A stretch of 64,000 nucleotides of DNA from contig OZ244650.1 in assembly GCA_965218785.1 (NCBI GenBank), forward strand, positions 1,824,001 through 1,888,000, given 5' to 3'. The translations under genes and the position numbers were made by a program. Below are positions 1 to 64,000 of the stretch, in pieces. Under the pieces are notes generated by a model. That model worked only from the letters and a program-made list of their open reading frames with translations, was not told the DNA's origin and did no database searches. How positions within the stretch are numbered: position 1 is the stretch's first letter; every line of letters begins with the position of its first letter. The DNA comes from Nitrosopumilus sp. (GTDB lineage: Archaea; Thermoproteota; Nitrososphaeria; Nitrososphaerales; Nitrosopumilaceae).

Positions 1-167
1 TGTCCCAGTCTTTTTTTCAGATGTGGTATTACGGATTTTGGCATTCCGGCAGGACTTGTGTTTGAGCTAAAATCCACGATTCGGGGATCCCTGACAGATA
101 CGGAGTATCTTCCCCCATGAGGCACGGGATTATGTGCCGTGATGGTGGATTTTGTCCTTATTTTCAC
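1..167 (-). CDS. PLP-dependent class I/II aminotransferase family, probably L-threonine-O-3-phosphate decarboxylase (CobD-like); 5' part only, runs off the window
   Basis: Hand translation from GTG at 167: MKIRTKSTITAHNPVPHGGRY...IVDFSSNTSPAG; HGG and DFSxNxxP are typical of CobD/HisC N-termini. Confidence 0.7.
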   Translation of the reverse strand, partial: MKIRTKSTITAHNPVPHGGRYSVSVRDPRIVDFSSNTSPAGMPKSVIPHLKKRLG

Positions 168-391
168 AGTATCAAGTAGGAATAGTCAATATAGTATCTT
201 TTGGTAGTTTGGCAGTTCTCGCATTATCATGGTATCTGTTTTCTGAATTTACGCTGAAATCCTGTCTGTTTGATGCCAGATATCAAATGCGGTGCCTTGG
301 CCTGTTTTCTCCAATATTACAGGCATGAGAAATTACGCATCAATATGGAGTTTGAAAAACGATTATTAATTGAAATCGATCAGTTTTAGAT

Positions 392-1468
392 ATGGAAAAG
401 AAAAGAGTGGCAATTATCGGAGTAACTGGTGCCGTAGGACAGGAATTTGTCCAATCTCTTGAGAATCACCCATGGTTTGAGGTAACTCAGATTGCCGCTT
501 CTGAACGTTCGGCAGGCAAGAACTATCTGGACGCAATCAAGGATGCAAGTGGAATTATTGCATGGGATGTCGGTGGAGAGATTCCAGAATACATCAGATC
601 AATGACTGTCAGAAAGACAGATGATCTGGATGTATCACAGTTAGATCTGGTATTTTCAGCAGTGGAATCCGTGGCAGCACGTGATATTGAAACTAAAATG
701 GCAGCAGATTTGCCGGTAATTTCAACTAGTTCTGCATATAGATATGAGGAAGATGTTCCGATTCTTATTCCAGGTATAAACGATGAACAGTCTGAGCTGC
801 TCGAAATCCAAAAGAAAAACCGTAATTGGAAAGGTTGGGTAGCACCCTTACCAAACTGTACTACTACCGGTTTGGCGATCACATTAAAGCCCTTGCTGGA
901 AAAGTATGGTGTAAAGAAGGTTATGATGACCTCAATGCAGGCCATCTCAGGAGGTGGAAAGTCCGGAGTTTCTGCAATGGGAATTACTGACAATATTTTA
1001 CCATGGATTCCAAAAGAAGAAGATAAAGTCAAAATTGAGACACGAAAGATTCTAGGCAAATTTAAGGACGGCAAGATAGAGAATGCAGACATTAGAGTCA
1101 GTTGTACCTGTACCCGGGTTCCCGTAATTGACGGACATACTGAATCAGTCTTTGTAGAAACTTCAGAACATATTGATTCTCCAAAAGCCAAAGAACTTTA
1201 CAACTCTTACAATCAATGTATTTCAGTTAAAGGATTGCCTTCGGCTCCAGAAAAATACTATGCATTTCATGATGACCCGACAAGACCTCAACCAAGAATG
1301 GAAAGAAGCGTCGGAGGTGGAATGACGACAACCATTGGAAGGGTGGAAAAAGAGGAATTATTTGATAATGGTCTAAAGTACATGTTGTTCTCACACAACA
1401 AGAAGATGGGTTCAGCAAAAGGCGCAGTGTTGTTAGCAGAAATGCTATACAAAAAAGGCAAGATTTAG
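392..1468 (+). CDS. asd: Aspartate-semialdehyde dehydrogenase
   Basis: GVTGAVG Rossmann motif, catalytic PNCTT, QAISGGG, RVPVIDGH. Confidence 0.93.
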   Translation: MEKKRVAIIGVTGAVGQEFVQSLENHPWFEVTQIAASERSAGKNYLDAIKDASGIIAWDVGGEIPEYIRSMTVRKTDDLDVSQLDLVFSAVESVAARDIETKMAADLPVISTSSAYRYEEDVPILIPGINDEQSELLEIQKKNRNWKGWVAPLPNCTTTGLAITLKPLLEKYGVKKVMMTSMQAISGGGKSGVSAMGITDNILPWIPKEEDKVKIETRKILGKFKDGKIENADIRVSCTCTRVPVIDGHTESVFVETSEHIDSPKAKELYNSYNQCISVKGLPSAPEKYYAFHDDPTRPQPRMERSVGGGMTTTIGRVEKEELFDNGLKYMLFSHNKKMGSAKGAVLLAEMLYKKGKI

Positions 1469-1666
1469 ACTATTTTTGCAAACACGAAATACCGTTGAGA
1501 CAAGCGAATTAAAGCAGTGATTCGAAAAACACCCCCAAAGGCATTGAAAATATCATTTCCGGAAAAAAGATGATAGTTATGGTACGATACGCAGGTATGT
1601 CCTGCAGACAAAGAACAGAGAAAAAATACATACTTTGCAGGAAAAAAACACAGATAGGAGCACCTG

Positions 1667-1774
1667 ATGGGGAGACCAAATGGGTATTCTGATGCAATCA
1701 AGACAATACAGGCAGCACGCACACGATTTCAGTCTGCCCAGGGGTTACGGAACAAATTGGCAGAGGGGAAATAA
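1667..1774 (+). pseudogene. Possible relic of an IS5-like transposase N-terminus
   Basis: 35-aa ORF MGRPNGYSDAIKTIQAARTRF resembles the GRPxxYSDxxI motif; lies in an otherwise non-coding 440-bp gap. Confidence 0.2.
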
Positions 1775-1906
1775 GGGCCTGTGGAGCCGGTTTTTTCATT
1801 CCATCAAACTCTAGACAAAATGTCTCAGAAAATCCAATCTTTTTTGCAAATTTTACAATAATAACTTTATAAGAACCAGAAATCTAGATCGACTCGGGGG
1901 TTTTGA

Positions 1907-2374
1907 TTGGTTAAAGTAGATGATTTGGATTTGCAAATTTTATCAGAATTGTCCAACGATGCATCGATTTCTGTTCCACAATTATCAAAAAAGATCAAAG
2001 TCAACTCATCAGTGATATATTCAAGAATCAAGAGATTAAGCAAAAGAAAACTAATTGAGCGTTTTACAATTGTTGTTAATTATGCCGAACTTGGCTATAA
2101 TGTCAAAGCTCTGACTGGAATTAACATGGACACAAAAAAACGCGATCATATAATTGACGAATTATTCAAAATTGATGGGGTACGAGAGGTTGCCGAAGTT
2201 ACAGGCAGATTTGACATATTGATAACCATGTATTCAAAATCGTTGGATCAGATGCATAAAATGGTCTCTGAACAAATTGGCAGGATTGACGGAATCCAGT
2301 CTTCAGAGTCGTTTATTGAGATGAAATCGCGAACAAAAGTAATGCCATATATGTCATCAAAGGATACAGACTAG
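1907..2374 (+). CDS. Lrp/AsnC family transcriptional regulator
   Basis: N-terminal DDLDLQILSEL...HTH, C-terminal RAM domain with VTGRFD. Confidence 0.92.
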   Translation: MVKVDDLDLQILSELSNDASISVPQLSKKIKVNSSVIYSRIKRLSKRKLIERFTIVVNYAELGYNVKALTGINMDTKKRDHIIDELFKIDGVREVAEVTGRFDILITMYSKSLDQMHKMVSEQIGRIDGIQSSESFIEMKSRTKVMPYMSSKDTD

Positions 2375-2376
2375 TA

Positions 2377-3306
2377 TTGCAAAAACAAAAGTCAGAATCT
2401 CGTATAGCTGTATATTATGAATTAACAAAACCAAAGATCTGGTATTTACTGGTGTTTACTGCATTTGGGGCAGCACTAACGGCATCTAATATTTACGGTA
2501 TTGAAGTTTCTCCTGCCACATGGGCATTAATGTTGTTTTCAGTTGCAGCCGGTTCTGCTGCTGCCAATACTTTGACAAACTACCATGACAGGGATATTGA
2601 TGCAATAATGGAGAGAACAAAAAACCGACCTCTGCCATCAAAGAGAATTCATCCGGCATCAAAGGCAAGAAATTTTGGATTTGCACTAGCTGGAATATCA
2701 CTGGTTTTAGCATTTGGAATTTCATTTACAACAACATTGGAACAAGGTGTGTGGGCAACCACGTTCATTGCATTTGGATTGATAAACAATATTCTCGTTT
2801 ATTCATATGCATTAAAACGAAATTCAAGAACCAACATAGTTTTAGGGGGATTATGTGGCGGGTCACCACCGATGATAGGATGGGTGGCTGTAAGCATGTC
2901 GGATTTGTGGACAATGGGTCTTGCAATGGCAGGACTGGTGTTTATTTGGATTCCAATGCACATTTGGGCATTGACTTTACATTTCAAGGAGGATTATAAC
3001 AAAGTCAATGTGCCAATGCTGACTGCAGTACAGTCTGAAAAGACATCAGCGAGGGTAATTGCAGCTTCGACTGTTGTAATGGTATTATTTTCAATTGCAC
3101 CATTTTTTATAACAACTGAAAATGGGGAAGAAATGGTGGGCAGTGTATATCTATGGACCGCAGTTGCATCAGGGGCATTAATGACTGCATTGTCAATTTG
3201 GGTCATAGCTAAACCTATGGAAAAAGCTTCTTGGACACTGTTCAAATTTTCTAGTCCCTACTTGGCAGTATTGTTTATTGCATTAATGGTGGATACCGGA
3301 TTATGA
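2377..3306 (+). CDS. ctaB: Protoheme IX farnesyltransferase (heme O synthase)
   Basis: ELTKP, DRDIDAIMERTKNRPLP, HIWAL...EDY motifs; multiple TM helices. Confidence 0.93.
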   Translation: MQKQKSESRIAVYYELTKPKIWYLLVFTAFGAALTASNIYGIEVSPATWALMLFSVAAGSAAANTLTNYHDRDIDAIMERTKNRPLPSKRIHPASKARNFGFALAGISLVLAFGISFTTTLEQGVWATTFIAFGLINNILVYSYALKRNSRTNIVLGGLCGGSPPMIGWVAVSMSDLWTMGLAMAGLVFIWIPMHIWALTLHFKEDYNKVNVPMLTAVQSEKTSARVIAASTVVMVLFSIAPFFITTENGEEMVGSVYLWTAVASGALMTALSIWVIAKPMEKASWTLFKFSSPYLAVLFIALMVDTGL

Positions 3307-3510
3307 AATACTGCCATTATCATCAAGACTGTTAAGATCTTTAGTAATTTTGGAGTGTTTTTCCACTAATGTTTCAAGTTCATTTTGTAGCTGTGTAGAA
3401 TCCCATTTTGATTTGATCATGGAGGATAACTTTGAAACAATACTCCATTGAAGATTGTTCTGCTCATCAATTAATTCTAAAAATCGCTTGCCTTTTGCAT
3501 CATCATTCAT
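3301..3510 (-). CDS. Small helical hypothetical protein
   Basis: 69-aa ATG ORF with coiled-coil character filling the gap. Confidence 0.7.
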   Translation of the reverse strand: MNDDAKGKRFLELIDEQNNLQWSIVSKLSSMIKSKWDSTQLQNELETLVEKHSKITKDLNSLDDNGSIS

Positions 3511-3597
3511 AATTTTCCGACATAATACAATGATAAAAAGTTAGCATGGGTAATAATATAATTTCAAAGTGTTATTAGGAAATACGGAATATCTGAT

Positions 3598-3762
3598 ATG
3601 TTGAAATGCAGTATATCAAAATGTGGGTTAAAAGCGGTGGAAACCGTGAAAATCAGTTTTAAAGAAACAAGAAAGCTGTGCGAAAATCATTATAAATTAT
3701 TCAAAAATAAGGAGAAAAAGTACCCTGCAAATTTTACCAAGGCGTCAAAATCAGATATATAA
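3598..3762 (+). CDS. Small zinc-finger-like protein (54 aa; not in ORF track)
   Basis: MLKCSISKCGLKAVETVKISFKETRKLCENHYKLFKNK...: C-x4-C...C-x2-H. Confidence 0.65.
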   Translation: MLKCSISKCGLKAVETVKISFKETRKLCENHYKLFKNKEKKYPANFTKASKSDI

Positions 3763-3828
3763 TACTTGGAATTTTTCAAACTTCAAAATTATTGAAAGAT
3801 TTAACACATACGGTTTTTAAACAAAAGT

Positions 3829-4299
3829 ATGGTCGCCAATAAGGAGATTATTAAAAACAAGTCAGCTACAAAGAAGACCACAAAGCCAAAAAAACAAGCA
3901 AAATCTTCAACAAAAAAACCTGAATTTGAAAAAGCGTGGTCAGAATACAATTCGGCACTAAAGGGGTGGAAGGAATCCCTTGCACAATGGCAAAAAGCGA
4001 CAAATGAAACCCTAATAACATATCATGATGCGTGTCAAAAGGCATTAGAATCAGACTCGGAATTATTGAAGAAAGTAAGTTCAAGTTGGGAAAATACATG
4101 GGAAGAAATCGGTCCTGAATATATCAAACAGCAGACCAAGATGATGGAAAATATTTTCAAAGAAACTAATCTTGAATCAATGAAAAAATTCAATGACCAG
4201 TGGGAAAGATTTCTTAAAACATCAGGAGATGATTCGATAAAAGCATATCAAGAGGCCATCAAGAAATTCAATCAAACGTGGCAATCTCAACGGGTGTAA
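3829..4299 (+). CDS. Amphipathic helical Trp-rich protein with Lys-rich N-terminus; paralog of 6812..7255
   Basis: 156-aa ORF; aligns by eye with 6812..7255. Confidence 0.8.
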   Translation: MVANKEIIKNKSATKKTTKPKKQAKSSTKKPEFEKAWSEYNSALKGWKESLAQWQKATNETLITYHDACQKALESDSELLKKVSSSWENTWEEIGPEYIKQQTKMMENIFKETNLESMKKFNDQWERFLKTSGDDSIKAYQEAIKKFNQTWQSQRV

Positions 4300-4318
4300 T
4301 TCCATAAATTTAAATTTA

Positions 4319-5521
<1,203 letters not shown>

Positions 5522-5629
5522 TAAAAAATAATAGTTATTTTCTAGTAAATAAGCAAGTCTAAGAACAGCAAAATAATGAATTAGCCTCAAAAAATAAGGT
5601 TATAATTGGTTCAACAATACCGTAAACAA

Positions 5630-6013
5630 ATGGAAATATCAATAGAGCCATGGAAAAAGCTGGTTATTCATGAGGTAATTGAATACAAATTTGAAGACTG
5701 GGTAAAACAAATAGCATTTAGTACAAGAACATCAGGCGGTGGAATACCAACAATGCAGTGGACAAATGGGATTGTTTTTTCACCAGCAAATTTTCCAACA
5801 ACAAATTCCACTGTTGAAGAGCAATTAAAGGGAATTTTGCATTGGTCCTCAGTATCTTTTGCGATTAAGGAAAAATTTGAAAAACAGATCGTAAAAGAAA
5901 ATGCCACTATTAATCTAGTTGATGTTAGCGTAAACGAGATCTTCAAGGAATTGGCGATAAATTTGAAGACACGATCAAAATATGCTGTAGTTAAATCCGA
6001 CAAAGACCAATGA
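5630..6013 (+). CDS. Conserved archaeal hypothetical protein
   Basis: Likely start MEISIEPWKKLVIHEV; overlaps the next gene (ATGA). Confidence 0.8.
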   Translation: MEISIEPWKKLVIHEVIEYKFEDWVKQIAFSTRTSGGGIPTMQWTNGIVFSPANFPTTNSTVEEQLKGILHWSSVSFAIKEKFEKQIVKENATINLVDVSVNEIFKELAINLKTRSKYAVVKSDKDQ

Positions 6014-6687
6014 ACATCGAAGAAACAATCAAAAATTGTGAAATATCTCTAAAGCAGATTAAACAATATGATCCTGATCCTTACTATGTAAATCATTTTT
6101 TTAATAAATACATAGACTCTGTAAATGATACAATAAATGGAATTTTTGAAGAAGGAAACAAGGATTTTGGATTGTTTATTTCAGAAAAGATTTCACAGAA
6201 AAAATTTGATGAGAATGCCAGAGAGAAAAATGATGAAAATGCTATGAAATTTTCAGAGTGGTATTCAATGCAGTATAATCATGAACATCAGAATACATAT
6301 CCAAATTTTATAAAAAAAATCTGTCAATTCAAAAATAAATTCGGAAAATTACCTGAAATTAAAGTTATGATCATAGCATCAGAAAGATACAAAAATGACA
6401 TTTATCAGCAAATTAAAATTAATTTGAGTCATGAAAAATTACGTTCAAAAGAAGAGTTAGAAATTGAGATAAAAAGACAATCACCAATATTTTTAGAAGT
6501 AATCAATCATAAAAGAAATGAGAGTGGTGAGCCCAAAGTAAATAAAAATCAAGTAATCGCATCCGCGTTTTTAGATATTGGGGAAGACAAAGATGTGGAA
6601 ATTGTTTATGCGGCTCAAATTTACATCCAAGTCATAAAACGCCTGGTTGAGAAATCAAGAAAGAAAATAAAGGAATTAACTGCATGA
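6010..6687 (+). CDS. Hypothetical protein
   Basis: 225-aa ORF translationally coupled to the upstream gene. Confidence 0.8.
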   Translation: MNIEETIKNCEISLKQIKQYDPDPYYVNHFFNKYIDSVNDTINGIFEEGNKDFGLFISEKISQKKFDENAREKNDENAMKFSEWYSMQYNHEHQNTYPNFIKKICQFKNKFGKLPEIKVMIIASERYKNDIYQQIKINLSHEKLRSKEELEIEIKRQSPIFLEVINHKRNESGEPKVNKNQVIASAFLDIGEDKDVEIVYAAQIYIQVIKRLVEKSRKKIKELTA

Positions 6688-6811
6688 AAATAATCTCAGA
6701 AAGATTAAATCCAAAATGTGTCAATTCATGATGGATGATAATATCTAACGCTGTAAACGTAATCTCCCGGCACTAGAAGAATAAACCAATGTAGACTTGT
6801 TTCCATTTAGA

Positions 6812-7255
6812 TTAATGACTTTTGGGCCACATTAAAGTCCAAGTTTCAGCAAATTTTTTCATCATTTCCCCATATGCTTGCATTTGTTCCAATCCGGATG
6901 TACTCAAAGTCTTTTGCCAATTTTCAGTAAATTGTGTGAAAACAGAAGTGTTGGAATCATTGAAGGATTTTTTCCAGTTTTCACTAAATTCTTTGAAGGA
7001 TTGAATTCCTACTTCATTCATTGCCTTTTGCCAGTTTTCGCCAAATAATTTCATGGTTTCTGCACTGGATTCAGCAGTGGCCTTGTCCCAAACCTGATTG
7101 AATTTGATTTGCATTTCATTACTTGCATTTTGGATTTGTTCAAAAAGAGATTTCCAGTTTTCAAGAGATTTTGTATATTCCTGCCATAAGGAATCCCATT
7201 CATTTGTTTTTTCTTGTTCAGATATTTCATCTGTTTTTTCATTTTCAGACATCAA
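6812..7255 (-). CDS. Amphipathic helical protein with 19-aa F..ENW.K repeats; paralog of 3829..4299
   Basis: FGENWQK / FSENWKK / FTENWQK periodicity. Confidence 0.8.
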   Translation of the reverse strand: MMSENEKTDEISEQEKTNEWDSLWQEYTKSLENWKSLFEQIQNASNEMQIKFNQVWDKATAESSAETMKLFGENWQKAMNEVGIQSFKEFSENWKKSFNDSNTSVFTQFTENWQKTLSTSGLEQMQAYGEMMKKFAETWTLMWPKSH

Positions 7256-7305
7256 TTGGGGATAGTTTTCATTATTCTTAAATGGATCTATGAAAATCAG
7301 ATTAA

Positions 7306-8643
7306 TTACTTGAAATATTTCTCTAATTTGATGTTATCAAGTTTTGGAATTCTTGCTAATTCAAATCCTTCTGGACGTTTTGAAAGAGAGCGGGTGGCAT
7401 CAATGCCCATTTTTGCAGTACGTAATTTCTTTTGATCACTGGAGGGATCAAGACTGGAACCACGGACGTTTTTTATAATTATCAAATCTTTATCTGCTTG
7501 AAACCTGGTAGCCATTGCATACTCTACTGATTCTGCATTATTAGGATCAATATCTTCATCAACTATAATTACCTGTTTTAGAGAACGGTGGGATTCAAAT
7601 GCCTTTTTAATAATTTTTTTGGGATCGGACTCGTTTTTCTTTTTTATTTGTACAACAGCATGTAGCCAATTGCATCCGCCGTTAGTCATTGAAATTTGTC
7701 GTGTTTGGGAATAACTTTTCTTCAGTTCTCCATTTAGTTTTGATTCTATGGGCATGCCCATCAAAAACCTATGTTCTGAATAACCAGACAGAACATCATG
7801 GAAGATAGGATTGTTTCTAAAATACAGATTTTCAAGTTCAAAAACTGGTTGAGATCTTTTGTGATCATACGTCTGCAGCATTTCAACCATCCATTCAGGA
7901 TGAGTTTTGTCATGAAGAATTCTTCCTTCCATTACAATTTCAGCGCCGGAGGGTACACTTAATCCCGTAAAGGGGAGTTTTGCCAGAGTTAATTTTCCAT
8001 TCAAAAGAGAATTGGCAATGTCAATTTCATCTTTTCCCCATTCAGCTTGATATGCACCTGCAATAGAAATTGCAGGATGAACTCCTACAGTAAGTGCGAT
8101 TTTTAGATCATCACCGTGTTCTTTGGCGTCAATAAAACATCGGTGCAGATGACGTCCTTCTACCATCCTAATTGAAAAATGAGTTTTATCAATTGGCATT
8201 AATCTGTGAAAAGAAGAATTTTGTTTCTTAGTTTCGGGGTTTTTGACATATGCAATTGAGGATGTGATAAAGGGTCCGGATTCCTTTTCAAAGTGGGTTA
8301 CAATAGGCATAGAAAAGATGTTTTTTGACTTGTTTTCCATGAATTTTCCAGAAGGGATGGTTTTTGGTTTTTTAGCTTTTTTTATTGCTGAAATAATTTT
8401 TTGATGAATGTTATCTTCTGTTCCTCCAACGGCAAGAGCAAATCTTTTTCTAGTCCCTACCAGATTAGCAACTAAATTAAAATTACTTTCCTTGATATTT
8501 TCAAACAAGACAGCATGAGAACCGTCAGCTTTTGCGGTAATTCCTGCAATTTCAAATTTTGTAGAAACTTTTGTTTTTACAATTTTAAGATCTTTGTTCT
8601 TTTTTATTTGAGAAATATAATTTCTTAAATCACTCATTCTCAA
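7306..8643 (-). CDS. UbiD family prFMN-dependent decarboxylase
   Basis: HFEKESGPFIT, SFHRL, VDEDIDP, SSLDPS, KMGIDAT motifs. Confidence 0.92.
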   Translation of the reverse strand: MRMSDLRNYISQIKKNKDLKIVKTKVSTKFEIAGITAKADGSHAVLFENIKESNFNLVANLVGTRKRFALAVGGTEDNIHQKIISAIKKAKKPKTIPSGKFMENKSKNIFSMPIVTHFEKESGPFITSSIAYVKNPETKKQNSSFHRLMPIDKTHFSIRMVEGRHLHRCFIDAKEHGDDLKIALTVGVHPAISIAGAYQAEWGKDEIDIANSLLNGKLTLAKLPFTGLSVPSGAEIVMEGRILHDKTHPEWMVEMLQTYDHKRSQPVFELENLYFRNNPIFHDVLSGYSEHRFLMGMPIESKLNGELKKSYSQTRQISMTNGGCNWLHAVVQIKKKNESDPKKIIKKAFESHRSLKQVIIVDEDIDPNNAESVEYAMATRFQADKDLIIIKNVRGSSLDPSSDQKKLRTAKMGIDATRSLSKRPEGFELARIPKLDNIKLEKYFK

Positions 8644-8971
8644 TCATCTCAATAATCTCAGACATTAAGGCTTTTGCAGTTTTTGGTTCCAATTCCTTTT
8701 GAATAAACGCAGAAACCAAGGCAATGCCCCGCATCCTGGTACTAATCCGCTCAGACACAAGTTTTAGAAAAAGAGATTCTGTTTTTGATGGTATGACAGT
8801 AGTTGTAACCGGAGTGGGACCAGTTGATAAAGAGGCGACAACAGAACCAATTTTGTTAGATCCTTCTGTTATAGAGACAAAATATCCATTTTCAAATTTT
8901 TGAATCTGTAAAAAAAAACCGCGACTCTCCAAATTTACCATTTTTTGGAAAAATCCATTTGGAGAGATCAA
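8630..8971 (-). CDS. Hypothetical protein, possibly proteasome assembly chaperone 4-like
   Basis: 113-aa alpha/beta ORF overlapping the ubiD start; family recalled, not verified. Confidence 0.55.
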   Translation of the reverse strand: MISPNGFFQKMVNLESRGFFLQIQKFENGYFVSITEGSNKIGSVVASLSTGPTPVTTTVIPSKTESLFLKLVSERISTRMRGIALVSAFIQKELEPKTAKALMSEIIEMIENE

Positions 8972-8988
8972 TAAGCTATGAACAAATC

Positions 8989-9450
8989 TTATGCTTTTAT
9001 TGCTATTGATTCATTTTCTGAGGAGGTTTTGATGTCTGGGTTTTTCTTGCAATTCTTTTCGTGTTTGTCTGGATAAACAAACAATTTTTCACAGTATTTG
9101 CAAGGAGTCTTTTCCTTACCTGTCACTTTTGATTTGATTGTCTTTGTTTTTGCAGTTTTAGATTTGGATTTTGTTTTTGCTTTTACAGCAATAACTTCAA
9201 TCTCTTCTGCTTTAGCATTAGCAACAGATTTAGCTTCCATAGAATCAGCCTCAACTCTAGCACGTAATTTTGCCTTGTATTTCAAATTACGTGGTTTTGT
9301 TCTTAATCTATATCCACAACATGGACACCAAAGTCCCTCCCATTTGATGAATATTTCACAAATTTGGCATCGACGCTGTCCAGAAGCATATCTTCCGGTT
9401 CCAACAGGCTTTTGAGCCTTGTATCTAACACAAATTCCTTTACAAGTCAT
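8989..9450 (-). CDS. Cys-rich zinc-binding protein with Lys/Thr-rich linker and C-terminal zinc finger
   Basis: CKGIC, CQIC, CPCCG, CKYC...HEKNC. Confidence 0.8.
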   Translation of the reverse strand: MTCKGICVRYKAQKPVGTGRYASGQRRCQICEIFIKWEGLWCPCCGYRLRTKPRNLKYKAKLRARVEADSMEAKSVANAKAEEIEVIAVKAKTKSKSKTAKTKTIKSKVTGKEKTPCKYCEKLFVYPDKHEKNCKKNPDIKTSSENESIAIKA

Positions 9451-9709
9451 CTTGGTAATTTCTTATAGAATTCACAGCTATATAAGGTTGGATCGATAAA
9501 ATCTATAAAAAAAAATCAAAAAATATGAAAATATTTTGAATAATTATGCGATCAGCCTAATTAGTTTCAAAAAAAACGGACAAATCATCAATAAATATGT
9601 ATAGCTGATTTCTGGATCAGATTTTTTGAAAAAATAACAGGTATCAATATAGTTGTTTAACTAAAAATTTCATTTTTTTAGAAAAAAAGACAATAAAATG
9701 TAGGAATCC

Positions 9710-9958
9710 TCATATATTCATCATCATTACGCCTTTGATTACAGTAGGATGATGTTCAAAAATATCCTCATGTAGTAGTAGCAGCGGTTTTTCACATTTT
9801 TTTGGGGATTCTTTTCTAGTAGTAAGAACCAGATGTCCTGAATAATCTAGAATTTCTTCAGGAAGTATAGAGTCAAATGATAATTTGAGGGTTTTAAGAT
9901 AGGTTGAAAATCTATAATATGGTTTACCATAGTCGCAATTCCAATACGGACATTCAGT
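9710..9958 (-). pseudogene. Frameshifted/truncated gene remnant
   Basis: Start-less 73-codon frame YGKPYYRFSTYLKTLKLSFDSILPEEILDYSGHLVLTTRKESP...; upstream VRIGIAT lies in a different frame. Confidence 0.45.
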
Positions 9959-9999
9959 AAGGGATCGATATTTTGTGAAACAATATATGGGATTTAGAT

Positions 10000-10359
10000 T
10001 TATGGCTTCAAAACAGTTGATACGACGTGTTTTACCGCTTCATCAAAATTGGCATCAATTTTTGACTTAATTTCGGATAATTTAGCATCACCTTTTTGAG
10101 AAATTTTTGCAGATTCTGCAGTCGCCTTTTCTTTTGAGGCATTAATGATAACTTCGGCCTCTTTTGTAGCTATTTCCCTGGTTTTTTCTAGCAGGGCATC
10201 AATTTCAGTCTGTGCCTTTACAGCAAGTTGTTTTTTCATATCAGCGACTTTGCCGTTTAGAGAATCCATATCATCCTCCAGGCTGTTCAAAGACTTTATT
10301 ATTCCAGTAACTTTGGATTCAGCCATATCACTCATTATACCCAAATTCGAATTTTCCAT
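10000..10359 (-). CDS. Probable A-type ATP synthase peripheral stalk subunit H (G-like)
   Basis: Continuous Ala/Glu/Lys helix ending NFDEAVKHVVSTVL, typical of AtpH; start may be a downstream Met. Confidence 0.6.
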   Translation of the reverse strand: MENSNLGIMSDMAESKVTGIIKSLNSLEDDMDSLNGKVADMKKQLAVKAQTEIDALLEKTREIATKEAEVIINASKEKATAESAKISQKGDAKLSEIKSKIDANFDEAVKHVVSTVLKP

Positions 10360-10480
10360 TAATTAAATCATTCAGTTTTTGCTTGATTTTAGGCACAAAT
10401 GGCACTTTTGTAGCTAGAAGCATGGTTGCTCTTGCAATCACCCTTGACCTAGAAAGGAAATAGAGAGGTGTAAAAATGGG

Positions 10481-10816
10481 TTATTTGAGAAGCATGATTG
10501 CTCTTGCAAGATCACCTTTGGCCTCCTCTAAAGCATTTTTAGCCTTTTCCTCATTAACTCCGGTCTTTTGGCAGACTAGTTGAATATCATCATCTGAGAA
10601 GATAGGAACATCTAACTCACGTTCCTCATAACTATCTGTAGTTACTGTAAAAGTAGAACTATCCTTTTGTTTCATTTCAGAGACGGAGGGTTTGGAGATA
10701 ATAATCTCCTTTTTGTCGGTCTTAATTATTACCTCTTGAACATTTGGAATCTCGTTTATATCAACGCCCATTTTGTCCATCATTCTTCGCATTTCGCGAT
10801 TTCCACCCCGCATCAT
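10481..10816 (-). CDS. nac: Nascent polypeptide-associated complex protein
   Basis: MRRMMDKMG, EVIIK, C-terminal UBA ALEEAKGDLARAI. Confidence 0.92.
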   Translation of the reverse strand: MMRGGNREMRRMMDKMGVDINEIPNVQEVIIKTDKKEIIISKPSVSEMKQKDSSTFTVTTDSYEERELDVPIFSDDDIQLVCQKTGVNEEKAKNALEEAKGDLARAIMLLK

Positions 10817-11292
10817 GATTTTCTCTCCTCTTTACGACTTTTTAAACTATCTCTGACCTTAATTGCTACACCCGTATCAAAATCTAAGATCATCTCACTA
10901 GATAGAACAGCCCTGCCAACTGCAATGACCTTGTCTTTGAACAGTACCGGAGTATCAGCAGAAATTCGTACTTTATTTCCACACCATACAACATGTTTAC
11001 AAAATACAGATCTGCCTTCTTTGACAAATGGGGCGGCATCTTTGTTGATCTCAATACAGTTTTCACGGAATACTTTGCTCTTTAACAAAATTTGGGCAAA
11101 ATAGAGACTGATTGCCAGACCTCCATCAATTCTCAAAGTGCACAGTAGCTTCCCTTTGTGTGTTGCAGTTCTTATTCTTCCGGTTTTTCTAGAAAAAGTC
11201 ATTTCAATGTCCTTGGGCAAATGTCTGGATACGCCATTTCCAAATAACGCATCAATGGAATACTGAAGCTTGAGAATTTGATCCATATACAT
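10813..11292 (-). CDS. PUA-domain protein (archaeosine TGT C-terminal-like)
   Basis: SRKTGRIR, APFVKEGRSVFCKHV, AVGRA, GVAIKVR. Confidence 0.85.
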   Translation of the reverse strand: MYMDQILKLQYSIDALFGNGVSRHLPKDIEMTFSRKTGRIRTATHKGKLLCTLRIDGGLAISLYFAQILLKSKVFRENCIEINKDAAPFVKEGRSVFCKHVVWCGNKVRISADTPVLFKDKVIAVGRAVLSSEMILDFDTGVAIKVRDSLKSRKEERKS

Positions 11293-11377
11293 AGACGATC
11301 CTTTGTAAATATTAGTTCAATGTAAAACTATATCAGAAATATCAAACTATATAGACCAGTTTTTTTCTCTTTAGATC

Positions 11378-12424
11378 ATGGAAGAAATAGGTGAGACAAG
11401 GAAAATCCAATTTACAGGAAAATCATCATACATAATTTCGTTACCAAAACAGTGGGTAATGGAGTTGGGCCTAAAACAAGGAGATCAGATTAGAATGGTC
11501 AGAAAAGGTTCATCAACATTAGAACTTTACCCACCAAAATTTGAATCTCGGACCCAAAAGAAGGAGGATGCAGTCATAGAGATTAATGTTGAAGAGGAAG
11601 CATCTTCAATCGTTAGAAAATTAATTTCTTTGTATTTTTTGGGATTCAAAACCATTCATGTTAAACCAAAAAATGGCAGACTAAGTCCGAATCAAAGAAA
11701 CACCGTAAAGGGTGCTGTTAAACGGATGTTGATGGGTTCTGAAATTATTTCTGATTCAAGTGTAGGAATCACAGTACAGGTTCTTGTCAATTTACTAGAA
11801 TTGTCAGTTGATGGAGCGTTCAAAAGAATGATCCATCTAGCAAAATCAATGTCCAGTGATGCAATTTTAGCAGTAAAGGAGAACAACCTGGATCTAGCTC
11901 AAGAAGTAATCAATACGGATGATGAAGTAGATAGATTCGGATTTTATATTATTCGTCAATTAAAGATAGCCATACAAAATGAACACATGTTAAAAGAGAT
12001 GGGTTTTAGAAACGCCAGAAATTGCCTAGGATATAGATTAATTGTAAAAAATATAGAAAGAGCAGGAGATCATGCGGCATTTATCGCAAAAGATCTTCTA
12101 GAGTTTAAAAAATCAGTCAAAAAAGAGATTTTAGAAAAGCTGCAGGAGATGAATGAATTTTGTTTGTCAGTACTAGATGAATCATGCCTGGCATTATTCA
12201 AAGAAGACTATTCACAGGCAGAAAAAACCATTAAAAAAACAGATGAAATTTCCAAATATGAGAAAAAGGTCAGAGATGCCTCAAAACTGCTAAAAGATGA
12301 TGAGGAAATTTGGAGGATTAGAAGAATGACTGAGAATATTCGAAGAGTATCTGAATATGCCAGTGACATTGCAGAAATTGTTTTGAATATGAATATAGAA
12401 AAGACACTAAAAAAATCAGGATGA
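11378..12424 (+). CDS. phoU: AbrB-PhoU phosphate uptake regulator
   Basis: RKIQFTGKSSYIISLPKQW AbrB domain; DDEVDR and ERAGDHA PhoU repeats. Confidence 0.9.
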   Translation: MEEIGETRKIQFTGKSSYIISLPKQWVMELGLKQGDQIRMVRKGSSTLELYPPKFESRTQKKEDAVIEINVEEEASSIVRKLISLYFLGFKTIHVKPKNGRLSPNQRNTVKGAVKRMLMGSEIISDSSVGITVQVLVNLLELSVDGAFKRMIHLAKSMSSDAILAVKENNLDLAQEVINTDDEVDRFGFYIIRQLKIAIQNEHMLKEMGFRNARNCLGYRLIVKNIERAGDHAAFIAKDLLEFKKSVKKEILEKLQEMNEFCLSVLDESCLALFKEDYSQAEKTIKKTDEISKYEKKVRDASKLLKDDEEIWRIRRMTENIRRVSEYASDIAEIVLNMNIEKTLKKSG

Positions 12425-12480
12425 TTTATCAAAAACAGGTAGAATCTTTAACTCGAATTATGTGGAAGTATTGAATCAAA

Positions 12481-13599
12481 ATGAACTCGGCGATTTTAAT
12501 CACATATAACAAGGATGATGCAGTTAGTGAGGCAAAAGGACTATGCGATGCAGCAGGATACCAAATAGTTCACGTGATCAAACAAAAGTTCCTAAGAAAA
12601 CCAAAATACGGAATTAGCGGCGGGGTTTTAGAAGGACTAGAAGAGATGGCAGAAAAACTCAGGCCAGACGTAATTGTTTTTGATGAAATCCTAAAACCAA
12701 GCCAGAATTACAACCTTGCATCGGTTTTACACAGGGAGGTTTTAGACAGGGAGGCGCTGATTCTTGAAATTTTTGAAAGCAGGGCATCAAGTGCAGAATC
12801 AAAATTACAGGTAAAACTAGCACAATTAAGATATGAGATGGCAAGGGCAAAAGAAAAAGTCCGTCTTTCAAGTATGGGAGAACAGCCAGGATTTATGGGA
12901 ATAGGAAAATTCGAGGTGGATGTGTATTATAATGATATCAAACATAGAATGCAGACAGTAAGATCTAAACTCAAAAAAGCTGGAAAACAAAGAGAGCTCC
13001 ACAGACAGGGAAGAAAGAGAATGGGATTCAAGACAATCTCACTAGCAGGATACACATCTGCAGGAAAAACGACATTGTTTAACAAAATGACAGGAGAGAC
13101 ACGAACGCAGAGTAAGGAACTGTTTACAACTCTTTCAACGACTACACGAAGAGTTACGATTAAGCAAGAGCCGTTCCTAATTTCAGATACGGTAGGCTTT
13201 ATCAGTAAATTGCCTGCATACATGATAGATGCATTCAAATCCACACTAGAAGAGCTGGGACATACGGACATAATCATTGTTGTCGTAGATATTAGCGATT
13301 CAATGTTTGAATTAAAAAAGAAGTTTGCCAGCTGCATGAGAACGTTAAGTGAGTTAGAAATTCAAAAAGACAAGATGGTATATGCATTAAACAAAGTAGA
13401 TTTGTTGGAATCCGGAGAACTAGAGCAGAAAATTAACATGTTAAATTTAACTGAGAATAAAAAATTGATTTCAGTGTCTTCAAAAACAGGCAAGAACGTT
13501 AAGGAACTTGGAGTGTTAATCAAGGACATCATAGAAAGTCAGGATTCGTACAAATTCAAGGGGAATACTCTGGGAGTTGAAGAAACATTTGGCAATTGA
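12481..13599 (+). CDS. hflX: GTPase HflX
   Basis: [29 protein letters not shown]. Confidence 0.95.
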
Positions 13600-14122
13600 G
13601 GTAGTTAGAATTGGACAACGTCTTGTAAGGGATGACAGGGTTACGACCCATGTCGCATTAGTTTCAAGAGCATTTGGAGCTAGAAAGATTTTCATGACCG
13701 AGGTTAATCCAGAAATCAAAGAAACATTAGAAAAGATCAATGATACCTGGGGGGGAAATTTTGAAGTTGAATTTATTGATAAATGGAAATCCGTCATAAA
13801 AAAGAAAAAAGAAGATGGTTTTAGAGTTGTACACCTTTCAATGTATGGGGAAAAAATTGATGACGTACAGGAAAAACTCCGAAAAGAAGAAAATCTGCTA
13901 GTTGTTGTAGGTGCCGAAAAAGTCCCAAGGGAGATTTATGAATTATCAGACTATAATGTGGGGGTGGGAAGTCAGCCACATTCAGAAATTAGTGCGTTGG
14001 CAATACTGCTAGATCGTATCCAAAATGGAAGGCAATTTGAGAGGGAATTCCCAGATGCAAGAAGGAAGATTATACCCACGAAAATGGGTAAGAATGTTCA
14101 AGTAAAAGAAACAAGGGATTAA
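13577..14122 (+). CDS. trm56: tRNA (cytidine(56)-2'-O)-methyltransferase
   Basis: [35 protein letters not shown]. Confidence 0.93.
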
Positions 14123-14148
14123 TAATAGAAAATTGTCAGTTATTAGAG

Positions 14149-14664
14149 TTGGTAGACAAATACGAAGATCCTTTTGTTAGAATCGCCTCGATGATTGGAG
14201 GAGATGAGTATCTCAAAGTAGCAAGATCGCTGCTAAAAGCGGAAGATGCAACAGATGAAGAGATTGCCAGTTCCACAGGTCTTCGAATCAATATGGTAAG
14301 AAAGGTATTGTATGATCTGTTTGGAAAATCACTCATTACCGGAATCAGGGTAAAAGATGAGAGAAAGGGATGGTTTGTCTACAGATGGAGAACCAGAAGA
14401 GAAGAAGTCGAACATTTTATTGAAAATCAGAAAAAGAAAGTTTCAGACAGATTACAGCAGAGGTTAGATTATGAAAATGCTTCTGACTTTTATCATTGTG
14501 GTAATGAGGATTGCTCAAGAATAACATTTGAGGAAGCACTTGAAGGCATGTTCAAATGTCCGTCATGTGGAAACGTCCTAAATCTAAAAAAGAATGATAA
14601 ATCTAAAAAAGCATATTCAAGAAAAATTGATGAAATCAACAATGATATGCAACAAACATTCTGA
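14149..14664 (+). CDS. tfe: Transcription factor E alpha
   Basis: TDEEIA winged helix, GWFVYRW, zinc ribbon FKCPSCG. Confidence 0.93.
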   Translation: MVDKYEDPFVRIASMIGGDEYLKVARSLLKAEDATDEEIASSTGLRINMVRKVLYDLFGKSLITGIRVKDERKGWFVYRWRTRREEVEHFIENQKKKVSDRLQQRLDYENASDFYHCGNEDCSRITFEEALEGMFKCPSCGNVLNLKKNDKSKKAYSRKIDEINNDMQQTF

Positions 14665-14721
14665 TCGCATTTGGAAATAATCAAAATTTCAGTAATTTAA
14701 AGCGCCATATATGCAGAATTA

Positions 14722-14856
14722 ATCCGTCAAGTGAAAAGCTGAGTATTCCTTAAGTATGATCTACGCGTACTATATGTGGCGAGGGTGCTCGATAACATCA
14801 GTTGTTAAGTAAGGATCAATGAGATCTTGGGAACGCCTTGAGCTTTGAAATACATT
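14722..14856. ncRNA. Candidate structured ncRNA (long irregular hairpin)
   Basis: AAAGCT/AGCTTT, TTCC/GGAA, TGATC/GATCA, ATGT/ACAT, CGAG-ggtg-CTCG nested pairings; TTTAAA just upstream. Confidence 0.3.
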
Positions 14857-14862
14857 CAGGGT

Positions 14863-15180
14863 TCATGATTCCTGTAAAGGAGGATCCTCGTCAAATTCTT
14901 CGTCGTCTTCTGAATCATCTTCTTCTGAATCATCCTCACACTCTTCCATCTCTATATGTGTAGGATTTCCATCTTCTCCAAAGTATATCTCGATGCATAT
15001 GTCGGTGGATAATGTAGTGGCTAGAGTTTCTACTAGTTCCTTAGGAAAGTTTCCTAGTCTGCTGGGATCTGAAGAATATCTGTATTGAGTAACTTCATCA
15101 TCATGATAGAAATCCACCTCGATATCTCCATTAGTAAATTTTCTAACTCCCGTTACTTGACCAAACAGGCTATAAGACAA
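14863..15180 (-). CDS. Hypothetical protein with acidic C-terminal tail
   Basis: 105-aa ORF coupled to the hemerythrin gene. Confidence 0.8.
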   Translation of the reverse strand: MSYSLFGQVTGVRKFTNGDIEVDFYHDDEVTQYRYSSDPSRLGNFPKELVETLATTLSTDICIEIYFGEDGNPTHIEMEECEDDSEEDDSEDDEEFDEDPPLQES

Positions 15181-15182
15181 AT

Positions 15183-15740
15183 TTAATTTCCCCGTCCAGA
15201 TACATCTCTTAGAAGATTTTCAGCCAGTTGATTGTAATGTTCTCTAGACTTTCCCAAATCTTTTAGTTTTGATTCTTCGATTTCATCGAGTTCTTGGTCG
15301 ACTTTTTCTGAAACATGCTGCAACCGTGCATCTGCCATCATGAATAACCTGTTGTTTTCTTTCCACAGATGTTCGGTAACATGTTCAATATATTTTTGCA
15401 TATCATCAATCAATTTTGTAGAATCATCTGACAAAAGATATTCTTTGGCGGATTCTTCCATTTGAATTCCAATTTCTCTTGTACGTTGATGATCAATTAA
15501 CATCATTGCAATAGGTCCCATATTACTTGGCATTCCAGATTGCTCTAATGCAGGAAACAATGATTTCTCTTCCTTGCTATGATGACAAACATCTGTAAAG
15601 TTTTTTGAAAAATCAATTACGGGAAGCAGGATTGATTCAGGAATTTTTTTACCGTCATTTAGCAGCTGGATGGTAGATTCCATAGCTTTGATAACTTTTT
15701 CAATTAAATCATGATCTCGTCTTAATGATGCAGTTGACAT
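15183..15740 (-). CDS. Hemerythrin/HHE cation-binding protein
   Basis: LRRDH, CHHSKEEKSLFP, MLIDH, EHLWKEN..LF. Confidence 0.9.
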   Translation of the reverse strand: MSTASLRRDHDLIEKVIKAMESTIQLLNDGKKIPESILLPVIDFSKNFTDVCHHSKEEKSLFPALEQSGMPSNMGPIAMMLIDHQRTREIGIQMEESAKEYLLSDDSTKLIDDMQKYIEHVTEHLWKENNRLFMMADARLQHVSEKVDQELDEIEESKLKDLGKSREHYNQLAENLLRDVSGRGN

Positions 15741-15839
15741 TGTAACTTTACAGAAATTCCAATATCTATATCCTATTTATTTTAAGATAAATAATTAAAA
15801 GATAGAAATTAGTTAACGATTTCGCGTTAACAAGTAGGT

Positions 15840-16073
15840 TTAACGGTTAGAAAGACTTTGTGATTTTACAAAAGCCCAAATCTTTTTAGTCATTTCACTT
15901 GGTGGGATTGCTTTGCGTCCAAAAACTTGTTCCAAAGTTTCTTTACGACCTGCAAAACTTATTACATAACCACCAAATGCGGGTTTTTTGGATGTTGATT
16001 TCGTCTTATTTTTTGTCGCAACCTTTTTTGTTGTTACAACCTTCTTTTTTGTTGGTTTCTTTTTTACTGCCAA
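15840..16073 (-). CDS. Short SWIB/MDM2-like protein with Lys-rich tail
   Basis: LEQVFG..IPPSEMTKKIWAFVKSQSL resembles the SWIB N-half; KKKPTKKK tail. Confidence 0.7.
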   Translation of the reverse strand: MAVKKKPTKKKVVTTKKVATKNKTKSTSKKPAFGGYVISFAGRKETLEQVFGRKAIPPSEMTKKIWAFVKSQSLSNR

Positions 16074-16108
16074 TGTCTTACAATTTTATTTTGAATTAAG
16101 TATATAAC

Positions 16109-16768
16109 TTACACCTTAACATAATGCAAAACAAGGTAATTTTTGAGCCTTTTAACTGCCTTGAGACGTAAAACAGGGGAATTTGAAATCTTTTCAAAGC
16201 CCCTTCCACCTGCAAAAGAAATGGCATCATCTCCCCCTCCAACTAAAAATGGGGATAATGTAACGATTAATTCATCAAAAATGCCATATTTAATAAATTC
16301 CCAATTAACGGTTCCACCGCCCTCGACAAGAATTGTCTGAATTTTTTTCTCTGAAAGTTTTTTCAGTAATAATTTAAGACTTGTAGATCTTTGACCGGCA
16401 ACGATTATGTCTACAGGAAATTCGTGTAGTTTGTCAAAATTTGATTTGTTGATTTTTTTGGATACGGCTATGATGGTTGGAATTTTATGACTTGTTTGTA
16501 GGATTTTTGATTTTCTAGATATGCTGCCATTAGAATCCAAAATTATTCTAATCGGATTTTTTCCTTTGATATGTCGTACAGTCAGCAAAGGATCATCTCT
16601 TAAGACGGTGTTTTTGCCAACAAGGATTGCATCCACTTTGGATCTTAATTTATGAAGTCTAACGGCATCTTGTTTTGAAGACATCTTTGAATCGCCTGTT
16701 CTAGTCGCAATCTTTCCGTCAATTGATATTGCCGCGCTTAGAATTACATACGGTCTAGATTTTGCCAT
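16109..16768 (-). CDS. arfC: 2,5-diamino-6-(ribosylamino)-4(3H)-pyrimidinone 5'-phosphate reductase (RibD C-domain)
   Basis: SAAISIDGKIA, DAILVG..T...DDPLLTVR, LVEGGG. Confidence 0.88.
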   Translation of the reverse strand: MAKSRPYVILSAAISIDGKIATRTGDSKMSSKQDAVRLHKLRSKVDAILVGKNTVLRDDPLLTVRHIKGKNPIRIILDSNGSISRKSKILQTSHKIPTIIAVSKKINKSNFDKLHEFPVDIIVAGQRSTSLKLLLKKLSEKKIQTILVEGGGTVNWEFIKYGIFDELIVTLSPFLVGGGDDAISFAGGRGFEKISNSPVLRLKAVKRLKNYLVLHYVKV

Positions 16769-17945
16769 GTACGATTTTACCTCCAATCATTACTGCCTTT
16801 ATTGCGGATTCTGTTGCTCTGTGAACAATTGATGCATGCGGATTGTGCATTGGTTCCAAATCTAATGCATGTTTATCAAGAAAAATACAATCAGCAGTCA
16901 TTCCAGCTTGAATGATTCCAATATTTTTTTTCAAAATTTTTCCACCGTTTACCGTGGCCATTTTGAGAATTTCTTTAGGATTGATTCTTTTTTTATGAAT
17001 TCCCATAGTTGCCTTCCAAAGAAAATCCATTTCTCTGAACATGTCCGGAGAATTTATCATGACGTTATCTGTACCTAAAGCAATCGTGCATCCTGCCTTC
17101 CTCATTAGTTCTATATCTGGAATGCCCTCAGCCAAAGAAGAATTAGCTCTCGGACATATTACAATTCCCCGGGTTTTTTTTGCCGCTGTATGAAGATCAC
17201 GTTTTGAAGCATGAGTCATATGAACCAGAAAATGTGGTTTTAGCAATAATGCCCGAATTGTTTCAGATTTTCCAGTAATTTTTTTGGATTTAGAAACACT
17301 CTGCTTGGTTTCAGAAGAATGTATGACCCTGAGTTTTGTTGTTTTTGAATAATAATTGAGAACAGATGAGCTATTTTCATTTGCGCCACTAATGCCAATT
17401 CCATCACAGTTTTTGATTAATCCATCAAGATCCGTAATTTTTTCTCTGGGATAAGGCAGATTTTTTCTAATTTCGGCAGATTTTTGATAAAACTCGATCC
17501 GACCCAGAATAACTGCGCGTAGAGGAATATCCGATAATATTTTTTGGAGTAAAATAACGCCATCTAATCCGCCCTCTCTGAAATCCACAAATGTGGTGAT
17601 CCCTTTTTGGATCATAGAATAACACGTATTTTTCATAAAGGTGGATAAATTTTTTTGGGATGTGTTTTTTAGAATTTTTGATTTGGCTCCAAATACCGGA
17701 TGAATTCTTTTATCAACAGAACTGTCGAGTGTTACATCTTTCCCAATTGAATCACCTATGTGTGTATGGGCATTGATAAATCCTGGAATTAATAAAAGAC
17801 CTTGACAATCTATGGATTCCTCCCTGTTGTTTGGAGCGTATTTTGACTGAATTTTCTTAAAGGTGTCATTTTGAATGTGAATGTTAGTATCTGAAATGAA
17901 ATCTAATTCTTCACCAGATAACACACTTGTATTTTTTATTAACAT
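16755..17945 (-). CDS. Amidohydrolase superfamily protein; probable riboflavin-pathway pyrimidine deaminase
   Basis: PGFINAHTH, HSSE, VHMTH, LGTDN; embedded in the rib operon. Confidence 0.8.
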   Translation of the reverse strand: MLIKNTSVLSGEELDFISDTNIHIQNDTFKKIQSKYAPNNREESIDCQGLLLIPGFINAHTHIGDSIGKDVTLDSSVDKRIHPVFGAKSKILKNTSQKNLSTFMKNTCYSMIQKGITTFVDFREGGLDGVILLQKILSDIPLRAVILGRIEFYQKSAEIRKNLPYPREKITDLDGLIKNCDGIGISGANENSSSVLNYYSKTTKLRVIHSSETKQSVSKSKKITGKSETIRALLLKPHFLVHMTHASKRDLHTAAKKTRGIVICPRANSSLAEGIPDIELMRKAGCTIALGTDNVMINSPDMFREMDFLWKATMGIHKKRINPKEILKMATVNGGKILKKNIGIIQAGMTADCIFLDKHALDLEPMHNPHASIVHRATESAIKAVMIGGKIVHGKI

Positions 17946-18691
17946 GATAATTCATAAACTTCAGGTTTTTCTTTTCCTGAATCCCGAATTTCTCGTATTG
18001 TATCAAGGGATTTTGTAGCTAACTTGACTGCTTCCCTAGCAGAATGTCCATTGCCAATCCCGCAGTTCAAAGAAATTTTGTCATCATTTTTAATCATGTT
18101 AATAAAATTCTGGACTGAATTTTTTGCATCATCAGTTGCAATCACCATAAAATTATCACCGCCCATAAAAAATGCAAGTGAATTTTTTGCCAGGAAGAAT
18201 TTTGACATTTTAGAATATAATTGGAAAATTATTGATGAAATTTCATAGGGAGAGTTGGTTTGTCTTCTTGAAGTAAGATCATCCACATCCAAATGCATTA
18301 TTGAGACACTTGAATCAGACTTGCCATTTACAAAACCAAAGATGTTATGTTCTTTATCTAGAATTGTCTCATTTTTCTTTCCCTCATATGCCTTCAGATT
18401 TGCCTCAAACGGGGATTTGCCGTAGCCAATTGAAATGGTGAGGCGTATATCAAATAATTTTTCAAGTGATTTTTGAATTTGAACATGATCATCTAATCCA
18501 AGTCCGTTTGATACGACAAAAAACTCATCTGCCCGATTTAGAAAAACCAGGCAGTTTTTTTCTGAGAATAGCTTTTGTATTTCTTTGTAAAGAGACGCCT
18601 GAAGCATTTGTAGTTCATGTTCTCTATCACTTCCCAACGTCAGTGTCCAGGGACCATATCCGGCAATTTTTAAAATACTAAGTTGGATCAT
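17939..18691 (-). CDS. gch3: GTP cyclohydrolase III (IIa)
   Basis: YGPWTLTLGSDREHELQ, RADEF, FMGGDNF. Confidence 0.92.
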   Translation of the reverse strand: MIQLSILKIAGYGPWTLTLGSDREHELQMLQASLYKEIQKLFSEKNCLVFLNRADEFFVVSNGLGLDDHVQIQKSLEKLFDIRLTISIGYGKSPFEANLKAYEGKKNETILDKEHNIFGFVNGKSDSSVSIMHLDVDDLTSRRQTNSPYEISSIIFQLYSKMSKFFLAKNSLAFFMGGDNFMVIATDDAKNSVQNFINMIKNDDKISLNCGIGNGHSAREAVKLATKSLDTIREIRDSGKEKPEVYELSC

Positions 18692-19104
18692 TTTTGAATC
18701 CTCTGTAATTCTTTTGAGATCTTTACCATTGCTTCAACTGCACGTTCTGCAACAGGTCTTATTCTAGCATAAGCGTGTCTTTCCTGCATTCCGGGGCCGG
18801 ATATTCCCAAGGAAACAGGTTTTTGGTATTTTATTGATAAATCAACAAGGGATCTTGCCACTGTATGAGAAATCACTTCATCATGCTTTGTTTGTCCCTT
18901 GATTATTGCACCCAAAGTGACTACGCCGTCAACATTCTTTTTCCTCAATAATGTATCAACAATAACAGGCATGTCAAATGCACCGGGAACCCTGCACGTA
19001 TAGACTATCTTTAATTTCATCAGGTCTGCCTTTTCTTGAGCTACAGAAAGCATCCTAGATGTCACTTTATCATTGAATTCTGAAACTATTACTGCAATAT
19101 TCAA
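18688..19104 (-). CDS. ribH: 6,7-dimethyl-8-ribityllumazine synthase
   Basis: VSEFN, VPGAFDMP, LGAIIKGQTKHD, KPVSLG. Confidence 0.95.
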   Translation of the reverse strand: MNIAVIVSEFNDKVTSRMLSVAQEKADLMKLKIVYTCRVPGAFDMPVIVDTLLRKKNVDGVVTLGAIIKGQTKHDEVISHTVARSLVDLSIKYQKPVSLGISGPGMQERHAYARIRPVAERAVEAMVKISKELQRIQK

Positions 19105-19106
19105 AA

Positions 19107-19772
19107 CTAGTGCACCTTGGCGTATTCTAAAAGTTCTTTTCCATCAATCAATGGAATTCCATGTTGTTTGCCGAATTTTTCTGCTTTATCTACAGATAAT
19201 GCAGTATACGTTTCAGCATCCATCATCTCACAAATTGCAGTAATTGGAGTCAGTCCGGCAATTTGAGCTAGATAAACAGACATTTCAGTATGTCCCTGAC
19301 GTGCGGCCAGTAGTCCTTTGGAGGCTATCAACAGGGGAACATGACCCGGAGTTTTAAAAGATGATGCGAATTTCTTTTGTTTGTTTTCAACGTTATAGAT
19401 ATTTGTCATTTCATTGATTGTCAACGCCCTGTCCTTGTCCGTAATTCCAGTATAAGTCTGATAGTGATTTATAGACAGGGAAAAAGTCGGGTGATCACCG
19501 TAGGGTGCCAAACCCATTATCATTTCTTTGTTCGAAATCGGGGAATCAGAAAGAATTTCATGCATGTATTTCAAGTCCAAAGATGCCGCAAAATTATGAT
19601 CTATTGCCATGCACAACAACCCGCCGGCATGTTGACGCATTCTTGCAATATGTTCGGGCGTGACAAATTCTGCAGGTACGACCATGTCAACTTCATTTTC
19701 TCTGCCAGCAGAGTCAAACAGTAAAACAAATTCCCCGCGTTTTAGGAATTCCAATGAGGATTCAAGAGGCAT
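19107..19772 (-). CDS. ribB: 3,4-dihydroxy-2-butanone-4-phosphate synthase
   Basis: DSAGRENEVD, TGITDKDRALT, PGHV, RQGHTE, ICEM; likely start MPLESS. Confidence 0.95.
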   Translation of the reverse strand: MPLESSLEFLKRGEFVLLFDSAGRENEVDMVVPAEFVTPEHIARMRQHAGGLLCMAIDHNFAASLDLKYMHEILSDSPISNKEMIMGLAPYGDHPTFSLSINHYQTYTGITDKDRALTINEMTNIYNVENKQKKFASSFKTPGHVPLLIASKGLLAARQGHTEMSVYLAQIAGLTPITAICEMMDAETYTALSVDKAEKFGKQHGIPLIDGKELLEYAKVH

Positions 19773-19850
19773 ATGCAAAAATTCCTGCAATCTAATTATA
19801 AAGTTTACTAAAAAATTGGTAATTACCACTAAAATTGTATATAATTGGCT

Positions 19851-20435
19851 TTATTTTAGGATGTATTTCCCAAGAATATCAGTTTCAATATTAACTTTAT
19901 CGCCTACTTTCTTGGTTTGAAAATTTGTCAGTTGGATAGTATGAGGAATTAATGAAACAGTTGCAAGGGTGTTTTTGATATCAACAACTGTCAGACTGAT
20001 TCCATCTACAGCGATGGATCCCTTTTTCACCACATATTTTGATAGTTTTTTAGGAACCTCAAACCAAACCCGGACTTCCTTGGGTTTTTTTTGAATTTTT
20101 CTAATAATTCCTACTCCGTCTACATGACCCAATACAAAATGTCCTTCTAATCTATCACCGGTTTTCAGACTTCGTTCAATGTTTACATGTCCGCCGACTT
20201 TGAGGTTTCCAAGATCTGTTTTTTTAGTTGTCTCTTCAATCATTTCAAAAACACAGTCAGATTTAGATAGTTTTGTGGCAGTAAGACAGACACCGTTAAG
20301 AGCAACGCTTTGTCCAATTTTCAGTCCTTTGGCATGTTTTCCCAGATTGACAGTCATTTGAATGGCGCTTCTATTTTTAGTATTTTTAGAAATCCGTCGT
20401 ACCTTGCCAATACCTTCAACTATTCCTGTAAACAT
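19851..20435 (-). CDS. ribE: Riboflavin synthase, bacterial alpha-chain type
   Basis: N-terminal MFTGIVE, SVALNGVCLT, GHFVLGHVDG, VNIETD. Confidence 0.93.
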   Translation of the reverse strand: MFTGIVEGIGKVRRISKNTKNRSAIQMTVNLGKHAKGLKIGQSVALNGVCLTATKLSKSDCVFEMIEETTKKTDLGNLKVGGHVNIERSLKTGDRLEGHFVLGHVDGVGIIRKIQKKPKEVRVWFEVPKKLSKYVVKKGSIAVDGISLTVVDIKNTLATVSLIPHTIQLTNFQTKKVGDKVNIETDILGKYILK

Positions 20436-20465
20436 TAAGAATTGGTACTGATTCTTTGTATAAAA

Positions 20466-21170
20466 TTATTTGGAATCATACGTTTCAAATTCATTCTCAC
20501 AAAATTGATGAAATACCGAACATTTGTTTTTCTTGGCGTCGATCTTAATTTGTTCCATGTTCTTGTTAAGCACTCCCTGTGCTGCTAAAAACGCATCGTC
20601 TTCCATACCTAATTTTCTTAGTAATTGTGATTTCGCAAGCGGGGCTTCCTTCAAGCTAGAATCAATCATCTGGACTTTATCATAATAGTCTACGGCGTCC
20701 TTGTAATTGCCCAGATGACTAAGGGAAATGGCCTTGTTCATCAGTGCAGTAACATCAGTCAAGTCTATTTGCAGGGATTTGTCATAACATTCAAGAGCCT
20801 CCTGGTGTCGATTCAGTTCGTTGAGGGACAATCCCATGCTGTTTAGAGTCCAAACATCCCGAGAATTCTTGGATAGAATTTCTTTACATAATTTTAAAAC
20901 CTGTTCGTGTTGTTTCAAGCTTTCAAGTGCGTAGATCTTGTTTTTTAGTGCATAAACATCCGATTTTTTTATTTTCAAGACCTTGTCGCAATAGAGAATT
21001 GCCTCATCATATTTTTTTAAATAAATCAAGGCCAGGCAGATATTCTGAAGTGCGACCATATCATTAGGTATTTTTTCAAGCAGGTTTTTGCAGTAATTAT
21101 ACATATCATCGTATTTTCCAGAATTAAACATTCTAGTGATTACATTTGTAGGATCAAGAAGATCAATCAT
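20466..21170 (-). CDS. TPR repeat protein
   Basis: Several 34-aa TPR motifs (EA..CYDK.L.I). Confidence 0.88.
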   Translation of the reverse strand: MIDLLDPTNVITRMFNSGKYDDMYNYCKNLLEKIPNDMVALQNICLALIYLKKYDEAILYCDKVLKIKKSDVYALKNKIYALESLKQHEQVLKLCKEILSKNSRDVWTLNSMGLSLNELNRHQEALECYDKSLQIDLTDVTALMNKAISLSHLGNYKDAVDYYDKVQMIDSSLKEAPLAKSQLLRKLGMEDDAFLAAQGVLNKNMEQIKIDAKKNKCSVFHQFCENEFETYDSK

Positions 21171-21219
21171 TTACTATGATTTTATTAGAATCCTCATGTC
21201 TTTAATGTATTCTAAGAGG

Positions 21220-21606
21220 TTCTGGGTACTTGACACCTGAAATCACGATCTTCCCAAGATTGAACCACCTCCAAACAGCCCTGAAAAAAAGCCAAGTCAT
21301 GGGATAATCACTCCCCATGGCGGTTCACCTACTGGGGCATCCCTGCATGTGACTGGAAACAACAGGGCATACATGCGGCAACATTACGCAATCTGGAGTG
21401 GTACATAACATCAGTTAGTGTGACGTTTTTAGATGATAGAGTTTATGGTCAATCGATCTTGGACTAGCATCTCGAATGTAAACTGGCATCGATCACATCT
21501 GGGATTATGATCTGAAAAATTTGCACGTGTGTTAGTTACTTTGGAGTAGGGTCAGTACGCATAAACTCAGTATCTTGGGACACGAGCTATAAGATCAGAA
21601 ACCCGA
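21220..21606. ncRNA. Candidate large structured ncRNA or non-autonomous element
   Basis: Multiple nested helices of 8-9 bp in a gap with no credible ORF (see findings). Confidence 0.35.
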
Positions 21607-21618
21607 TCATACAGATTA

Positions 21619-22473
21619 TTATCTTACAAGTTCAAGCAATGCCTTGGCTTGCTTGAAATGTACCTCATCTATCATTTTTCCATCAACTGTTGTAGCGCCC
21701 TTTCCTTTTTTTGTAGAATTTAGATAGGTTTTACAGACTTTTTCAGCCCACAAAATTTCACTTTTGTTTGGATGAAACAGTTTGTGGACTGTTGATATTT
21801 GATCCGGATGTATGACGCACTTTCCAGAATATCCCATGCTTTTGCCAAATTTGCAGTCATTTTCTAATCCCTTGGCGTCCTTTAGATCCTGCCATATTGC
21901 ATCTATTGCAATTATCCCAGCTGCGCGCGCATCAACTGGGATCTTTGTTCTTGAATATTTGGCGCCCCTTGATTCTTTTGTGTATTCTATTCCCAGATCA
22001 TTTAACAGATCAAAAACCCCAAAAACTATCGCCGTAACTCTTTTTCCAAAGGAGGAGATATCATAGGCATTAACAACTCCCTTGGCAGATTCGATGGAAG
22101 GAACCAGTTGAATCGGTTTGAGTTTCCTTGTTTTTTCTAGTGTTGCCAGGGTTTTTTCAATTTTTTTTATCTCCTGAGTATTGTTTACTTTGGGAATCAC
22201 TATTCCATCAATGCCTTTCTGGATAATTTCCTTGAGGTCATCCGGGATTTTCCCTGATAACGGGGAATTTGTACGGACAAAGATTGAGGATTTGTATGAT
22301 TTTCTAGATTTTAAGGCAGACTTTATGAGTTTTCTTGCATTTGATTTTTCATTATCAGGAACTGAATCTTCTAGATCAAAACAGACAATGTCGGCTTTGA
22401 GTTTTTTTGCTTTTTCAAGAAATCTGGGATTGTTTCCTGGAACGAAAATAAGGCTTCGGAAGAACAGGGTCAT
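21619..22473 (-). CDS. CitE/HpcH family CoA-ester lyase
   Basis: RSLIFVPG, FDLEDSV, IPKV, IESAKG, GK..IHPDQI, GKMID. Confidence 0.9.
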   Translation of the reverse strand: MTLFFRSLIFVPGNNPRFLEKAKKLKADIVCFDLEDSVPDNEKSNARKLIKSALKSRKSYKSSIFVRTNSPLSGKIPDDLKEIIQKGIDGIVIPKVNNTQEIKKIEKTLATLEKTRKLKPIQLVPSIESAKGVVNAYDISSFGKRVTAIVFGVFDLLNDLGIEYTKESRGAKYSRTKIPVDARAAGIIAIDAIWQDLKDAKGLENDCKFGKSMGYSGKCVIHPDQISTVHKLFHPNKSEILWAEKVCKTYLNSTKKGKGATTVDGKMIDEVHFKQAKALLELVR

Positions 22474-22480
22474 TAAATGA

Positions 22481-23560
22481 CTAGGCGCCCTCGGGCTTCA
22501 TTAAGATTTTGCCAAAGAGTCCTTTTCCAGTTAACATCTTTGTGTGAGCCTCGGCTGCCTGCTCAAATGAGTAAGTTGAGTCGATTGCCGCCTTGATTTT
22601 GCCCTGACCCATCCAGTAAAGGGCCTGGTCAAGTTCAGCCTTGCTTCCTTGTGTTGAACCTAGGATGTTGGTTCCCTTAAAGAAGACATGTCTTAGATCA
22701 GTGTGTGCATCATAGCCAGTTGTTGCGCCACATGAAACTAAAGTTGCGCCATATTTGAGTAGAGTTAGCTGCTTGTTCCAGTGTGTTTCACCAATATGAT
22801 CAAATGAAACATCGATTCCTGGTACTTCGCCTTTCTTTTTTGCAATCTCCTTTGTGATTCCACGTACTTCCTTGTGCCAATCATCTTTTCTGTGGTCTAC
22901 TGCGTAATCTGCCCCCAATTTCAGACACTTGTCTAGTTTATCCGGGCTTGCAGTAGCAATGACATCACAATTGTAGAGTTTTGCAATTTGAATGCCAAAA
23001 CTTCCCACTCCTGAACCGCCGCCCATAATCAAGACGGTTTGTCCGGGAACAATCTTGGCTCTGCCAACTAGCATGTGCCAGGAAGTAAGTAGGGTCATTG
23101 ATGCAGCTGCTGCATCATCATATGAAACACCTTCTGGAATTTTTGAAATATTAACTTCGGGGAGATGTGTGACTTCTTGATAAGCTCCCCATGTTGGACC
23201 GGTTTGAAAACCCCAGATAGTCCTGTGAATACAGTCAAATTCTCTGCCGTCAGTACATGCTTTACATACCCTGCAAGACATGTTAGAGTGGGAAACTACT
23301 TTGTCTCCAACTTTGATATTTTTAACGTCCTCACCTATTGCAATTACATCTCCGGCAGCATCAGAACCTGAAACATGTGGAAGTGGAACAGGAACCGGCT
23401 GGCCCCTCATTCCCCAAATATCATTATAATTCAGGGCTGTAGATTTTACTTTGAAAACTACTTCATCTGCTTTTGGTTTTGGTTCATCCATATCCTGAAC
23501 TTTGAGGATTTTGGCATAATTATCATCTGGTGCATATTCATTGTATACAACGGCTTTCAT
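22481..23560 (-). CDS. MDR-family Zn-binding oxidoreductase (enoyl-CoA/quinone reductase-like)
   Basis: Structural-Zn CRVCKAC...C, GGGSGVG; LNYND and GSD replace the catalytic-Zn C/GHE motif. Confidence 0.85.
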   Translation of the reverse strand: MKAVVYNEYAPDDNYAKILKVQDMDEPKPKADEVVFKVKSTALNYNDIWGMRGQPVPVPLPHVSGSDAAGDVIAIGEDVKNIKVGDKVVSHSNMSCRVCKACTDGREFDCIHRTIWGFQTGPTWGAYQEVTHLPEVNISKIPEGVSYDDAAAASMTLLTSWHMLVGRAKIVPGQTVLIMGGGSGVGSFGIQIAKLYNCDVIATASPDKLDKCLKLGADYAVDHRKDDWHKEVRGITKEIAKKKGEVPGIDVSFDHIGETHWNKQLTLLKYGATLVSCGATTGYDAHTDLRHVFFKGTNILGSTQGSKAELDQALYWMGQGKIKAAIDSTYSFEQAAEAHTKMLTGKGLFGKILMKPEGA

Positions 23561-23713
23561 GAATAAATCAACTTTTTACCCATAATTATATTTTATCTGT
23601 ACAAGCCTCTCAAAGTGCTTCTTGAGAGCATCAATTCCCCCGACTAGAACGAGATCCACAGTTGATAGTTTGATTTTCAGTCATTTTGACCGTATCTGGG
23701 ACTGAAGAGGGGA

Positions 23714-23995
23714 TCAGATACGATTTATCTTAAAATTGTGTTTTGGTTGCTGAATGGAGATCAGTATCTGCTTTAGCTGATCATCAGATAGTCGACCGGG
23801 GATTTTTCCTTGAGTTGCCATTCCAATCAGGTATTGTTCAACTAGATCAGATAGTTCCGGTTTTACCATTTTGATGTTGTTTAGCCTTGCTCTTGCCTCA
23901 GATGTAAGAATTTGTTTTAGAATCTGCTCTTTTTGTGCAGCTAGTTCATGGTTTGTACTACCTTGAGGTTGATCGTTAGATTCCGGAAAACTCAT
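23714..23995 (-). CDS. PDCD5-like dsDNA-binding protein
   Basis: ILKQILTSEARARLNNIKMVKPE; next to S19e as usual in archaea. Confidence 0.9.
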   Translation of the reverse strand: MSFPESNDQPQGSTNHELAAQKEQILKQILTSEARARLNNIKMVKPELSDLVEQYLIGMATQGKIPGRLSDDQLKQILISIQQPKHNFKINRI

Positions 23996-24002
23996 TTTAA
24001 AT

Positions 24003-24455
24003 CTAAGTGTACACTTTTAATTGAGGATTTTCAACAATTAGTTCTTTGAGAATTTCTGTTGCTATCCTGTCAAGTTTCTGCATGCCATGTTTAGAAACGA
24101 CACGTCCCTTCTTCTCGACTTGCACTATATAACCAAGTTTTTCTAATCCATGAATGGCATTACGTATAATTGCACCACTGGCATCTTTATGGTGTGCGGC
24201 CCCGTATCCAGACGGCCTGCCGCCGCCATAATCTTTTCTTAATTCATTAATTCCAATTGGACCATTAAGGTAAATTTTTCTCATTAATGATGCACATCTT
24301 GTATGCCACCATTCCCTGTCTTGCGGTGGTTTGTCTGCATGAGCCCCTGTTTTGACAAATGGGATCCATGAGGGTGCAGGAATGTCTTCATTCTTTAGAA
24401 TGTCTGCAAGTCTTCCTATCAACACATCTGCTGGTACGTCGTATACCTTTGCCAT
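24003..24455 (-). CDS. rps19e: 30S ribosomal protein S19e
   Basis: VYDVPAD, FVKTG, WWHTRCAS..RKIY, GAIIR. Confidence 0.95.
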   Translation of the reverse strand: MAKVYDVPADVLIGRLADILKNEDIPAPSWIPFVKTGAHADKPPQDREWWHTRCASLMRKIYLNGPIGINELRKDYGGGRPSGYGAAHHKDASGAIIRNAIHGLEKLGYIVQVEKKGRVVSKHGMQKLDRIATEILKELIVENPQLKVYT

Positions 24456-24546
24456 GAAGTGAAAAAATCGAGAATCGTCTTATAAATCATTGAGATAATG
24501 TGTCTAGTCAGTCAAGTTCAGCGTGGATTTCTTGTCTGTAACACCA

Positions 24547-24849
24547 CTATTTGGATATAATTTTACGATAAGTATGCCCGCATAAATTACAGGAGATTCT
24601 GATCGACTTGACAGATGCCCTCCCCATACGAATCCGGGAATTAATTCCAGGCGCAATAAAGGACTTGCATTTTTTGCAAAAAACCATCCTAAGATCATAA
24701 GGCATTCGAATTTTGTGCCTGGAACTGATCCTGCGGGCAAGCAAGGCCTGACGCTGAGAAAGCTGGGGGTTTGTTTTTGCATTACTGATTGCATTTTCAA
24801 TAAGAATCCGCATTCTTTCCATTGCGATTTTTCTAAGTGCGGGTTTCAC
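24547..24849 (-). CDS. rnp4: RNase P protein subunit Rpp21
   Basis: IAMERMRIL, FCKKC...CNLCG..YR. Confidence 0.9.
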   Translation of the reverse strand: MKPALRKIAMERMRILIENAISNAKTNPQLSQRQALLARRISSRHKIRMPYDLRMVFCKKCKSFIAPGINSRIRMGRASVKSIRISCNLCGHTYRKIISK

Positions 24850-24899
24850 AATTGTTTCTAGAAATACGCCTAAAAATTAGTTCTCATTATTATGAAAAA

Positions 24900-24973
24900 T
24901 GCAGTCAGCGGGATTCGAACCCGCGTCACAGGGTTGGAAACCCCGAATACTAACCAGGCTATACTATGACTGC
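24900..24973 (-). tRNA. tRNA-Gly(TCC)
   Basis: GCAGTCA/TGACTGC acceptor stem, anticodon arm CGGGG-TTTCCAA-CCCTG, GGTTCGAATCC T-arm; no intron; CCA not encoded. Confidence 0.96.
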
Positions 24974-24995
24974 AACAGAATGGAAATTTTATATC

Positions 24996-25664
24996 CTACA
25001 TAAAAATGGTTTTTTCGTACTCATATAGCATCCTAGCTACTACAACATGGCCTTCAAAGGATTCATTACCAACAGAATACAAAGTGTTTATCTTGCTTTT
25101 GATTGAATCAGAGAAATTCCCCTTTTGAAATCCTCCAAAAACGATACATGCGTCATCTGAGATCTCTTTTGCAATATTTTCATACGAGTTTGGCGTACCC
25201 TGTGTCGAGAATCCGATAACTCGGGATGGGCGGATTTCATCCAATAGTTCTGAAAAGGATTTTTCTTTAATCTCAAGTAATGTTTCACCGTTTGCCAAAA
25301 TCGTTTTTTCCTGATACAGTTTTTCAATCAAACCCTCAAATCGGTGATATGATTTAGGCACATGCACGTTTTGACCAAAATAAATTATCTTCTCATCAGT
25401 TGTATGAACAAAAAGTTTCATCTTGCTTTGAAGGTATAATGGAATTGTAGTAGCTTCAAGTATTGAAAAGTGGACTAGATCCGGCCGTCCTCTTTTAATT
25501 TCATTTTTAATTCCTTTCATGGCTGCAAAATGCCAGGAATTATCCAGTAAAATTTCTGACGTATGTTTTCCAAGCTTTCTTGCATGTGAAATTACTGACG
25601 GGTGATCACTTAACTCAAAAGGTACCAGTTCTAATGCGGATTCGGATAAAATTATGGAAATCAT
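24996..25664 (-). CDS. nep1: Nep1/Emg1 rRNA pseudouridine methyltransferase
   Basis: ESALELVP, RGRPDLVH, PKSYHRFEGL, GGFQKG. Confidence 0.93.
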   Translation of the reverse strand: MISIILSESALELVPFELSDHPSVISHARKLGKHTSEILLDNSWHFAAMKGIKNEIKRGRPDLVHFSILEATTIPLYLQSKMKLFVHTTDEKIIYFGQNVHVPKSYHRFEGLIEKLYQEKTILANGETLLEIKEKSFSELLDEIRPSRVIGFSTQGTPNSYENIAKEISDDACIVFGGFQKGNFSDSIKSKINTLYSVGNESFEGHVVVARMLYEYEKTIFM

Positions 25665-26794
25665 TAGTTGATCAATTCAATCTGTTTTTTAAATTCATTC
25701 CAGCCTGATTTTGGAACATCATTAACATCTACAAGACCTGCATTGCAGACATAATAATTTAGCCTTTCAATAACGTATTCACTACCACCCAGACCGGAAC
25801 TGCCCCCAACACTAATCTTTTTATCACCAATATCTTGCTGCTCCGTGGCACAGGTACCTTCGGGCCGGTCGTATTGTCTGTACCATGTCAAAAACTCGAT
25901 TTCAGACTCGTTCTCCGAATAAAATTCAAATAATTCCATCAAAAAGTCCTTTTGGGAATCTGTACTTCCACCTATAAAGTCAGACGTACTCCAACTGACC
26001 TCAAAAAATCCCACCTTTTTATTTGGCACAATCTCAAATGCCCTTTGCAAATCCTCCCTGCTCTCTTGAGGGGTGTTTACAATATCATTTAGGTTGTCAA
26101 CTGGAAAGTATGAAAATGCAACAAAATCACCGATGATTAAATCATCAACAATATGTGTCAGTTCTTTATTTAATACATGATGTAATGCAAATGAATTTCC
26201 AAGCTTCACATCGGGGTGTTTTTCCTTTATTTTTTCATAAACTCCAGAAAATAATTCCTTGTATACAGGAATGTTTTGTTCATGGTAGCGAAATTGGGAT
26301 TCTGTCTCACCGGCAATGATTACGGTATCTATGATGTGATATCGTGAAAGAATCGCATCAAGTACGCTGACGAGTCGTTGCTGGTCTATGGAATTAAGGG
26401 ATGGTCTTCCAATCCAATCAGGAAATGGACCTAGCGTTTCCCCGTTAATTACCGAGAAGAACAGTGTTACTTTTAGATCATTTTTTTCATTTAATCCCAT
26501 CAACACATCTGACTGTCTCCAATCAAATTCCCCTTTTTGAGGTTCAACTAGATTCCAAAATAGATACACGTTGTTTCGACCTATTCCAGATGATGCCGCA
26601 TCTGAAAAAACCTCGTCAACTCGTTGTAGTGATACTGACTGGTTTGACGTATTAATTACAAGGCCGATTTTTTCATTTTTTGTAATATTGAAAGTTTCCG
26701 AATCTGGCAAATCAGATGTGACAGATAACAAGACAGCAGCAGATGCTATGCCCATAATTACACCTGCAATTACGCCTGCGATCTTTTGGTTCAT
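25664..26794 (-). CDS. Membrane-anchored glycoside hydrolase-like TIM-barrel protein
   Basis: N-terminal TM; WNLVEPQKGEFDW, AGETE, FSYFP, FFEVSW resemble clan GH-A motifs. Confidence 0.65.
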   Translation of the reverse strand: MNQKIAGVIAGVIMGIASAAVLLSVTSDLPDSETFNITKNEKIGLVINTSNQSVSLQRVDEVFSDAASSGIGRNNVYLFWNLVEPQKGEFDWRQSDVLMGLNEKNDLKVTLFFSVINGETLGPFPDWIGRPSLNSIDQQRLVSVLDAILSRYHIIDTVIIAGETESQFRYHEQNIPVYKELFSGVYEKIKEKHPDVKLGNSFALHHVLNKELTHIVDDLIIGDFVAFSYFPVDNLNDIVNTPQESREDLQRAFEIVPNKKVGFFEVSWSTSDFIGGSTDSQKDFLMELFEFYSENESEIEFLTWYRQYDRPEGTCATEQQDIGDKKISVGGSSGLGGSEYVIERLNYYVCNAGLVDVNDVPKSGWNEFKKQIELIN

Positions 26795-26839
26795 ACAGAT
26801 TGAAAAAGAAAAGAAAGTAAAAAAAGTTGTGATTCTTGT

Positions 26840-29491
26840 TTATCCGGAGGTACAACCGCTGTATCCGCATTCAATACAGATACTGCATCCTTCCACAAAG
26901 ACCAGGTTGTTTTTGCAGGTTGGACATAAGCGGTCCTCTGAGACATTATCCTGTTTTTGAGGTTCGACTTTGATCTCTTCATCGTGCACTTTAAGCGCAA
27001 GCGCGGCATTTACCTGGGATTTGATATACGGATTTGTGATGTGTTTCTTCACATAATCAGTAATGTACTCAGTTGGTAGAACCTCGAATGTTTTTTCTGC
27101 ATTTTGACTTGTCATGTGAAGTACCTGTTTATGTCTAGAGCCATCACGGTATACGGTGATTCCCTTGAGTCCCATCTCATGTGCTAACAGATATGCAGAT
27201 TTTACATCCTCTGCAGTTACATCGTATGGCATGTTGATTGTTTTTGCAATTGCATTTCCAATCCATTCCTGCCATACACCCTGGGCCATAAGATGATCAG
27301 CCCAGTGGATATCCATTGCCGTAACAAAGACATCTTGCATCCATTGTGGGATCTCTGGGATTCCCTTCAATGAGCCATAGTTGTCAGCAATCTTTTCAAG
27401 AATTTCATCGTTGTAAATATGATTTTCTTTCAGGACTTCCTCAACTATCTTGTTTGTATAGAAGAACCTTCCAACAGTTACTCTCTTTTCAAATACAAGG
27501 GCAAATGTAGGTTCCATTCCGTTTGAACAGTCAGCAATCATGGATAGTGTGCCAGTTGGAGCGACTGTGGTTGCCAGGACGTTTCTGATACCATATTTTT
27601 TGATTTTTTCAATTAATGCATCCCATTCGTAAGAGTGGAATTCCTTTGGTTTCTCATAGTATCCTGCCACCGGAATCTTTCCTTCCGGATATTCAGTCTT
27701 TGAACAAAGTGGGAACTCGCCGCGGGATTTGGCAAGGGCGACACTTTCTTCCATGGAATAATACGTCAGGGCCTCGGCCAGTTTTGATTGCAGATCATAT
27801 CCTTCTTTGGAATTGTATGGAATTCTTAGCTTGTACAGGAGATCTGCTACTCCCATGACTCCAAGTCCGATTCGTCTGGATTCCTTTGATGCCACGTTGA
27901 TTTCTTTGACAGGATAGGTATTCACATCAATGATGTTATCGAGGAATCTTGTCGTCTTTCTGATGGTCTCCTCATATCTTTGCCAATCAAATTCAAAAGT
28001 TCCATCTGCCTGTCTCTTGACAAGATTTACCAGGTTGATGGATCCCAGATTGCATGATTCGTATGGATAAAGACTCTGTTCGCCGCAGGGATTTGTTGCT
28101 CGTAGTGGTGCCTGTCTAGCTTTTGCAAACACGTTGTATTTGTTAATTTGATCAAAGAAGATCAATCCGGGTTCTGCGCTTTTCCATGCAGATAATGCAA
28201 TCAGATCAATTAACTGATGTGCGCTGATTTCTTTAACCGGTTTTTTGTCACGCGGACTGCGTAAAACATAGCTGCCATCTGTGGTATTGACAAGTGAGTG
28301 CCAAAAGTCCTCCCAGATACCAACACTTACGTTAAAGTTTTCCAAAACGCCCGGTTCTGTTTTGTTTGTGATGAATTTCTCAACATCAGGATGCCATGCC
28401 TCAATAATGCCCATGTTTGCACCGCGTCTTTTTCCCCCCTGCTTTACAACTTCAGTCACGGTATTGATGATATTCATAAATGATACCGGACCGGATGCTA
28501 CACCAGAGGTTGATGCGACAATATCGCCTTCCTCTCGTAGATCAGAGTAGTTAATTCCCACTCCTCCTCCGGATTTGAAGATCAATGCCGCATCAGAAGT
28601 CGACTTCATGATTTGTTCCATGCCGTCTTCCATTCCAAGTACAAAACAGGCTGAGAGTTGTCCCAGTCTTCCACCGGCATTCATCATTGTTGGCGAGTTT
28701 GGCAAAAAGTCCTGTGATGTCATTAGCTCAAAGTACTCTGTTATTTTGTCTTCATAACTATCAAGATTCTTTGCCGCCAACAACATCAGAAGATCCTTGA
28801 AACTAACTTTCATCTGGTTTTTCTTTGCAAGTGCCACATAGTGGTTGATCAAAGATCTAAAATGCCACTTGTTGAGATAGTAATTTCCCACCTTGAATTT
28901 ATAATCAAACGCATCTAGTTTTTCAAGATAAGACTGTGCTTCGTCTATATCTTGTGCTGTGGTTCCAGATTTGTCAAAGATTTGTGAGTCATAGAGAATA
29001 TCACCGATTCCGACTAGAATTGCGACTCTTTCAAACATTTGTGTAGGGGACTCTATGATCTCATTTTTGCCATTTCTGAAAAGATATCTTGATGCCAAGA
29101 CTCTCAGGCAGTTCAGGTCAAACTTTTTAGAAACAGGATCAAGGGACTTTAGATTCAGGATCCTCATTTTTTCGACCCTTAGTTTTCTTCTCTCCTGTCT
29201 ATACAGGATAAACGCTTTTGTTATATCGATGGGGCCGCTACTCATCAGGGTTAACTCTACCATATCCTGAATGTCCTCGACAGTAGGTGCCCTAGAGCTG
29301 GTAAATCCCTGTTCTACGAGTTTGTCAACTACGTTATCTGCGAGTTGATCGGCTAGACCACGATCGGCTTTAGAGGTGGCTGCCAATGCCTTGAAAATGG
29401 CATTTGAAATTTTGTCTTTATTAAAAGCCGTTACTGCACCACTGCGCTTACGGATTTCGTTGATAGTACTTTCTATTTGTGAATTATCCAA
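26840..29491 (-). CDS. nrdJ: Adenosylcobalamin-dependent class II ribonucleotide reductase with ATP cone
   Basis: ATP cone IRKRSG..FNKDKI; PNSPT, QLSACFV, ATNPCGEQ, CNLGS, APTGT, YRDGSR; C-terminal Cys cluster; no intein seen. Confidence 0.95.
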   Translation of the reverse strand: MDNSQIESTINEIRKRSGAVTAFNKDKISNAIFKALAATSKADRGLADQLADNVVDKLVEQGFTSSRAPTVEDIQDMVELTLMSSGPIDITKAFILYRQERRKLRVEKMRILNLKSLDPVSKKFDLNCLRVLASRYLFRNGKNEIIESPTQMFERVAILVGIGDILYDSQIFDKSGTTAQDIDEAQSYLEKLDAFDYKFKVGNYYLNKWHFRSLINHYVALAKKNQMKVSFKDLLMLLAAKNLDSYEDKITEYFELMTSQDFLPNSPTMMNAGGRLGQLSACFVLGMEDGMEQIMKSTSDAALIFKSGGGVGINYSDLREEGDIVASTSGVASGPVSFMNIINTVTEVVKQGGKRRGANMGIIEAWHPDVEKFITNKTEPGVLENFNVSVGIWEDFWHSLVNTTDGSYVLRSPRDKKPVKEISAHQLIDLIALSAWKSAEPGLIFFDQINKYNVFAKARQAPLRATNPCGEQSLYPYESCNLGSINLVNLVKRQADGTFEFDWQRYEETIRKTTRFLDNIIDVNTYPVKEINVASKESRRIGLGVMGVADLLYKLRIPYNSKEGYDLQSKLAEALTYYSMEESVALAKSRGEFPLCSKTEYPEGKIPVAGYYEKPKEFHSYEWDALIEKIKKYGIRNVLATTVAPTGTLSMIADCSNGMEPTFALVFEKRVTVGRFFYTNKIVEEVLKENHIYNDEILEKIADNYGSLKGIPEIPQWMQDVFVTAMDIHWADHLMAQGVWQEWIGNAIAKTINMPYDVTAEDVKSAYLLAHEMGLKGITVYRDGSRHKQVLHMTSQNAEKTFEVLPTEYITDYVKKHITNPYIKSQVNAALALKVHDEEIKVEPQKQDNVSEDRLCPTCKNNLVFVEGCSICIECGYSGCTSG

Positions 29492-29526
29492 TTATAATCT
29501 CCACGTAAGGGGTATGATGAATGTGG

Positions 29527-29576
29527 TTATAACTGATTCTGAAATTAATTCCTCAGCAACGGTTCAATAATATTGA
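29527..29576 (-). promoter_or_regulatory. Candidate nrdJ promoter (TTATAA 29527-29532) and upstream palindrome TCAATA-A-TATTGA (29564-29576)
   Basis: TATA-like box ~36 nt before the start codon; perfect 6-1-6 inverted repeat. Confidence 0.4.
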
Positions 29577-29693
29577 CATCGCTACTATGAAGTTCATACC
29601 GGCATAATTTTAAGGATGTACGATGATCGCTAGATCTGAAAGTGATCCAATAGTTTGGAAAAATGATCGTAACTAGTTTCACTTTCACGAATT

Positions 29694-31787
29694 TCAGACG
29701 ATATATGGCGACTTGCACTGTGGGCACTTGTCTTCAAATGGCTCGTCTTTGAAACCACACTCGCCACATATTGCAATCCTCTTTACAGGCTTGAAGGAGG
29801 GGGTAAGGGCGGCTGTCTTTTCAATTGATTTTTTGATTAAATCGACCTTTGTGTCGTTGTCAATATTTAGTGTCACGAGTAATCCCCCATTGAGCAGCTT
29901 TGATAGCTTGTTACACTCTGAGATGGATTCGCTCTTGCTGGTATAATCGGCGACTTTGGATGCGTTAATCACCACGCCCTCAGAATAAGAATCACTTTCC
30001 ATTGAGTTGAGGGCAGAATTCTTGCCATATTTCTCGCCGTCTAGACTGGCAAAACGGTGTGAGCCCTCAGTTTCAATCATGGAAATAGTTACAGGATCGC
30101 CTAGTTCCTTGCCTTTCTTGGCTGCAACATCGACTGCAGTCTCGATGACTTTGTGAAGAATGTTACGACCTTCTTTGTTGTCTGGGAATCCAAGTATGTT
30201 AAAGACTGCTTCTTTGAGTCCCACCAAGTTTACAACAAGAGAGACAGAACTTCTTTGCATGTATTGTGTATTTTTTGCAAGAATTGGATTTAGTCCCCTC
30301 CTAGTAAGATCGGAAATATCTTTTTTTCTTAATGCCATTGAAGATAGTGCGGGTTTCATTAGTAATGCAAGTCTTGCTCTAAAGTAAGTTTCATCCTTGT
30401 TTGATTCAAAAGCAAGACGTGGAAGGTTTATGGAAACTGATTGCAGTGTTATTGAAAGTGAATCACTGTTCTTTGTAGAACCGTTTGTGACGCCATAGCT
30501 AGATATCTGACCTTTGGCAAACATTATTTTTCCACCAAGTGAGAATATTTCAGCAGCTGATTCTGAAACATCGGTAATCTTTCCCTTTTCGTGATCTATA
30601 ATCAGACCGATTTTTGGAACTGGTGTTATCTTTGTATAATTTTTGTATGCATTGATAATTGAATTGATTATTTTTGTGTCAGAGCCCAGTTGTAATCTAA
30701 TTGATATGTTGGTACTTGTTTTGTTGTATTTGGAGGTTGTAGATGCAGTTGCAAACGCATTAGTCAGTTTTTGTTCGAGTTCTGGGAGGGATTTTGAGTG
30801 TTTTGCAAACAATGAAACTAGTCCATCAAGTACAATTTCTTGTGAGGCCTCCTTTGAGAGAAGGGAGATTACGATGGATAATGAGCTTGTAATTTCATCA
30901 AGTTGTTTGGATGCAGGAATTCGTGATACATCGAGGTATTTTCCGCCAAGATCAATTCCATTTTCAATCAGTTCTTTAACGTTGACAAATACTGTATCGG
31001 GAATCATAGACCAGATTCCGGGATTGGTAATATGCAAGTCTCCAGAAAGATGCGAGTCTGCAACGTCTTTTGGTAGGATGTTAGTAAGTAGTTGTTCTGC
31101 AAACACTCTCTGTCCTGCGTTAAACAAAAGACCCTCAGCACCATTATCTATGTTATCTAGGTTTGACATCATCTCTTTGACGTCATTTACAGGCATGCCT
31201 AGGCGTGCAAGCTTGTTTCTATATTCCTCATGACCGTGTTCTAGGAGAACAGAGTTTACCATTTCTCGAATAAGCGAGCCTGTCAGATAGGTAGTCTGAT
31301 ATTTGTAGATTCTATTTTCCACCTCTTCAGTAATTTTTTGCGCAAGTTCCAACGGAAGGCTTCCCTCACGAACCAGCGATTGGATGATTTTATGGGAGTT
31401 AAATTCCTCAATGGACTCGTGTGATGTCCTAACATACATTTTTCCACTCTCAATAATTGATCTTTCTTCAATTTGCCGTGCCAGGCTCAAAACCAGCTTT
31501 CCCAGATTGGTAATGGTGTAACGTCTTTCAGATTTGTTGAGTGCAACGAGGGATTGTCTTAGTAATTTTCTCAGGTGGTATGCAAATTTGCCGCTCTCTT
31601 TTTTTGACTTGAAACCGGCCAGGGACTTTAGCTCAGAATAGGTCAAAGGACCCTTGGAATTTAAAATTCGAAGTATGTCTATTCTGTTAGGACTGGCCAT
31701 TACAGAGAAGATCATTCTTACGCGTTTTGATGTGGATTGTAATATTCCGCCTCTCTTTAATTCCGAGACTTCTTCACTTAGTTCCAT
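29694..31787 (-). CDS. ArsR-like HTH + ATP cone + degenerate class III RNR (NrdD-like) fold lacking catalytic residues
   Basis: ASPNRIDILRIL..LTYSELK..FAYHLRKL; VRTS..IEEFNSHKI; HLSGDLH, SINLPRLA, VGLKEA, CGEC..CPQC; ends before any RxxGY. Confidence 0.88.
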   Translation of the reverse strand: MELSEEVSELKRGGILQSTSKRVRMIFSVMASPNRIDILRILNSKGPLTYSELKSLAGFKSKKESGKFAYHLRKLLRQSLVALNKSERRYTITNLGKLVLSLARQIEERSIIESGKMYVRTSHESIEEFNSHKIIQSLVREGSLPLELAQKITEEVENRIYKYQTTYLTGSLIREMVNSVLLEHGHEEYRNKLARLGMPVNDVKEMMSNLDNIDNGAEGLLFNAGQRVFAEQLLTNILPKDVADSHLSGDLHITNPGIWSMIPDTVFVNVKELIENGIDLGGKYLDVSRIPASKQLDEITSSLSIVISLLSKEASQEIVLDGLVSLFAKHSKSLPELEQKLTNAFATASTTSKYNKTSTNISIRLQLGSDTKIINSIINAYKNYTKITPVPKIGLIIDHEKGKITDVSESAAEIFSLGGKIMFAKGQISSYGVTNGSTKNSDSLSITLQSVSINLPRLAFESNKDETYFRARLALLMKPALSSMALRKKDISDLTRRGLNPILAKNTQYMQRSSVSLVVNLVGLKEAVFNILGFPDNKEGRNILHKVIETAVDVAAKKGKELGDPVTISMIETEGSHRFASLDGEKYGKNSALNSMESDSYSEGVVINASKVADYTSKSESISECNKLSKLLNGGLLVTLNIDNDTKVDLIKKSIEKTAALTPSFKPVKRIAICGECGFKDEPFEDKCPQCKSPYIV

Positions 31788-31941
31788 GCATTTTTCTAAA
31801 TGTGGGAGTAAATAAGACTTATGACTAGATCATTTGATATGATTTTTGATCAAATTTGTCATTAAAGAATAATAATTTGTAATATCAGCGATCTAATTTT
31901 AAAAAATTATAAAAGCGATCTTGTTTGGAGATCATTTGGGA

Positions 31942-32103
31942 TCAGTTTTCATGTACATCAAGTGAGAACTCTGATGTAGAAAGTTTTTGTCCACATGAGG
32001 GACATTTACCGCTATAAGGATTCATTACGTCTTTTAGGGATTTTAACATCTTCATGTTTGTGATCTTTTCACCACATTTGCCACATGTAATTTCTACAGA
32101 CAT
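31942..32103 (-). CDS. Small zinc-ribbon (CPxCG) protein, 53 aa (not in ORF track)
   Basis: MSVEITCGKCGEKIT...GKCPSCGQKLS. Confidence 0.8.
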   Translation of the reverse strand: MSVEITCGKCGEKITNMKMLKSLKDVMNPYSGKCPSCGQKLSTSEFSLDVHEN

Positions 32104-32173
32104 AAGTACGATCAGATATGCAAAATAATTAAGAACCAGTTTTGATTTTTTTTAATAATTCAAGCAAATTATT

Positions 32174-32539
32174 TTACTGCTTTTCTATGATGATTCCACG
32201 TTCATCAAAGCCGGTTATTTTGGCCAGGGTTCCTACAGGCAGATCCGCAGGGGTGGAAATTCCCTCCATAAATCCAGAAATTCTCAGATCTGACGTGTCT
32301 AATTGAAGCATCACAAAGGCATATGGGGTGTATTTTTCAAAGCCGGCAGGGGCGACTGTAATTATGGTATATGTGGCAATTGTGCCTGTGCCCTCTAAAA
32401 GAACATCTTCAAATGCCTTGCTTCCGCATTTTAGGCAGTAATAAGCAGTAGACAGATGAAGGTGACTGCAGCCGGTGCATTTGTGGGTTAAAAGCTTGCC
32501 CTGTTTGGCATTTTCAATAACTTTTTCTTCAACTGACAT
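32174..32539 (-). CDS. DUF35 Zn-ribbon/OB-fold protein (thiolase partner)
   Basis: CTGC...CLKCG, GTIATYTII..AP.GF..TPY; directly after thiolase; likely start MSVEEK. Confidence 0.9.
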   Translation of the reverse strand: MSVEEKVIENAKQGKLLTHKCTGCSHLHLSTAYYCLKCGSKAFEDVLLEGTGTIATYTIITVAPAGFEKYTPYAFVMLQLDTSDLRISGFMEGISTPADLPVGTLAKITGFDERGIIIEKQ

Positions 32540-32540
32540 G

Positions 32541-33704
32541 TCATACACTCTGAAATATGTGGACTGCACAACTTGCACCAGTAGCACCAAAGTTGTGGGT
32601 TAAGCCAATTTTTGCATCTTTAACGGTTCTCTCACCTGCATTTCCGGTTAGTTGATCATATACTTCTGCTACCTGTCCAATACCGGTAGCCCCGATTGGG
32701 TGTCCTTTTGATTTGAGACCGCCTGAAGGATTTATTGAAATATCAGAGTTTAGTTTTGTCCTGTCTTCACGGACTGCCTGAACGCCCTCCCCTTTCTTGA
32801 AGAATCCCAGATCTTCGGTATCAACTACTTCTGCAATTGTAAAGCAGTCATGTACTTCAGCAAAGTCGATGTCTTTTGCAGTGAGACCTGCCATCTTGTA
32901 TGCTGCTTCGGATGCGATCTTTGTACTTGGAATGGTTGTAATATGCTCGCGTCCTTGCAACGCAGCAGGTGATCCGCCCCTGCCTGATCCGGTCACTTCA
33001 ATGTAATCACCGCCGTGTTCTTTTGCAAATTTTTCAGAACAAAGAATTACAGAGCTTGCACCATCAGAGAAGGGGCAGCAGTCATAAAGTTTCAATGGAC
33101 TTGCAACTACGGCGGAATTCATTACATCCTCAACTGTAATTTTCTTTTGCATGTGAGCTTTTGGATTTAACATCCCGTTATCATGATTCTTTACTGCAAC
33201 CTTTGCAAAGTCTTCTTCAGTTGCATCAAATTCAGTCAGGTAGGCCCGTGCCATTGATGCAAACAATCCTGGAAATGATGCTCCGGATTGACCTTCATAG
33301 AAAAAGTCCGAACAATATGCAAAGTAGGTTGTCGTCCATTCAGTTCCCGTGTGTGTCACTTTTTCAACACCGGTTGCAATAAGACAATCATAAAACCCTG
33401 CCGCAATATTCGCATATGCCTCCCTAAAAGATACAGAACCGCTCCCGCATGCGGATTCTATTGTAAGTGATGGTTTATCGGGAATTCCCAGTCTGCTCAT
33501 CAGGACAGGTCCTATGTGTACCTGCTTGTCTGCAACTCCAAAGACATTTGAGATGTAGGATGCTTTGATGTCTTTTGGAGTAATTCCCGCACTTTCTATG
33601 GCTGAAACTGATGCCTGAGTAGTAATATCGGCAAGGCTGCCTGCTAATTTTCCATATTTGGTGCTGCCTGCGCCAAGAACACAAACCTTGTCCACAAATG
33701 TCAC
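32541..33704 (-). CDS. Acetyl-CoA acetyltransferase (archaeal thiolase)
   Basis: ESACGSG, CCPFSDGA, EVHDCF, NPSGGLKSKGHPIGATG. Confidence 0.92.
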   Translation of the reverse strand: MTFVDKVCVLGAGSTKYGKLAGSLADITTQASVSAIESAGITPKDIKASYISNVFGVADKQVHIGPVLMSRLGIPDKPSLTIESACGSGSVSFREAYANIAAGFYDCLIATGVEKVTHTGTEWTTTYFAYCSDFFYEGQSGASFPGLFASMARAYLTEFDATEEDFAKVAVKNHDNGMLNPKAHMQKKITVEDVMNSAVVASPLKLYDCCPFSDGASSVILCSEKFAKEHGGDYIEVTGSGRGGSPAALQGREHITTIPSTKIASEAAYKMAGLTAKDIDFAEVHDCFTIAEVVDTEDLGFFKKGEGVQAVREDRTKLNSDISINPSGGLKSKGHPIGATGIGQVAEVYDQLTGNAGERTVKDAKIGLTHNFGATGASCAVHIFQSV

Positions 33705-33751
33705 TGACCAAAGTCCCTATAAAAGTCGTTTTAGTAAACTGATCATAGAAA

Positions 33752-34216
33752 ATGCCGCCAAAGAAAACCAGTCTTCGAGCTGTTCAAATTAAAAAGACAC
33801 CAAGGCATGTGGTCAGAATTACAAAGTCAAAGACCAGCGTCTTTAGAAAAGAGATTATCCAGTATTTGGATTGTAACGGATACCTCTCTTGGTCATCAAA
33901 AGAGAAGAGATACATGATTCTTGGCACCAATTCCCCAAAAAACGGGCTCGTCCGGTGTCCCCAGTGCGGGATCGGGGAATTGATGGTAATCAGATCACCG
34001 ACAACAAAAAAGCGATTCATGGGCTGTTCTAACTTTTATGGCGGGTGCAAGGCCTCATCCCCCTTATTGCAAAAGGCAAAAGTTAGGGCAATAAAGAGCC
34101 CCTGTGGCGTATGTAAATGGCCAATGATAATCTTTCGTTATTCACGAAAACAGAGATGGACAAAACAATGCTCAAATTTCAACTGTAAAAGCAGAGATAC
34201 TAAGCCTTCAAAGTAG
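33752..34216 (+). CDS. Topoisomerase-type C4 zinc-finger protein
   Basis: CPQCG..ELMVIR...RFMGCSNF..C; CGVC..CSNFNC. Confidence 0.85.
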   Translation: MPPKKTSLRAVQIKKTPRHVVRITKSKTSVFRKEIIQYLDCNGYLSWSSKEKRYMILGTNSPKNGLVRCPQCGIGELMVIRSPTTKKRFMGCSNFYGGCKASSPLLQKAKVRAIKSPCGVCKWPMIIFRYSRKQRWTKQCSNFNCKSRDTKPSK

Positions 34217-35006
34217 GATAAATATCGGTTCTTCTGTTTTTAAGCAGTGGCAAAATTTTTCGTATCTCTCGCACTTTGTTCAAATCAATGGTAGCAAAAC
34301 CTATTCCCTGCCTCTTTTTCATGTCAAGCATGATTTTTCCATACGGATCAACTACCAGGCTTCTTCCACAGTAGATGTTTCCAACTTGATCTGGTGCAAT
34401 TACATAGCATCCGTTTTCAATGGCTCGCGTTTTGTTAATTGTTATCCAATGCTCCTCTTTCATGCTGCCTCGGACCCAGGCAGACGGTACGACCAAAATT
34501 TCAGAACCGGCAACTGCAAGAGAGCGCGAGATCTCGGGAAATCTTAAATCATAACAGATCATTACGCCGACTTTGCCCAGCAGGGTCTTTACAGGCTTTG
34601 CAATCTTGGAACCTGGAAGCATTTTGTCTGATTCCCGGAATCCCAATGCGTCATAGAGATGAATCTTGCGATAAGTGGAGATTACTTTGCCTGACCTGTC
34701 AATCACAAAGGAGGTGTCATATACGCGATCTTTTTTTCCGCTCTTTTCATAAAACGAGCCTATGACTTGTATGTGATTTTCTTTTGCCGCATCTGCAATT
34801 GTTGTGACAAAATTTCCTTTGATTGTTTCAGCCAAGTTTGCAAGCTGTCTGGGGGTTTGAGAGGAACTCGTATAAAACATCATAAATTCAGGAAATGCGC
34901 ACAGTGCCGCGTTTTTTGAGGCCGACTTTGAGATGTATGAAATGATTTTTTTTAAATTGGTTTCTTTGTTAGTTGATGCTTTGAATTGAACAATTGCAGC
35001 TTTCAT
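34200..35006 (-). CDS. Carbon-nitrogen hydrolase (nitrilase/Nit1-like)
   Basis: FPE, YRKIHLYD, ICYDLRFPE triad. Confidence 0.92.
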   Translation of the reverse strand: MKAAIVQFKASTNKETNLKKIISYISKSASKNAALCAFPEFMMFYTSSSQTPRQLANLAETIKGNFVTTIADAAKENHIQVIGSFYEKSGKKDRVYDTSFVIDRSGKVISTYRKIHLYDALGFRESDKMLPGSKIAKPVKTLLGKVGVMICYDLRFPEISRSLAVAGSEILVVPSAWVRGSMKEEHWITINKTRAIENGCYVIAPDQVGNIYCGRSLVVDPYGKIMLDMKKRQGIGFATIDLNKVREIRKILPLLKNRRTDIYPTLKA

Positions 35007-35140
35007 GTGATTGATTAATCAAATGACAATAAAAGGATAAACCATTATGCCAGATGTGCCATGTCATATGCGGGTCTTCCATTGATATACAATGACTGCA
35101 GACTGGATATGTTATCCATGCGGTTCTTTTTAAAAAATAA

Positions 35141-35317
35141 TTAAAGTTGGCTTCCTGCCAAAAACCAATTTTCTTTAGGATTCTCCTCAAAAACAACAAT
35201 TATGTGGCTTTCCTTTGTCTTGAGAATCTCCACTGCTGATTTTGTGATTGCTTTTGCATATTCGTCCTTTTGCTCCTGTGTTCTGCCAGGATACATTGAT
35301 ACCGTAATCAAGGGCAT
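35141..35317 (-). CDS. 4-oxalocrotonate tautomerase family protein, 58 aa (not in ORF track)
   Basis: MPLITVSMYPGRTQEQKDEYAKAIT...ENWFLAG; catalytic Pro1 and GR...QK. Confidence 0.9.
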   Translation of the reverse strand: MPLITVSMYPGRTQEQKDEYAKAITKSAVEILKTKESHIIVVFEENPKENWFLAGSQL

Positions 35318-35350
35318 GATAATTTCAAGCAGATTCGGTGATTTATTCTT

Positions 35351-36136
35351 TCAATAATCATCTGGTCTGTAACCATACCTTGTACCATATGTAAAATCAG
35401 ACCTAAACATTTTTTTGTAGATGTATCCGGTTCCAAAACCAACTGCAAACCCGCCAATGTGCGCAAGAAATGCAACGCCGCCTGACGCACCAAATCCGGG
35501 TACGAAAAACGGAAGTAGATTTTGGAAAATCAGCCAAAAAGGTAAGAAGAATCTGGCCTGAATATGCATCATGAAATAACCCATTAATGTCAAAATTCTG
35601 GCTTTTGGAAAAATTATAAGATATGCACCCAAGATTCCTGAAATTGCACCAGATGCGCCTACTGCAGGAATTGGACTGGTAGGATCTGCAATTATGTGAG
35701 CTAATCCAGCTATAATTCCCCAACTTAGATAAATTAAAAGATACTTGAATTTTCCAAATTTCTGTTCAATGTTATCTCCAAACACCCACAAAAATAACAT
35801 GTTGCCACCAAAATGAAGCAGGCCGCCATGCATGAAAGTTGAACTCAGTAAGGATATGTATGGTACGGCGGGACATGAAAGTGCAACAGGACCCCTGCCA
35901 AAATTAATAATGGATTCACTTGCGCCTGTAACGCAGTTTGGAACAGCACCCCAGTTGTAATACATGCTAATTGTATTTAGATGGGCTCCATTCTCATCTA
36001 CCATTGCAAAATCAAAAAACTGTCCGGTAACTGCAACCTGAATAAAAAATACAACAGTATTTGCCGCAATTAATGCAATTGTCATTCGGGGTTTAAATCC
36101 CGGAGGATGGGGATTTTCGTCTTTTAATGGTATCAT
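35351..36136 (-). CDS. Rhomboid intramembrane serine protease
   Basis: MIPLKD.NP, FMHGG..H..GNMLFL..FG, GASGAISG, AHIGG. Confidence 0.93.
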   Translation of the reverse strand: MIPLKDENPHPPGFKPRMTIALIAANTVVFFIQVAVTGQFFDFAMVDENGAHLNTISMYYNWGAVPNCVTGASESIINFGRGPVALSCPAVPYISLLSSTFMHGGLLHFGGNMLFLWVFGDNIEQKFGKFKYLLIYLSWGIIAGLAHIIADPTSPIPAVGASGAISGILGAYLIIFPKARILTLMGYFMMHIQARFFLPFWLIFQNLLPFFVPGFGASGGVAFLAHIGGFAVGFGTGYIYKKMFRSDFTYGTRYGYRPDDY

Positions 36137-36347
36137 GATGTTAAACTTGAGTAAAATTTGTATAATAAGATTATTGGTGTTTAATTAATTTTAATGATGA
36201 GATGACTAATTTATCAGAAAATGGGGGAAAATATGAGAAATGAAAAGAGAGGATGACTAATTTATCATCTGCTGCTGCGTATATGGTGATTTTATCCCAA
36301 TGGATGAAAAGGAATTGGCTGATTTCTCATATGTGGCATGCCAATAA

Positions 36348-37664
36348 TCAGACCCTGACAAGTCCGGTCAGGATCAACCATTCAACCCCTTTGAGAAATT
36401 CCGAATCAGAGAGAAGATCATCAGACCACCATTTTGCGTTGTTTTTGAGCCATGGAGGCAGCAGCAGGCTGGTTTCAGATGTCTGCCCCAAGACAGCATC
36501 ATCTGAGATATTGATGATGTTTTCCTCGATCAAAAATCGGATTCCCTGGACGAATGAATCATCATCTAATTGCCCGTCTGCCCACCGGCCTGCGTTGTTT
36601 TTGAGCCACTCGGGAACAAAGACTGCTTCAATTAATTCGCCATTGGGATCAAATCCGGAGATTGTTAAAACTCCAGATGACTGAGGTTCGACTAAAAATG
36701 CCACGTGCCAGTTTCCCATATCATCAGTACTTTGAATCGAATCGACGTGTTGATCATTTAGAGAAACTTTGAGGGATTCATTCTCAGAATATTTGGGAAA
36801 TTCCAAGTTGATGGAATTTTGAAGAGGCCATCCCTTAATCAAATTAAATGAGAGGCTTGTTTCTTTTGAATCAAATTCAGGATATGACAGGAGAATTCCA
36901 GAGTCATATCTTATTCTAAAGGCATCATCACCCCTAGGTACGTTCAGGACAACAACGCTATCCTGGCCAACTGCAAAACAGCTGTAATACCAGACCCTGG
37001 TTGCAACAGTCGGATCCGGATACATTGAAAATTCCCTAGTCTCGCCTGGTCTCATCTCAGTAATTGGAAGGGTGTTTTGGCCCATGTCCAATGCCTCATT
37101 ATCAAATCCATGGATAATTGCAAAGATCTTGATATCAGAGATGGTTTCAGTCCCGGAATTGGTTATTCTTCCAGTCAGATGACCGTCTTCATGAACGATC
37201 AAAGTTTGATCATAAATGACATCTACTGGAATCGTTTCTGCCTTTGTTTTTTCAAATGATATCTCTGCTGGCATCAAAACAGGCCAGTTGATTTCTGAAA
37301 TTTCGGGAAACTTGATCTTAAATGGGATTTCTTCTCCGGGGGGCACAGGTACATGCTGAATTGTTTTAGAAAATGTTTCAAAAGTATCTTTTACCGAGAT
37401 GAAAATTGTAGGAATTATTGCATAATCAAGGTCGTTTTTTACATTACCAACGACGGTATAAATTCCAGTTGAATCAAAATATCCGACATACTCATCAGGC
37501 GGGATAAAAACTTCAGCAAATGAAAGTTGTGGAACAAACAGCAGGGAAGATAAAACCCCCAATAACAAAAACAGATTTTTTGAGACTGGGATCCTAGAAA
37601 GAATTGATGATGTCTTCGAGTCCCGACGCCGGTTTCTCAAGTAAGTTCGGTTTATAGTCCTCAA
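36348..37664 (-). CDS. Secreted multi-Ig-like-domain protein with two C-terminal PxWxKNNAxW domains
   Basis: Signal-like LFLLLGVLSSLL..SFA; G.VKN/G.ITN FxLYD-like repeats; true start probably near 37590. Confidence 0.8.
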   Translation of the reverse strand: MRTINRTYLRNRRRDSKTSSILSRIPVSKNLFLLLGVLSSLLFVPQLSFAEVFIPPDEYVGYFDSTGIYTVVGNVKNDLDYAIIPTIFISVKDTFETFSKTIQHVPVPPGEEIPFKIKFPEISEINWPVLMPAEISFEKTKAETIPVDVIYDQTLIVHEDGHLTGRITNSGTETISDIKIFAIIHGFDNEALDMGQNTLPITEMRPGETREFSMYPDPTVATRVWYYSCFAVGQDSVVVLNVPRGDDAFRIRYDSGILLSYPEFDSKETSLSFNLIKGWPLQNSINLEFPKYSENESLKVSLNDQHVDSIQSTDDMGNWHVAFLVEPQSSGVLTISGFDPNGELIEAVFVPEWLKNNAGRWADGQLDDDSFVQGIRFLIEENIINISDDAVLGQTSETSLLLPPWLKNNAKWWSDDLLSDSEFLKGVEWLILTGLVRV

Positions 37665-38094
37665 TTAACTCATCTACAAGATCTCTTACTTTAATATGAT
37701 ATCTCTTTTTTAGCTCAACAGGTCGGATCTCCACTAAACCGTCTTCAACAAGTTGTGATAGGTATAATGAGACCGTTGATGGGGATTTTTTAACCTTCCT
37801 TACTAGTTGCCCAAAGTCCATTCCATCCTCACTGATTAGTGCAAATAGCAGATCACGCGGGGTCTGCCTGCGTAGTGCCTTGATTACCTTTGACTCGTCT
37901 TCGGTAATTTGTGGAGGATAAAATCTAGCCTGTCGCGGGCCGCGGATTGATTTTATGATGCCGTTTTTTTCTAATTTTTCCAAGTAATGACTTAGGACCC
38001 CGTTTTTCAATCCGGATGAACGCATTATCTCACGGAACTGAATTCCGGGATTTTCTTCAATGATTTGCTGTATTTGTGAATCCCTATCAGTCAT
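37594..38094 (-). CDS. Double winged-HTH transcriptional regulator
   Basis: ENPGIQFREI..GVLSHYL..LEK; second HTH SPSTVSLYLSQL. Confidence 0.88.
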   Translation of the reverse strand: MTDRDSQIQQIIEENPGIQFREIMRSSGLKNGVLSHYLEKLEKNGIIKSIRGPRQARFYPPQITEDESKVIKALRRQTPRDLLFALISEDGMDFGQLVRKVKKSPSTVSLYLSQLVEDGLVEIRPVELKKRYHIKVRDLVDELIEDYKPNLLEKPASGLEDIINSF

Positions 38095-38479
38095 TTCTAA
38101 ACACCCCGCACGCTAACAATCCCAATGTAAGAAATGTCAATAAATGTCCTATCTCCGAAAGTGTCAGTTCACCAAGATCATATAGTACAGGCCAGGTGGC
38201 ATCAACTAGCAGCACGCCTTCAACGGCAATAAAATTAACAAATGCTATGGCACTAAGCAAAAGTCGTTTTGTTTTTAACCTGTAATATGCAATTCCAGCA
38301 AGTATTGAAATAAACACGGCAAGAGTAATCCCTCCCACGTGCAAAAAGATGTGTACCAGATGAAAGCCATGCATCAGGTGGGGGATGATTATTGGCAGGG
38401 CCAAAACTGCTACAACTCCGGCAACCACAATAGAAAACAGAGCTGATTTTCTCTCAACCATGCTTTCAGGCCTGAACAA
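38087..38479 (-). CDS. Small His-rich 4-TM membrane protein
   Basis: Four hydrophobic segments; PHLMHGFHLVHIFLH. Confidence 0.8.
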   Translation of the reverse strand: MFRPESMVERKSALFSIVVAGVVAVLALPIIIPHLMHGFHLVHIFLHVGGITLAVFISILAGIAYYRLKTKRLLLSAIAFVNFIAVEGVLLVDATWPVLYDLGELTLSEIGHLLTFLTLGLLACGVFRND

Positions 38480-38540
38480 AGTAATGGATTTTGCCTGCTT
38501 ACTAATTTAAAATAACTGGTTCATATGAAATAAGAACCGA

Positions 38541-40094
38541 TCAGAGACGAATGATTCCCGTCTGAGTTAAAAATTGGATTCCCTGGATGAATGTGTCATC
38601 ATCTGTTTGCCCGTCTGCCCACCAGCCTGCGTTGTTTTTGAGCCATGCTGGAACGTGCTGGGATTCCAGGGTGTGCGGCAGAGTCTGAGGAACCACGATG
38701 ATTTTGTTGTTGATGAAATATTTGATTACCTCGATGAATGTGTCATCATCTGTTTGCCCCTGTGACCACAACAATGCGCTGTTTCGAATCCAGTCAGGCA
38801 CCAGAATGTCATTATCGGGGGTTGTTACGCGGTTAATTACAACGGGAATGACCGATTTTGCAAAGATGTTATTGTCCAAATTTTCAAAATTAAGATGGAC
38901 TATTCCGGTAACATCATCAGGGATTGTGAATTCTGCAGTGTTGTGCTCGCCCTTGGAATCAGTACTAGTTCCACCCTGTTCAAATATGACTCTGTCATTT
39001 TGAGTTACTGAAAATTCATAGTCAGTGGAGACAAGTTTGTTCTTTAGGAAGATGTCAGTAACATCAAACAATACTTTTGCATTTAGGCCGGATTCTAGGT
39101 TTTCAGGCTCCCAGGATACAAGAATTCTAAACTGTCCATTATCGGTAACTGAACTCAAATGGGTATAATCACGGTCTGGTTTGATCATAATATTCATTCC
39201 ATTATGACTGGAGGCATTTTCTAAAACGTTGAACAGTTCCTTTTGATATATGATAAAATGAACTGTGCGTTCGTCGGCAGAAAAATCATCTATGTTGACG
39301 ATATCTTCAGATAACTTTACATCGTTGACATGCATTGTAAATCCTGATACCAGCAGATTACCGAATTTTTTTGGAATTACAAGCTCTTGATGAACTACCG
39401 AGGTTTGATTGATGTTAGTTTCAGTCCATTCAAACGGCATAAAATAGCTTATTTCCTTTGAATTTGAATCATAGTTAAAGCCTGAAATTTCATCATAGTA
39501 TGTGACTATATGCAGGAATTCTTCTCCAAAGCCCGGATCAATAAAATCATGTTTTGTTGTTTGGGCAATGGAAATTCCCACGTTATACACCAGTGGTTCT
39601 TTTAATTTTTTGGAATATTCATCAGCTGCAAGTATGCGGACATCAAATTTGTATAAACCTCCCTGACTCAGTTTTGGTCCCTTTACATGGACCATTCTGC
39701 TTTCCAATCCCAGCAGTGAGCCAAGAAAGTTGCCGCTGCCGTCTTCCTCAATTATAATGGAAGCAGTTTCCTCCGATACAAAATTAAAAACTATGAATCC
39801 GTTGTCTGCCTTGAATTCCTGTTCAAAAAGAAATTCATCGCCGCGCTCAGCCTTTATCAAGAAAGTCACGTCACGCAGCGTAATTTTGGAATCAAAGTCA
39901 ATAAATGAGATGGATATTTGTTGATCATCACCAGAATCGGGATTTTCTGTGGAGGATGAAACTTCCAAAGTTACGAGTCGTCCATCTAATTCTGTGGGAG
40001 GAAAGGTTTCACTTCCTACTCCGTGACCATATGCATAATCAAATGCAAGTACGGCCATAGATGAGAGTATTAGAACTGTAAGCAGGTTTTTCAA
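38541..40094 (-). CDS. Secreted surface protein (predicted mature N-terminus HGVG) with PxWxKNNA domains
   Basis: Likely TTG start 40094; AYG|HGVGSE; paralog of 40334 and 51273. Confidence 0.82.
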   Translation of the reverse strand: MKNLLTVLILSSMAVLAFDYAYGHGVGSETFPPTELDGRLVTLEVSSSTENPDSGDDQQISISFIDFDSKITLRDVTFLIKAERGDEFLFEQEFKADNGFIVFNFVSEETASIIIEEDGSGNFLGSLLGLESRMVHVKGPKLSQGGLYKFDVRILAADEYSKKLKEPLVYNVGISIAQTTKHDFIDPGFGEEFLHIVTYYDEISGFNYDSNSKEISYFMPFEWTETNINQTSVVHQELVIPKKFGNLLVSGFTMHVNDVKLSEDIVNIDDFSADERTVHFIIYQKELFNVLENASSHNGMNIMIKPDRDYTHLSSVTDNGQFRILVSWEPENLESGLNAKVLFDVTDIFLKNKLVSTDYEFSVTQNDRVIFEQGGTSTDSKGEHNTAEFTIPDDVTGIVHLNFENLDNNIFAKSVIPVVINRVTTPDNDILVPDWIRNSALLWSQGQTDDDTFIEVIKYFINNKIIVVPQTLPHTLESQHVPAWLKNNAGWWADGQTDDDTFIQGIQFLTQTGIIRL

Positions 40095-40095
40095 T

Positions 40096-40302
40096 CTAGG
40101 TCCACTTGTTGGGATCTTTTTTATGGATCTGTTTTCCGTCGATGGTAACCTGATCCTTTTCTTCAAAGATAGTATGCCATTTTCCGTTACTTGGAAAAAT
40201 CTTGTCCATTTCTTCAACTTTGTCATGAGTGGGTGATTTGTTCATCAGGGCCCCCCATTTCATATTTGGGATTTTAGGCAGGATATCATTGATGTCTCTC
40301 AT
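40096..40302 (-). CDS. Small hypothetical protein
   Basis: 68-aa ATG ORF ending 2 nt before the next start. Confidence 0.7.
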   Translation of the reverse strand: MRDINDILPKIPNMKWGALMNKSPTHDKVEEMDKIFPSNGKWHTIFEEKDQVTIDGKQIHKKDPNKWT

Positions 40303-40333
40303 ACAGTATCACATTATAGAATATATTTAAAAA

Positions 40334-42115
40334 CTACGATTGAATCCTTATGATTCCTTCCTCGATTAAAAATTGAATTCCTTGAATGAATGAATCATCA
40401 TCAAGTGTACCGTCTGCCCACCAGCCTGCATTGTTTTTGAGCCATGGTGGGATCTGAGTTGAACCGGCGGTGGTGCTGCTACTACTTGCACCTTGTGTGG
40501 TTGAAGGAATCTTTAGAATATCCTCCTCGATTAAAAATTGAATTCCTTGAATGAATGAATCATCATCAAGTGTACCGTCTGCCCACCAGCCTGCATTGTT
40601 TTTGAGCCATGGTGGGATCTGAGTTGATGGCTGGATTTGGGGCTCAACCGGCGTATTTTTTTGAAGACTGGGTTCAATCACAGTCGATGTATTTTTTTGA
40701 AGACTGGGTCCAATCTCGATAATTCCAGAACCTATTCCAGCATATTTTGGATTGTAATCCAGTCCCGTACCATATACTAGAACGTCAATTCTATATTGTC
40801 CATTAGATGGGATTTGAATTTTTTGAATGTCGATTCCTTCCGTAGAGATAATTCCGAGATTTTGAGGATCGTCTCCGATAAATCTTTCTAGTTCTTGATC
40901 ATTTTCATCGAAAAGTAAGATGCCATATCTGATATCGTTTATGAGATCTCTATTTTCATCAAAGAATGCTATATCAAAAGGTATGTCATCGCCTGCACCA
41001 TAATTTCCATCCCATGAAATCTTTACAGTTGTTGGGACTTTTTGATCATAGTTTGTGGGATCAACAAGCCAGAATTCAGTCGAGGTCTTTGATACCTCAT
41101 CAAGTGGAACCAGTCTCAAGTCCATCTGTCTGTTGTCATAGTTGTCAGGACCCAGAGTTTCGTTTATTCTCTGTAATTCATTTTTTGTAACTAGAAAGTG
41201 CACTATATTGAGATCATCATATGAGTAAGGATCATTTAGTAATGCTCTTTGTGTGATTTCTATACCGTTGACATATCCCTTGAATTGTTTGCCATCAGCG
41301 TAAGGCGTGAATGTTTTTGGAATTTGAACTTCTTCATGTACTAATTGTACCGTATCAATATAGTCAGGGCTCCAATCAAACGGCATGTCAAACGAGATTG
41401 CATTATTTGATTGATCAAATTTGAAATTATCAACATCATCATAGTATGTTTTTATGGTAACTGGAACTTCCTCGGCATTTGCTGTTTGGAGAAAAAAGTT
41501 TTGTTCTTGTGCAACGCTAATAAAGGTATCATAACTTAATTCTTCAGCAACTATGGTTCTTGGACTGGTGGCACCTAGAATATCAACCTGAATGTTATAC
41601 AGACCGCCCTTTGTAAATATTGGACCGGATATTGACGGTCTTGCGCAAATGTCCAGGTTATCTGCGGTACATGCCTGTCCTTGCACAAACAAAGCACCGG
41701 GTGCACTAACATGCTCAGAACCGCCATAAATTGTACATCTCCAAAGATCGCTTTCATCACATCCAAACTTTGGCTTGATTTGAACATCTAATGTTCCATC
41801 TAAATCATAAAACAGATTTCTAGCTAAAAGTTCACCGTTTTGGAAGACATCGATTTTGTATGTTACTTTGTCAAGATTTAGATCAGTTATCGTGTCAAAG
41901 AAACGTACTTGCATGTTGGCGGAGTTAACATCACCCACAGTAATATCAGAAGGATCCAGTTGTGTACGAACAGTTACGTTCATGTTACCAAATGTTATGG
42001 GTTCTGCTTGATCCCCACCAATTCCATGTCCAAACGCATTTGGGAGGAGGATGGCCGGTACTGAAAAAATACCAATAATGACAATAAATAATGCAATCTT
42101 TTGGTGCAATAACAC
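40334..42115 (-). CDS. Secreted surface protein (predicted mature N-terminus HGIG) with two identical [11 protein letters not shown] domains
   Basis: AFG|HGIGGD; TYYD..F....[13 protein letters not shown] core. Confidence 0.85.
40359..40627. repeat. Exact 104-bp direct repeat (40359-40462 and 40524-40627)
   Basis: Base-by-base identical; encodes [34 protein letters not shown]. Confidence 0.92.
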
Positions 42116-42220
42116 AATTATGTTAATTCCATATTTAAAGCTGACATAAAATTCCCATGCGTAAGATTTTTTTAGAAAGCAGAGTACGATTTTTATTTAT
42201 GACATATTGGGAATAATAGT

Positions 42221-43027
42221 ATGAAGTTTTTGTTTGTACTATTACTTGTGCCATTTTTAATAATTCCAGCATATGGCGAATCTCAGACTTTGCCAACTGA
42301 GAAAGGCATCCTGGATGTAAGACTAACTCATGATCCAATTGAACCAGACGTTCAATCCAAAATAAATATTGATTTTATTAATCCCCAAACTCAGAAAATA
42401 CAAGAACATATTGATTATACAATAGCGATTTTCAAAGACGAGAAAGTTGTTTTTGGTCCGATTCCGCTGCGACATACATCAACGGGTACTTTGAAAATTC
42501 CAATCGAGTTTAATCTCGGTAATGGGGTGTATTCCATGGACTTGGGAGTTGAGGGAATTTTATTCCAACCAATTTCAACAGAAACAGTTTCTTTTGATAT
42601 TTCAGTAGGCCAGGCAAATGATACTAACGGACCTGTTGACCCCATACAAAGTGATGATTGTTTGATTGCAACGGCAGCATACGGCACAGAACTGGCACCA
42701 CAAGTTCAATTCCTCAGAGAAATTAGAGATAACACCCTGATGAGTACTGTATCTGGCGCATCATTTATGACGGGATTTAACGCAGCATACTATTCATTTG
42801 CACCAACAGTTGCACAGTGGGAAAGAGATAATCCAACGTTCCAAAAAGTGGTTAAAGCATTTATCACTCCGATGATTTCAACGTTGTCTATTATGGCACT
42901 GGCCGAGGAGGGTTCAGAAGCTGAAGTTATAGGACTTGGAATTTCCGTAATTGCACTAAACTTGGGAATGTATGTTGGAATTCCTGCGTTTGGAATTCTA
43001 AAGTTGTACCAGTTTAGAAAAAACTAG
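42221..43027 (+). CDS. Secreted protein with CFI-box-CTERM domain
   Basis: Signal peptide; QEHIDY; CLIATAAYGTELAPQVQFLREIRD; C-terminal TM. Confidence 0.85.
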   Translation: MKFLFVLLLVPFLIIPAYGESQTLPTEKGILDVRLTHDPIEPDVQSKINIDFINPQTQKIQEHIDYTIAIFKDEKVVFGPIPLRHTSTGTLKIPIEFNLGNGVYSMDLGVEGILFQPISTETVSFDISVGQANDTNGPVDPIQSDDCLIATAAYGTELAPQVQFLREIRDNTLMSTVSGASFMTGFNAAYYSFAPTVAQWERDNPTFQKVVKAFITPMISTLSIMALAEEGSEAEVIGLGISVIALNLGMYVGIPAFGILKLYQFRKN

Positions 43028-44050
43028 TTCTGGAATTACTAGTGAGGTTTTTATGTATCCTCACAAGTAATTTGTTTAATGAATATACTGGCTTGCTCTT
43101 TCTTCGTAGTATTTGCCATCATATCTGGAATAGTTGCAACAACGCCAGCTGCCTTTGCAGATCATACAGAAGTTACAGTTGAACCGATTGCAGATTCTTC
43201 GGAACTAGGCTCATGTGGAGGAGACACCGGAGTAGAATGTTTGGTTCCAGATACTGCGACAGTCGATGTTGGTGGAAAGGTAATTTTCTCAAATACGAGT
43301 CCTGCAAAACACGCATTCGTATCTGGTTCAATTACAGATGATACGGTGGGTCTTGTATTCAAAACTGGATTGTTAAAGAGTGGCGAATCATATTCATGGA
43401 CTGCAGACACTGTTGGTGAGCATCCATACTTTTGTTATCTTCATCCCTGGGAAGATGGTACGATTATAGTACAAGAAAAAGAGGAGAAAATGCAAGATGA
43501 TGTTGTTGATGATGATGCTGTCAACGGATGTCTAATTGCAACTGCTACATATGGCTCAGAACTTGCACCACAAGTCCAACAATTAAGGGAACTCAGAGAT
43601 AATACTATTTTGTCAACAGAATCTGGAACCTCGTTTATGACGGGATTTAACCAGTTCTACTATTCATTTTCTCCGGCAGTGGCTGACTTGGAAAGAGAAT
43701 CACCTGTTTTTAAACAAGTTGTAAAACTAGCACTAACTCCAATGTTATCATCACTGTCTTTACTGAATCACATCGAGATTGATTCAGAAGAGGAGATGTT
43801 AGGATACGGAATCTCCCTAATTCTGTTAAATATTGGAATGTATATTGGGATTCCTGTGTTTGGAATTCTAAAGTTGTACCAGTTTAGAAGAAACTAGTTC
43901 TAAAGTTACTAGTGAGGTTTTTATGGATCCCCACAGGTAATTTGTCTAATGAAGACTCAAGCAATATGCTCTTTCTTCGTACTATTTGCTATCGTAGCTG
44001 GAATAGTTGCAACAACACCAGCTGCCTTTGCAGATCATTCAGAAGTTACA
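42981..44050 (+). repeat. Diverged tandem duplication, ~870-bp period; best-conserved part ~42981-43177 vs ~43851-44050
   Basis: Near-identical gene end TTTGGAATTCTAAAGTTGTACCAGTTTAGAA, intergenic region and signal-peptide DNA in both copies. Confidence 0.88.
43079..43897 (+). CDS. Cupredoxin (plastocyanin-like) with CFI-box-CTERM; axial Met replaced by Glu
   Basis: AFA|DH; KHAF...YFCYLHPWEDG; GCLIATATYGSELAP. Confidence 0.88.
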   Translation: MNILACSFFVVFAIISGIVATTPAAFADHTEVTVEPIADSSELGSCGGDTGVECLVPDTATVDVGGKVIFSNTSPAKHAFVSGSITDDTVGLVFKTGLLKSGESYSWTADTVGEHPYFCYLHPWEDGTIIVQEKEEKMQDDVVDDDAVNGCLIATATYGSELAPQVQQLRELRDNTILSTESGTSFMTGFNQFYYSFSPAVADLERESPVFKQVVKLALTPMLSSLSLLNHIEIDSEEEMLGYGISLILLNIGMYIGIPVFGILKLYQFRRN

Positions 44051-44848
44051 ATCACGACAGGACCAGTGCCACTGGGTTATCCTCTATGTGAGGAAACAAA
44101 CGAGTGCTATACCCCAGGTAATGCAACAGTTGATGTCGGTGGGAAAGTAATAATGACAAACATCGATGCTACCAAACAACTACATACATTCTCATCCGGT
44201 ACTGTTGAGGGTTATACTGGCACTCTAGATGGCAAATTTGATTCTGGCCTACTAACTGAAGATCAGTCATTTGAATGGATAGCAGGTGCAGAAGGTGAAT
44301 ATCCTTACTACTGTACGATACATACTTGGATGCAGGGAATGATCATAGTACAAGAAGCAGAAGCTCAAGAACAACAACAAGCCGTAAGCGGAGGTATGGT
44401 TGATGATAATCCTGATCTAATGATGGATGAGAACCCAAGCGCAACTGGCATGTTATCAGATGGTACGATGGTTTCAATTTGGACCACTAAACCAACAGCA
44501 GGAGAAGTAATGGAAATTTCCATCGAATTCGCAAATGCAGAACATGTTAATCATGACATTAGGGTAACACAAAATGGCAATGAAGTAATGTATGACACAG
44601 ATGCACACAACCACGATGGTAATGGCAAACACACAACAGGACCACTTGGTTCCTCTGATCCAGTAGATGTCACTGTTACCTTCCAAGGTTATGGCGTCAA
44701 TGATCCTAAAACAGGACCGATTGGCGAACAGGTTGCATTCACAAACGTTGTCCCAGAATTTGGTACAATCGCAATGATGATACTAGCTGTTGCAATCATT
44801 AGCACCATAGCAATAACTGCAAAATCCAGAGTTATTCCAAGACTTTAG
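43949..44848 (+). CDS. Blue type-1 copper protein with His-rich second domain and PEFG-CTERM
   Basis: LHTF...YYCTIHTWMQG; EHVNHD, HNHDG; VPEFG + TM. Confidence 0.92.
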   Translation: MKTQAICSFFVLFAIVAGIVATTPAAFADHSEVTITTGPVPLGYPLCEETNECYTPGNATVDVGGKVIMTNIDATKQLHTFSSGTVEGYTGTLDGKFDSGLLTEDQSFEWIAGAEGEYPYYCTIHTWMQGMIIVQEAEAQEQQQAVSGGMVDDNPDLMMDENPSATGMLSDGTMVSIWTTKPTAGEVMEISIEFANAEHVNHDIRVTQNGNEVMYDTDAHNHDGNGKHTTGPLGSSDPVDVTVTFQGYGVNDPKTGPIGEQVAFTNVVPEFGTIAMMILAVAIISTIAITAKSRVIPRL

Positions 44849-44861
44849 GAATTCCTCTTTT

Positions 44862-45503
44862 CTATTTTCTTTTTATTAGAGAAATTATTGCCAAGATAAT
44901 AGCTGCTGCGGCAATTGATAATCCAAATATTGCATAGTCATAAGCAGCCCCACCATTTGAAACAGGAGAAGCCGTCTCACCCGAAGTTAGTTTAGAAACA
45001 TCTTGTTGTAGTGATGAAATAGCATTCTTTAGAGCAGATATGTCTGCAGTTCCATCATTGCTGCCCGGTGGAAAATCCAATACTGCAGTAGGCTCTACAT
45101 CTTCTACAGGTATTTTTATATCAATTGGCGTACCTTCAAGCTGGCCTTTTAGTTCTATCATGTATGTCCCAGTCTTGGTAGGAATTATCGGCGAAAAATA
45201 GTATCCAGGTCGGGGATCTGAATTTATATCAATTTTTTTAGTCGCACCGCCAAATATTATGACTGCTTCAACATCTTTGAAGACGCCGGTAATGCCCGTG
45301 TATGTGCCCTCAGTTTCCCCACGTTCGACGACCTTGAGAGCAATATCATTTCGTATTCCCACAACAGGCGGTTCAATTCCCCATCCCGCCTCAATATCAT
45401 ACTGTTCAACATGGACTGTTGTATGGGCAAATGATGGTGCGATCATACCTACTGAAAATAATAGGACAATAAAGCCGAAAACTGTTATCTTCACTGCTAT
45501 CAT
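44862..45503 (-). CDS. Membrane-anchored secreted protein with predicted His1
   Basis: Likely start MIAVKI; SFA|HTTVH..GWGIEPP; C-terminal TM + KRK. Confidence 0.8.
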   Translation of the reverse strand: MIAVKITVFGFIVLLFSVGMIAPSFAHTTVHVEQYDIEAGWGIEPPVVGIRNDIALKVVERGETEGTYTGITGVFKDVEAVIIFGGATKKIDINSDPRPGYYFSPIIPTKTGTYMIELKGQLEGTPIDIKIPVEDVEPTAVLDFPPGSNDGTADISALKNAISSLQQDVSKLTSGETASPVSNGGAAYDYAIFGLSIAAAAIILAIISLIKRK

Positions 45504-45597
45504 TTCATTATAACACGTTATTATCTTTACGTGGATTGGTACAAAGCCCGAATTCATGAAGACTGTTTAAATTATCTTAGAATGATCTGAAGATTAA

Positions 45598-48384
45598 ATG
45601 CAGAAGAGTCTGATGGTGTTATTTATAATATCATTCATATCAGTTCCATTTGCGGCAGCACACCCCTATACAGAGGAGACCATTCCCAGTTTGACGTCTA
45701 ATTCACCTGCCGGGACTACAAAAGTAATTGTGTTTTTTTCAGAAGCCGTTGATATAGACTTTAGCAAAATCAATGTGTTTGATGCTAGTGGAAATCAAAT
45801 TGACAACAAGGATACCAGTTACTATGAGGGGGAACTATCCCTTATCGTTACAACCCCCCCGCTAGAGGACGGAATTTATACGGCATCAATCAAGGTTCTC
45901 TCCAAGGTTGACGGACACCTTGTTCCAGACGCATTCCTGTTTGCAGTAGGGGACGTTGTAATTCATCCTTCATTGTTTGAAATAGAAAGATCATCCGAAC
46001 TCGTGTTTTTGCCTGAAGCAGGGGCCAGATTTCCGGGACTTGTCGGTCAGACAATTCTCCTAGGTGCGGTAATTGCATCGCTTATAATTTGGGGGACGCA
46101 AAACAAACAGCTAATCAGGGAGGAATTAGACAAGATAGAAAGCTTCCATCACGGAAAATTCATGTCAGTTACAGGAGTAGGACTGATGCTGGTATTCATT
46201 TCAGATATTCTAATGATTGCAGTCCAGACAATCAGGTTGGAGACCTCGCCGATTGAGGCAGTTCAAACCCATTTCGGTACGATTTGGCTTGCAAGAATGA
46301 TCATTACAATAATTTTGCTTGGAATCTGGTTTGGAATGGACAGAAAAAAACTACTATCAAGGAAAAATCAAATTCCAATGCTGGTATTATCACTGGTATT
46401 AATTGCAACTACAAGCATGATCGGACACGGCGCAGCAAGCGAACAAGTTCCCGCACTGGCATTGGATTACATACATAATTTGGTTGCAGCAGTCTGGATA
46501 GGTGGCATCTTTTATTTTGTTTTTACACTGCTTCCAACATTCTCCCAGCTAAAAGAGGCAAATCGGGAAAAGATGAGTCTGGTGTCAATTCCAAGATTCT
46601 CAATAGCATTTACCATCTCAGTGGGAATCGTAATAATTACAGGACCAACCCTGATGTGGTTTCTGGAGAGTGACGTGGAACTAATTACACAGTCAGTATA
46701 TGGGCAGTTAATTATTCTTAAAATTGCAATTGCGGCAGCCATGGTTGCGTTGGGGGGGTTTTTCCAGTTCAAAGTTCAGAAAAACGCCGAAAAGTGTTTT
46801 TCATCCGGAAAAATTTCGGTTCATAAAAAACTAAAGCGGTCCCTCAGAGTGGATGCGGCGCTGGGAATTGTTCTTCTTGGTATAGTGGCATTACTTACAA
46901 ATGGAACGCTGCCGGCAGGTGAAATTCAAAAGGTTGATGCCCAGGAGACAGTTTATGGTTTTAAGACTGTAGAATTTACAGAAAATATAAAATTTGACAT
47001 AGATATTTCGCCGTTTTCTAGTGGAACAAACACAATCCTAGTCAAGGTGGGCAACTTTGAAGGGGGTCCTCTCTACGACTCGGACCGGATTAAAGTAAAG
47101 ATGTCAAATCCCTCAAAAAACATTTCACCCATTGAAGTTCCAATGGAAGTAGTCGTGCAAAAGGAAGAAGAAAAGCCAGTTGAATTCCGGGGTGAATTAA
47201 CATTTGGATTTTCAGGGGAATGGCTGGTAGAAATTGAAGCCCAGAGAACAGAGAATGCAAATGAATCAAAGATTCTAAACCTGCTTGTAAAACCAAGATT
47301 AAATGACATTCAGACCCAGATTACAGAGTACGAATTCCCAGAAAAGGCAAAACCTCTTTTTCCAATATATGATGGAGTAGGTTCCATTTGGACAAGTGAT
47401 GCATCTGCACCACGGTTATGGCAGTTTTCACTAGAAACGCAGGAATTTACTTCATATTCGTTTGACGGGACTGCCACATTATTTCTAACACAGGACAATA
47501 AAGGACGCATCTGGTTTACTGACACCGGGAAAAATCAAATCGGATTTATCGATATTGAAAGTAAGGAAATTACATTAAAAACAATTCCAAAATTTGATCC
47601 GATGACAAGTGAAAATGTTCCAATATTTATTCAGGCAGACGATGATGGAAATATCTGGGTTACAATAACCAACAAAAATAGAATTGTAAAATATCTTCCG
47701 GAACTCGACGAGTTTGAGGAATTTGTATTGCAGGATAAGGAATCAGTGCCGTTTGCATTAGCCATTGACGGGGAGGGCAGGATTTGGTATACAGCTACTG
47801 GCACAGGCAAGATAGGATTCATTGATCCCCGGGAAAACAAGATAACAGAGATTTTGAGTGAAACCATTCTAAAGAGTCCTGAAGCCCTGCTTTTTGATGA
47901 TGATGGGAATTTATGGATTGCAGAACACGCCGGCCTGGCAATTACCAGATACAACCCGGTTTTGGAGATATTTGAGAGAATTTTCGTGCCTGATAATGCC
48001 GCATTGCCGTTTGGAATGACATTTGACAGGTATGGAAATATCTGGTTTGCACAGCATGAGGTAGATAATCTCGGAGTTTATGATCCGGATAATAACAGCC
48101 TGATTGAAGTGCCAATTCCATCTGAAGCATCAAAGATTCAGTTTGTGACATCAGATGGTGATGACAATGTTTGGTTCGTCGAACAAAATACAAACAAAAT
48201 CGGAACGGTAAGGATGACGGAGATCCCCGTCAATACTTTGCAGATTCAGCCCTCAAATGACCATAAGATAAAATACACCGAGCTTGCCTCACCGCTTATC
48301 GCATTAGGAATCATCTTCACATCGTTGTTTTATGTCAAAAGCATACATGACAAAAGAAGATTAAACTCGCTGATTAATTCTTAG
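45598..48384 (+). CDS. CopC-CopD fusion with Ig-like domain and Vgb-like beta-propeller
   Basis: AAA|HP, FSEAV, VLSKVDGH (CopC); GHGAA, HNL...WIGG, RFS (CopD); DG.IW repeats. Confidence 0.9.
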   Translation: MQKSLMVLFIISFISVPFAAAHPYTEETIPSLTSNSPAGTTKVIVFFSEAVDIDFSKINVFDASGNQIDNKDTSYYEGELSLIVTTPPLEDGIYTASIKVLSKVDGHLVPDAFLFAVGDVVIHPSLFEIERSSELVFLPEAGARFPGLVGQTILLGAVIASLIIWGTQNKQLIREELDKIESFHHGKFMSVTGVGLMLVFISDILMIAVQTIRLETSPIEAVQTHFGTIWLARMIITIILLGIWFGMDRKKLLSRKNQIPMLVLSLVLIATTSMIGHGAASEQVPALALDYIHNLVAAVWIGGIFYFVFTLLPTFSQLKEANREKMSLVSIPRFSIAFTISVGIVIITGPTLMWFLESDVELITQSVYGQLIILKIAIAAAMVALGGFFQFKVQKNAEKCFSSGKISVHKKLKRSLRVDAALGIVLLGIVALLTNGTLPAGEIQKVDAQETVYGFKTVEFTENIKFDIDISPFSSGTNTILVKVGNFEGGPLYDSDRIKVKMSNPSKNISPIEVPMEVVVQKEEEKPVEFRGELTFGFSGEWLVEIEAQRTENANESKILNLLVKPRLNDIQTQITEYEFPEKAKPLFPIYDGVGSIWTSDASAPRLWQFSLETQEFTSYSFDGTATLFLTQDNKGRIWFTDTGKNQIGFIDIESKEITLKTIPKFDPMTSENVPIFIQADDDGNIWVTITNKNRIVKYLPELDEFEEFVLQDKESVPFALAIDGEGRIWYTATGTGKIGFIDPRENKITEILSETILKSPEALLFDDDGNLWIAEHAGLAITRYNPVLEIFERIFVPDNAALPFGMTFDRYGNIWFAQHEVDNLGVYDPDNNSLIEVPIPSEASKIQFVTSDGDDNVWFVEQNTNKIGTVRMTEIPVNTLQIQPSNDHKIKYTELASPLIALGIIFTSLFYVKSIHDKRRLNSLINS

Positions 48385-49192
48385 ATAGCAGTCCGGCGGA
48401 TTTTATTCCCATTGTTCCTGCAAGTAATCCAATTGACAGTAAAACAATGGTTCCCGCAGGAGTTATGTCAAATACGTAGGAGATCAGAATTCCTGCGACG
48501 ACAGAAAAGACAGAAAAGCTCATGGAGATAATTACAGTATGTTTGAAACCCTTTCCATACATTATTGCCGAGACGTTGGGAATCACAAACAGTGCTGAAA
48601 TCAACAAAACACCGACAAGCTGGATTGAAGTAACAACGGTAAGCCCTGCCATAAACACGATCAAGTAATTTATTTTCTCCACTGGAATTCCACTGACTTT
48701 GGCCTGTTCCTCGTTGAATGTTGAATATAGAATCTGTCTAAACAGCAGTAAAATTACAATTAGGATTGCACCTGTCAATGATAGAATCATGACCGTATCA
48801 TCTGCGCTGACAAGAAGAATACTTCCAAACAGAAAGCTAAAGATATCAATTGTAAAACCGCCGGATAATCCAATAACTACAAGCCCAACGGCTATGCCTG
48901 ATGATAAAAGAACCGCAATTGCAGCATCACCAGATATGTTGAATCTGTCCTTAATTCTTGTAATTATTAACGCACTGATTATTGAAACGGCATACGCAGT
49001 CCACAGTGGATAAACACCGATAAGCAGACCCAACGCGATGCCGCCAAATGATGAATGGGCAATCGCATCACCAAATAATGAATAGCGCCTCAAAACCAGG
49101 AACAACCCGACGACTGAGCAGAGAATCGCAATGGCAGCCCCGGAGATTAATGCCCGATGCATAAAGCTGTAACTTAGGATTTCCAAGGACAT
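48374..49192 (-). CDS. Zn/Mn ABC transporter permease (ZnuB-like)
   Basis: LRRYSLFGDAIAH, FLFGSIL, VGVLLISAL. Confidence 0.92.
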   Translation of the reverse strand: MSLEILSYSFMHRALISGAAIAILCSVVGLFLVLRRYSLFGDAIAHSSFGGIALGLLIGVYPLWTAYAVSIISALIITRIKDRFNISGDAAIAVLLSSGIAVGLVVIGLSGGFTIDIFSFLFGSILLVSADDTVMILSLTGAILIVILLLFRQILYSTFNEEQAKVSGIPVEKINYLIVFMAGLTVVTSIQLVGVLLISALFVIPNVSAIMYGKGFKHTVIISMSFSVFSVVAGILISYVFDITPAGTIVLLSIGLLAGTMGIKSAGLLSKN

Positions 49193-49194
49193 GA

Positions 49195-49917
49195 TTAATG
49201 ATGATGCATGTGTTCCTGCATTGATGCCTCTGAGTATTGTTTAACAAGTTCATCATTAGAGAAGAATTTTTCTGATTTGCCGTGGAAAAACAGTGTTCGA
49301 TTCAGACATGCAACATGATCAGCTAGCTGATTTACCGCATCTAGATCATGTGAAGACCAGATGATTGTAATTTTTTGTCTAGAGTTTAGTTCGCGAAGGA
49401 TACTGTAGAACAGCTCTATGCTTTGTTGATCAATTCCTGTGACAGGCTCATCAAGAATCAGAATTTTTGGATTGTTGACCAGGGCTTTGGCAATAAAGAC
49501 CCGCTGCAGCTGTCCTCCGGATAACTCGCCGATTCTTCTGTGACCCAGCTCATGAATCCACAGCTGCTGCAGAATTTCATCAATCTTATCTTCATCAGAC
49601 TCTTTTCTCAGACCCATTCTCACAACATCAAGAACAGTTACGGGAAAATTCTTCTCAAAAACCGGTTTTTGTGGCACGTATCCAATCTCCTTGAGATAAT
49701 CCGTGGATTTCCTGATATCTTTGCCAAAAAATTTGACTGTACCCTTGTATTTTGTGTTAAGATTCAGCATTGCATCAAATAGTGTGGATTTGCCTGCCCC
49801 ATTAGGTCCAATTATGCCCAGAAAATCCCCCTGATTTACTACAAAGCTCACGGCATCCAGTGCCTTGACATCCGGATACTGAACTGTGAGATTGTCAATT
49901 TCAACTATTTTCAACAT
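49195..49917 (-). CDS. Zn/Mn ABC transporter ATPase (ZnuC-like)
   Basis: GPNGAGKS, GYVPQ, LSGGQ, LDEP, SHD; HMHHH tail. Confidence 0.93.
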   Translation of the reverse strand: MLKIVEIDNLTVQYPDVKALDAVSFVVNQGDFLGIIGPNGAGKSTLFDAMLNLNTKYKGTVKFFGKDIRKSTDYLKEIGYVPQKPVFEKNFPVTVLDVVRMGLRKESDEDKIDEILQQLWIHELGHRRIGELSGGQLQRVFIAKALVNNPKILILDEPVTGIDQQSIELFYSILRELNSRQKITIIWSSHDLDAVNQLADHVACLNRTLFFHGKSEKFFSNDELVKQYSEASMQEHMHHH

Positions 49918-50801
49918 AACGCCTCCTTTAGATTATTAAGATTCTCAGTCATTTTGGAAATATAGGTTCCTTCAGAAACAACTTCCAGCGGAGACAGAAC
50001 CAGGACACTTCCCCCTATTTCATCTGCAATAATTTCCGAGGTTCTAGGATCGGCAGTATCCTCATTAAAAATTATTTTGATGTCTAGTTCCTTTGATTTT
50101 GAGATTATATCTTCCAGTGTCTTTGCTGTTACTTCATGTGGAGCATTTGACGGAATTATCGCATGCTGATTCAGATCATATTGATCCGCAAAATATGAAA
50201 ACGCGTCATGAAATGCTACAAAATCAGATTTACAGTTTGATAACTCGTTTCTTATTTTTTGATCAAGCAAATCTAATTCTTTGATATATTCTGCCGCGTT
50301 TGATTGATAGTACTGTTGGTTTTGAGGATCAGAGTTGGAAAATGCGTTTGCAATGTTTTGTACCTGAATTTTTGCATAAACAGGATTTAACCAAATATGC
50401 GGATCTCCAGAATCATGATGATTCTCCTCTGTCAAAATTCCATTGCTTGTATCAATAATTTCTCCCTGATAACCGGCTTTGGCCAAATTTTCAACCCAGT
50501 TTTCAAAACCAATTCCATTAATGATTAAAAGATCAGCTGCCTGCATTTTTTGTACATCCTTGATTGTTGGTTCCCAGTCATGTGGTTCAATACCAGTCGG
50601 GACTAGTAAACTAACATCAACTTTGTCCCGTCCGACTATTTGTGAAAATTCATAGAGTGGATAAAATGATGAAATAACCTGCAGTTGTGAATTATCAGTT
50701 GTGATCAACTGCCGGCTCGAGTCAGTGCTATAAACTGCAATAGAGACAAGTGGAATTATTATCACTATTGCCAGGATTGCCAATTTAGTTTGAAGATTCA
50801 T
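49911..50801 (-). CDS. Zn/Mn ABC substrate-binding protein (ZnuA/AdcA-like)
   Basis: SFYPLY, EPHDWEP, DPHIWL, HDAFSYF; likely start MNLQTK. Confidence 0.92.
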   Translation of the reverse strand: MNLQTKLAILAIVIIIPLVSIAVYSTDSSRQLITTDNSQLQVISSFYPLYEFSQIVGRDKVDVSLLVPTGIEPHDWEPTIKDVQKMQAADLLIINGIGFENWVENLAKAGYQGEIIDTSNGILTEENHHDSGDPHIWLNPVYAKIQVQNIANAFSNSDPQNQQYYQSNAAEYIKELDLLDQKIRNELSNCKSDFVAFHDAFSYFADQYDLNQHAIIPSNAPHEVTAKTLEDIISKSKELDIKIIFNEDTADPRTSEIIADEIGGSVLVLSPLEVVSEGTYISKMTENLNNLKEALC

Positions 50802-50811
50802 CACCCGATTC

Positions 50812-50886
50812 ATACATAAATTATTAATAAATGTATAAAATGTTAATAACATTGATTGCTAAACTTATAAGATAATTAATAACATT
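50812..50886. promoter_or_regulatory. Candidate operator region between divergent znuA-like and nikR-like genes
   Basis: AATGTTA-A-TAACATT palindrome (50839-50853); ATACAT-N13-ATGTAT (50812-50836); TTAATAACATT repeated at 50876. Confidence 0.5.
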
Positions 50887-50892
50887 AGGCGT

Positions 50893-51276
50893 ATGCCAAT
50901 AGTCTCAATCTCATTAAATGACGAAATTCTCTCAGAATTAGACAAGCTGCAATCAACTCTGGGATTCTCAGGCCGGTCTGAGGCCATCAGGGCAGGAATT
51001 AGATCATTTGTTTCTGAAGAAAAACAAAAATCAGATCTGTCCGGAGACATTCATGCAATTCTTCTAGTTGTACATAATGATGAATTCGATCACGTTGTTT
51101 CAGGCCTTACTCATAATTTCGAGGATCTGATTATAACACATCTTCATAGTAAGATTGACAAGGAGAAATGTATGGAGCTGTTCGTTATTAATGGCGATGC
51201 AGAAAAAGTATCCACAATGACAAAGGATTTCCAGACTAACAAAAACATGGATACTGTAAAGCTAGTCGCACTTTAG
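50893..51276 (+). CDS. NikR-family ribbon-helix-helix metalloregulator
   Basis: IVSISL, SGRSEAIR; VH...THLH..C.E ligand set. Confidence 0.88.
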   Translation: MPIVSISLNDEILSELDKLQSTLGFSGRSEAIRAGIRSFVSEEKQKSDLSGDIHAILLVVHNDEFDHVVSGLTHNFEDLIITHLHSKIDKEKCMELFVINGDAEKVSTMTKDFQTNKNMDTVKLVAL

Positions 51277-52634
51277 ATACTAAATGAGCTTCGTTTGGCA
51301 GCAAGAATCATGCCAGTTACTGATGTAACAAAAACAAGTAATGCGATGGTTCCAAATTCCGGAGTTACGACAATTCCAAACGCCGTCTCCTGACCCGTAT
51401 TTCTGATGTTTTCAAATTTTATCATCATAGGACCTGTCTGATCCTCGGCAAACGTGAATTTTTCAAAATCACCTCCAACCTGTGCCGTACCTGACGCACG
51501 ATGGATTTCCTTTCCATTTTGGATAATTACAAACGTATAATCAGAATTTCTCAACGGTTCACCGGTGGCTCCGTCTCTTATGGTAAAAACAAAATTTGTA
51601 TCAACACCTGGTTCTATCTCAAGGGGATCCCAGGAAAGATTCAGCTGAAAGTCCTCGCTTTTTGTATATGCAATCAAGGGAAAGCCGATCTCGTCACTGG
51701 TAGATAATCTAAATGCGATATTATCAGGCAGCGGCTCGTCTGATTTTTTCATTTCATTTTTTAAAATTCGAAGATGATCCTGTAACAAAACAAAGTGGAC
51801 TATTCTTTCATCATCTTCTGTGTAATCATCAATAGTTACAGAAGACTTGAATAATTTGATTCCGTTTGCGTGTCCGGTATAGCTAGTGGAGAATAGCTCG
51901 GCAAAATCTTTTGGAAAGTGAACCTCTACATGAATGATGGAAACATGGGACAGATGTTTTTCACTCCAGTCAAATGGCATCTCAAATGTAACCTGTTTGG
52001 TCTCAGGGTCGTACTCAAAATTGGAGATTTTATCAAAATATGACTTTATACTAAATTCCACATCATTATCTTCTGCATCCTTTTGGGTATGAAAAGTAGT
52101 CTCAATTACGCTCAAATCAGCATTATATGTTCCAGAATTCTCTATGATGTTGGTTGGTTCATCTATGGTTCGTACCTCGATTTCAAAGGTATACAACCCA
52201 CCCGCACTAAAAAGCGGACCGGCAATTTCAATGGGGTTTGATTCTGTTCCATGCCAGGCACCAAGCAGGGAATCCTGCTCCCCGTTAATCACAAGATTAT
52301 CAAATTCCTGGTTTGGCATTATCTTAATAGGCAGCACGCCGTTATCTGTAAAGAAATAATTTCTAAAAATCATCTCACCATTGTGGAATAATCCAATCAG
52401 AAACGTAACATTTTTTGCGTTTTCCTGGGTTTTATCCTCAATTGCAGTAATTGTGATCTGCTCTTGATCGTTTTCAAAATATAACGGCATCTCAACTGAG
52501 ATTGTGATATCCTTTCCCTGAATATCAATTGACGGGATGGTGTCAATTCCCAACCCGTGACCGTAAGCACTGCCTGCCGGAAACAACAAACCGATGGCCA
52601 GTGCAAATACTCCAAGTTTTATTAATAACAACAT
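51273..52634 (-). CDS. Secreted surface protein (predicted mature N-terminus HGLG) with PEFG-CTERM
   Basis: AYG|HGLGID; SYFD..F.YD..VTFEMPFDW..IHVE; TPEFG + TM. Confidence 0.85.
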   Translation of the reverse strand: MLLLIKLGVFALAIGLLFPAGSAYGHGLGIDTIPSIDIQGKDITISVEMPLYFENDQEQITITAIEDKTQENAKNVTFLIGLFHNGEMIFRNYFFTDNGVLPIKIMPNQEFDNLVINGEQDSLLGAWHGTESNPIEIAGPLFSAGGLYTFEIEVRTIDEPTNIIENSGTYNADLSVIETTFHTQKDAEDNDVEFSIKSYFDKISNFEYDPETKQVTFEMPFDWSEKHLSHVSIIHVEVHFPKDFAELFSTSYTGHANGIKLFKSSVTIDDYTEDDERIVHFVLLQDHLRILKNEMKKSDEPLPDNIAFRLSTSDEIGFPLIAYTKSEDFQLNLSWDPLEIEPGVDTNFVFTIRDGATGEPLRNSDYTFVIIQNGKEIHRASGTAQVGGDFEKFTFAEDQTGPMMIKFENIRNTGQETAFGIVVTPEFGTIALLVFVTSVTGMILAAKRSSFSI

Positions 52635-52653
52635 TTTTTCATCTCATCTCCAA

Positions 52654-53367
52654 CTATCTCACTGTTAATAATTCTCTTACGTTCTGAATTAAATCTTTCA
52701 TTGATGTGGATTCCAAGATAGGCTGAAGATCGTCTGGAACCTTTGCACCAAGTGAGGATAGTGAATAGACATAATCAATTGTAGGCGTATCAGTCGTAAG
52801 ATAGTATTGTTCCAAGACGTGATCTAGTGCATGAGGTTCAACAACCTCTGGCAGTGTCTGGGCAATGATTTTGTCCTTCCACAATGCAACTAGTTCTTCC
52901 CATTGTTCTAGTGAAATACTTTGATCAATTTCTGGAATCATTTCAACCTCAGCCCGGATGTACAGCTTTTCCTCTGTTCCAATTTTTTCATGCATGTCGG
53001 ATATTTCTTGATGTCCCTCCACCGAAAGTGGATCGTAATTTACAGGCTGGGGAATTGATGGGGCAATGATCTTTTTAATTTTAAACGAGTTTCTGCCCAG
53101 TGTTTCAATGTGTAATTGCAATCCATCAAGTTGGAGATCTTTACATTTTGTGATTTTAACAATCGTTCCAACCAGTCTGGGAGAGTTCCAGCCATTAACG
53201 GAGTTTTGTTCATCAATCAGGCACACTCCGAATTGACCGTCACCTAGCATGCAATCATCAACTAGCTGCTTGTAACGGGGCTCGAATATTCGAAGTGGGA
53301 GTTCCTGTCTGGGAAATAAAACCAAATCCAGGGGAAATACAGGAATTATTTTTGTCTGTGACAACAA
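52654..53367 (-). CDS. LON peptidase substrate-binding domain protein
   Basis: IPVFPL..VLFP..LPLRIFEPRY. Confidence 0.9.
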   Translation of the reverse strand: MLSQTKIIPVFPLDLVLFPRQELPLRIFEPRYKQLVDDCMLGDGQFGVCLIDEQNSVNGWNSPRLVGTIVKITKCKDLQLDGLQLHIETLGRNSFKIKKIIAPSIPQPVNYDPLSVEGHQEISDMHEKIGTEEKLYIRAEVEMIPEIDQSISLEQWEELVALWKDKIIAQTLPEVVEPHALDHVLEQYYLTTDTPTIDYVYSLSSLGAKVPDDLQPILESTSMKDLIQNVRELLTVR

Positions 53368-53412
53368 CCATATTGAAATGTCTCCAGATATATGGAATAC
53401 GGATTAAGACAA

Positions 53413-54342
53413 CTAGAATCCGTTTTCATTGAGGATCAGGCCTAGAAGGGCCGCACGTGTATGTTTTCCATATTCGGCCTGTTTGAAATATTTGGCATTT
53501 TTTGTACTATCAACATCAGTTGAGATTTCATCTATTCTTGGCAGCGGATGCAAGATTATGGAATCATCTTTCATCTGTTTTAACAAATCCAGTCCTACGA
53601 TGTAACTGCCCTTTACTTTGAGATATTCCTCTTCATCGGGGAATCTCTCCTTTTGTATTCTTGTTACATAAAGAACGTCAAGGTCATCAATGTGTTCTTC
53701 AATGTTAGTTGATTCGGTAAAATCCAACCTCTTTTTGATTTCATAAATTGAATCAGAACGTATCCTAAGGGACTCTGGAGAGATTAAATGGACATCAACG
53801 TCATAGTTTCCCAGTCCGTACAACAGGGAATAAACAGTCCGCCCGTATTTTAGATCCCCGACAATTCCAATCTTTAGTCCGTCAATCTTTTTCTTTTCTT
53901 TTTTAATTGTAAACAGGTCTTGAATTGCCTGTGTTGGATGCTCCTCCGTACCACTGCCCGCATTAATTACAGGTTTGTCTGAAACTTCGGCTGCAAATCT
54001 ACTAGAACCATCCAGTGGATGTCGTAAAACAAGAATGTCCGAATAGATGGACATGATGCGAACGGTATCTGCAAGACTCTCACCTTTCTGGGTCGATGAG
54101 GATGACATGTCGGCAATTCCCAGCGAGTTTCCACCAACTGATGCCATGGCCGCATCAAAGCTAAGGCGGGTCCTGGTACTTGGCTCATAAAACAGGTATC
54201 CCAATGTTCTTCCCCTGCAGATCTCCCTTCTGTCAGCAGGGCTCATCTGCATCATCTTCTCAGTTGATGAAAAAATTTTTTCGAACTGCTCCTTGTTATA
54301 ATCCTTAATCGAGATAATATCTTTCTGATGAAATTCGTTCAC
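53413..54342 (-). CDS. pyrB: Aspartate carbamoyltransferase catalytic subunit
   Basis: FYEPSTRTR, HPTQ, GDLKYGRTV, HPLPR. Confidence 0.96.
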   Translation of the reverse strand: MNEFHQKDIISIKDYNKEQFEKIFSSTEKMMQMSPADRREICRGRTLGYLFYEPSTRTRLSFDAAMASVGGNSLGIADMSSSSTQKGESLADTVRIMSIYSDILVLRHPLDGSSRFAAEVSDKPVINAGSGTEEHPTQAIQDLFTIKKEKKKIDGLKIGIVGDLKYGRTVYSLLYGLGNYDVDVHLISPESLRIRSDSIYEIKKRLDFTESTNIEEHIDDLDVLYVTRIQKERFPDEEEYLKVKGSYIVGLDLLKQMKDDSIILHPLPRIDEISTDVDSTKNAKYFKQAEYGKHTRAALLGLILNENGF

Positions 54343-54383
54343 TCTTTCAATGATATATACAAGAGACTATACAAAGTATTCTG

Positions 54384-54845
54384 ATGGAGCAGTCCGAACT
54401 CATGGTTCGACGAATCAAGGAAGGTACTGTAATTGACCATATTGACGAGGGCAAGGGTCTTCAGGTGCTCAACGCGCTGAGAATTGACGGAAAGGATGGA
54501 AGCCTGATTACCATAGCCCTGAATGTTCCAAGCGGTAAATTCAAGAAAAAAGACATCATAAAGGTTGAGAACAAGTTCCTAAAAGACGATGATACAAACA
54601 AGCTTGCAGTAATTGTCCCAAAGGCGACTATCAACATGATAAAAGACTACAAGCTTGTTGAGAAAAGAAGGGTGTCACTACCAAACGAAATAGACAGGAT
54701 ATTTCGATGCTCAAATCCGGATTGCATCACAAACAGTACTGAACACATCGAATCTGTAATGGATGTAGTTGACAGGGAAGGAAGGGTGCTCAAATGCAGG
54801 TACTGCGCAAGAGTTTTGGATGTTGACAAGTTAAAATATAATTAA
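54384..54845 (+). CDS. pyrI: Aspartate carbamoyltransferase regulatory subunit
   Basis: GTVIDHI, KKDIIK, CSNPDCIT, CRYC. Confidence 0.96.
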   Translation: MEQSELMVRRIKEGTVIDHIDEGKGLQVLNALRIDGKDGSLITIALNVPSGKFKKKDIIKVENKFLKDDDTNKLAVIVPKATINMIKDYKLVEKRRVSLPNEIDRIFRCSNPDCITNSTEHIESVMDVVDREGRVLKCRYCARVLDVDKLKYN

Positions 54846-54870
54846 ATGAAAAATTTGAAAAAGAACTGGT

Positions 54871-55185
54871 TTATTGTCCCAAGATGATAAACATCATGAC
54901 TATACCATAGATGGCAATTGATTCTACCATTCCTACAAAGATGAATACTTTGGACTGTAATGCGGGATTCTCACTAATTACTGCAAGACCTGCCGCACCT
55001 ACCTGACCTAAACCAACACCGGCACCGCCTGCGGCAACACCAAATGCTATACCAGCACCAATTAACTTGGAACCATCAGACATGCCACCAGTCTCTCCTT
55101 CCTCGGCAGCATATGCCATATCTGTAAGACCGGAAGCTACTAGTGTAATGGCCGCTACTGTTAACAATAAAACTATAGGTTTCAT
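54871..55185 (-). CDS. atpK: A-type ATP synthase subunit K (c, proteolipid)
   Basis: Leader plus one hairpin; GAGVGLG, ENP, VESIAIYG. Confidence 0.93.
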   Translation of the reverse strand: MKPIVLLLTVAAITLVASGLTDMAYAAEEGETGGMSDGSKLIGAGIAFGVAAGGAGVGLGQVGAAGLAVISENPALQSKVFIFVGMVESIAIYGIVMMFIILGQ

Positions 55186-55238
55186 CTGTGTTTGGATTCC
55201 TTATAGTTCCATATTTAAATCATGATGACGTTCAAACA

Positions 55239-55370
55239 CTAAATTTGATCAAGTGTTTTCTTTTTGAATGATTGTAAATCGTTTCGGATGGATTCTGTAA
55301 AGTTCATCTGATCCTTGTCTAGTTCGTTTTTAGAACTTTGCAGTAATTTTTTGATTTCTTCTTTTGCCAT
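55239..55370 (-). CDS. 43-aa helical micro-protein between atpD and atpK (not in ORF track)
   Basis: MAKEEIKKLLQSSKNELDKDQMNFTESIRNDLQSFKKKTLDQI; TAATG overlap with the atpD stop. Confidence 0.72.
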   Translation of the reverse strand: MAKEEIKKLLQSSKNELDKDQMNFTESIRNDLQSFKKKTLDQI

Positions 55371-56002
55371 TATTTCCTACTTTCCATCTTTGCCTTCACT
55401 TTTTTTAACTTTGCGAATTCCTCCCTCTCTCTTTCCTCAAGAGTGGCAAGAATGAATCGAATTTTTTGCTGATATTGGGGAATAATTACATTTTCAAGCG
55501 CATTTAGCAGTTTTTGGGTCTTTTCTAATGCTTTTGCAAGACTAAAGATAGAATTTTCATATTCTGCTGCCTTGCAAATTTTTGGAAGCAGTTCCTTGAT
55601 TTGTTTTGCGGCCCTATCAATTGACGAGTTCGTATCGGCAAATCCGTAGGGCATTGATTTTTCATCTTTTTCTGTAACAGATAATGCCGGAATTTTTACA
55701 TCAACGACCCTGCGTATGTTAACATCCACCTCCATTACAGGCGGGGTGGATTCGGCAACAGAATCAACTGTGTCAGAGCCCAGGGCCAGATATGCCTCAT
55801 TGACTGATTTGTAGATATCCTGCAGGGGATCCCAGATTCCCCCCCTTGCCTTGGATGCCTCTTCAATCATCTCCTCGATGTTCTTCAAGAGAACCTTGCG
55901 TTTGTCATCTAGGATTTTCTGGACCATTACGGCGACCTGGCTGGATTTTTTATATTTTAAGAGTTCAATCTTTGTGGCTGCAACATTTTGTCCAAATGAC
56001 AT
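55370..56002 (-). CDS. atpD: A-type ATP synthase subunit D
   Basis: ATKIELL, LDDKR, NALENVIIP, LEEREREEF. Confidence 0.95.
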   Translation of the reverse strand: MSFGQNVAATKIELLKYKKSSQVAVMVQKILDDKRKVLLKNIEEMIEEASKARGGIWDPLQDIYKSVNEAYLALGSDTVDSVAESTPPVMEVDVNIRRVVDVKIPALSVTEKDEKSMPYGFADTNSSIDRAAKQIKELLPKICKAAEYENSIFSLAKALEKTQKLLNALENVIIPQYQQKIRFILATLEEREREEFAKLKKVKAKMESRK

Positions 56003-56006
56003 TTTA

Positions 56007-57392
56007 CTACTTTTCCTGATAATACTGATCTATGAACTTGTCTTTGATTTTGGTAATCTCGTTTCTTGGAAGTTTGGAGACAATCTTCCATAAAACACCG
56101 AGTGTTTCTTCAATGGTTCTATTCTCATCTGTAGCTTGTGTGAGGAATTCCTTTTCAAAGACATCACCGACATCCATGTATTTCAAATCAATCTCAGTCA
56201 GTCCGGCTTTACCGACAATTCCTGCCAGTGCCCTTACTTCCTGTGCCCTAGAATATGCATCATAAACCTGATTGGATATTTCACTGTGATCTTCTCTGGT
56301 ACTTCCTTTGCCGATTCCGTCCTTCATCAGTCTGCTAAGACTCATCAGAATGTTGACTGGCGGGTAAACTCCCTGTCTGAACAGGTCCCTGCCAAGCACT
56401 ACCTGTCCTTCTGTAATGTAGCCGGTAAGATCCGGGATTGGATGTGTAATATCATCAGATGGCATTGATAGAATTGGAACTTGGGTGACACTGCCTTTTC
56501 TTCCGTTTAGCTTGCCTGCTCTTTCATAGATTGTTGAAAGATCGGTGTAAAGATAGCCTGGATATCCCTTTCTTCCTGGAACCTCTTCTCTTGCGGCACT
56601 AATCTCTCGGAGTGCTTCTGCATAGTTTGTCATGTCAGTTAGTATAACTAGAACGTGCATTCCCAACTCAAATGCCAGATATTCTGCCACAGTCAGTGCC
56701 ACACGGGGAGTGATAATTCTTTCAATTGCAGGATCATCTGCCGTGTTAAGGAACAGAACGCTTCTTTTTAGTGCGCCTGATTCTTCGAGGCTGCGTTTGA
56801 AATATTCTGCCTCGCTGTACTGCACGCCGATTGCTGCAAACACCACGGCAAAGTCATCATCAGTACCAACGACGCTTGCCTGTCTTGCAATTTGTGCTGC
56901 CAGAAGGTTGTGCGACATGCCAGAACCGGAAAATATTGGAAGTTTCTGTCCCCTGACTAGTGTGATCATTCCGTCAATTACAGAAACTCCGGTCTGAATA
57001 AAGTCCTTAGGATATTCACGTTGTTCAGGGTTCATGGGTTCGCCATTAATGTCGATGAATTGATCAGCGATTGGATCTGGCAGTCCGTCTTTTGGTCTTC
57101 CCAATCCATCAAAGACTCTGCCAAGTACCTCCTTTGATACCGGCATCTCCATGACTTTGCCGACAAATTTTGCATTAGTTCCAGAGATGGATAGTCCGGT
57201 GGTTCCCTCAAAGACTTGGACGATTGCCTTGCCATTTCCTACTTCGAGGACCTTGCCCAGCCGTCTTTCACCTTCATTGGTCTCGATTTCTACAAGTTCG
57301 TCAAATGCGGCATTTTCAACATCATCAACAATTACCAGCGGTCCCTTGATTTCTGCAATCTTGCTGTATTGAACCCCGCCTTTTGTGGTCAA
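56007..57392 (-). CDS. atpB: A-type ATP synthase subunit B
   Basis: [39 protein letters not shown]. Confidence 0.97.
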
Positions 57393-59167
57393 TTTGATAC
57401 TTTCACTCCGGTAATTGATTTGAATTGTTCTTGCATGTCAGTTTGCAACTGGTCAAGTTTGGAAACCTCGTCATCTTTGATGTCCATTCTTGCCTTGAGA
57501 ATTGAAGAGACGATGGACATTTCACGAATATCAGATAGTGTCGCACCTTCCTTTAGTGCTTGCTTGCCCTTTCTGTAAAAGTCAACTAGTAGTTTCAATA
57601 GTTTGTATTGTTTTTCTGGACTGCAATAAGTATCGACATCATCAAATGAGTTTTGTTGTAAAAGACCAATCTTGATCATTCTTGCAACTTCAAGAATTAA
57701 TTTTTCCTCATCAGGCAGTGCTTCAGGACCTAAGAGTCTGACAATTTCTTTTAGTGTGTCTTCTCTTTGTAAGACTCCATATGCCTCACTTCTAAGACTC
57801 AGCCAGTCCTCACTGATGTTCTCGCTCCACCATTTTGCAATGTCGGCAAGATAACCAGAATAGCTGTTCATCCAGTTGATTGATGGGTAATGTCTAGAGT
57901 ATGCCAGTTTTGCATCCAAGGCCCAGAAAGTTTTGATAAATCTCATTGTATGAGTTGTCACCGGCTCTGTAAAGTCGCCGCCTGATGGAGATACAGCACC
58001 CACCAGGGTAACTGAGCCGTCGCGGTCCGGACTGCCTGTCGCCCTTACACGGCCTGCCCTTTCATAAAATTCTGCCAGTCTTGACGCAAGATATGATGGA
58101 TATCCCTCTTCTGCGGGCATTTCTTCTAATCTGCCGCTCATTTCTCTGAGTGCCTCGGCCCATCTGCTTGTGGAATCTGCTACAAGTACAACGTCTTTGC
58201 CCATGTCTCTGTAGTATTCTGCAATTGTTACGCCGGTGTAGATACTTGCCTCTCTTGCCGCCACTGGCATGTTACTAGTGTTTGCGACAAGTACGGTTCT
58301 GTCCATAAGTGGTTTTCCACTACGTGGATCTTTAAGATGTGGGAATTCAACTAATACTTCAGTCATCTCGTTTCCCCTCTCACCGCAGCCAATGTAGACA
58401 ACAACTTGTGAATCTGCCCATTTTGCAATTTGGTGCAATGTAACGGTCTTTCCTGTTCCAAATGCCCCTGGAATTGAACCGGTTCCGCCTTTTGCAATTG
58501 GGAAAAATGTGTCTATAACACGTTGACCCGTAAGTAATGGAATCGTAGGATCGTATCGGTTCTTGTATGGACGGGGTTTTCTAACAGGCCATCTGTGATA
58601 CATTTTAAGTTCAATTTTTTGACCCTCGTTTTCTGTTGTTGCCAAAACAGTTTCTAAATCATAATCTCCTTCAGATACAATGTTTGAAAGTTTTCCACCT
58701 GGATGATCCGGTGGAACCATGATAGAGTGCTCGATAAGATCGGTTTCTTGAACGGTTCCAATTACGTTTCCTGCAGAAACTTGATCGCCGTTATTTACCG
58801 TTGGAACAAAGTGATATTTCTTGGTCATATCCACCGGAGTTGTAACAATACCTCTTCCGATGAATGAACCGGATGCCTTGGATAGTTCCCTTAGTGGTCT
58901 TTGAATTCCATCGTAAAGCTGTCCGATGATTCCAGGACCTAACAATACACTAAGTGGATTTCCGGTACCAACTACGGGCTCGCCTGGCTTTAATCCGCTC
59001 GTTGATTCATAAACCTGAACAAATGCCACATCACCGGTTAATCGAATTACCTCGCCTACTAGTTTGGAATTGCCAACGGTTACAGTTTCATACATTTTTG
59101 CATCAGACATACCGTCTGCTCTTACTGCCGGGCCGCTTACCCAAACAATTCTACCTTGAGCTGCCAT
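57389..59167 (-). CDS. atpA: A-type ATP synthase subunit A
   Basis: [24 protein letters not shown]; likely start MAAQGR; no intein. Confidence 0.97.
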
Positions 59168-59168
59168 A

Positions 59169-59753
59169 CTAATTTCCCACTCCGAACTTGGATGCAATTG
59201 CCTTCCTTATTAAAGGCTTCATGCGTTCAATTCTCGCATCAATGGTATTATCAAATGTCATTGCACCGTCTTTGGATTTTACAACAACTCCGCCGATGCA
59301 GTCAATTGTTTCAGACGACAACTCTGCTTCGGGGAATTTGGATAATGCTGATTGGACTGCATTTCTGTCCTTGGCATTTGTAAAAACGGTTATTTTGGAT
59401 GTTTCCAAGATTTTAGTTGATTCATCTAACAGGGTCTTAATCAGACCCGAATGATCTTCGCTTTTAATTTGATCCAATGCCTTTGAAAAGACCCTGTCAA
59501 CTGCCTCCTCTAATACCATCAGTTCCTTGTTTCTAGCCTCCAGATCGGAGCTGCCAATGATCTGTTTTTCGATTTTATCGGCCTCTTTGTTTCCATTTGA
59601 GATAATCTTGTCATATTCCTGCTCTAGCTTGGAGAGTGCGTCATCTAGTGTTTTTCTGGAATTTGAGCCTGAATTTTCGAGATCGGTGAGGAACTCATGC
59701 TCCGTTTTCTTTAGAATTTTATCTATAGCTTGTTCTAATGCCAAATTTGCCAA
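59169..59753 (-). CDS. atpE: A-type ATP synthase subunit E
   Basis: Helical N-half; IGGVVV..DG...DNTIDAR. Confidence 0.92.
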
Positions 59754-59834
59754 TATGTGGCGATTATTTAATAATAGATTTTAATGTTTGGGACTGATTG
59801 GGATGTTCTAAAACCACAATTCAGATTTGGATTC

Positions 59835-60102
59835 GGGGTTTTGTGTAATCTTAGAGATCTCAGGATTGAACCATTCTGGCGGTTCTGGCGCAAAATACTG
59901 ATCTGATATCAGGATACATCAGAAACTGAGAAAAACAGGTAATGAAGATGATCTCTCATTACACAACCCAAAGTTTGTTATGAATACATACAAGAGGTCA
60001 TAGCATATCGGGAGGATTAGAGCGGAAACAGCATATCGTTGGAGGAATTTCATTTCAAACAGAAAAAAGACGTAATTAACTTGATGGAAGCGCCATAACA
60101 AA
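59835..60102. other. Structured non-coding element
   Basis: TGTGTAAT..AGAGATC pairs with GATCTCT..ATTACACA; TTTGTTATG/CATAACAAA. Confidence 0.35.
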
Positions 60103-60229
60103 AAAATGGCATTGTAGGGATTTATCCTATTCAGGAATTGAAAAAACCGGTAAAACAATTATTGTCGCAAGCACGGATTGTGTGGTATTTGTATTAGATA
60201 TAAAAAATTCCTTGAGAATTGAGAAAATC

Positions 60230-61072
60230 TCAGGAGGATAATTCTGCACTGCCAAATAGGACACTAAATGCTTTGCACCAAATCAAGACCTTGTTGTACT
60301 TGTCAAGATCAGTACCTTCTGGAATGTCATAATTTTGATTTCCGCGGTTTGCTTTTAGATCTCCCAGATTGATAAATTCTGATGCTCTGTCATCTGTTGA
60401 CAAGTAGACAAATAGGTCCGGACCGTTGGTAGACAAAAAGTTTTCTAATCTTAGTACGTTACTTCCATCTTCTAGTGGAATGGTGTATGCGTCTCCTTCT
60501 GCATGATGAATTCCATCATTAGCACCTATGAATTGTCCTGCATATGACATTGTTGGTTCTTCCATCGTCATTTCCTCCTGTTCCATCATTTCTTCTTGTT
60601 CCATCATCATTTCCTCTTTCATCATCATCTCCTCTTCCATCATCATTTCCTCCTGTTCCATCATTTCTTCCTCTTCCATCATCATCTCTTCTTCCATCAT
60701 CATTTCCTCCTGTTCCATCATTTCCTCTTGTTCCATCATCATTTCTTCTTGCTTCATCATTTCTTCTTCTTTTAGTTCTAATTCCAAAATACGATTTTGC
60801 TGTTCTCTAGATTCTCTTTCCAATTTACTTATCTGAGTTTCCAGTTCATGAATCTTTTGTGAATCCCCAACTTGAATAATATCTGAATTGATTAGGAATT
60901 CCAATGATTCTATAAATTCCGAATCAGTTATGCTGTCTTCTACCCAAAATGCGGCAATACCCTTTACCCATGCGGGAATACTGTCACCTTGAGAGTATAC
61001 AGTTCCAACACCAGATACTATGACAAAGAACAAGACAACACCCAGCAGGACTTGATATTTGGGAATCCTCAA
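60230..61072 (-). CDS. Secreted DM13-domain protein with IPAWVK domain and Met/Glu-rich repeat
   Basis: Signal peptide; LRLENF..NGPDLFVYLS, GNQNY.IP, IWCKAFSVLFG. Confidence 0.9.
   Translation of the reverse strand: MRIPKYQVLLGVVLFFVIVSGVGTVYSQGDSIPAWVKGIAAFWVEDSITDSEFIESLEFLINSDIIQVGDSQKIHELETQISKLERESREQQNRILELELKEEEMMKQEEMMMEQEEMMEQEEMMMEEEMMMEEEEMMEQEEMMMEEEMMMKEEMMMEQEEMMEQEEMTMEEPTMSYAGQFIGANDGIHHAEGDAYTIPLEDGSNVLRLENFLSTNGPDLFVYLSTDDRASEFINLGDLKANRGNQNYDIPEGTDLDKYNKVLIWCKAFSVLFGSAELSS
60547..60771. repeat. Low-complexity coding repeat (E/Q)EEMM(M)
   Basis: Recurrent TTCCATCATCAT(T/C)TC units. Confidence 0.9.
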
Positions 61073-61194
61073 TGAAAATTTTGAATTTTAGGAATATAAA
61101 AATTGAGCAGTGATTTGGAGAAGAACCATTTTCAGGTCTTCAATATTATGTTGGACTCGAAAGATATTATAATGTAATATCTTTCGTTTGAAAT

Positions 61195-63297
61195 GTGACT
61201 GTTGCAGAACTTTTGATGGGCAGTGTTATACTACCAAGAAACGAGTCGCCAAAAGCCATATCACGTCTGACTGAATTTGAATGGTTTCACAAAATGGAGA
61301 TGGAAAATGAGACAGTTACGCCTGAAATCGATGATCTTCTTTTACGGGCCCAAAAAACACACCAATTCATCGAGGATGTCATCAAAGGACTGAATATTCC
61401 CCTGCGTGTTGGTATAATGGAGATTCTTTTCAAGGGTACAGTCTTAAAAAGGAAGAATTATGATATTGATGAAATTGAGGGTCTAGTTGCAGAGCTTGAA
61501 AAGACTCCAGAATCAGTCACTAATGCGGCCAAGGTATTGGAGGAAAATGCAAAAGTAAGTCACTCTTTAGAGGAATTCAAATCGTTAAAAGAGACGCTGC
61601 AGGTCGCAAACAAGCTAAAAGTTGATCTTGCTGGTTTTGGTTCCATGAGGTATTTTTATACAAATCTATTTGTCATCAATTCCTCAGATTATGAAGAAAT
61701 TGAGCGCTCGCTGCAAGGCATGCCAATTTACAAATATGATCTGGAATCCAAGGAAAAATCAGCAGTAATAATAATTTCCGATATCGATGATTCTGACAAA
61801 ATTCTCAAGATCATGCGGGCCCTTAATTCCAATCCATTTAGCATACCCAAGGAATTTCCCCAGATACCAAACGAGGCGTTTGCCTTGGCAGAATCAAAGA
61901 TCAAGGAACTAACAGAAAAGAAGAAATCCCTTTCAAAAGAGCTGGCTGGAATTACAAAAAAAATCCGTGGTGAAATTCTGGCAATGCATGAAAACGCATT
62001 GGTGGCAAAAGATGTTCTTGAGACATTACGCAAGCCAGGTGGTACGAAAAATTTTGCGGTAATACAGGGATACATTCCAAAAAAAATGGAGGATAAATTC
62101 AAACAAGTAACAAATCAATGGACGTCAATTACCGAAGAAATAACGGATCCAAAGATTCTTTCCAGTCTTCCCGTTTGCCTGGATAATCCCAGATGGGTTA
62201 GAACGTTTGAAGTAATTACACAGAGTCAGGGAATTCCAAGGCGTGGGGAATTTGATCCCACATGGATGATTGCGCTAATGTGGCCGATATTTTACGGATT
62301 AATGTTTGCAGATGTAGGTCACGGGTTGTTGTTGATGGGATTGGGTTTATTGTTCAAATTCAAGGGACAGGGAACACTCTCAAGATGGGGGATGCTGCTG
62401 GCAATATCTGGCGCGGCAGGTGCTGTTGCCGGGGTTTTCCAGGGCGAGGCGTTTGGATTCCATCTGGATCACTTGGCAGGACTAGAGGCGTTACTGCATG
62501 AAGGCGGGCCGCTTCATTCCATATCGTGGCTGATAGGCGCCATCACCGTAGCAGAACTGACATTTGATCAGGTAATTATGATTCTCAAAGTTTCAATCTT
62601 CATCGGAGTCATCCATCTGGGATGGGCCTTTATTTTACGCATCCACAATTACTGGAAGAGGGGAGACAGGGACACTCTGATCTTCGAGGCCATTCCAAAC
62701 ATGTTCATGTGGTTGGGTGTTTTCGGAGTGATGATGGGGGCGATTGGTTCAGGATATGATGTCATAAACATGTATTCCAAGGTTCACACGGAGGCAGTTC
62801 CCTGGATCACAGTACTAGTTGGAGACTGGGCAGTCGTATGGATAGTCGTCAGAGTCTCAGTAATCATTGTTATCGCATGTGCTGCGTTGATGATAATTGG
62901 TGGAATAAAACACAACAAGAAACACCCAGATGACGGCGGAGACATGGTAAGTGTAATCATGGAAGTCTTCCTTGGAAAGACCATCGAGTGTCTTGCACAT
63001 ACAATCAGTTATGCCAGGATAGGAATCATGCTGCTTGTGCATGCCGCGTTATTACTCACAGTTAACAAGGCCTATGAATCCCTTGGAGGACTAGATGCGC
63101 CGCAATCCCTTGTACTAATTGTCGGAGGACAGATAGGAATCATGATGATTGAAGGTCTGATTGTCTACATCCAGTCCCTAAGGCTTCACCTCTACGAGTT
63201 CTTTACAAAGTGGTATGATGGCGGTTCCCAGCCATTCAAACAGCTGGTGCCAGAAATGGTTTACAACTCTTATTCGTGGAAGGACAGGAAAAAGTAG
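61195..63297 (+). CDS. atpI: A-type ATP synthase subunit I (a)
   Basis: EFDPT, YGLMFADVGHG, HTISYARI, IQSLRLHLYEFFTK. Confidence 0.95.
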   Translation: MTVAELLMGSVILPRNESPKAISRLTEFEWFHKMEMENETVTPEIDDLLLRAQKTHQFIEDVIKGLNIPLRVGIMEILFKGTVLKRKNYDIDEIEGLVAELEKTPESVTNAAKVLEENAKVSHSLEEFKSLKETLQVANKLKVDLAGFGSMRYFYTNLFVINSSDYEEIERSLQGMPIYKYDLESKEKSAVIIISDIDDSDKILKIMRALNSNPFSIPKEFPQIPNEAFALAESKIKELTEKKKSLSKELAGITKKIRGEILAMHENALVAKDVLETLRKPGGTKNFAVIQGYIPKKMEDKFKQVTNQWTSITEEITDPKILSSLPVCLDNPRWVRTFEVITQSQGIPRRGEFDPTWMIALMWPIFYGLMFADVGHGLLLMGLGLLFKFKGQGTLSRWGMLLAISGAAGAVAGVFQGEAFGFHLDHLAGLEALLHEGGPLHSISWLIGAITVAELTFDQVIMILKVSIFIGVIHLGWAFILRIHNYWKRGDRDTLIFEAIPNMFMWLGVFGVMMGAIGSGYDVINMYSKVHTEAVPWITVLVGDWAVVWIVVRVSVIIVIACAALMIIGGIKHNKKHPDDGGDMVSVIMEVFLGKTIECLAHTISYARIGIMLLVHAALLLTVNKAYESLGGLDAPQSLVLIVGGQIGIMMIEGLIVYIQSLRLHLYEFFTKWYDGGSQPFKQLVPEMVYNSYSWKDRKK

Positions 63298-63311
63298 GTG
63301 CAAAAAAGATC

Positions 63312-63398
63312 ATGTCAAAAGAAGCAATAATCACCACAATTCCGGCAGTCATCATGCTTGGTTTTGCCATTTTTGGCATAACAGTAATTGCCCCGTAA
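63312..63398 (+). CDS. 28-aa single-TM micro-protein after atpI (not in ORF track)
   Basis: MSKEAIITTIPAVIMLGFAIFGITVIAP; AGGTG SD-like motif upstream. Confidence 0.55.
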   Translation: MSKEAIITTIPAVIMLGFAIFGITVIAP

Positions 63399-63420
63399 TA
63401 CCAATAAAATCAGCAAGTGA

Positions 63421-64000
63421 TTATTTTTCTACGGGCAGATCCAGCTTGTTTCCCCATTCGCCCCAGGATCCCAGATATACCCGGACGTTCTCAAATCCGA
63501 GTTTCTTTAATGCCAAAAATGAATTGGCGGCACGGTATGCCCCCTGGCAATAAACTACAATCTCAGAATCCTTTGGAATCTGATAGAGCCGGGATAATTC
63601 ATCATCTGACTTGAAGGTGCCATCATCACTGATATTGAGATTCCAATCAACATTGATAGCTTTTGGAATATGTCCTGTCCGGGCCGCCCTTGTTGTAGTT
63701 CCGTCATATTCCCCCCGGGATCGGGCGTCAATAATTTTCAGGGTATCAAGATTTTCCAGAACATGCTCGTAGCCGGTAATAATTTCAGGATTGACTCTTC
63801 CAGAGAACTTTGAGGGCCGGAAGGGATTGGATTTTGTCTCAGTCGGCAGGTTCTCTTTCTTCCATTTTCTCATACCGCCGTCTAAAACGGATGCATCCGG
63901 ATGCGAAAAGTATCGCAGCATCCAAAGTCCTCTTGCAGACAGCATGCCAGAAACACCGTCATAAAAGACGACCTTATCTTCAAAAGTTACTCCGGCAAAT
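63421..64000 (-). CDS. Thiosulfate/mercaptopyruvate sulfurtransferase (tandem rhodanese); 5' end outside window
   Basis: LDGG..W, IDAR..EY.G, GHIP.A, YCQGAYRA, YLGSWGEW. Confidence 0.92.
   Translation of the reverse strand, partial: FAGVTFEDKVVFYDGVSGMLSARGLWMLRYFSHPDASVLDGGMRKWKKENLPTETKSNPFRPSKFSGRVNPEIITGYEHVLENLDTLKIIDARSRGEYDGTTTRAARTGHIPKAINVDWNLNISDDGTFKSDDELSRLYQIPKDSEIVVYCQGAYRAANSFLALKKLGFENVRVYLGSWGEWGNKLDLPVEK

Follow-up and report, generated by a model that had tools for sequence, protein, structure and literature searches.

The bacterial repressor of ribonucleotide reductase (RNR) genes, NrdR, is composed of a Zn ribbon and an ATP cone, and ThiR is an example of an HTH regulator with a dead enzyme part. 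Two published accounts describe NrdR as rare in archaea (PMC9110341, PMC12176259), and because of this rarity the control of RNR transcription in archaea is largely open. The regulator RbkR, found in Thaumarchaeota, combines an archaeal winged HTH with riboflavin kinase; the palindromes that serve as its operators differ between lineages, and a pair of adjacent ones was reported in Thaumarchaeota (PMC5397151). A distant point of reference is GlyXL, an NrdD-like, non-radical protein of glycine/glyoxylate synthesis that works in air (PMC13759103).

Here we analyzed a stretch of 64,000 nucleotides of a Nitrosopumilus sp. genome, referred to as the window, which encodes a 697-aa HTH/cone/dead-NrdD protein labeled REG. 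Its domains follow each other in the order ArsR-type winged HTH, ATP-cone-like domain, NrdD-like core and Zn ribbon (Table 1). The motifs HLSGDLH (position 246), YGV (431), SINLPRLA (452), VGLKEA (522), NGG (633) and CGEC..CPQC (674 and 688), all of which had been quoted in the original prediction, were found in REG, and the C-terminus reads KSPYIV. The NRDD Pfam model (PF13597) matched aa 445-693 with 91.4 bits (cut-off 26.2), covering model positions 276-529 of 562 and stopping short of the glycyl-radical end. The core is homologous to solved NrdDs, which were matched by the REG family profile with E values of 5e-36 to 2.5e-26. REG had been placed 202 bp upstream of an intact nrdJ on the same strand, and this agreed both with the coordinates of the spacer (29492..29693) and with the TIGR02504 score of nrdJ (722.5 bits, cut-off 399.95). 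Taken together, our comparisons suggest that REG is probably an RNR-derived pseudoenzyme that acts as a transcription factor for RNR genes.

Table 1. Features of the REG-nrdJ locus, in window coordinates.
Feature	Position	Strand	Basis and remarks
REG gene	29694..31787	-	697 aa; ORF call, Pfam/TIGRFAM profiles and motif check
ArsR-type winged HTH, predicted DNA-binding domain	31488..31712	-	aa 26-100; Pfam (DUF7347 40.7, cut-off 27.6; HTH_20 32.7, cut-off 27) and conservation
ATP-cone-like domain, 'VRTS' variant	31221..31439	-	aa 117-189; Pfam ATP-cone (PF03477) 36.1 bits, cut-off 25.8; hhalign
NrdD-like core without radical machinery	29769..31175	-	aa 205-673; family profile against solved NrdDs
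Finger-loop relic Y431-G432-V433	30489..30497	-	C-C in true NrdDs, G-C in T4
SINLPRLA motif, retained	30411..30434	-	alignment with REGs and true NrdDs
CxxC..CxxC Zn ribbon, C-terminal	29715..29768	-	REG ends 6 aa later, without a glycyl-radical domain
nrdJ, B12-dependent class II RNR with canonical ATP cone	26840..29491	-	883 aa; the only RNR of the genome
Conserved GATCATTTTT immediately following the REG stop, candidate oligo-T terminator	29659..29668	-	spacer comparison
Conserved palindrome CGATCATCG	29621..29629	-	spacer comparison
Palindrome P1 TATGAAcTTCATA, candidate operator	29586..29598	-	single copy in the genome
Palindrome P2 TGTCAATATTATTGA, candidate operator beside P1	29564..29578	-	spacer comparison
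nrdJ TATA-like element GTTATAACC	29525..29533	-	34-42 nt before the TTG start; by eye
REG promoter-like element GTCATAAGTCTTATTTAC, conserved	31808..31825	-	about 20-38 nt before the ATG

REG was detected in 182 of 201 genomes of the class, a set that includes the unpublished genome G132, and in 160 of the 161 high-quality ones. An HTH+cone query matched 108/151 genomes of a phylum sample, showing that the earlier framing around ammonia oxidizers was too narrow. Database matches in Promethearchaeota and Nanobdellota are regarded as leads only. Across the class, the mean identity to the window REG was 85% for the HTH, 78% for the cone and 41-49% for the core. The dN/dS values of the 12 closest Nitrosopumilus pairs were 0-0.014 for HTH+cone, 0.056-0.20 for the core and 0.04-0.15 for the whole gene. 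REG is thus under strong purifying selection, which is strongest on the HTH and the cone. An in-frame stop inside the REG match was observed in two class genomes.

Within the HTH, Y70 and H71 were invariant in 46 REG family members. A weak likeness to SmtB/ArsR (E 0.25) was observed in the comparison with solved structures, and the ArsR metalloregulator subfamily model NF033788 scored 23.7 on REG, below its cut-off of 55. We describe this domain as a putative DNA binder of the ArsR/SmtB winged-HTH type. The ATP cone of the original prediction was upheld in part: the profile match stood, and the alignment with canonical ATP cones by hhalign reached a probability of 95.1% (E 3.3e-8), whereas the canonical K-R pair was missing, VRTS aligning to VRKRDG with T-S in its place. 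In canonical cones this pair is part of the (V/I)xKRDG motif and has a role in nucleotide binding. Since T-S replaces this pair and the cone searched alone retrieved no solved structure at E≤10, nucleotide binding by REG is considered putative; likewise, ATP/dATP as the ligand of the cone is an assumption because the canonical Lys-Arg pair is lacking.

The association of REG with RNR genes was surveyed in several lineages. An RNR gene adjoins REG at 25 of 30 class loci, which were hand-picked rather than random and come in part from related genomes that are not independent; nrdJ lies directly downstream on the same strand at 20 of them, is divergent at 1 and convergent at 4, and is absent within 7 kb at 5. 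Among 80 loci of Bathyarchaeia/Hecatellales, the next gene downstream was a complete nrdD with RxxGY..WN in 29 cases, nrdJ in 5 and an nrdD-like ORF cut by the contig end in 6, the remainder having a contig end within 1.5 kb (15) or no RNR gene (25). REG therefore precedes an RNR gene (true nrdD or nrdJ) at 40 of the 65 informative Bathyarchaeia loci, where it occurs in a longer form that is likewise without the radical glycine. In Ca. Bathyarchaeum tardum a glutaredoxin gene is located between REG and nrdD, and elsewhere REG adjoins a divergent cone-less nrdJ. The synteny anticipated for REG consequently holds across lineages and across two RNR classes (25/30 and 40/65), and REG adjacency outlasted the replacement of nrdD by nrdJ. 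Because the adjacency spans this swap, the cone-less nrdJ and both divergent and convergent orientations, a functional link between REG and RNR is favored.

Such a link could also operate at the protein level, with the dead paralogue binding RNR (as an NrdD heterodimer in Bathyarchaeia, as a complex with NrdJ here) and tuning its activity, and with the HTH being a protein-contact module or of minor importance. NrdD enzymes are dimers, the synteny with RNR genes fits a partner as well as a regulator, and the core is still under selection (dN/dS 0.06-0.20). However, no part of the protein is as conserved as the HTH (85% identity, dN/dS close to 0), which matches models of DNA-binding ArsR-type folds, and this genome has no NrdD to pair with, its NrdJ belonging to another RNR class. 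We therefore regard this explanation as unlikely.

The spacer between REG and nrdJ contains several conserved elements, of which GATCATTTTT is possibly an oligo-T terminator. P1 is present as one copy in the 1.99-Mb genome, and each of its stem columns was the same in 21 or more of the 22 aligned Nitrosopumilus spacers; both P1 and P2 were conserved within Nitrosopumilaceae only. Bathyarchaeia spacers carry TATACAGAATTTTATAC, with the strict pattern in 15/39 spacers as compared to 0/75 REG-upstream regions. P1/P2 were likewise found upstream of REG in 0/31 regions, and no motif common to the REG and nrdJ upstream regions was detected. Autoregulation through a shared motif was rejected on the basis of these two counts (0/31 and 0/75). 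An RNA element in the nrdJ leader was rejected as well: a search of the window with Rfam gave nothing but a tRNA, the hairpin loop of P1 would be 1-3 nt and too short for stability, and RNAalifold yielded -1.98 kcal/mol with no compensatory pairs and no covariation for 22 of the 28 Nitrosopumilus spacers (L016, L025, L035, L036, L037 and L039, which contain inserts, were left out). These comparisons indicate that the conserved spacer elements are DNA elements and not RNA structures. GATC boxes, which are abundant both in the spacer and upstream of REG, were also considered as an operator and were dismissed as non-specific, with 28 equally rich regions in the genome and 53 copies of TGATCAAAAA.

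A DNA-binding regulator does not necessarily act on its neighbor, and REG might control non-RNR targets, such as replication or a broader regulon, its position beside RNR genes being a leftover of duplication. The loci at which the RNR neighbor is missing (5/30 and 25/65) would fit this explanation, as would the lack of a motif shared by the REG and nrdJ upstream regions. The persistence of the adjacency through the nrdD to nrdJ swap, with the cone-less nrdJ and in divergent/convergent orientations, would nevertheless be difficult to account for if REG and RNR were functionally unconnected, and targets unrelated to RNR appear quite unlikely to us.

The loss of class III RNR chemistry in REG is extensive. 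The class III RNR equivalog model TIGR02487 gave 79.3 bits for REG, below its cut-off of 326.35. The motif R..GY was absent from the last 150 aa, and of the Cys residues at 625, 674, 677, 688 and 691 one lies outside the Zn site, so that the residue check bore out both the missing RxxGY and the single additional Cys noted before. In the alignment, the radical Gly column was G in 35/35 true NrdDs, 0/31 Nitrososphaeria REGs and 0/27 Bathyarchaeia REGs; the corresponding values were 35/35, 0/31 and 6/27 for the finger-loop Cys and 35/35, 0/31 and 0/27 for the lower (second active-site) Cys. At the catalytic Cys positions, the window REG has G432-V433 where true NrdDs have C-C, and T265 instead of Cys. 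The absence of nrdG, previously stated for the window, could be extended by profile search to the whole 1.99-Mb genome (97% complete), where all cut-offs were missed (best NrdG2 score 50.8 bits, cut-off 131; best NrdG score 36.8, cut-off 126). The ORF with the best NrdG-type scores was QueE-like by its top score, and Ca. Bathyarchaeum tardum, used as a positive control, reached 216 bits. NrdG2 exceeded its cut-off in 1/81 genomes of the order and in 0/54 high-quality ones. REG is the only NRDD-like gene of this genome, which has neither a true NrdD nor a REG paralogue, and true NrdDs above the cut-off were confined to 8 of the 201 class genomes, all outside families f1-f5. With the radical Gly, both catalytic Cys residues and the NrdG activase all absent, REG is, as judged from sequence, the catalytically dead relative of class III RNR that had been predicted.

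It is conceivable that the core acquired another, non-radical chemistry and that the HTH serves self-control, as in a trigger enzyme. GlyXL provides a precedent, as an NrdD-related fold that works aerobically without radical residues (PMC13759103), and REG has kept N454, P456 and R457, which are near-universal among the REGs and true NrdDs aligned, as well as D583 and Y601. However, 18 of 90 NrdD-conserved columns survive in REG, the core evolves much faster than the HTH and the cone, and the neighbors are RNR genes rather than metabolic genes. Kinship between REG and GlyXL was rejected, since GlyXL (structure 2HA9) was not among the matches of the REG family profile at E≤0.01. An enzymatic role of this kind is very unlikely in our opinion.

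In the phylogenetic tree, all HTH forms (REGs) formed one clade (SH-aLRT 100), which was sister (SH-aLRT 100) to true archaeal NrdDs with the same VRTS-type cone. The topology indicates that REG was derived from a true NrdD by duplication and that it arose beside true nrdD in anaerobic lineages. The missing glycyl-radical tail could by itself suggest a local truncation or a decaying nrdD pseudogene of this genome alone, a notion for which an orthologue survey had been proposed as a check and which we reject as next to impossible, given full-length orthologues in 160/161 high-quality genomes, the same losses in 31/31 Nitrososphaeria copies and dN/dS of 0.04-0.15.

We thus return to REG as a probable regulator of RNR transcription. 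Born from a duplicated anaerobic (class III) RNR, it would now act as a transcription factor in which the N-terminal ArsR-type winged HTH binds DNA and the domain derived from the ATP cone serves as a sensor, while the NrdD barrel, devoid of radical chemistry, would probably provide a dimerization scaffold and perhaps a second nucleotide pocket. REG would control the transcription of the adjacent RNR gene, which is nrdJ here, probably by way of the conserved palindromes, which precede the nrdJ TATA-like element by 50-70 bp; the Bathyarchaeia forms would act on a glutaredoxin-nrdD operon or on nrdJ. In this model, binding to DNA is predicted, the ligand would be ATP/dATP or some other nucleotide, the oligomeric state is likewise a prediction, and REG may be either a repressor or an activator. 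A bolder version, which we offer tentatively and would not favor as a whole, is that REG represents an archaeal counterpart of NrdR that occurs throughout Thermoproteota and perhaps also in Asgard and DPANN archaea. In this version, a class III RNR duplicate would have acquired a winged HTH and given up its radical chemistry, the relic barrel would still bind (d)NTPs at the old specificity/substrate site and read the dNTP balance in addition to the cone signal, and REG would have been kept as RNR master switch when ammonia oxidizers swapped nrdD for the B12-dependent nrdJ.

Public records name REG 'anaerobic ribonucleoside-triphosphate reductase' or 'HTH domain-containing protein', confirming the suspected mis-annotation as anaerobic RNR. 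Full-text searches of the literature returned no description of REG; supplementary tables of the RNRdb type might list such sequences. REG is nearly universal in ammonia-oxidizing archaea, a group of nitrifiers abundant worldwide, and common in Bathyarchaeia, and an 'anaerobic RNR' label in aerobic ammonia oxidizers could mislead metabolic inference on oxygen lifestyle. If REG is an RNR regulator, a widespread annotation would be corrected, and it would represent a clear case of a paralogue of an essential enzyme turned into a sensor-regulator of that enzyme family, and of a regulator that outlived a change of RNR class. The candidate operators make this idea directly testable.

Compared with the known systems, REG shares a homologous core, the NLPR motif and the Zn ribbon with NrdD (T4 1H78; T. 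maritima 4COI, 9D3X, 8P23), but differs by the lack of the radical Gly, of the catalytic Cys pair and of NrdG, and by the added N-terminal HTH. Like REG, GlyXL is a distant relative of anaerobic RNR without radical residues; it belongs to another family, has neither HTH nor cone, and pairs with an ACT-domain protein and not with RNR genes. RbkR resembles REG as an archaeal winged HTH fused to an enzyme, in its case of the pathway that it controls, but it keeps the enzyme activity, whereas the enzyme part of REG is catalytically dead; the two enzyme parts come from unrelated families. NrdR, for which TIGR00244 gave no match in this genome, is not homologous to REG as a whole: REG has a winged HTH for predicted DNA binding where NrdR has a Zn ribbon, it adds a 450-aa dead NrdD barrel, and its cone is without the canonical K-R. 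Both nevertheless pair a DNA-binding module with a cone-type domain, both genes lie close to RNR genes, and their presumed common logic is that of a nucleotide-sensing regulator of RNR transcription.

The ORF of the 697-aa protein with a helix-turn-helix (HTH), an ATP cone and an NrdD-like core (REG) contains all of the motifs quoted in the original prediction. Pfam matches above the respective cut-offs cover aa 26-100 (DUF7347, 40.7 bits; HTH_20, 32.7 bits), aa 117-189 (ATP-cone, 36.1 bits) and the core (NRDD, 91.4 bits), the last of which stops at model position 529 of 562. The score against the NCBIfam NrdD equivalog is 79 bits, with a cut-off of 326. The closest database relatives are Nitrosopumilus proteins of 87-91% identity, the top ones being annotated as "anaerobic ribonucleoside-triphosphate reductase" or as "helix-turn-helix domain-containing protein", and no description of REG was found in a full-text literature search or in the RNR-evolution papers that were looked up.

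A profile of 46 REG family members was compared with NrdDs of solved structure and matched 9D3X (5e-36), 8P23 (2e-31), T4 1H78 (2e-27) and T. maritima 4COI (2.5e-26). In these alignments Y431-G432-V433 falls on the T4 finger loop SPMGCRS, and the segment PDT--VFV, which is devoid of Cys, is aligned to T4 TNCCLVDL; the five Cys of REG are at positions 625, 674, 677, 688 and 691. We then aligned 31 Nitrososphaeria and 27 Bathyarchaeia HTH forms with 35 true NrdDs, of which 29 adjoin Bathyarchaeia REGs and 6 come from basal lineages of the class Nitrososphaeria. The radical Gly, the finger-loop Cys and the lower Cys are each present in 35/35 true NrdDs and in 0/31 Nitrososphaeria REGs, the counts for Bathyarchaeia REGs being 0, 6 and 0 of 27, respectively. 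A pattern search likewise detected no glycyl-radical motif in any of 80 Bathyarchaeia REGs. The true NrdDs share 90 columns at a conservation level of at least 94%. Of these, 18 are kept in Nitrososphaeria and 34 in Bathyarchaeia REGs, a column being counted as kept when at least 90% of the Nitrososphaeria REGs retain it; H246, G249, N454, P456, R457, G523, E526, D583, Y601 and the Zn-site Cys are among those kept. These results firmly support the prediction that REG is dead as an RNR.

The nrdJ gene was correctly predicted to be intact (TIGR02504, 722.5 bits); its product has a canonical cone and is the sole PF02867 match in the 1.99-Mb genome. Only REG and NrdJ match the ATP cone genome-wide, and NrdR was not found in this genome. 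The absence of NrdG, originally noted for the window, extends to the whole genome, with none at the cut-off and a QueE-like protein as the top radical-SAM match. NrdG2 exceeds the cut-off in 1/81 genomes of the order (0/54 high-quality ones), and a true NrdD in 8/201 genomes of the class, none of them in families f1-f5.

REG is conserved and under selection. It is present in 182/201 sampled genomes of the class, a tally that takes in the unpublished genome G132, and in 160/161 of the high-quality ones. An HTH+cone query from Ca. Bathyarchaeum tardum matched open frames of 535-860 aa in 108/151 genomes of the phylum sample (91/133 high-quality), with zero matches in several families. The 12 closest Nitrosopumilus pairs gave dN/dS values of 0.039-0.148 over the whole gene, the range being 0-0.014 in HTH+cone and 0.056-0.20 in the core. 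Mean identity to 30 orthologues of the class is 85% for the HTH and 78% for the cone; the core reaches 41-49% and the Zn ribbon 43%. Relative to 27 Bathyarchaeia forms, the cone is the best-kept part (54%). Therefore, the two N-terminal domains are the functional heart of the protein, which still depends on its dead barrel.

Several variants were observed. Many Nitrosopumilus orthologues (loci L013-L038) have an acidic extension of Asp/Glu-Leu repeats N-terminal to the HTH, with open frames of 713-760 aa as a result; this extension is missing from the REG of the window. In-frame stops (TAA and TGA) interrupt the match in two genomes of the family (G141:C1:40683-42650 and G149:C1:1756576-1758075) and could reflect either errors in sequencing or genuine gene disruption. 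One subclade (P0128-P0130, P0144, P0148; L048) is devoid of the C-terminal Zn ribbon, and L048, the one locus of it that was examined, has no nrdJ within 7 kb. A Bathyarchaeia-type REG on a contig labelled Krumholzibacteriaceae bacterium (L127, DATKLC010000012.1) is probably due to mis-binning.

RNR genes of two classes accompany REG. At 30 loci of the class, a non-random sample hand-picked to span genera and families, nrdJ lies directly downstream in the same orientation in 20 (including one divergent, cone-less nrdJ), in divergent orientation in 1 and in convergent orientation in 4, and is not found within 7 kb in 5. Among the best 80 Bathyarchaeia/Hecatellales loci, the next downstream gene is a complete nrdD with RxxGY..WN in 29, nrdJ in 5 and an nrdD-like ORF that runs off the contig in 6; in 15 the contig ends within 1.5 kb, and in 25 there is no RNR gene, the neighbour in most of these being convergent and unrelated. 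In Ca. Bathyarchaeum tardum, REG (751 aa) is followed by a glutaredoxin and a true NrdD (481.5 bits), with NrdG2 (216 bits) encoded elsewhere in the genome. A glutaredoxin-like gene separates REG from the true nrdD at locus L099 (10483-10788; PF00462, 36.9 bits) and occupies the same position at other Bathyarchaeia loci, pointing to an operon for a class III RNR that depends on a redoxin. The small zinc-ribbon ORF upstream of REG, which matches no Pfam family at cut-off, has tblastn matches in 19/30 loci from other genomes. Since it lies just upstream on the same strand throughout Nitrosopumilaceae, the unit there is Zn-ribbon/REG/nrdJ.

Features of the REG-nrdJ region; spacer blocks are those conserved in 28 Nitrosopumilus spacers, in order from REG to nrdJ
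Feature	Coordinates	Strand	Remarks
tRNA gene	24900..24973	-	sole Rfam match in window
nrdJ	26840..29491	-	downstream of REG, spacer 202 bp
REG ORF, 697 aa	29694..31787	-	ORF reading
Zinc-ribbon ORF, 53 aa, CxxC..CxxC	31942..32103	-	directly upstream of REG
GATCATTTTT			directly after REG stop
TTTTGATCAG			after GATCATTTTT
GCGATCATCG			after TTTTGATCAG
P1, TATGAAnTTCATA			palindrome, after GCGATCATCG
P2, (G)GTGTCAA-N-TTGA			palindrome, after P1
TTTATAcc, TATA-like			after P2
GGGGAGATTATAA			followed by nrdJ start codon

A quick IQ-TREE phylogeny (LG+G4, 55 rows, 585 columns, SH-aLRT only), with the root assumed among NrdDs with canonical cones, placed all REGs in a single clade (support 100). 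Within it, the Nitrososphaeria REGs group together (100), their long branch (1.1) arising amid Bathyarchaeia REGs whose relationships are not resolved. The sister of the REG clade (100) comprises true NrdDs with cones starting VRTS or VRRSDGF, and the cone variant was accordingly inherited from a working enzyme. An hhalign comparison confirms the REG cone as a homologue of canonical cones (95.1%, E 3.3e-8), with T-S at the place of the K-R pair. This non-canonical cone is a real caveat to the reading of REG as a regulator.

The palindromes P1 and P2 of the REG-nrdJ spacer are candidate operators. P1 occurs once in the genome, and a P2-like site is found at -92 to -102 in 5/20 tandem loci from other genomes, representing five genera. 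No conserved RNA structure was found in the spacer and no riboswitch by Rfam in the window. REG has an invariant promoter-like element of its own; neither P1 nor P2 was found in its upstream region. In six Nitrosopumilus genomes (nrdJ upstream regions of L016, L025, L035, L036, L037 and L039), an insert with a further palindrome (CCAATGnnCATTGG) lies between P1 and P2. The intergenic DNA is also rich in GATC (8 in 383 bp at 31788..32170; 4 in 202 bp at 29492..29693). At least 7 GATC per 300 bp are found in 28 regions of the genome, the REG upstream region among them; the genome total is 9385 against 7251 expected from base composition.

Taken together, the original observation of a dead NrdD adjoining nrdJ is confirmed, and architecture, selection and synteny point to a transcription factor for RNR genes as the best explanation, which we consider fairly probable; its ligand, DNA binding and sign of regulation are predicted. 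The archaeal wHTH-enzyme regulator RbkR is reported to have, in Thaumarchaeota, two adjacent palindromes upstream of a target gene, a pattern that P1 and P2 would resemble by way of analogy rather than evidence.
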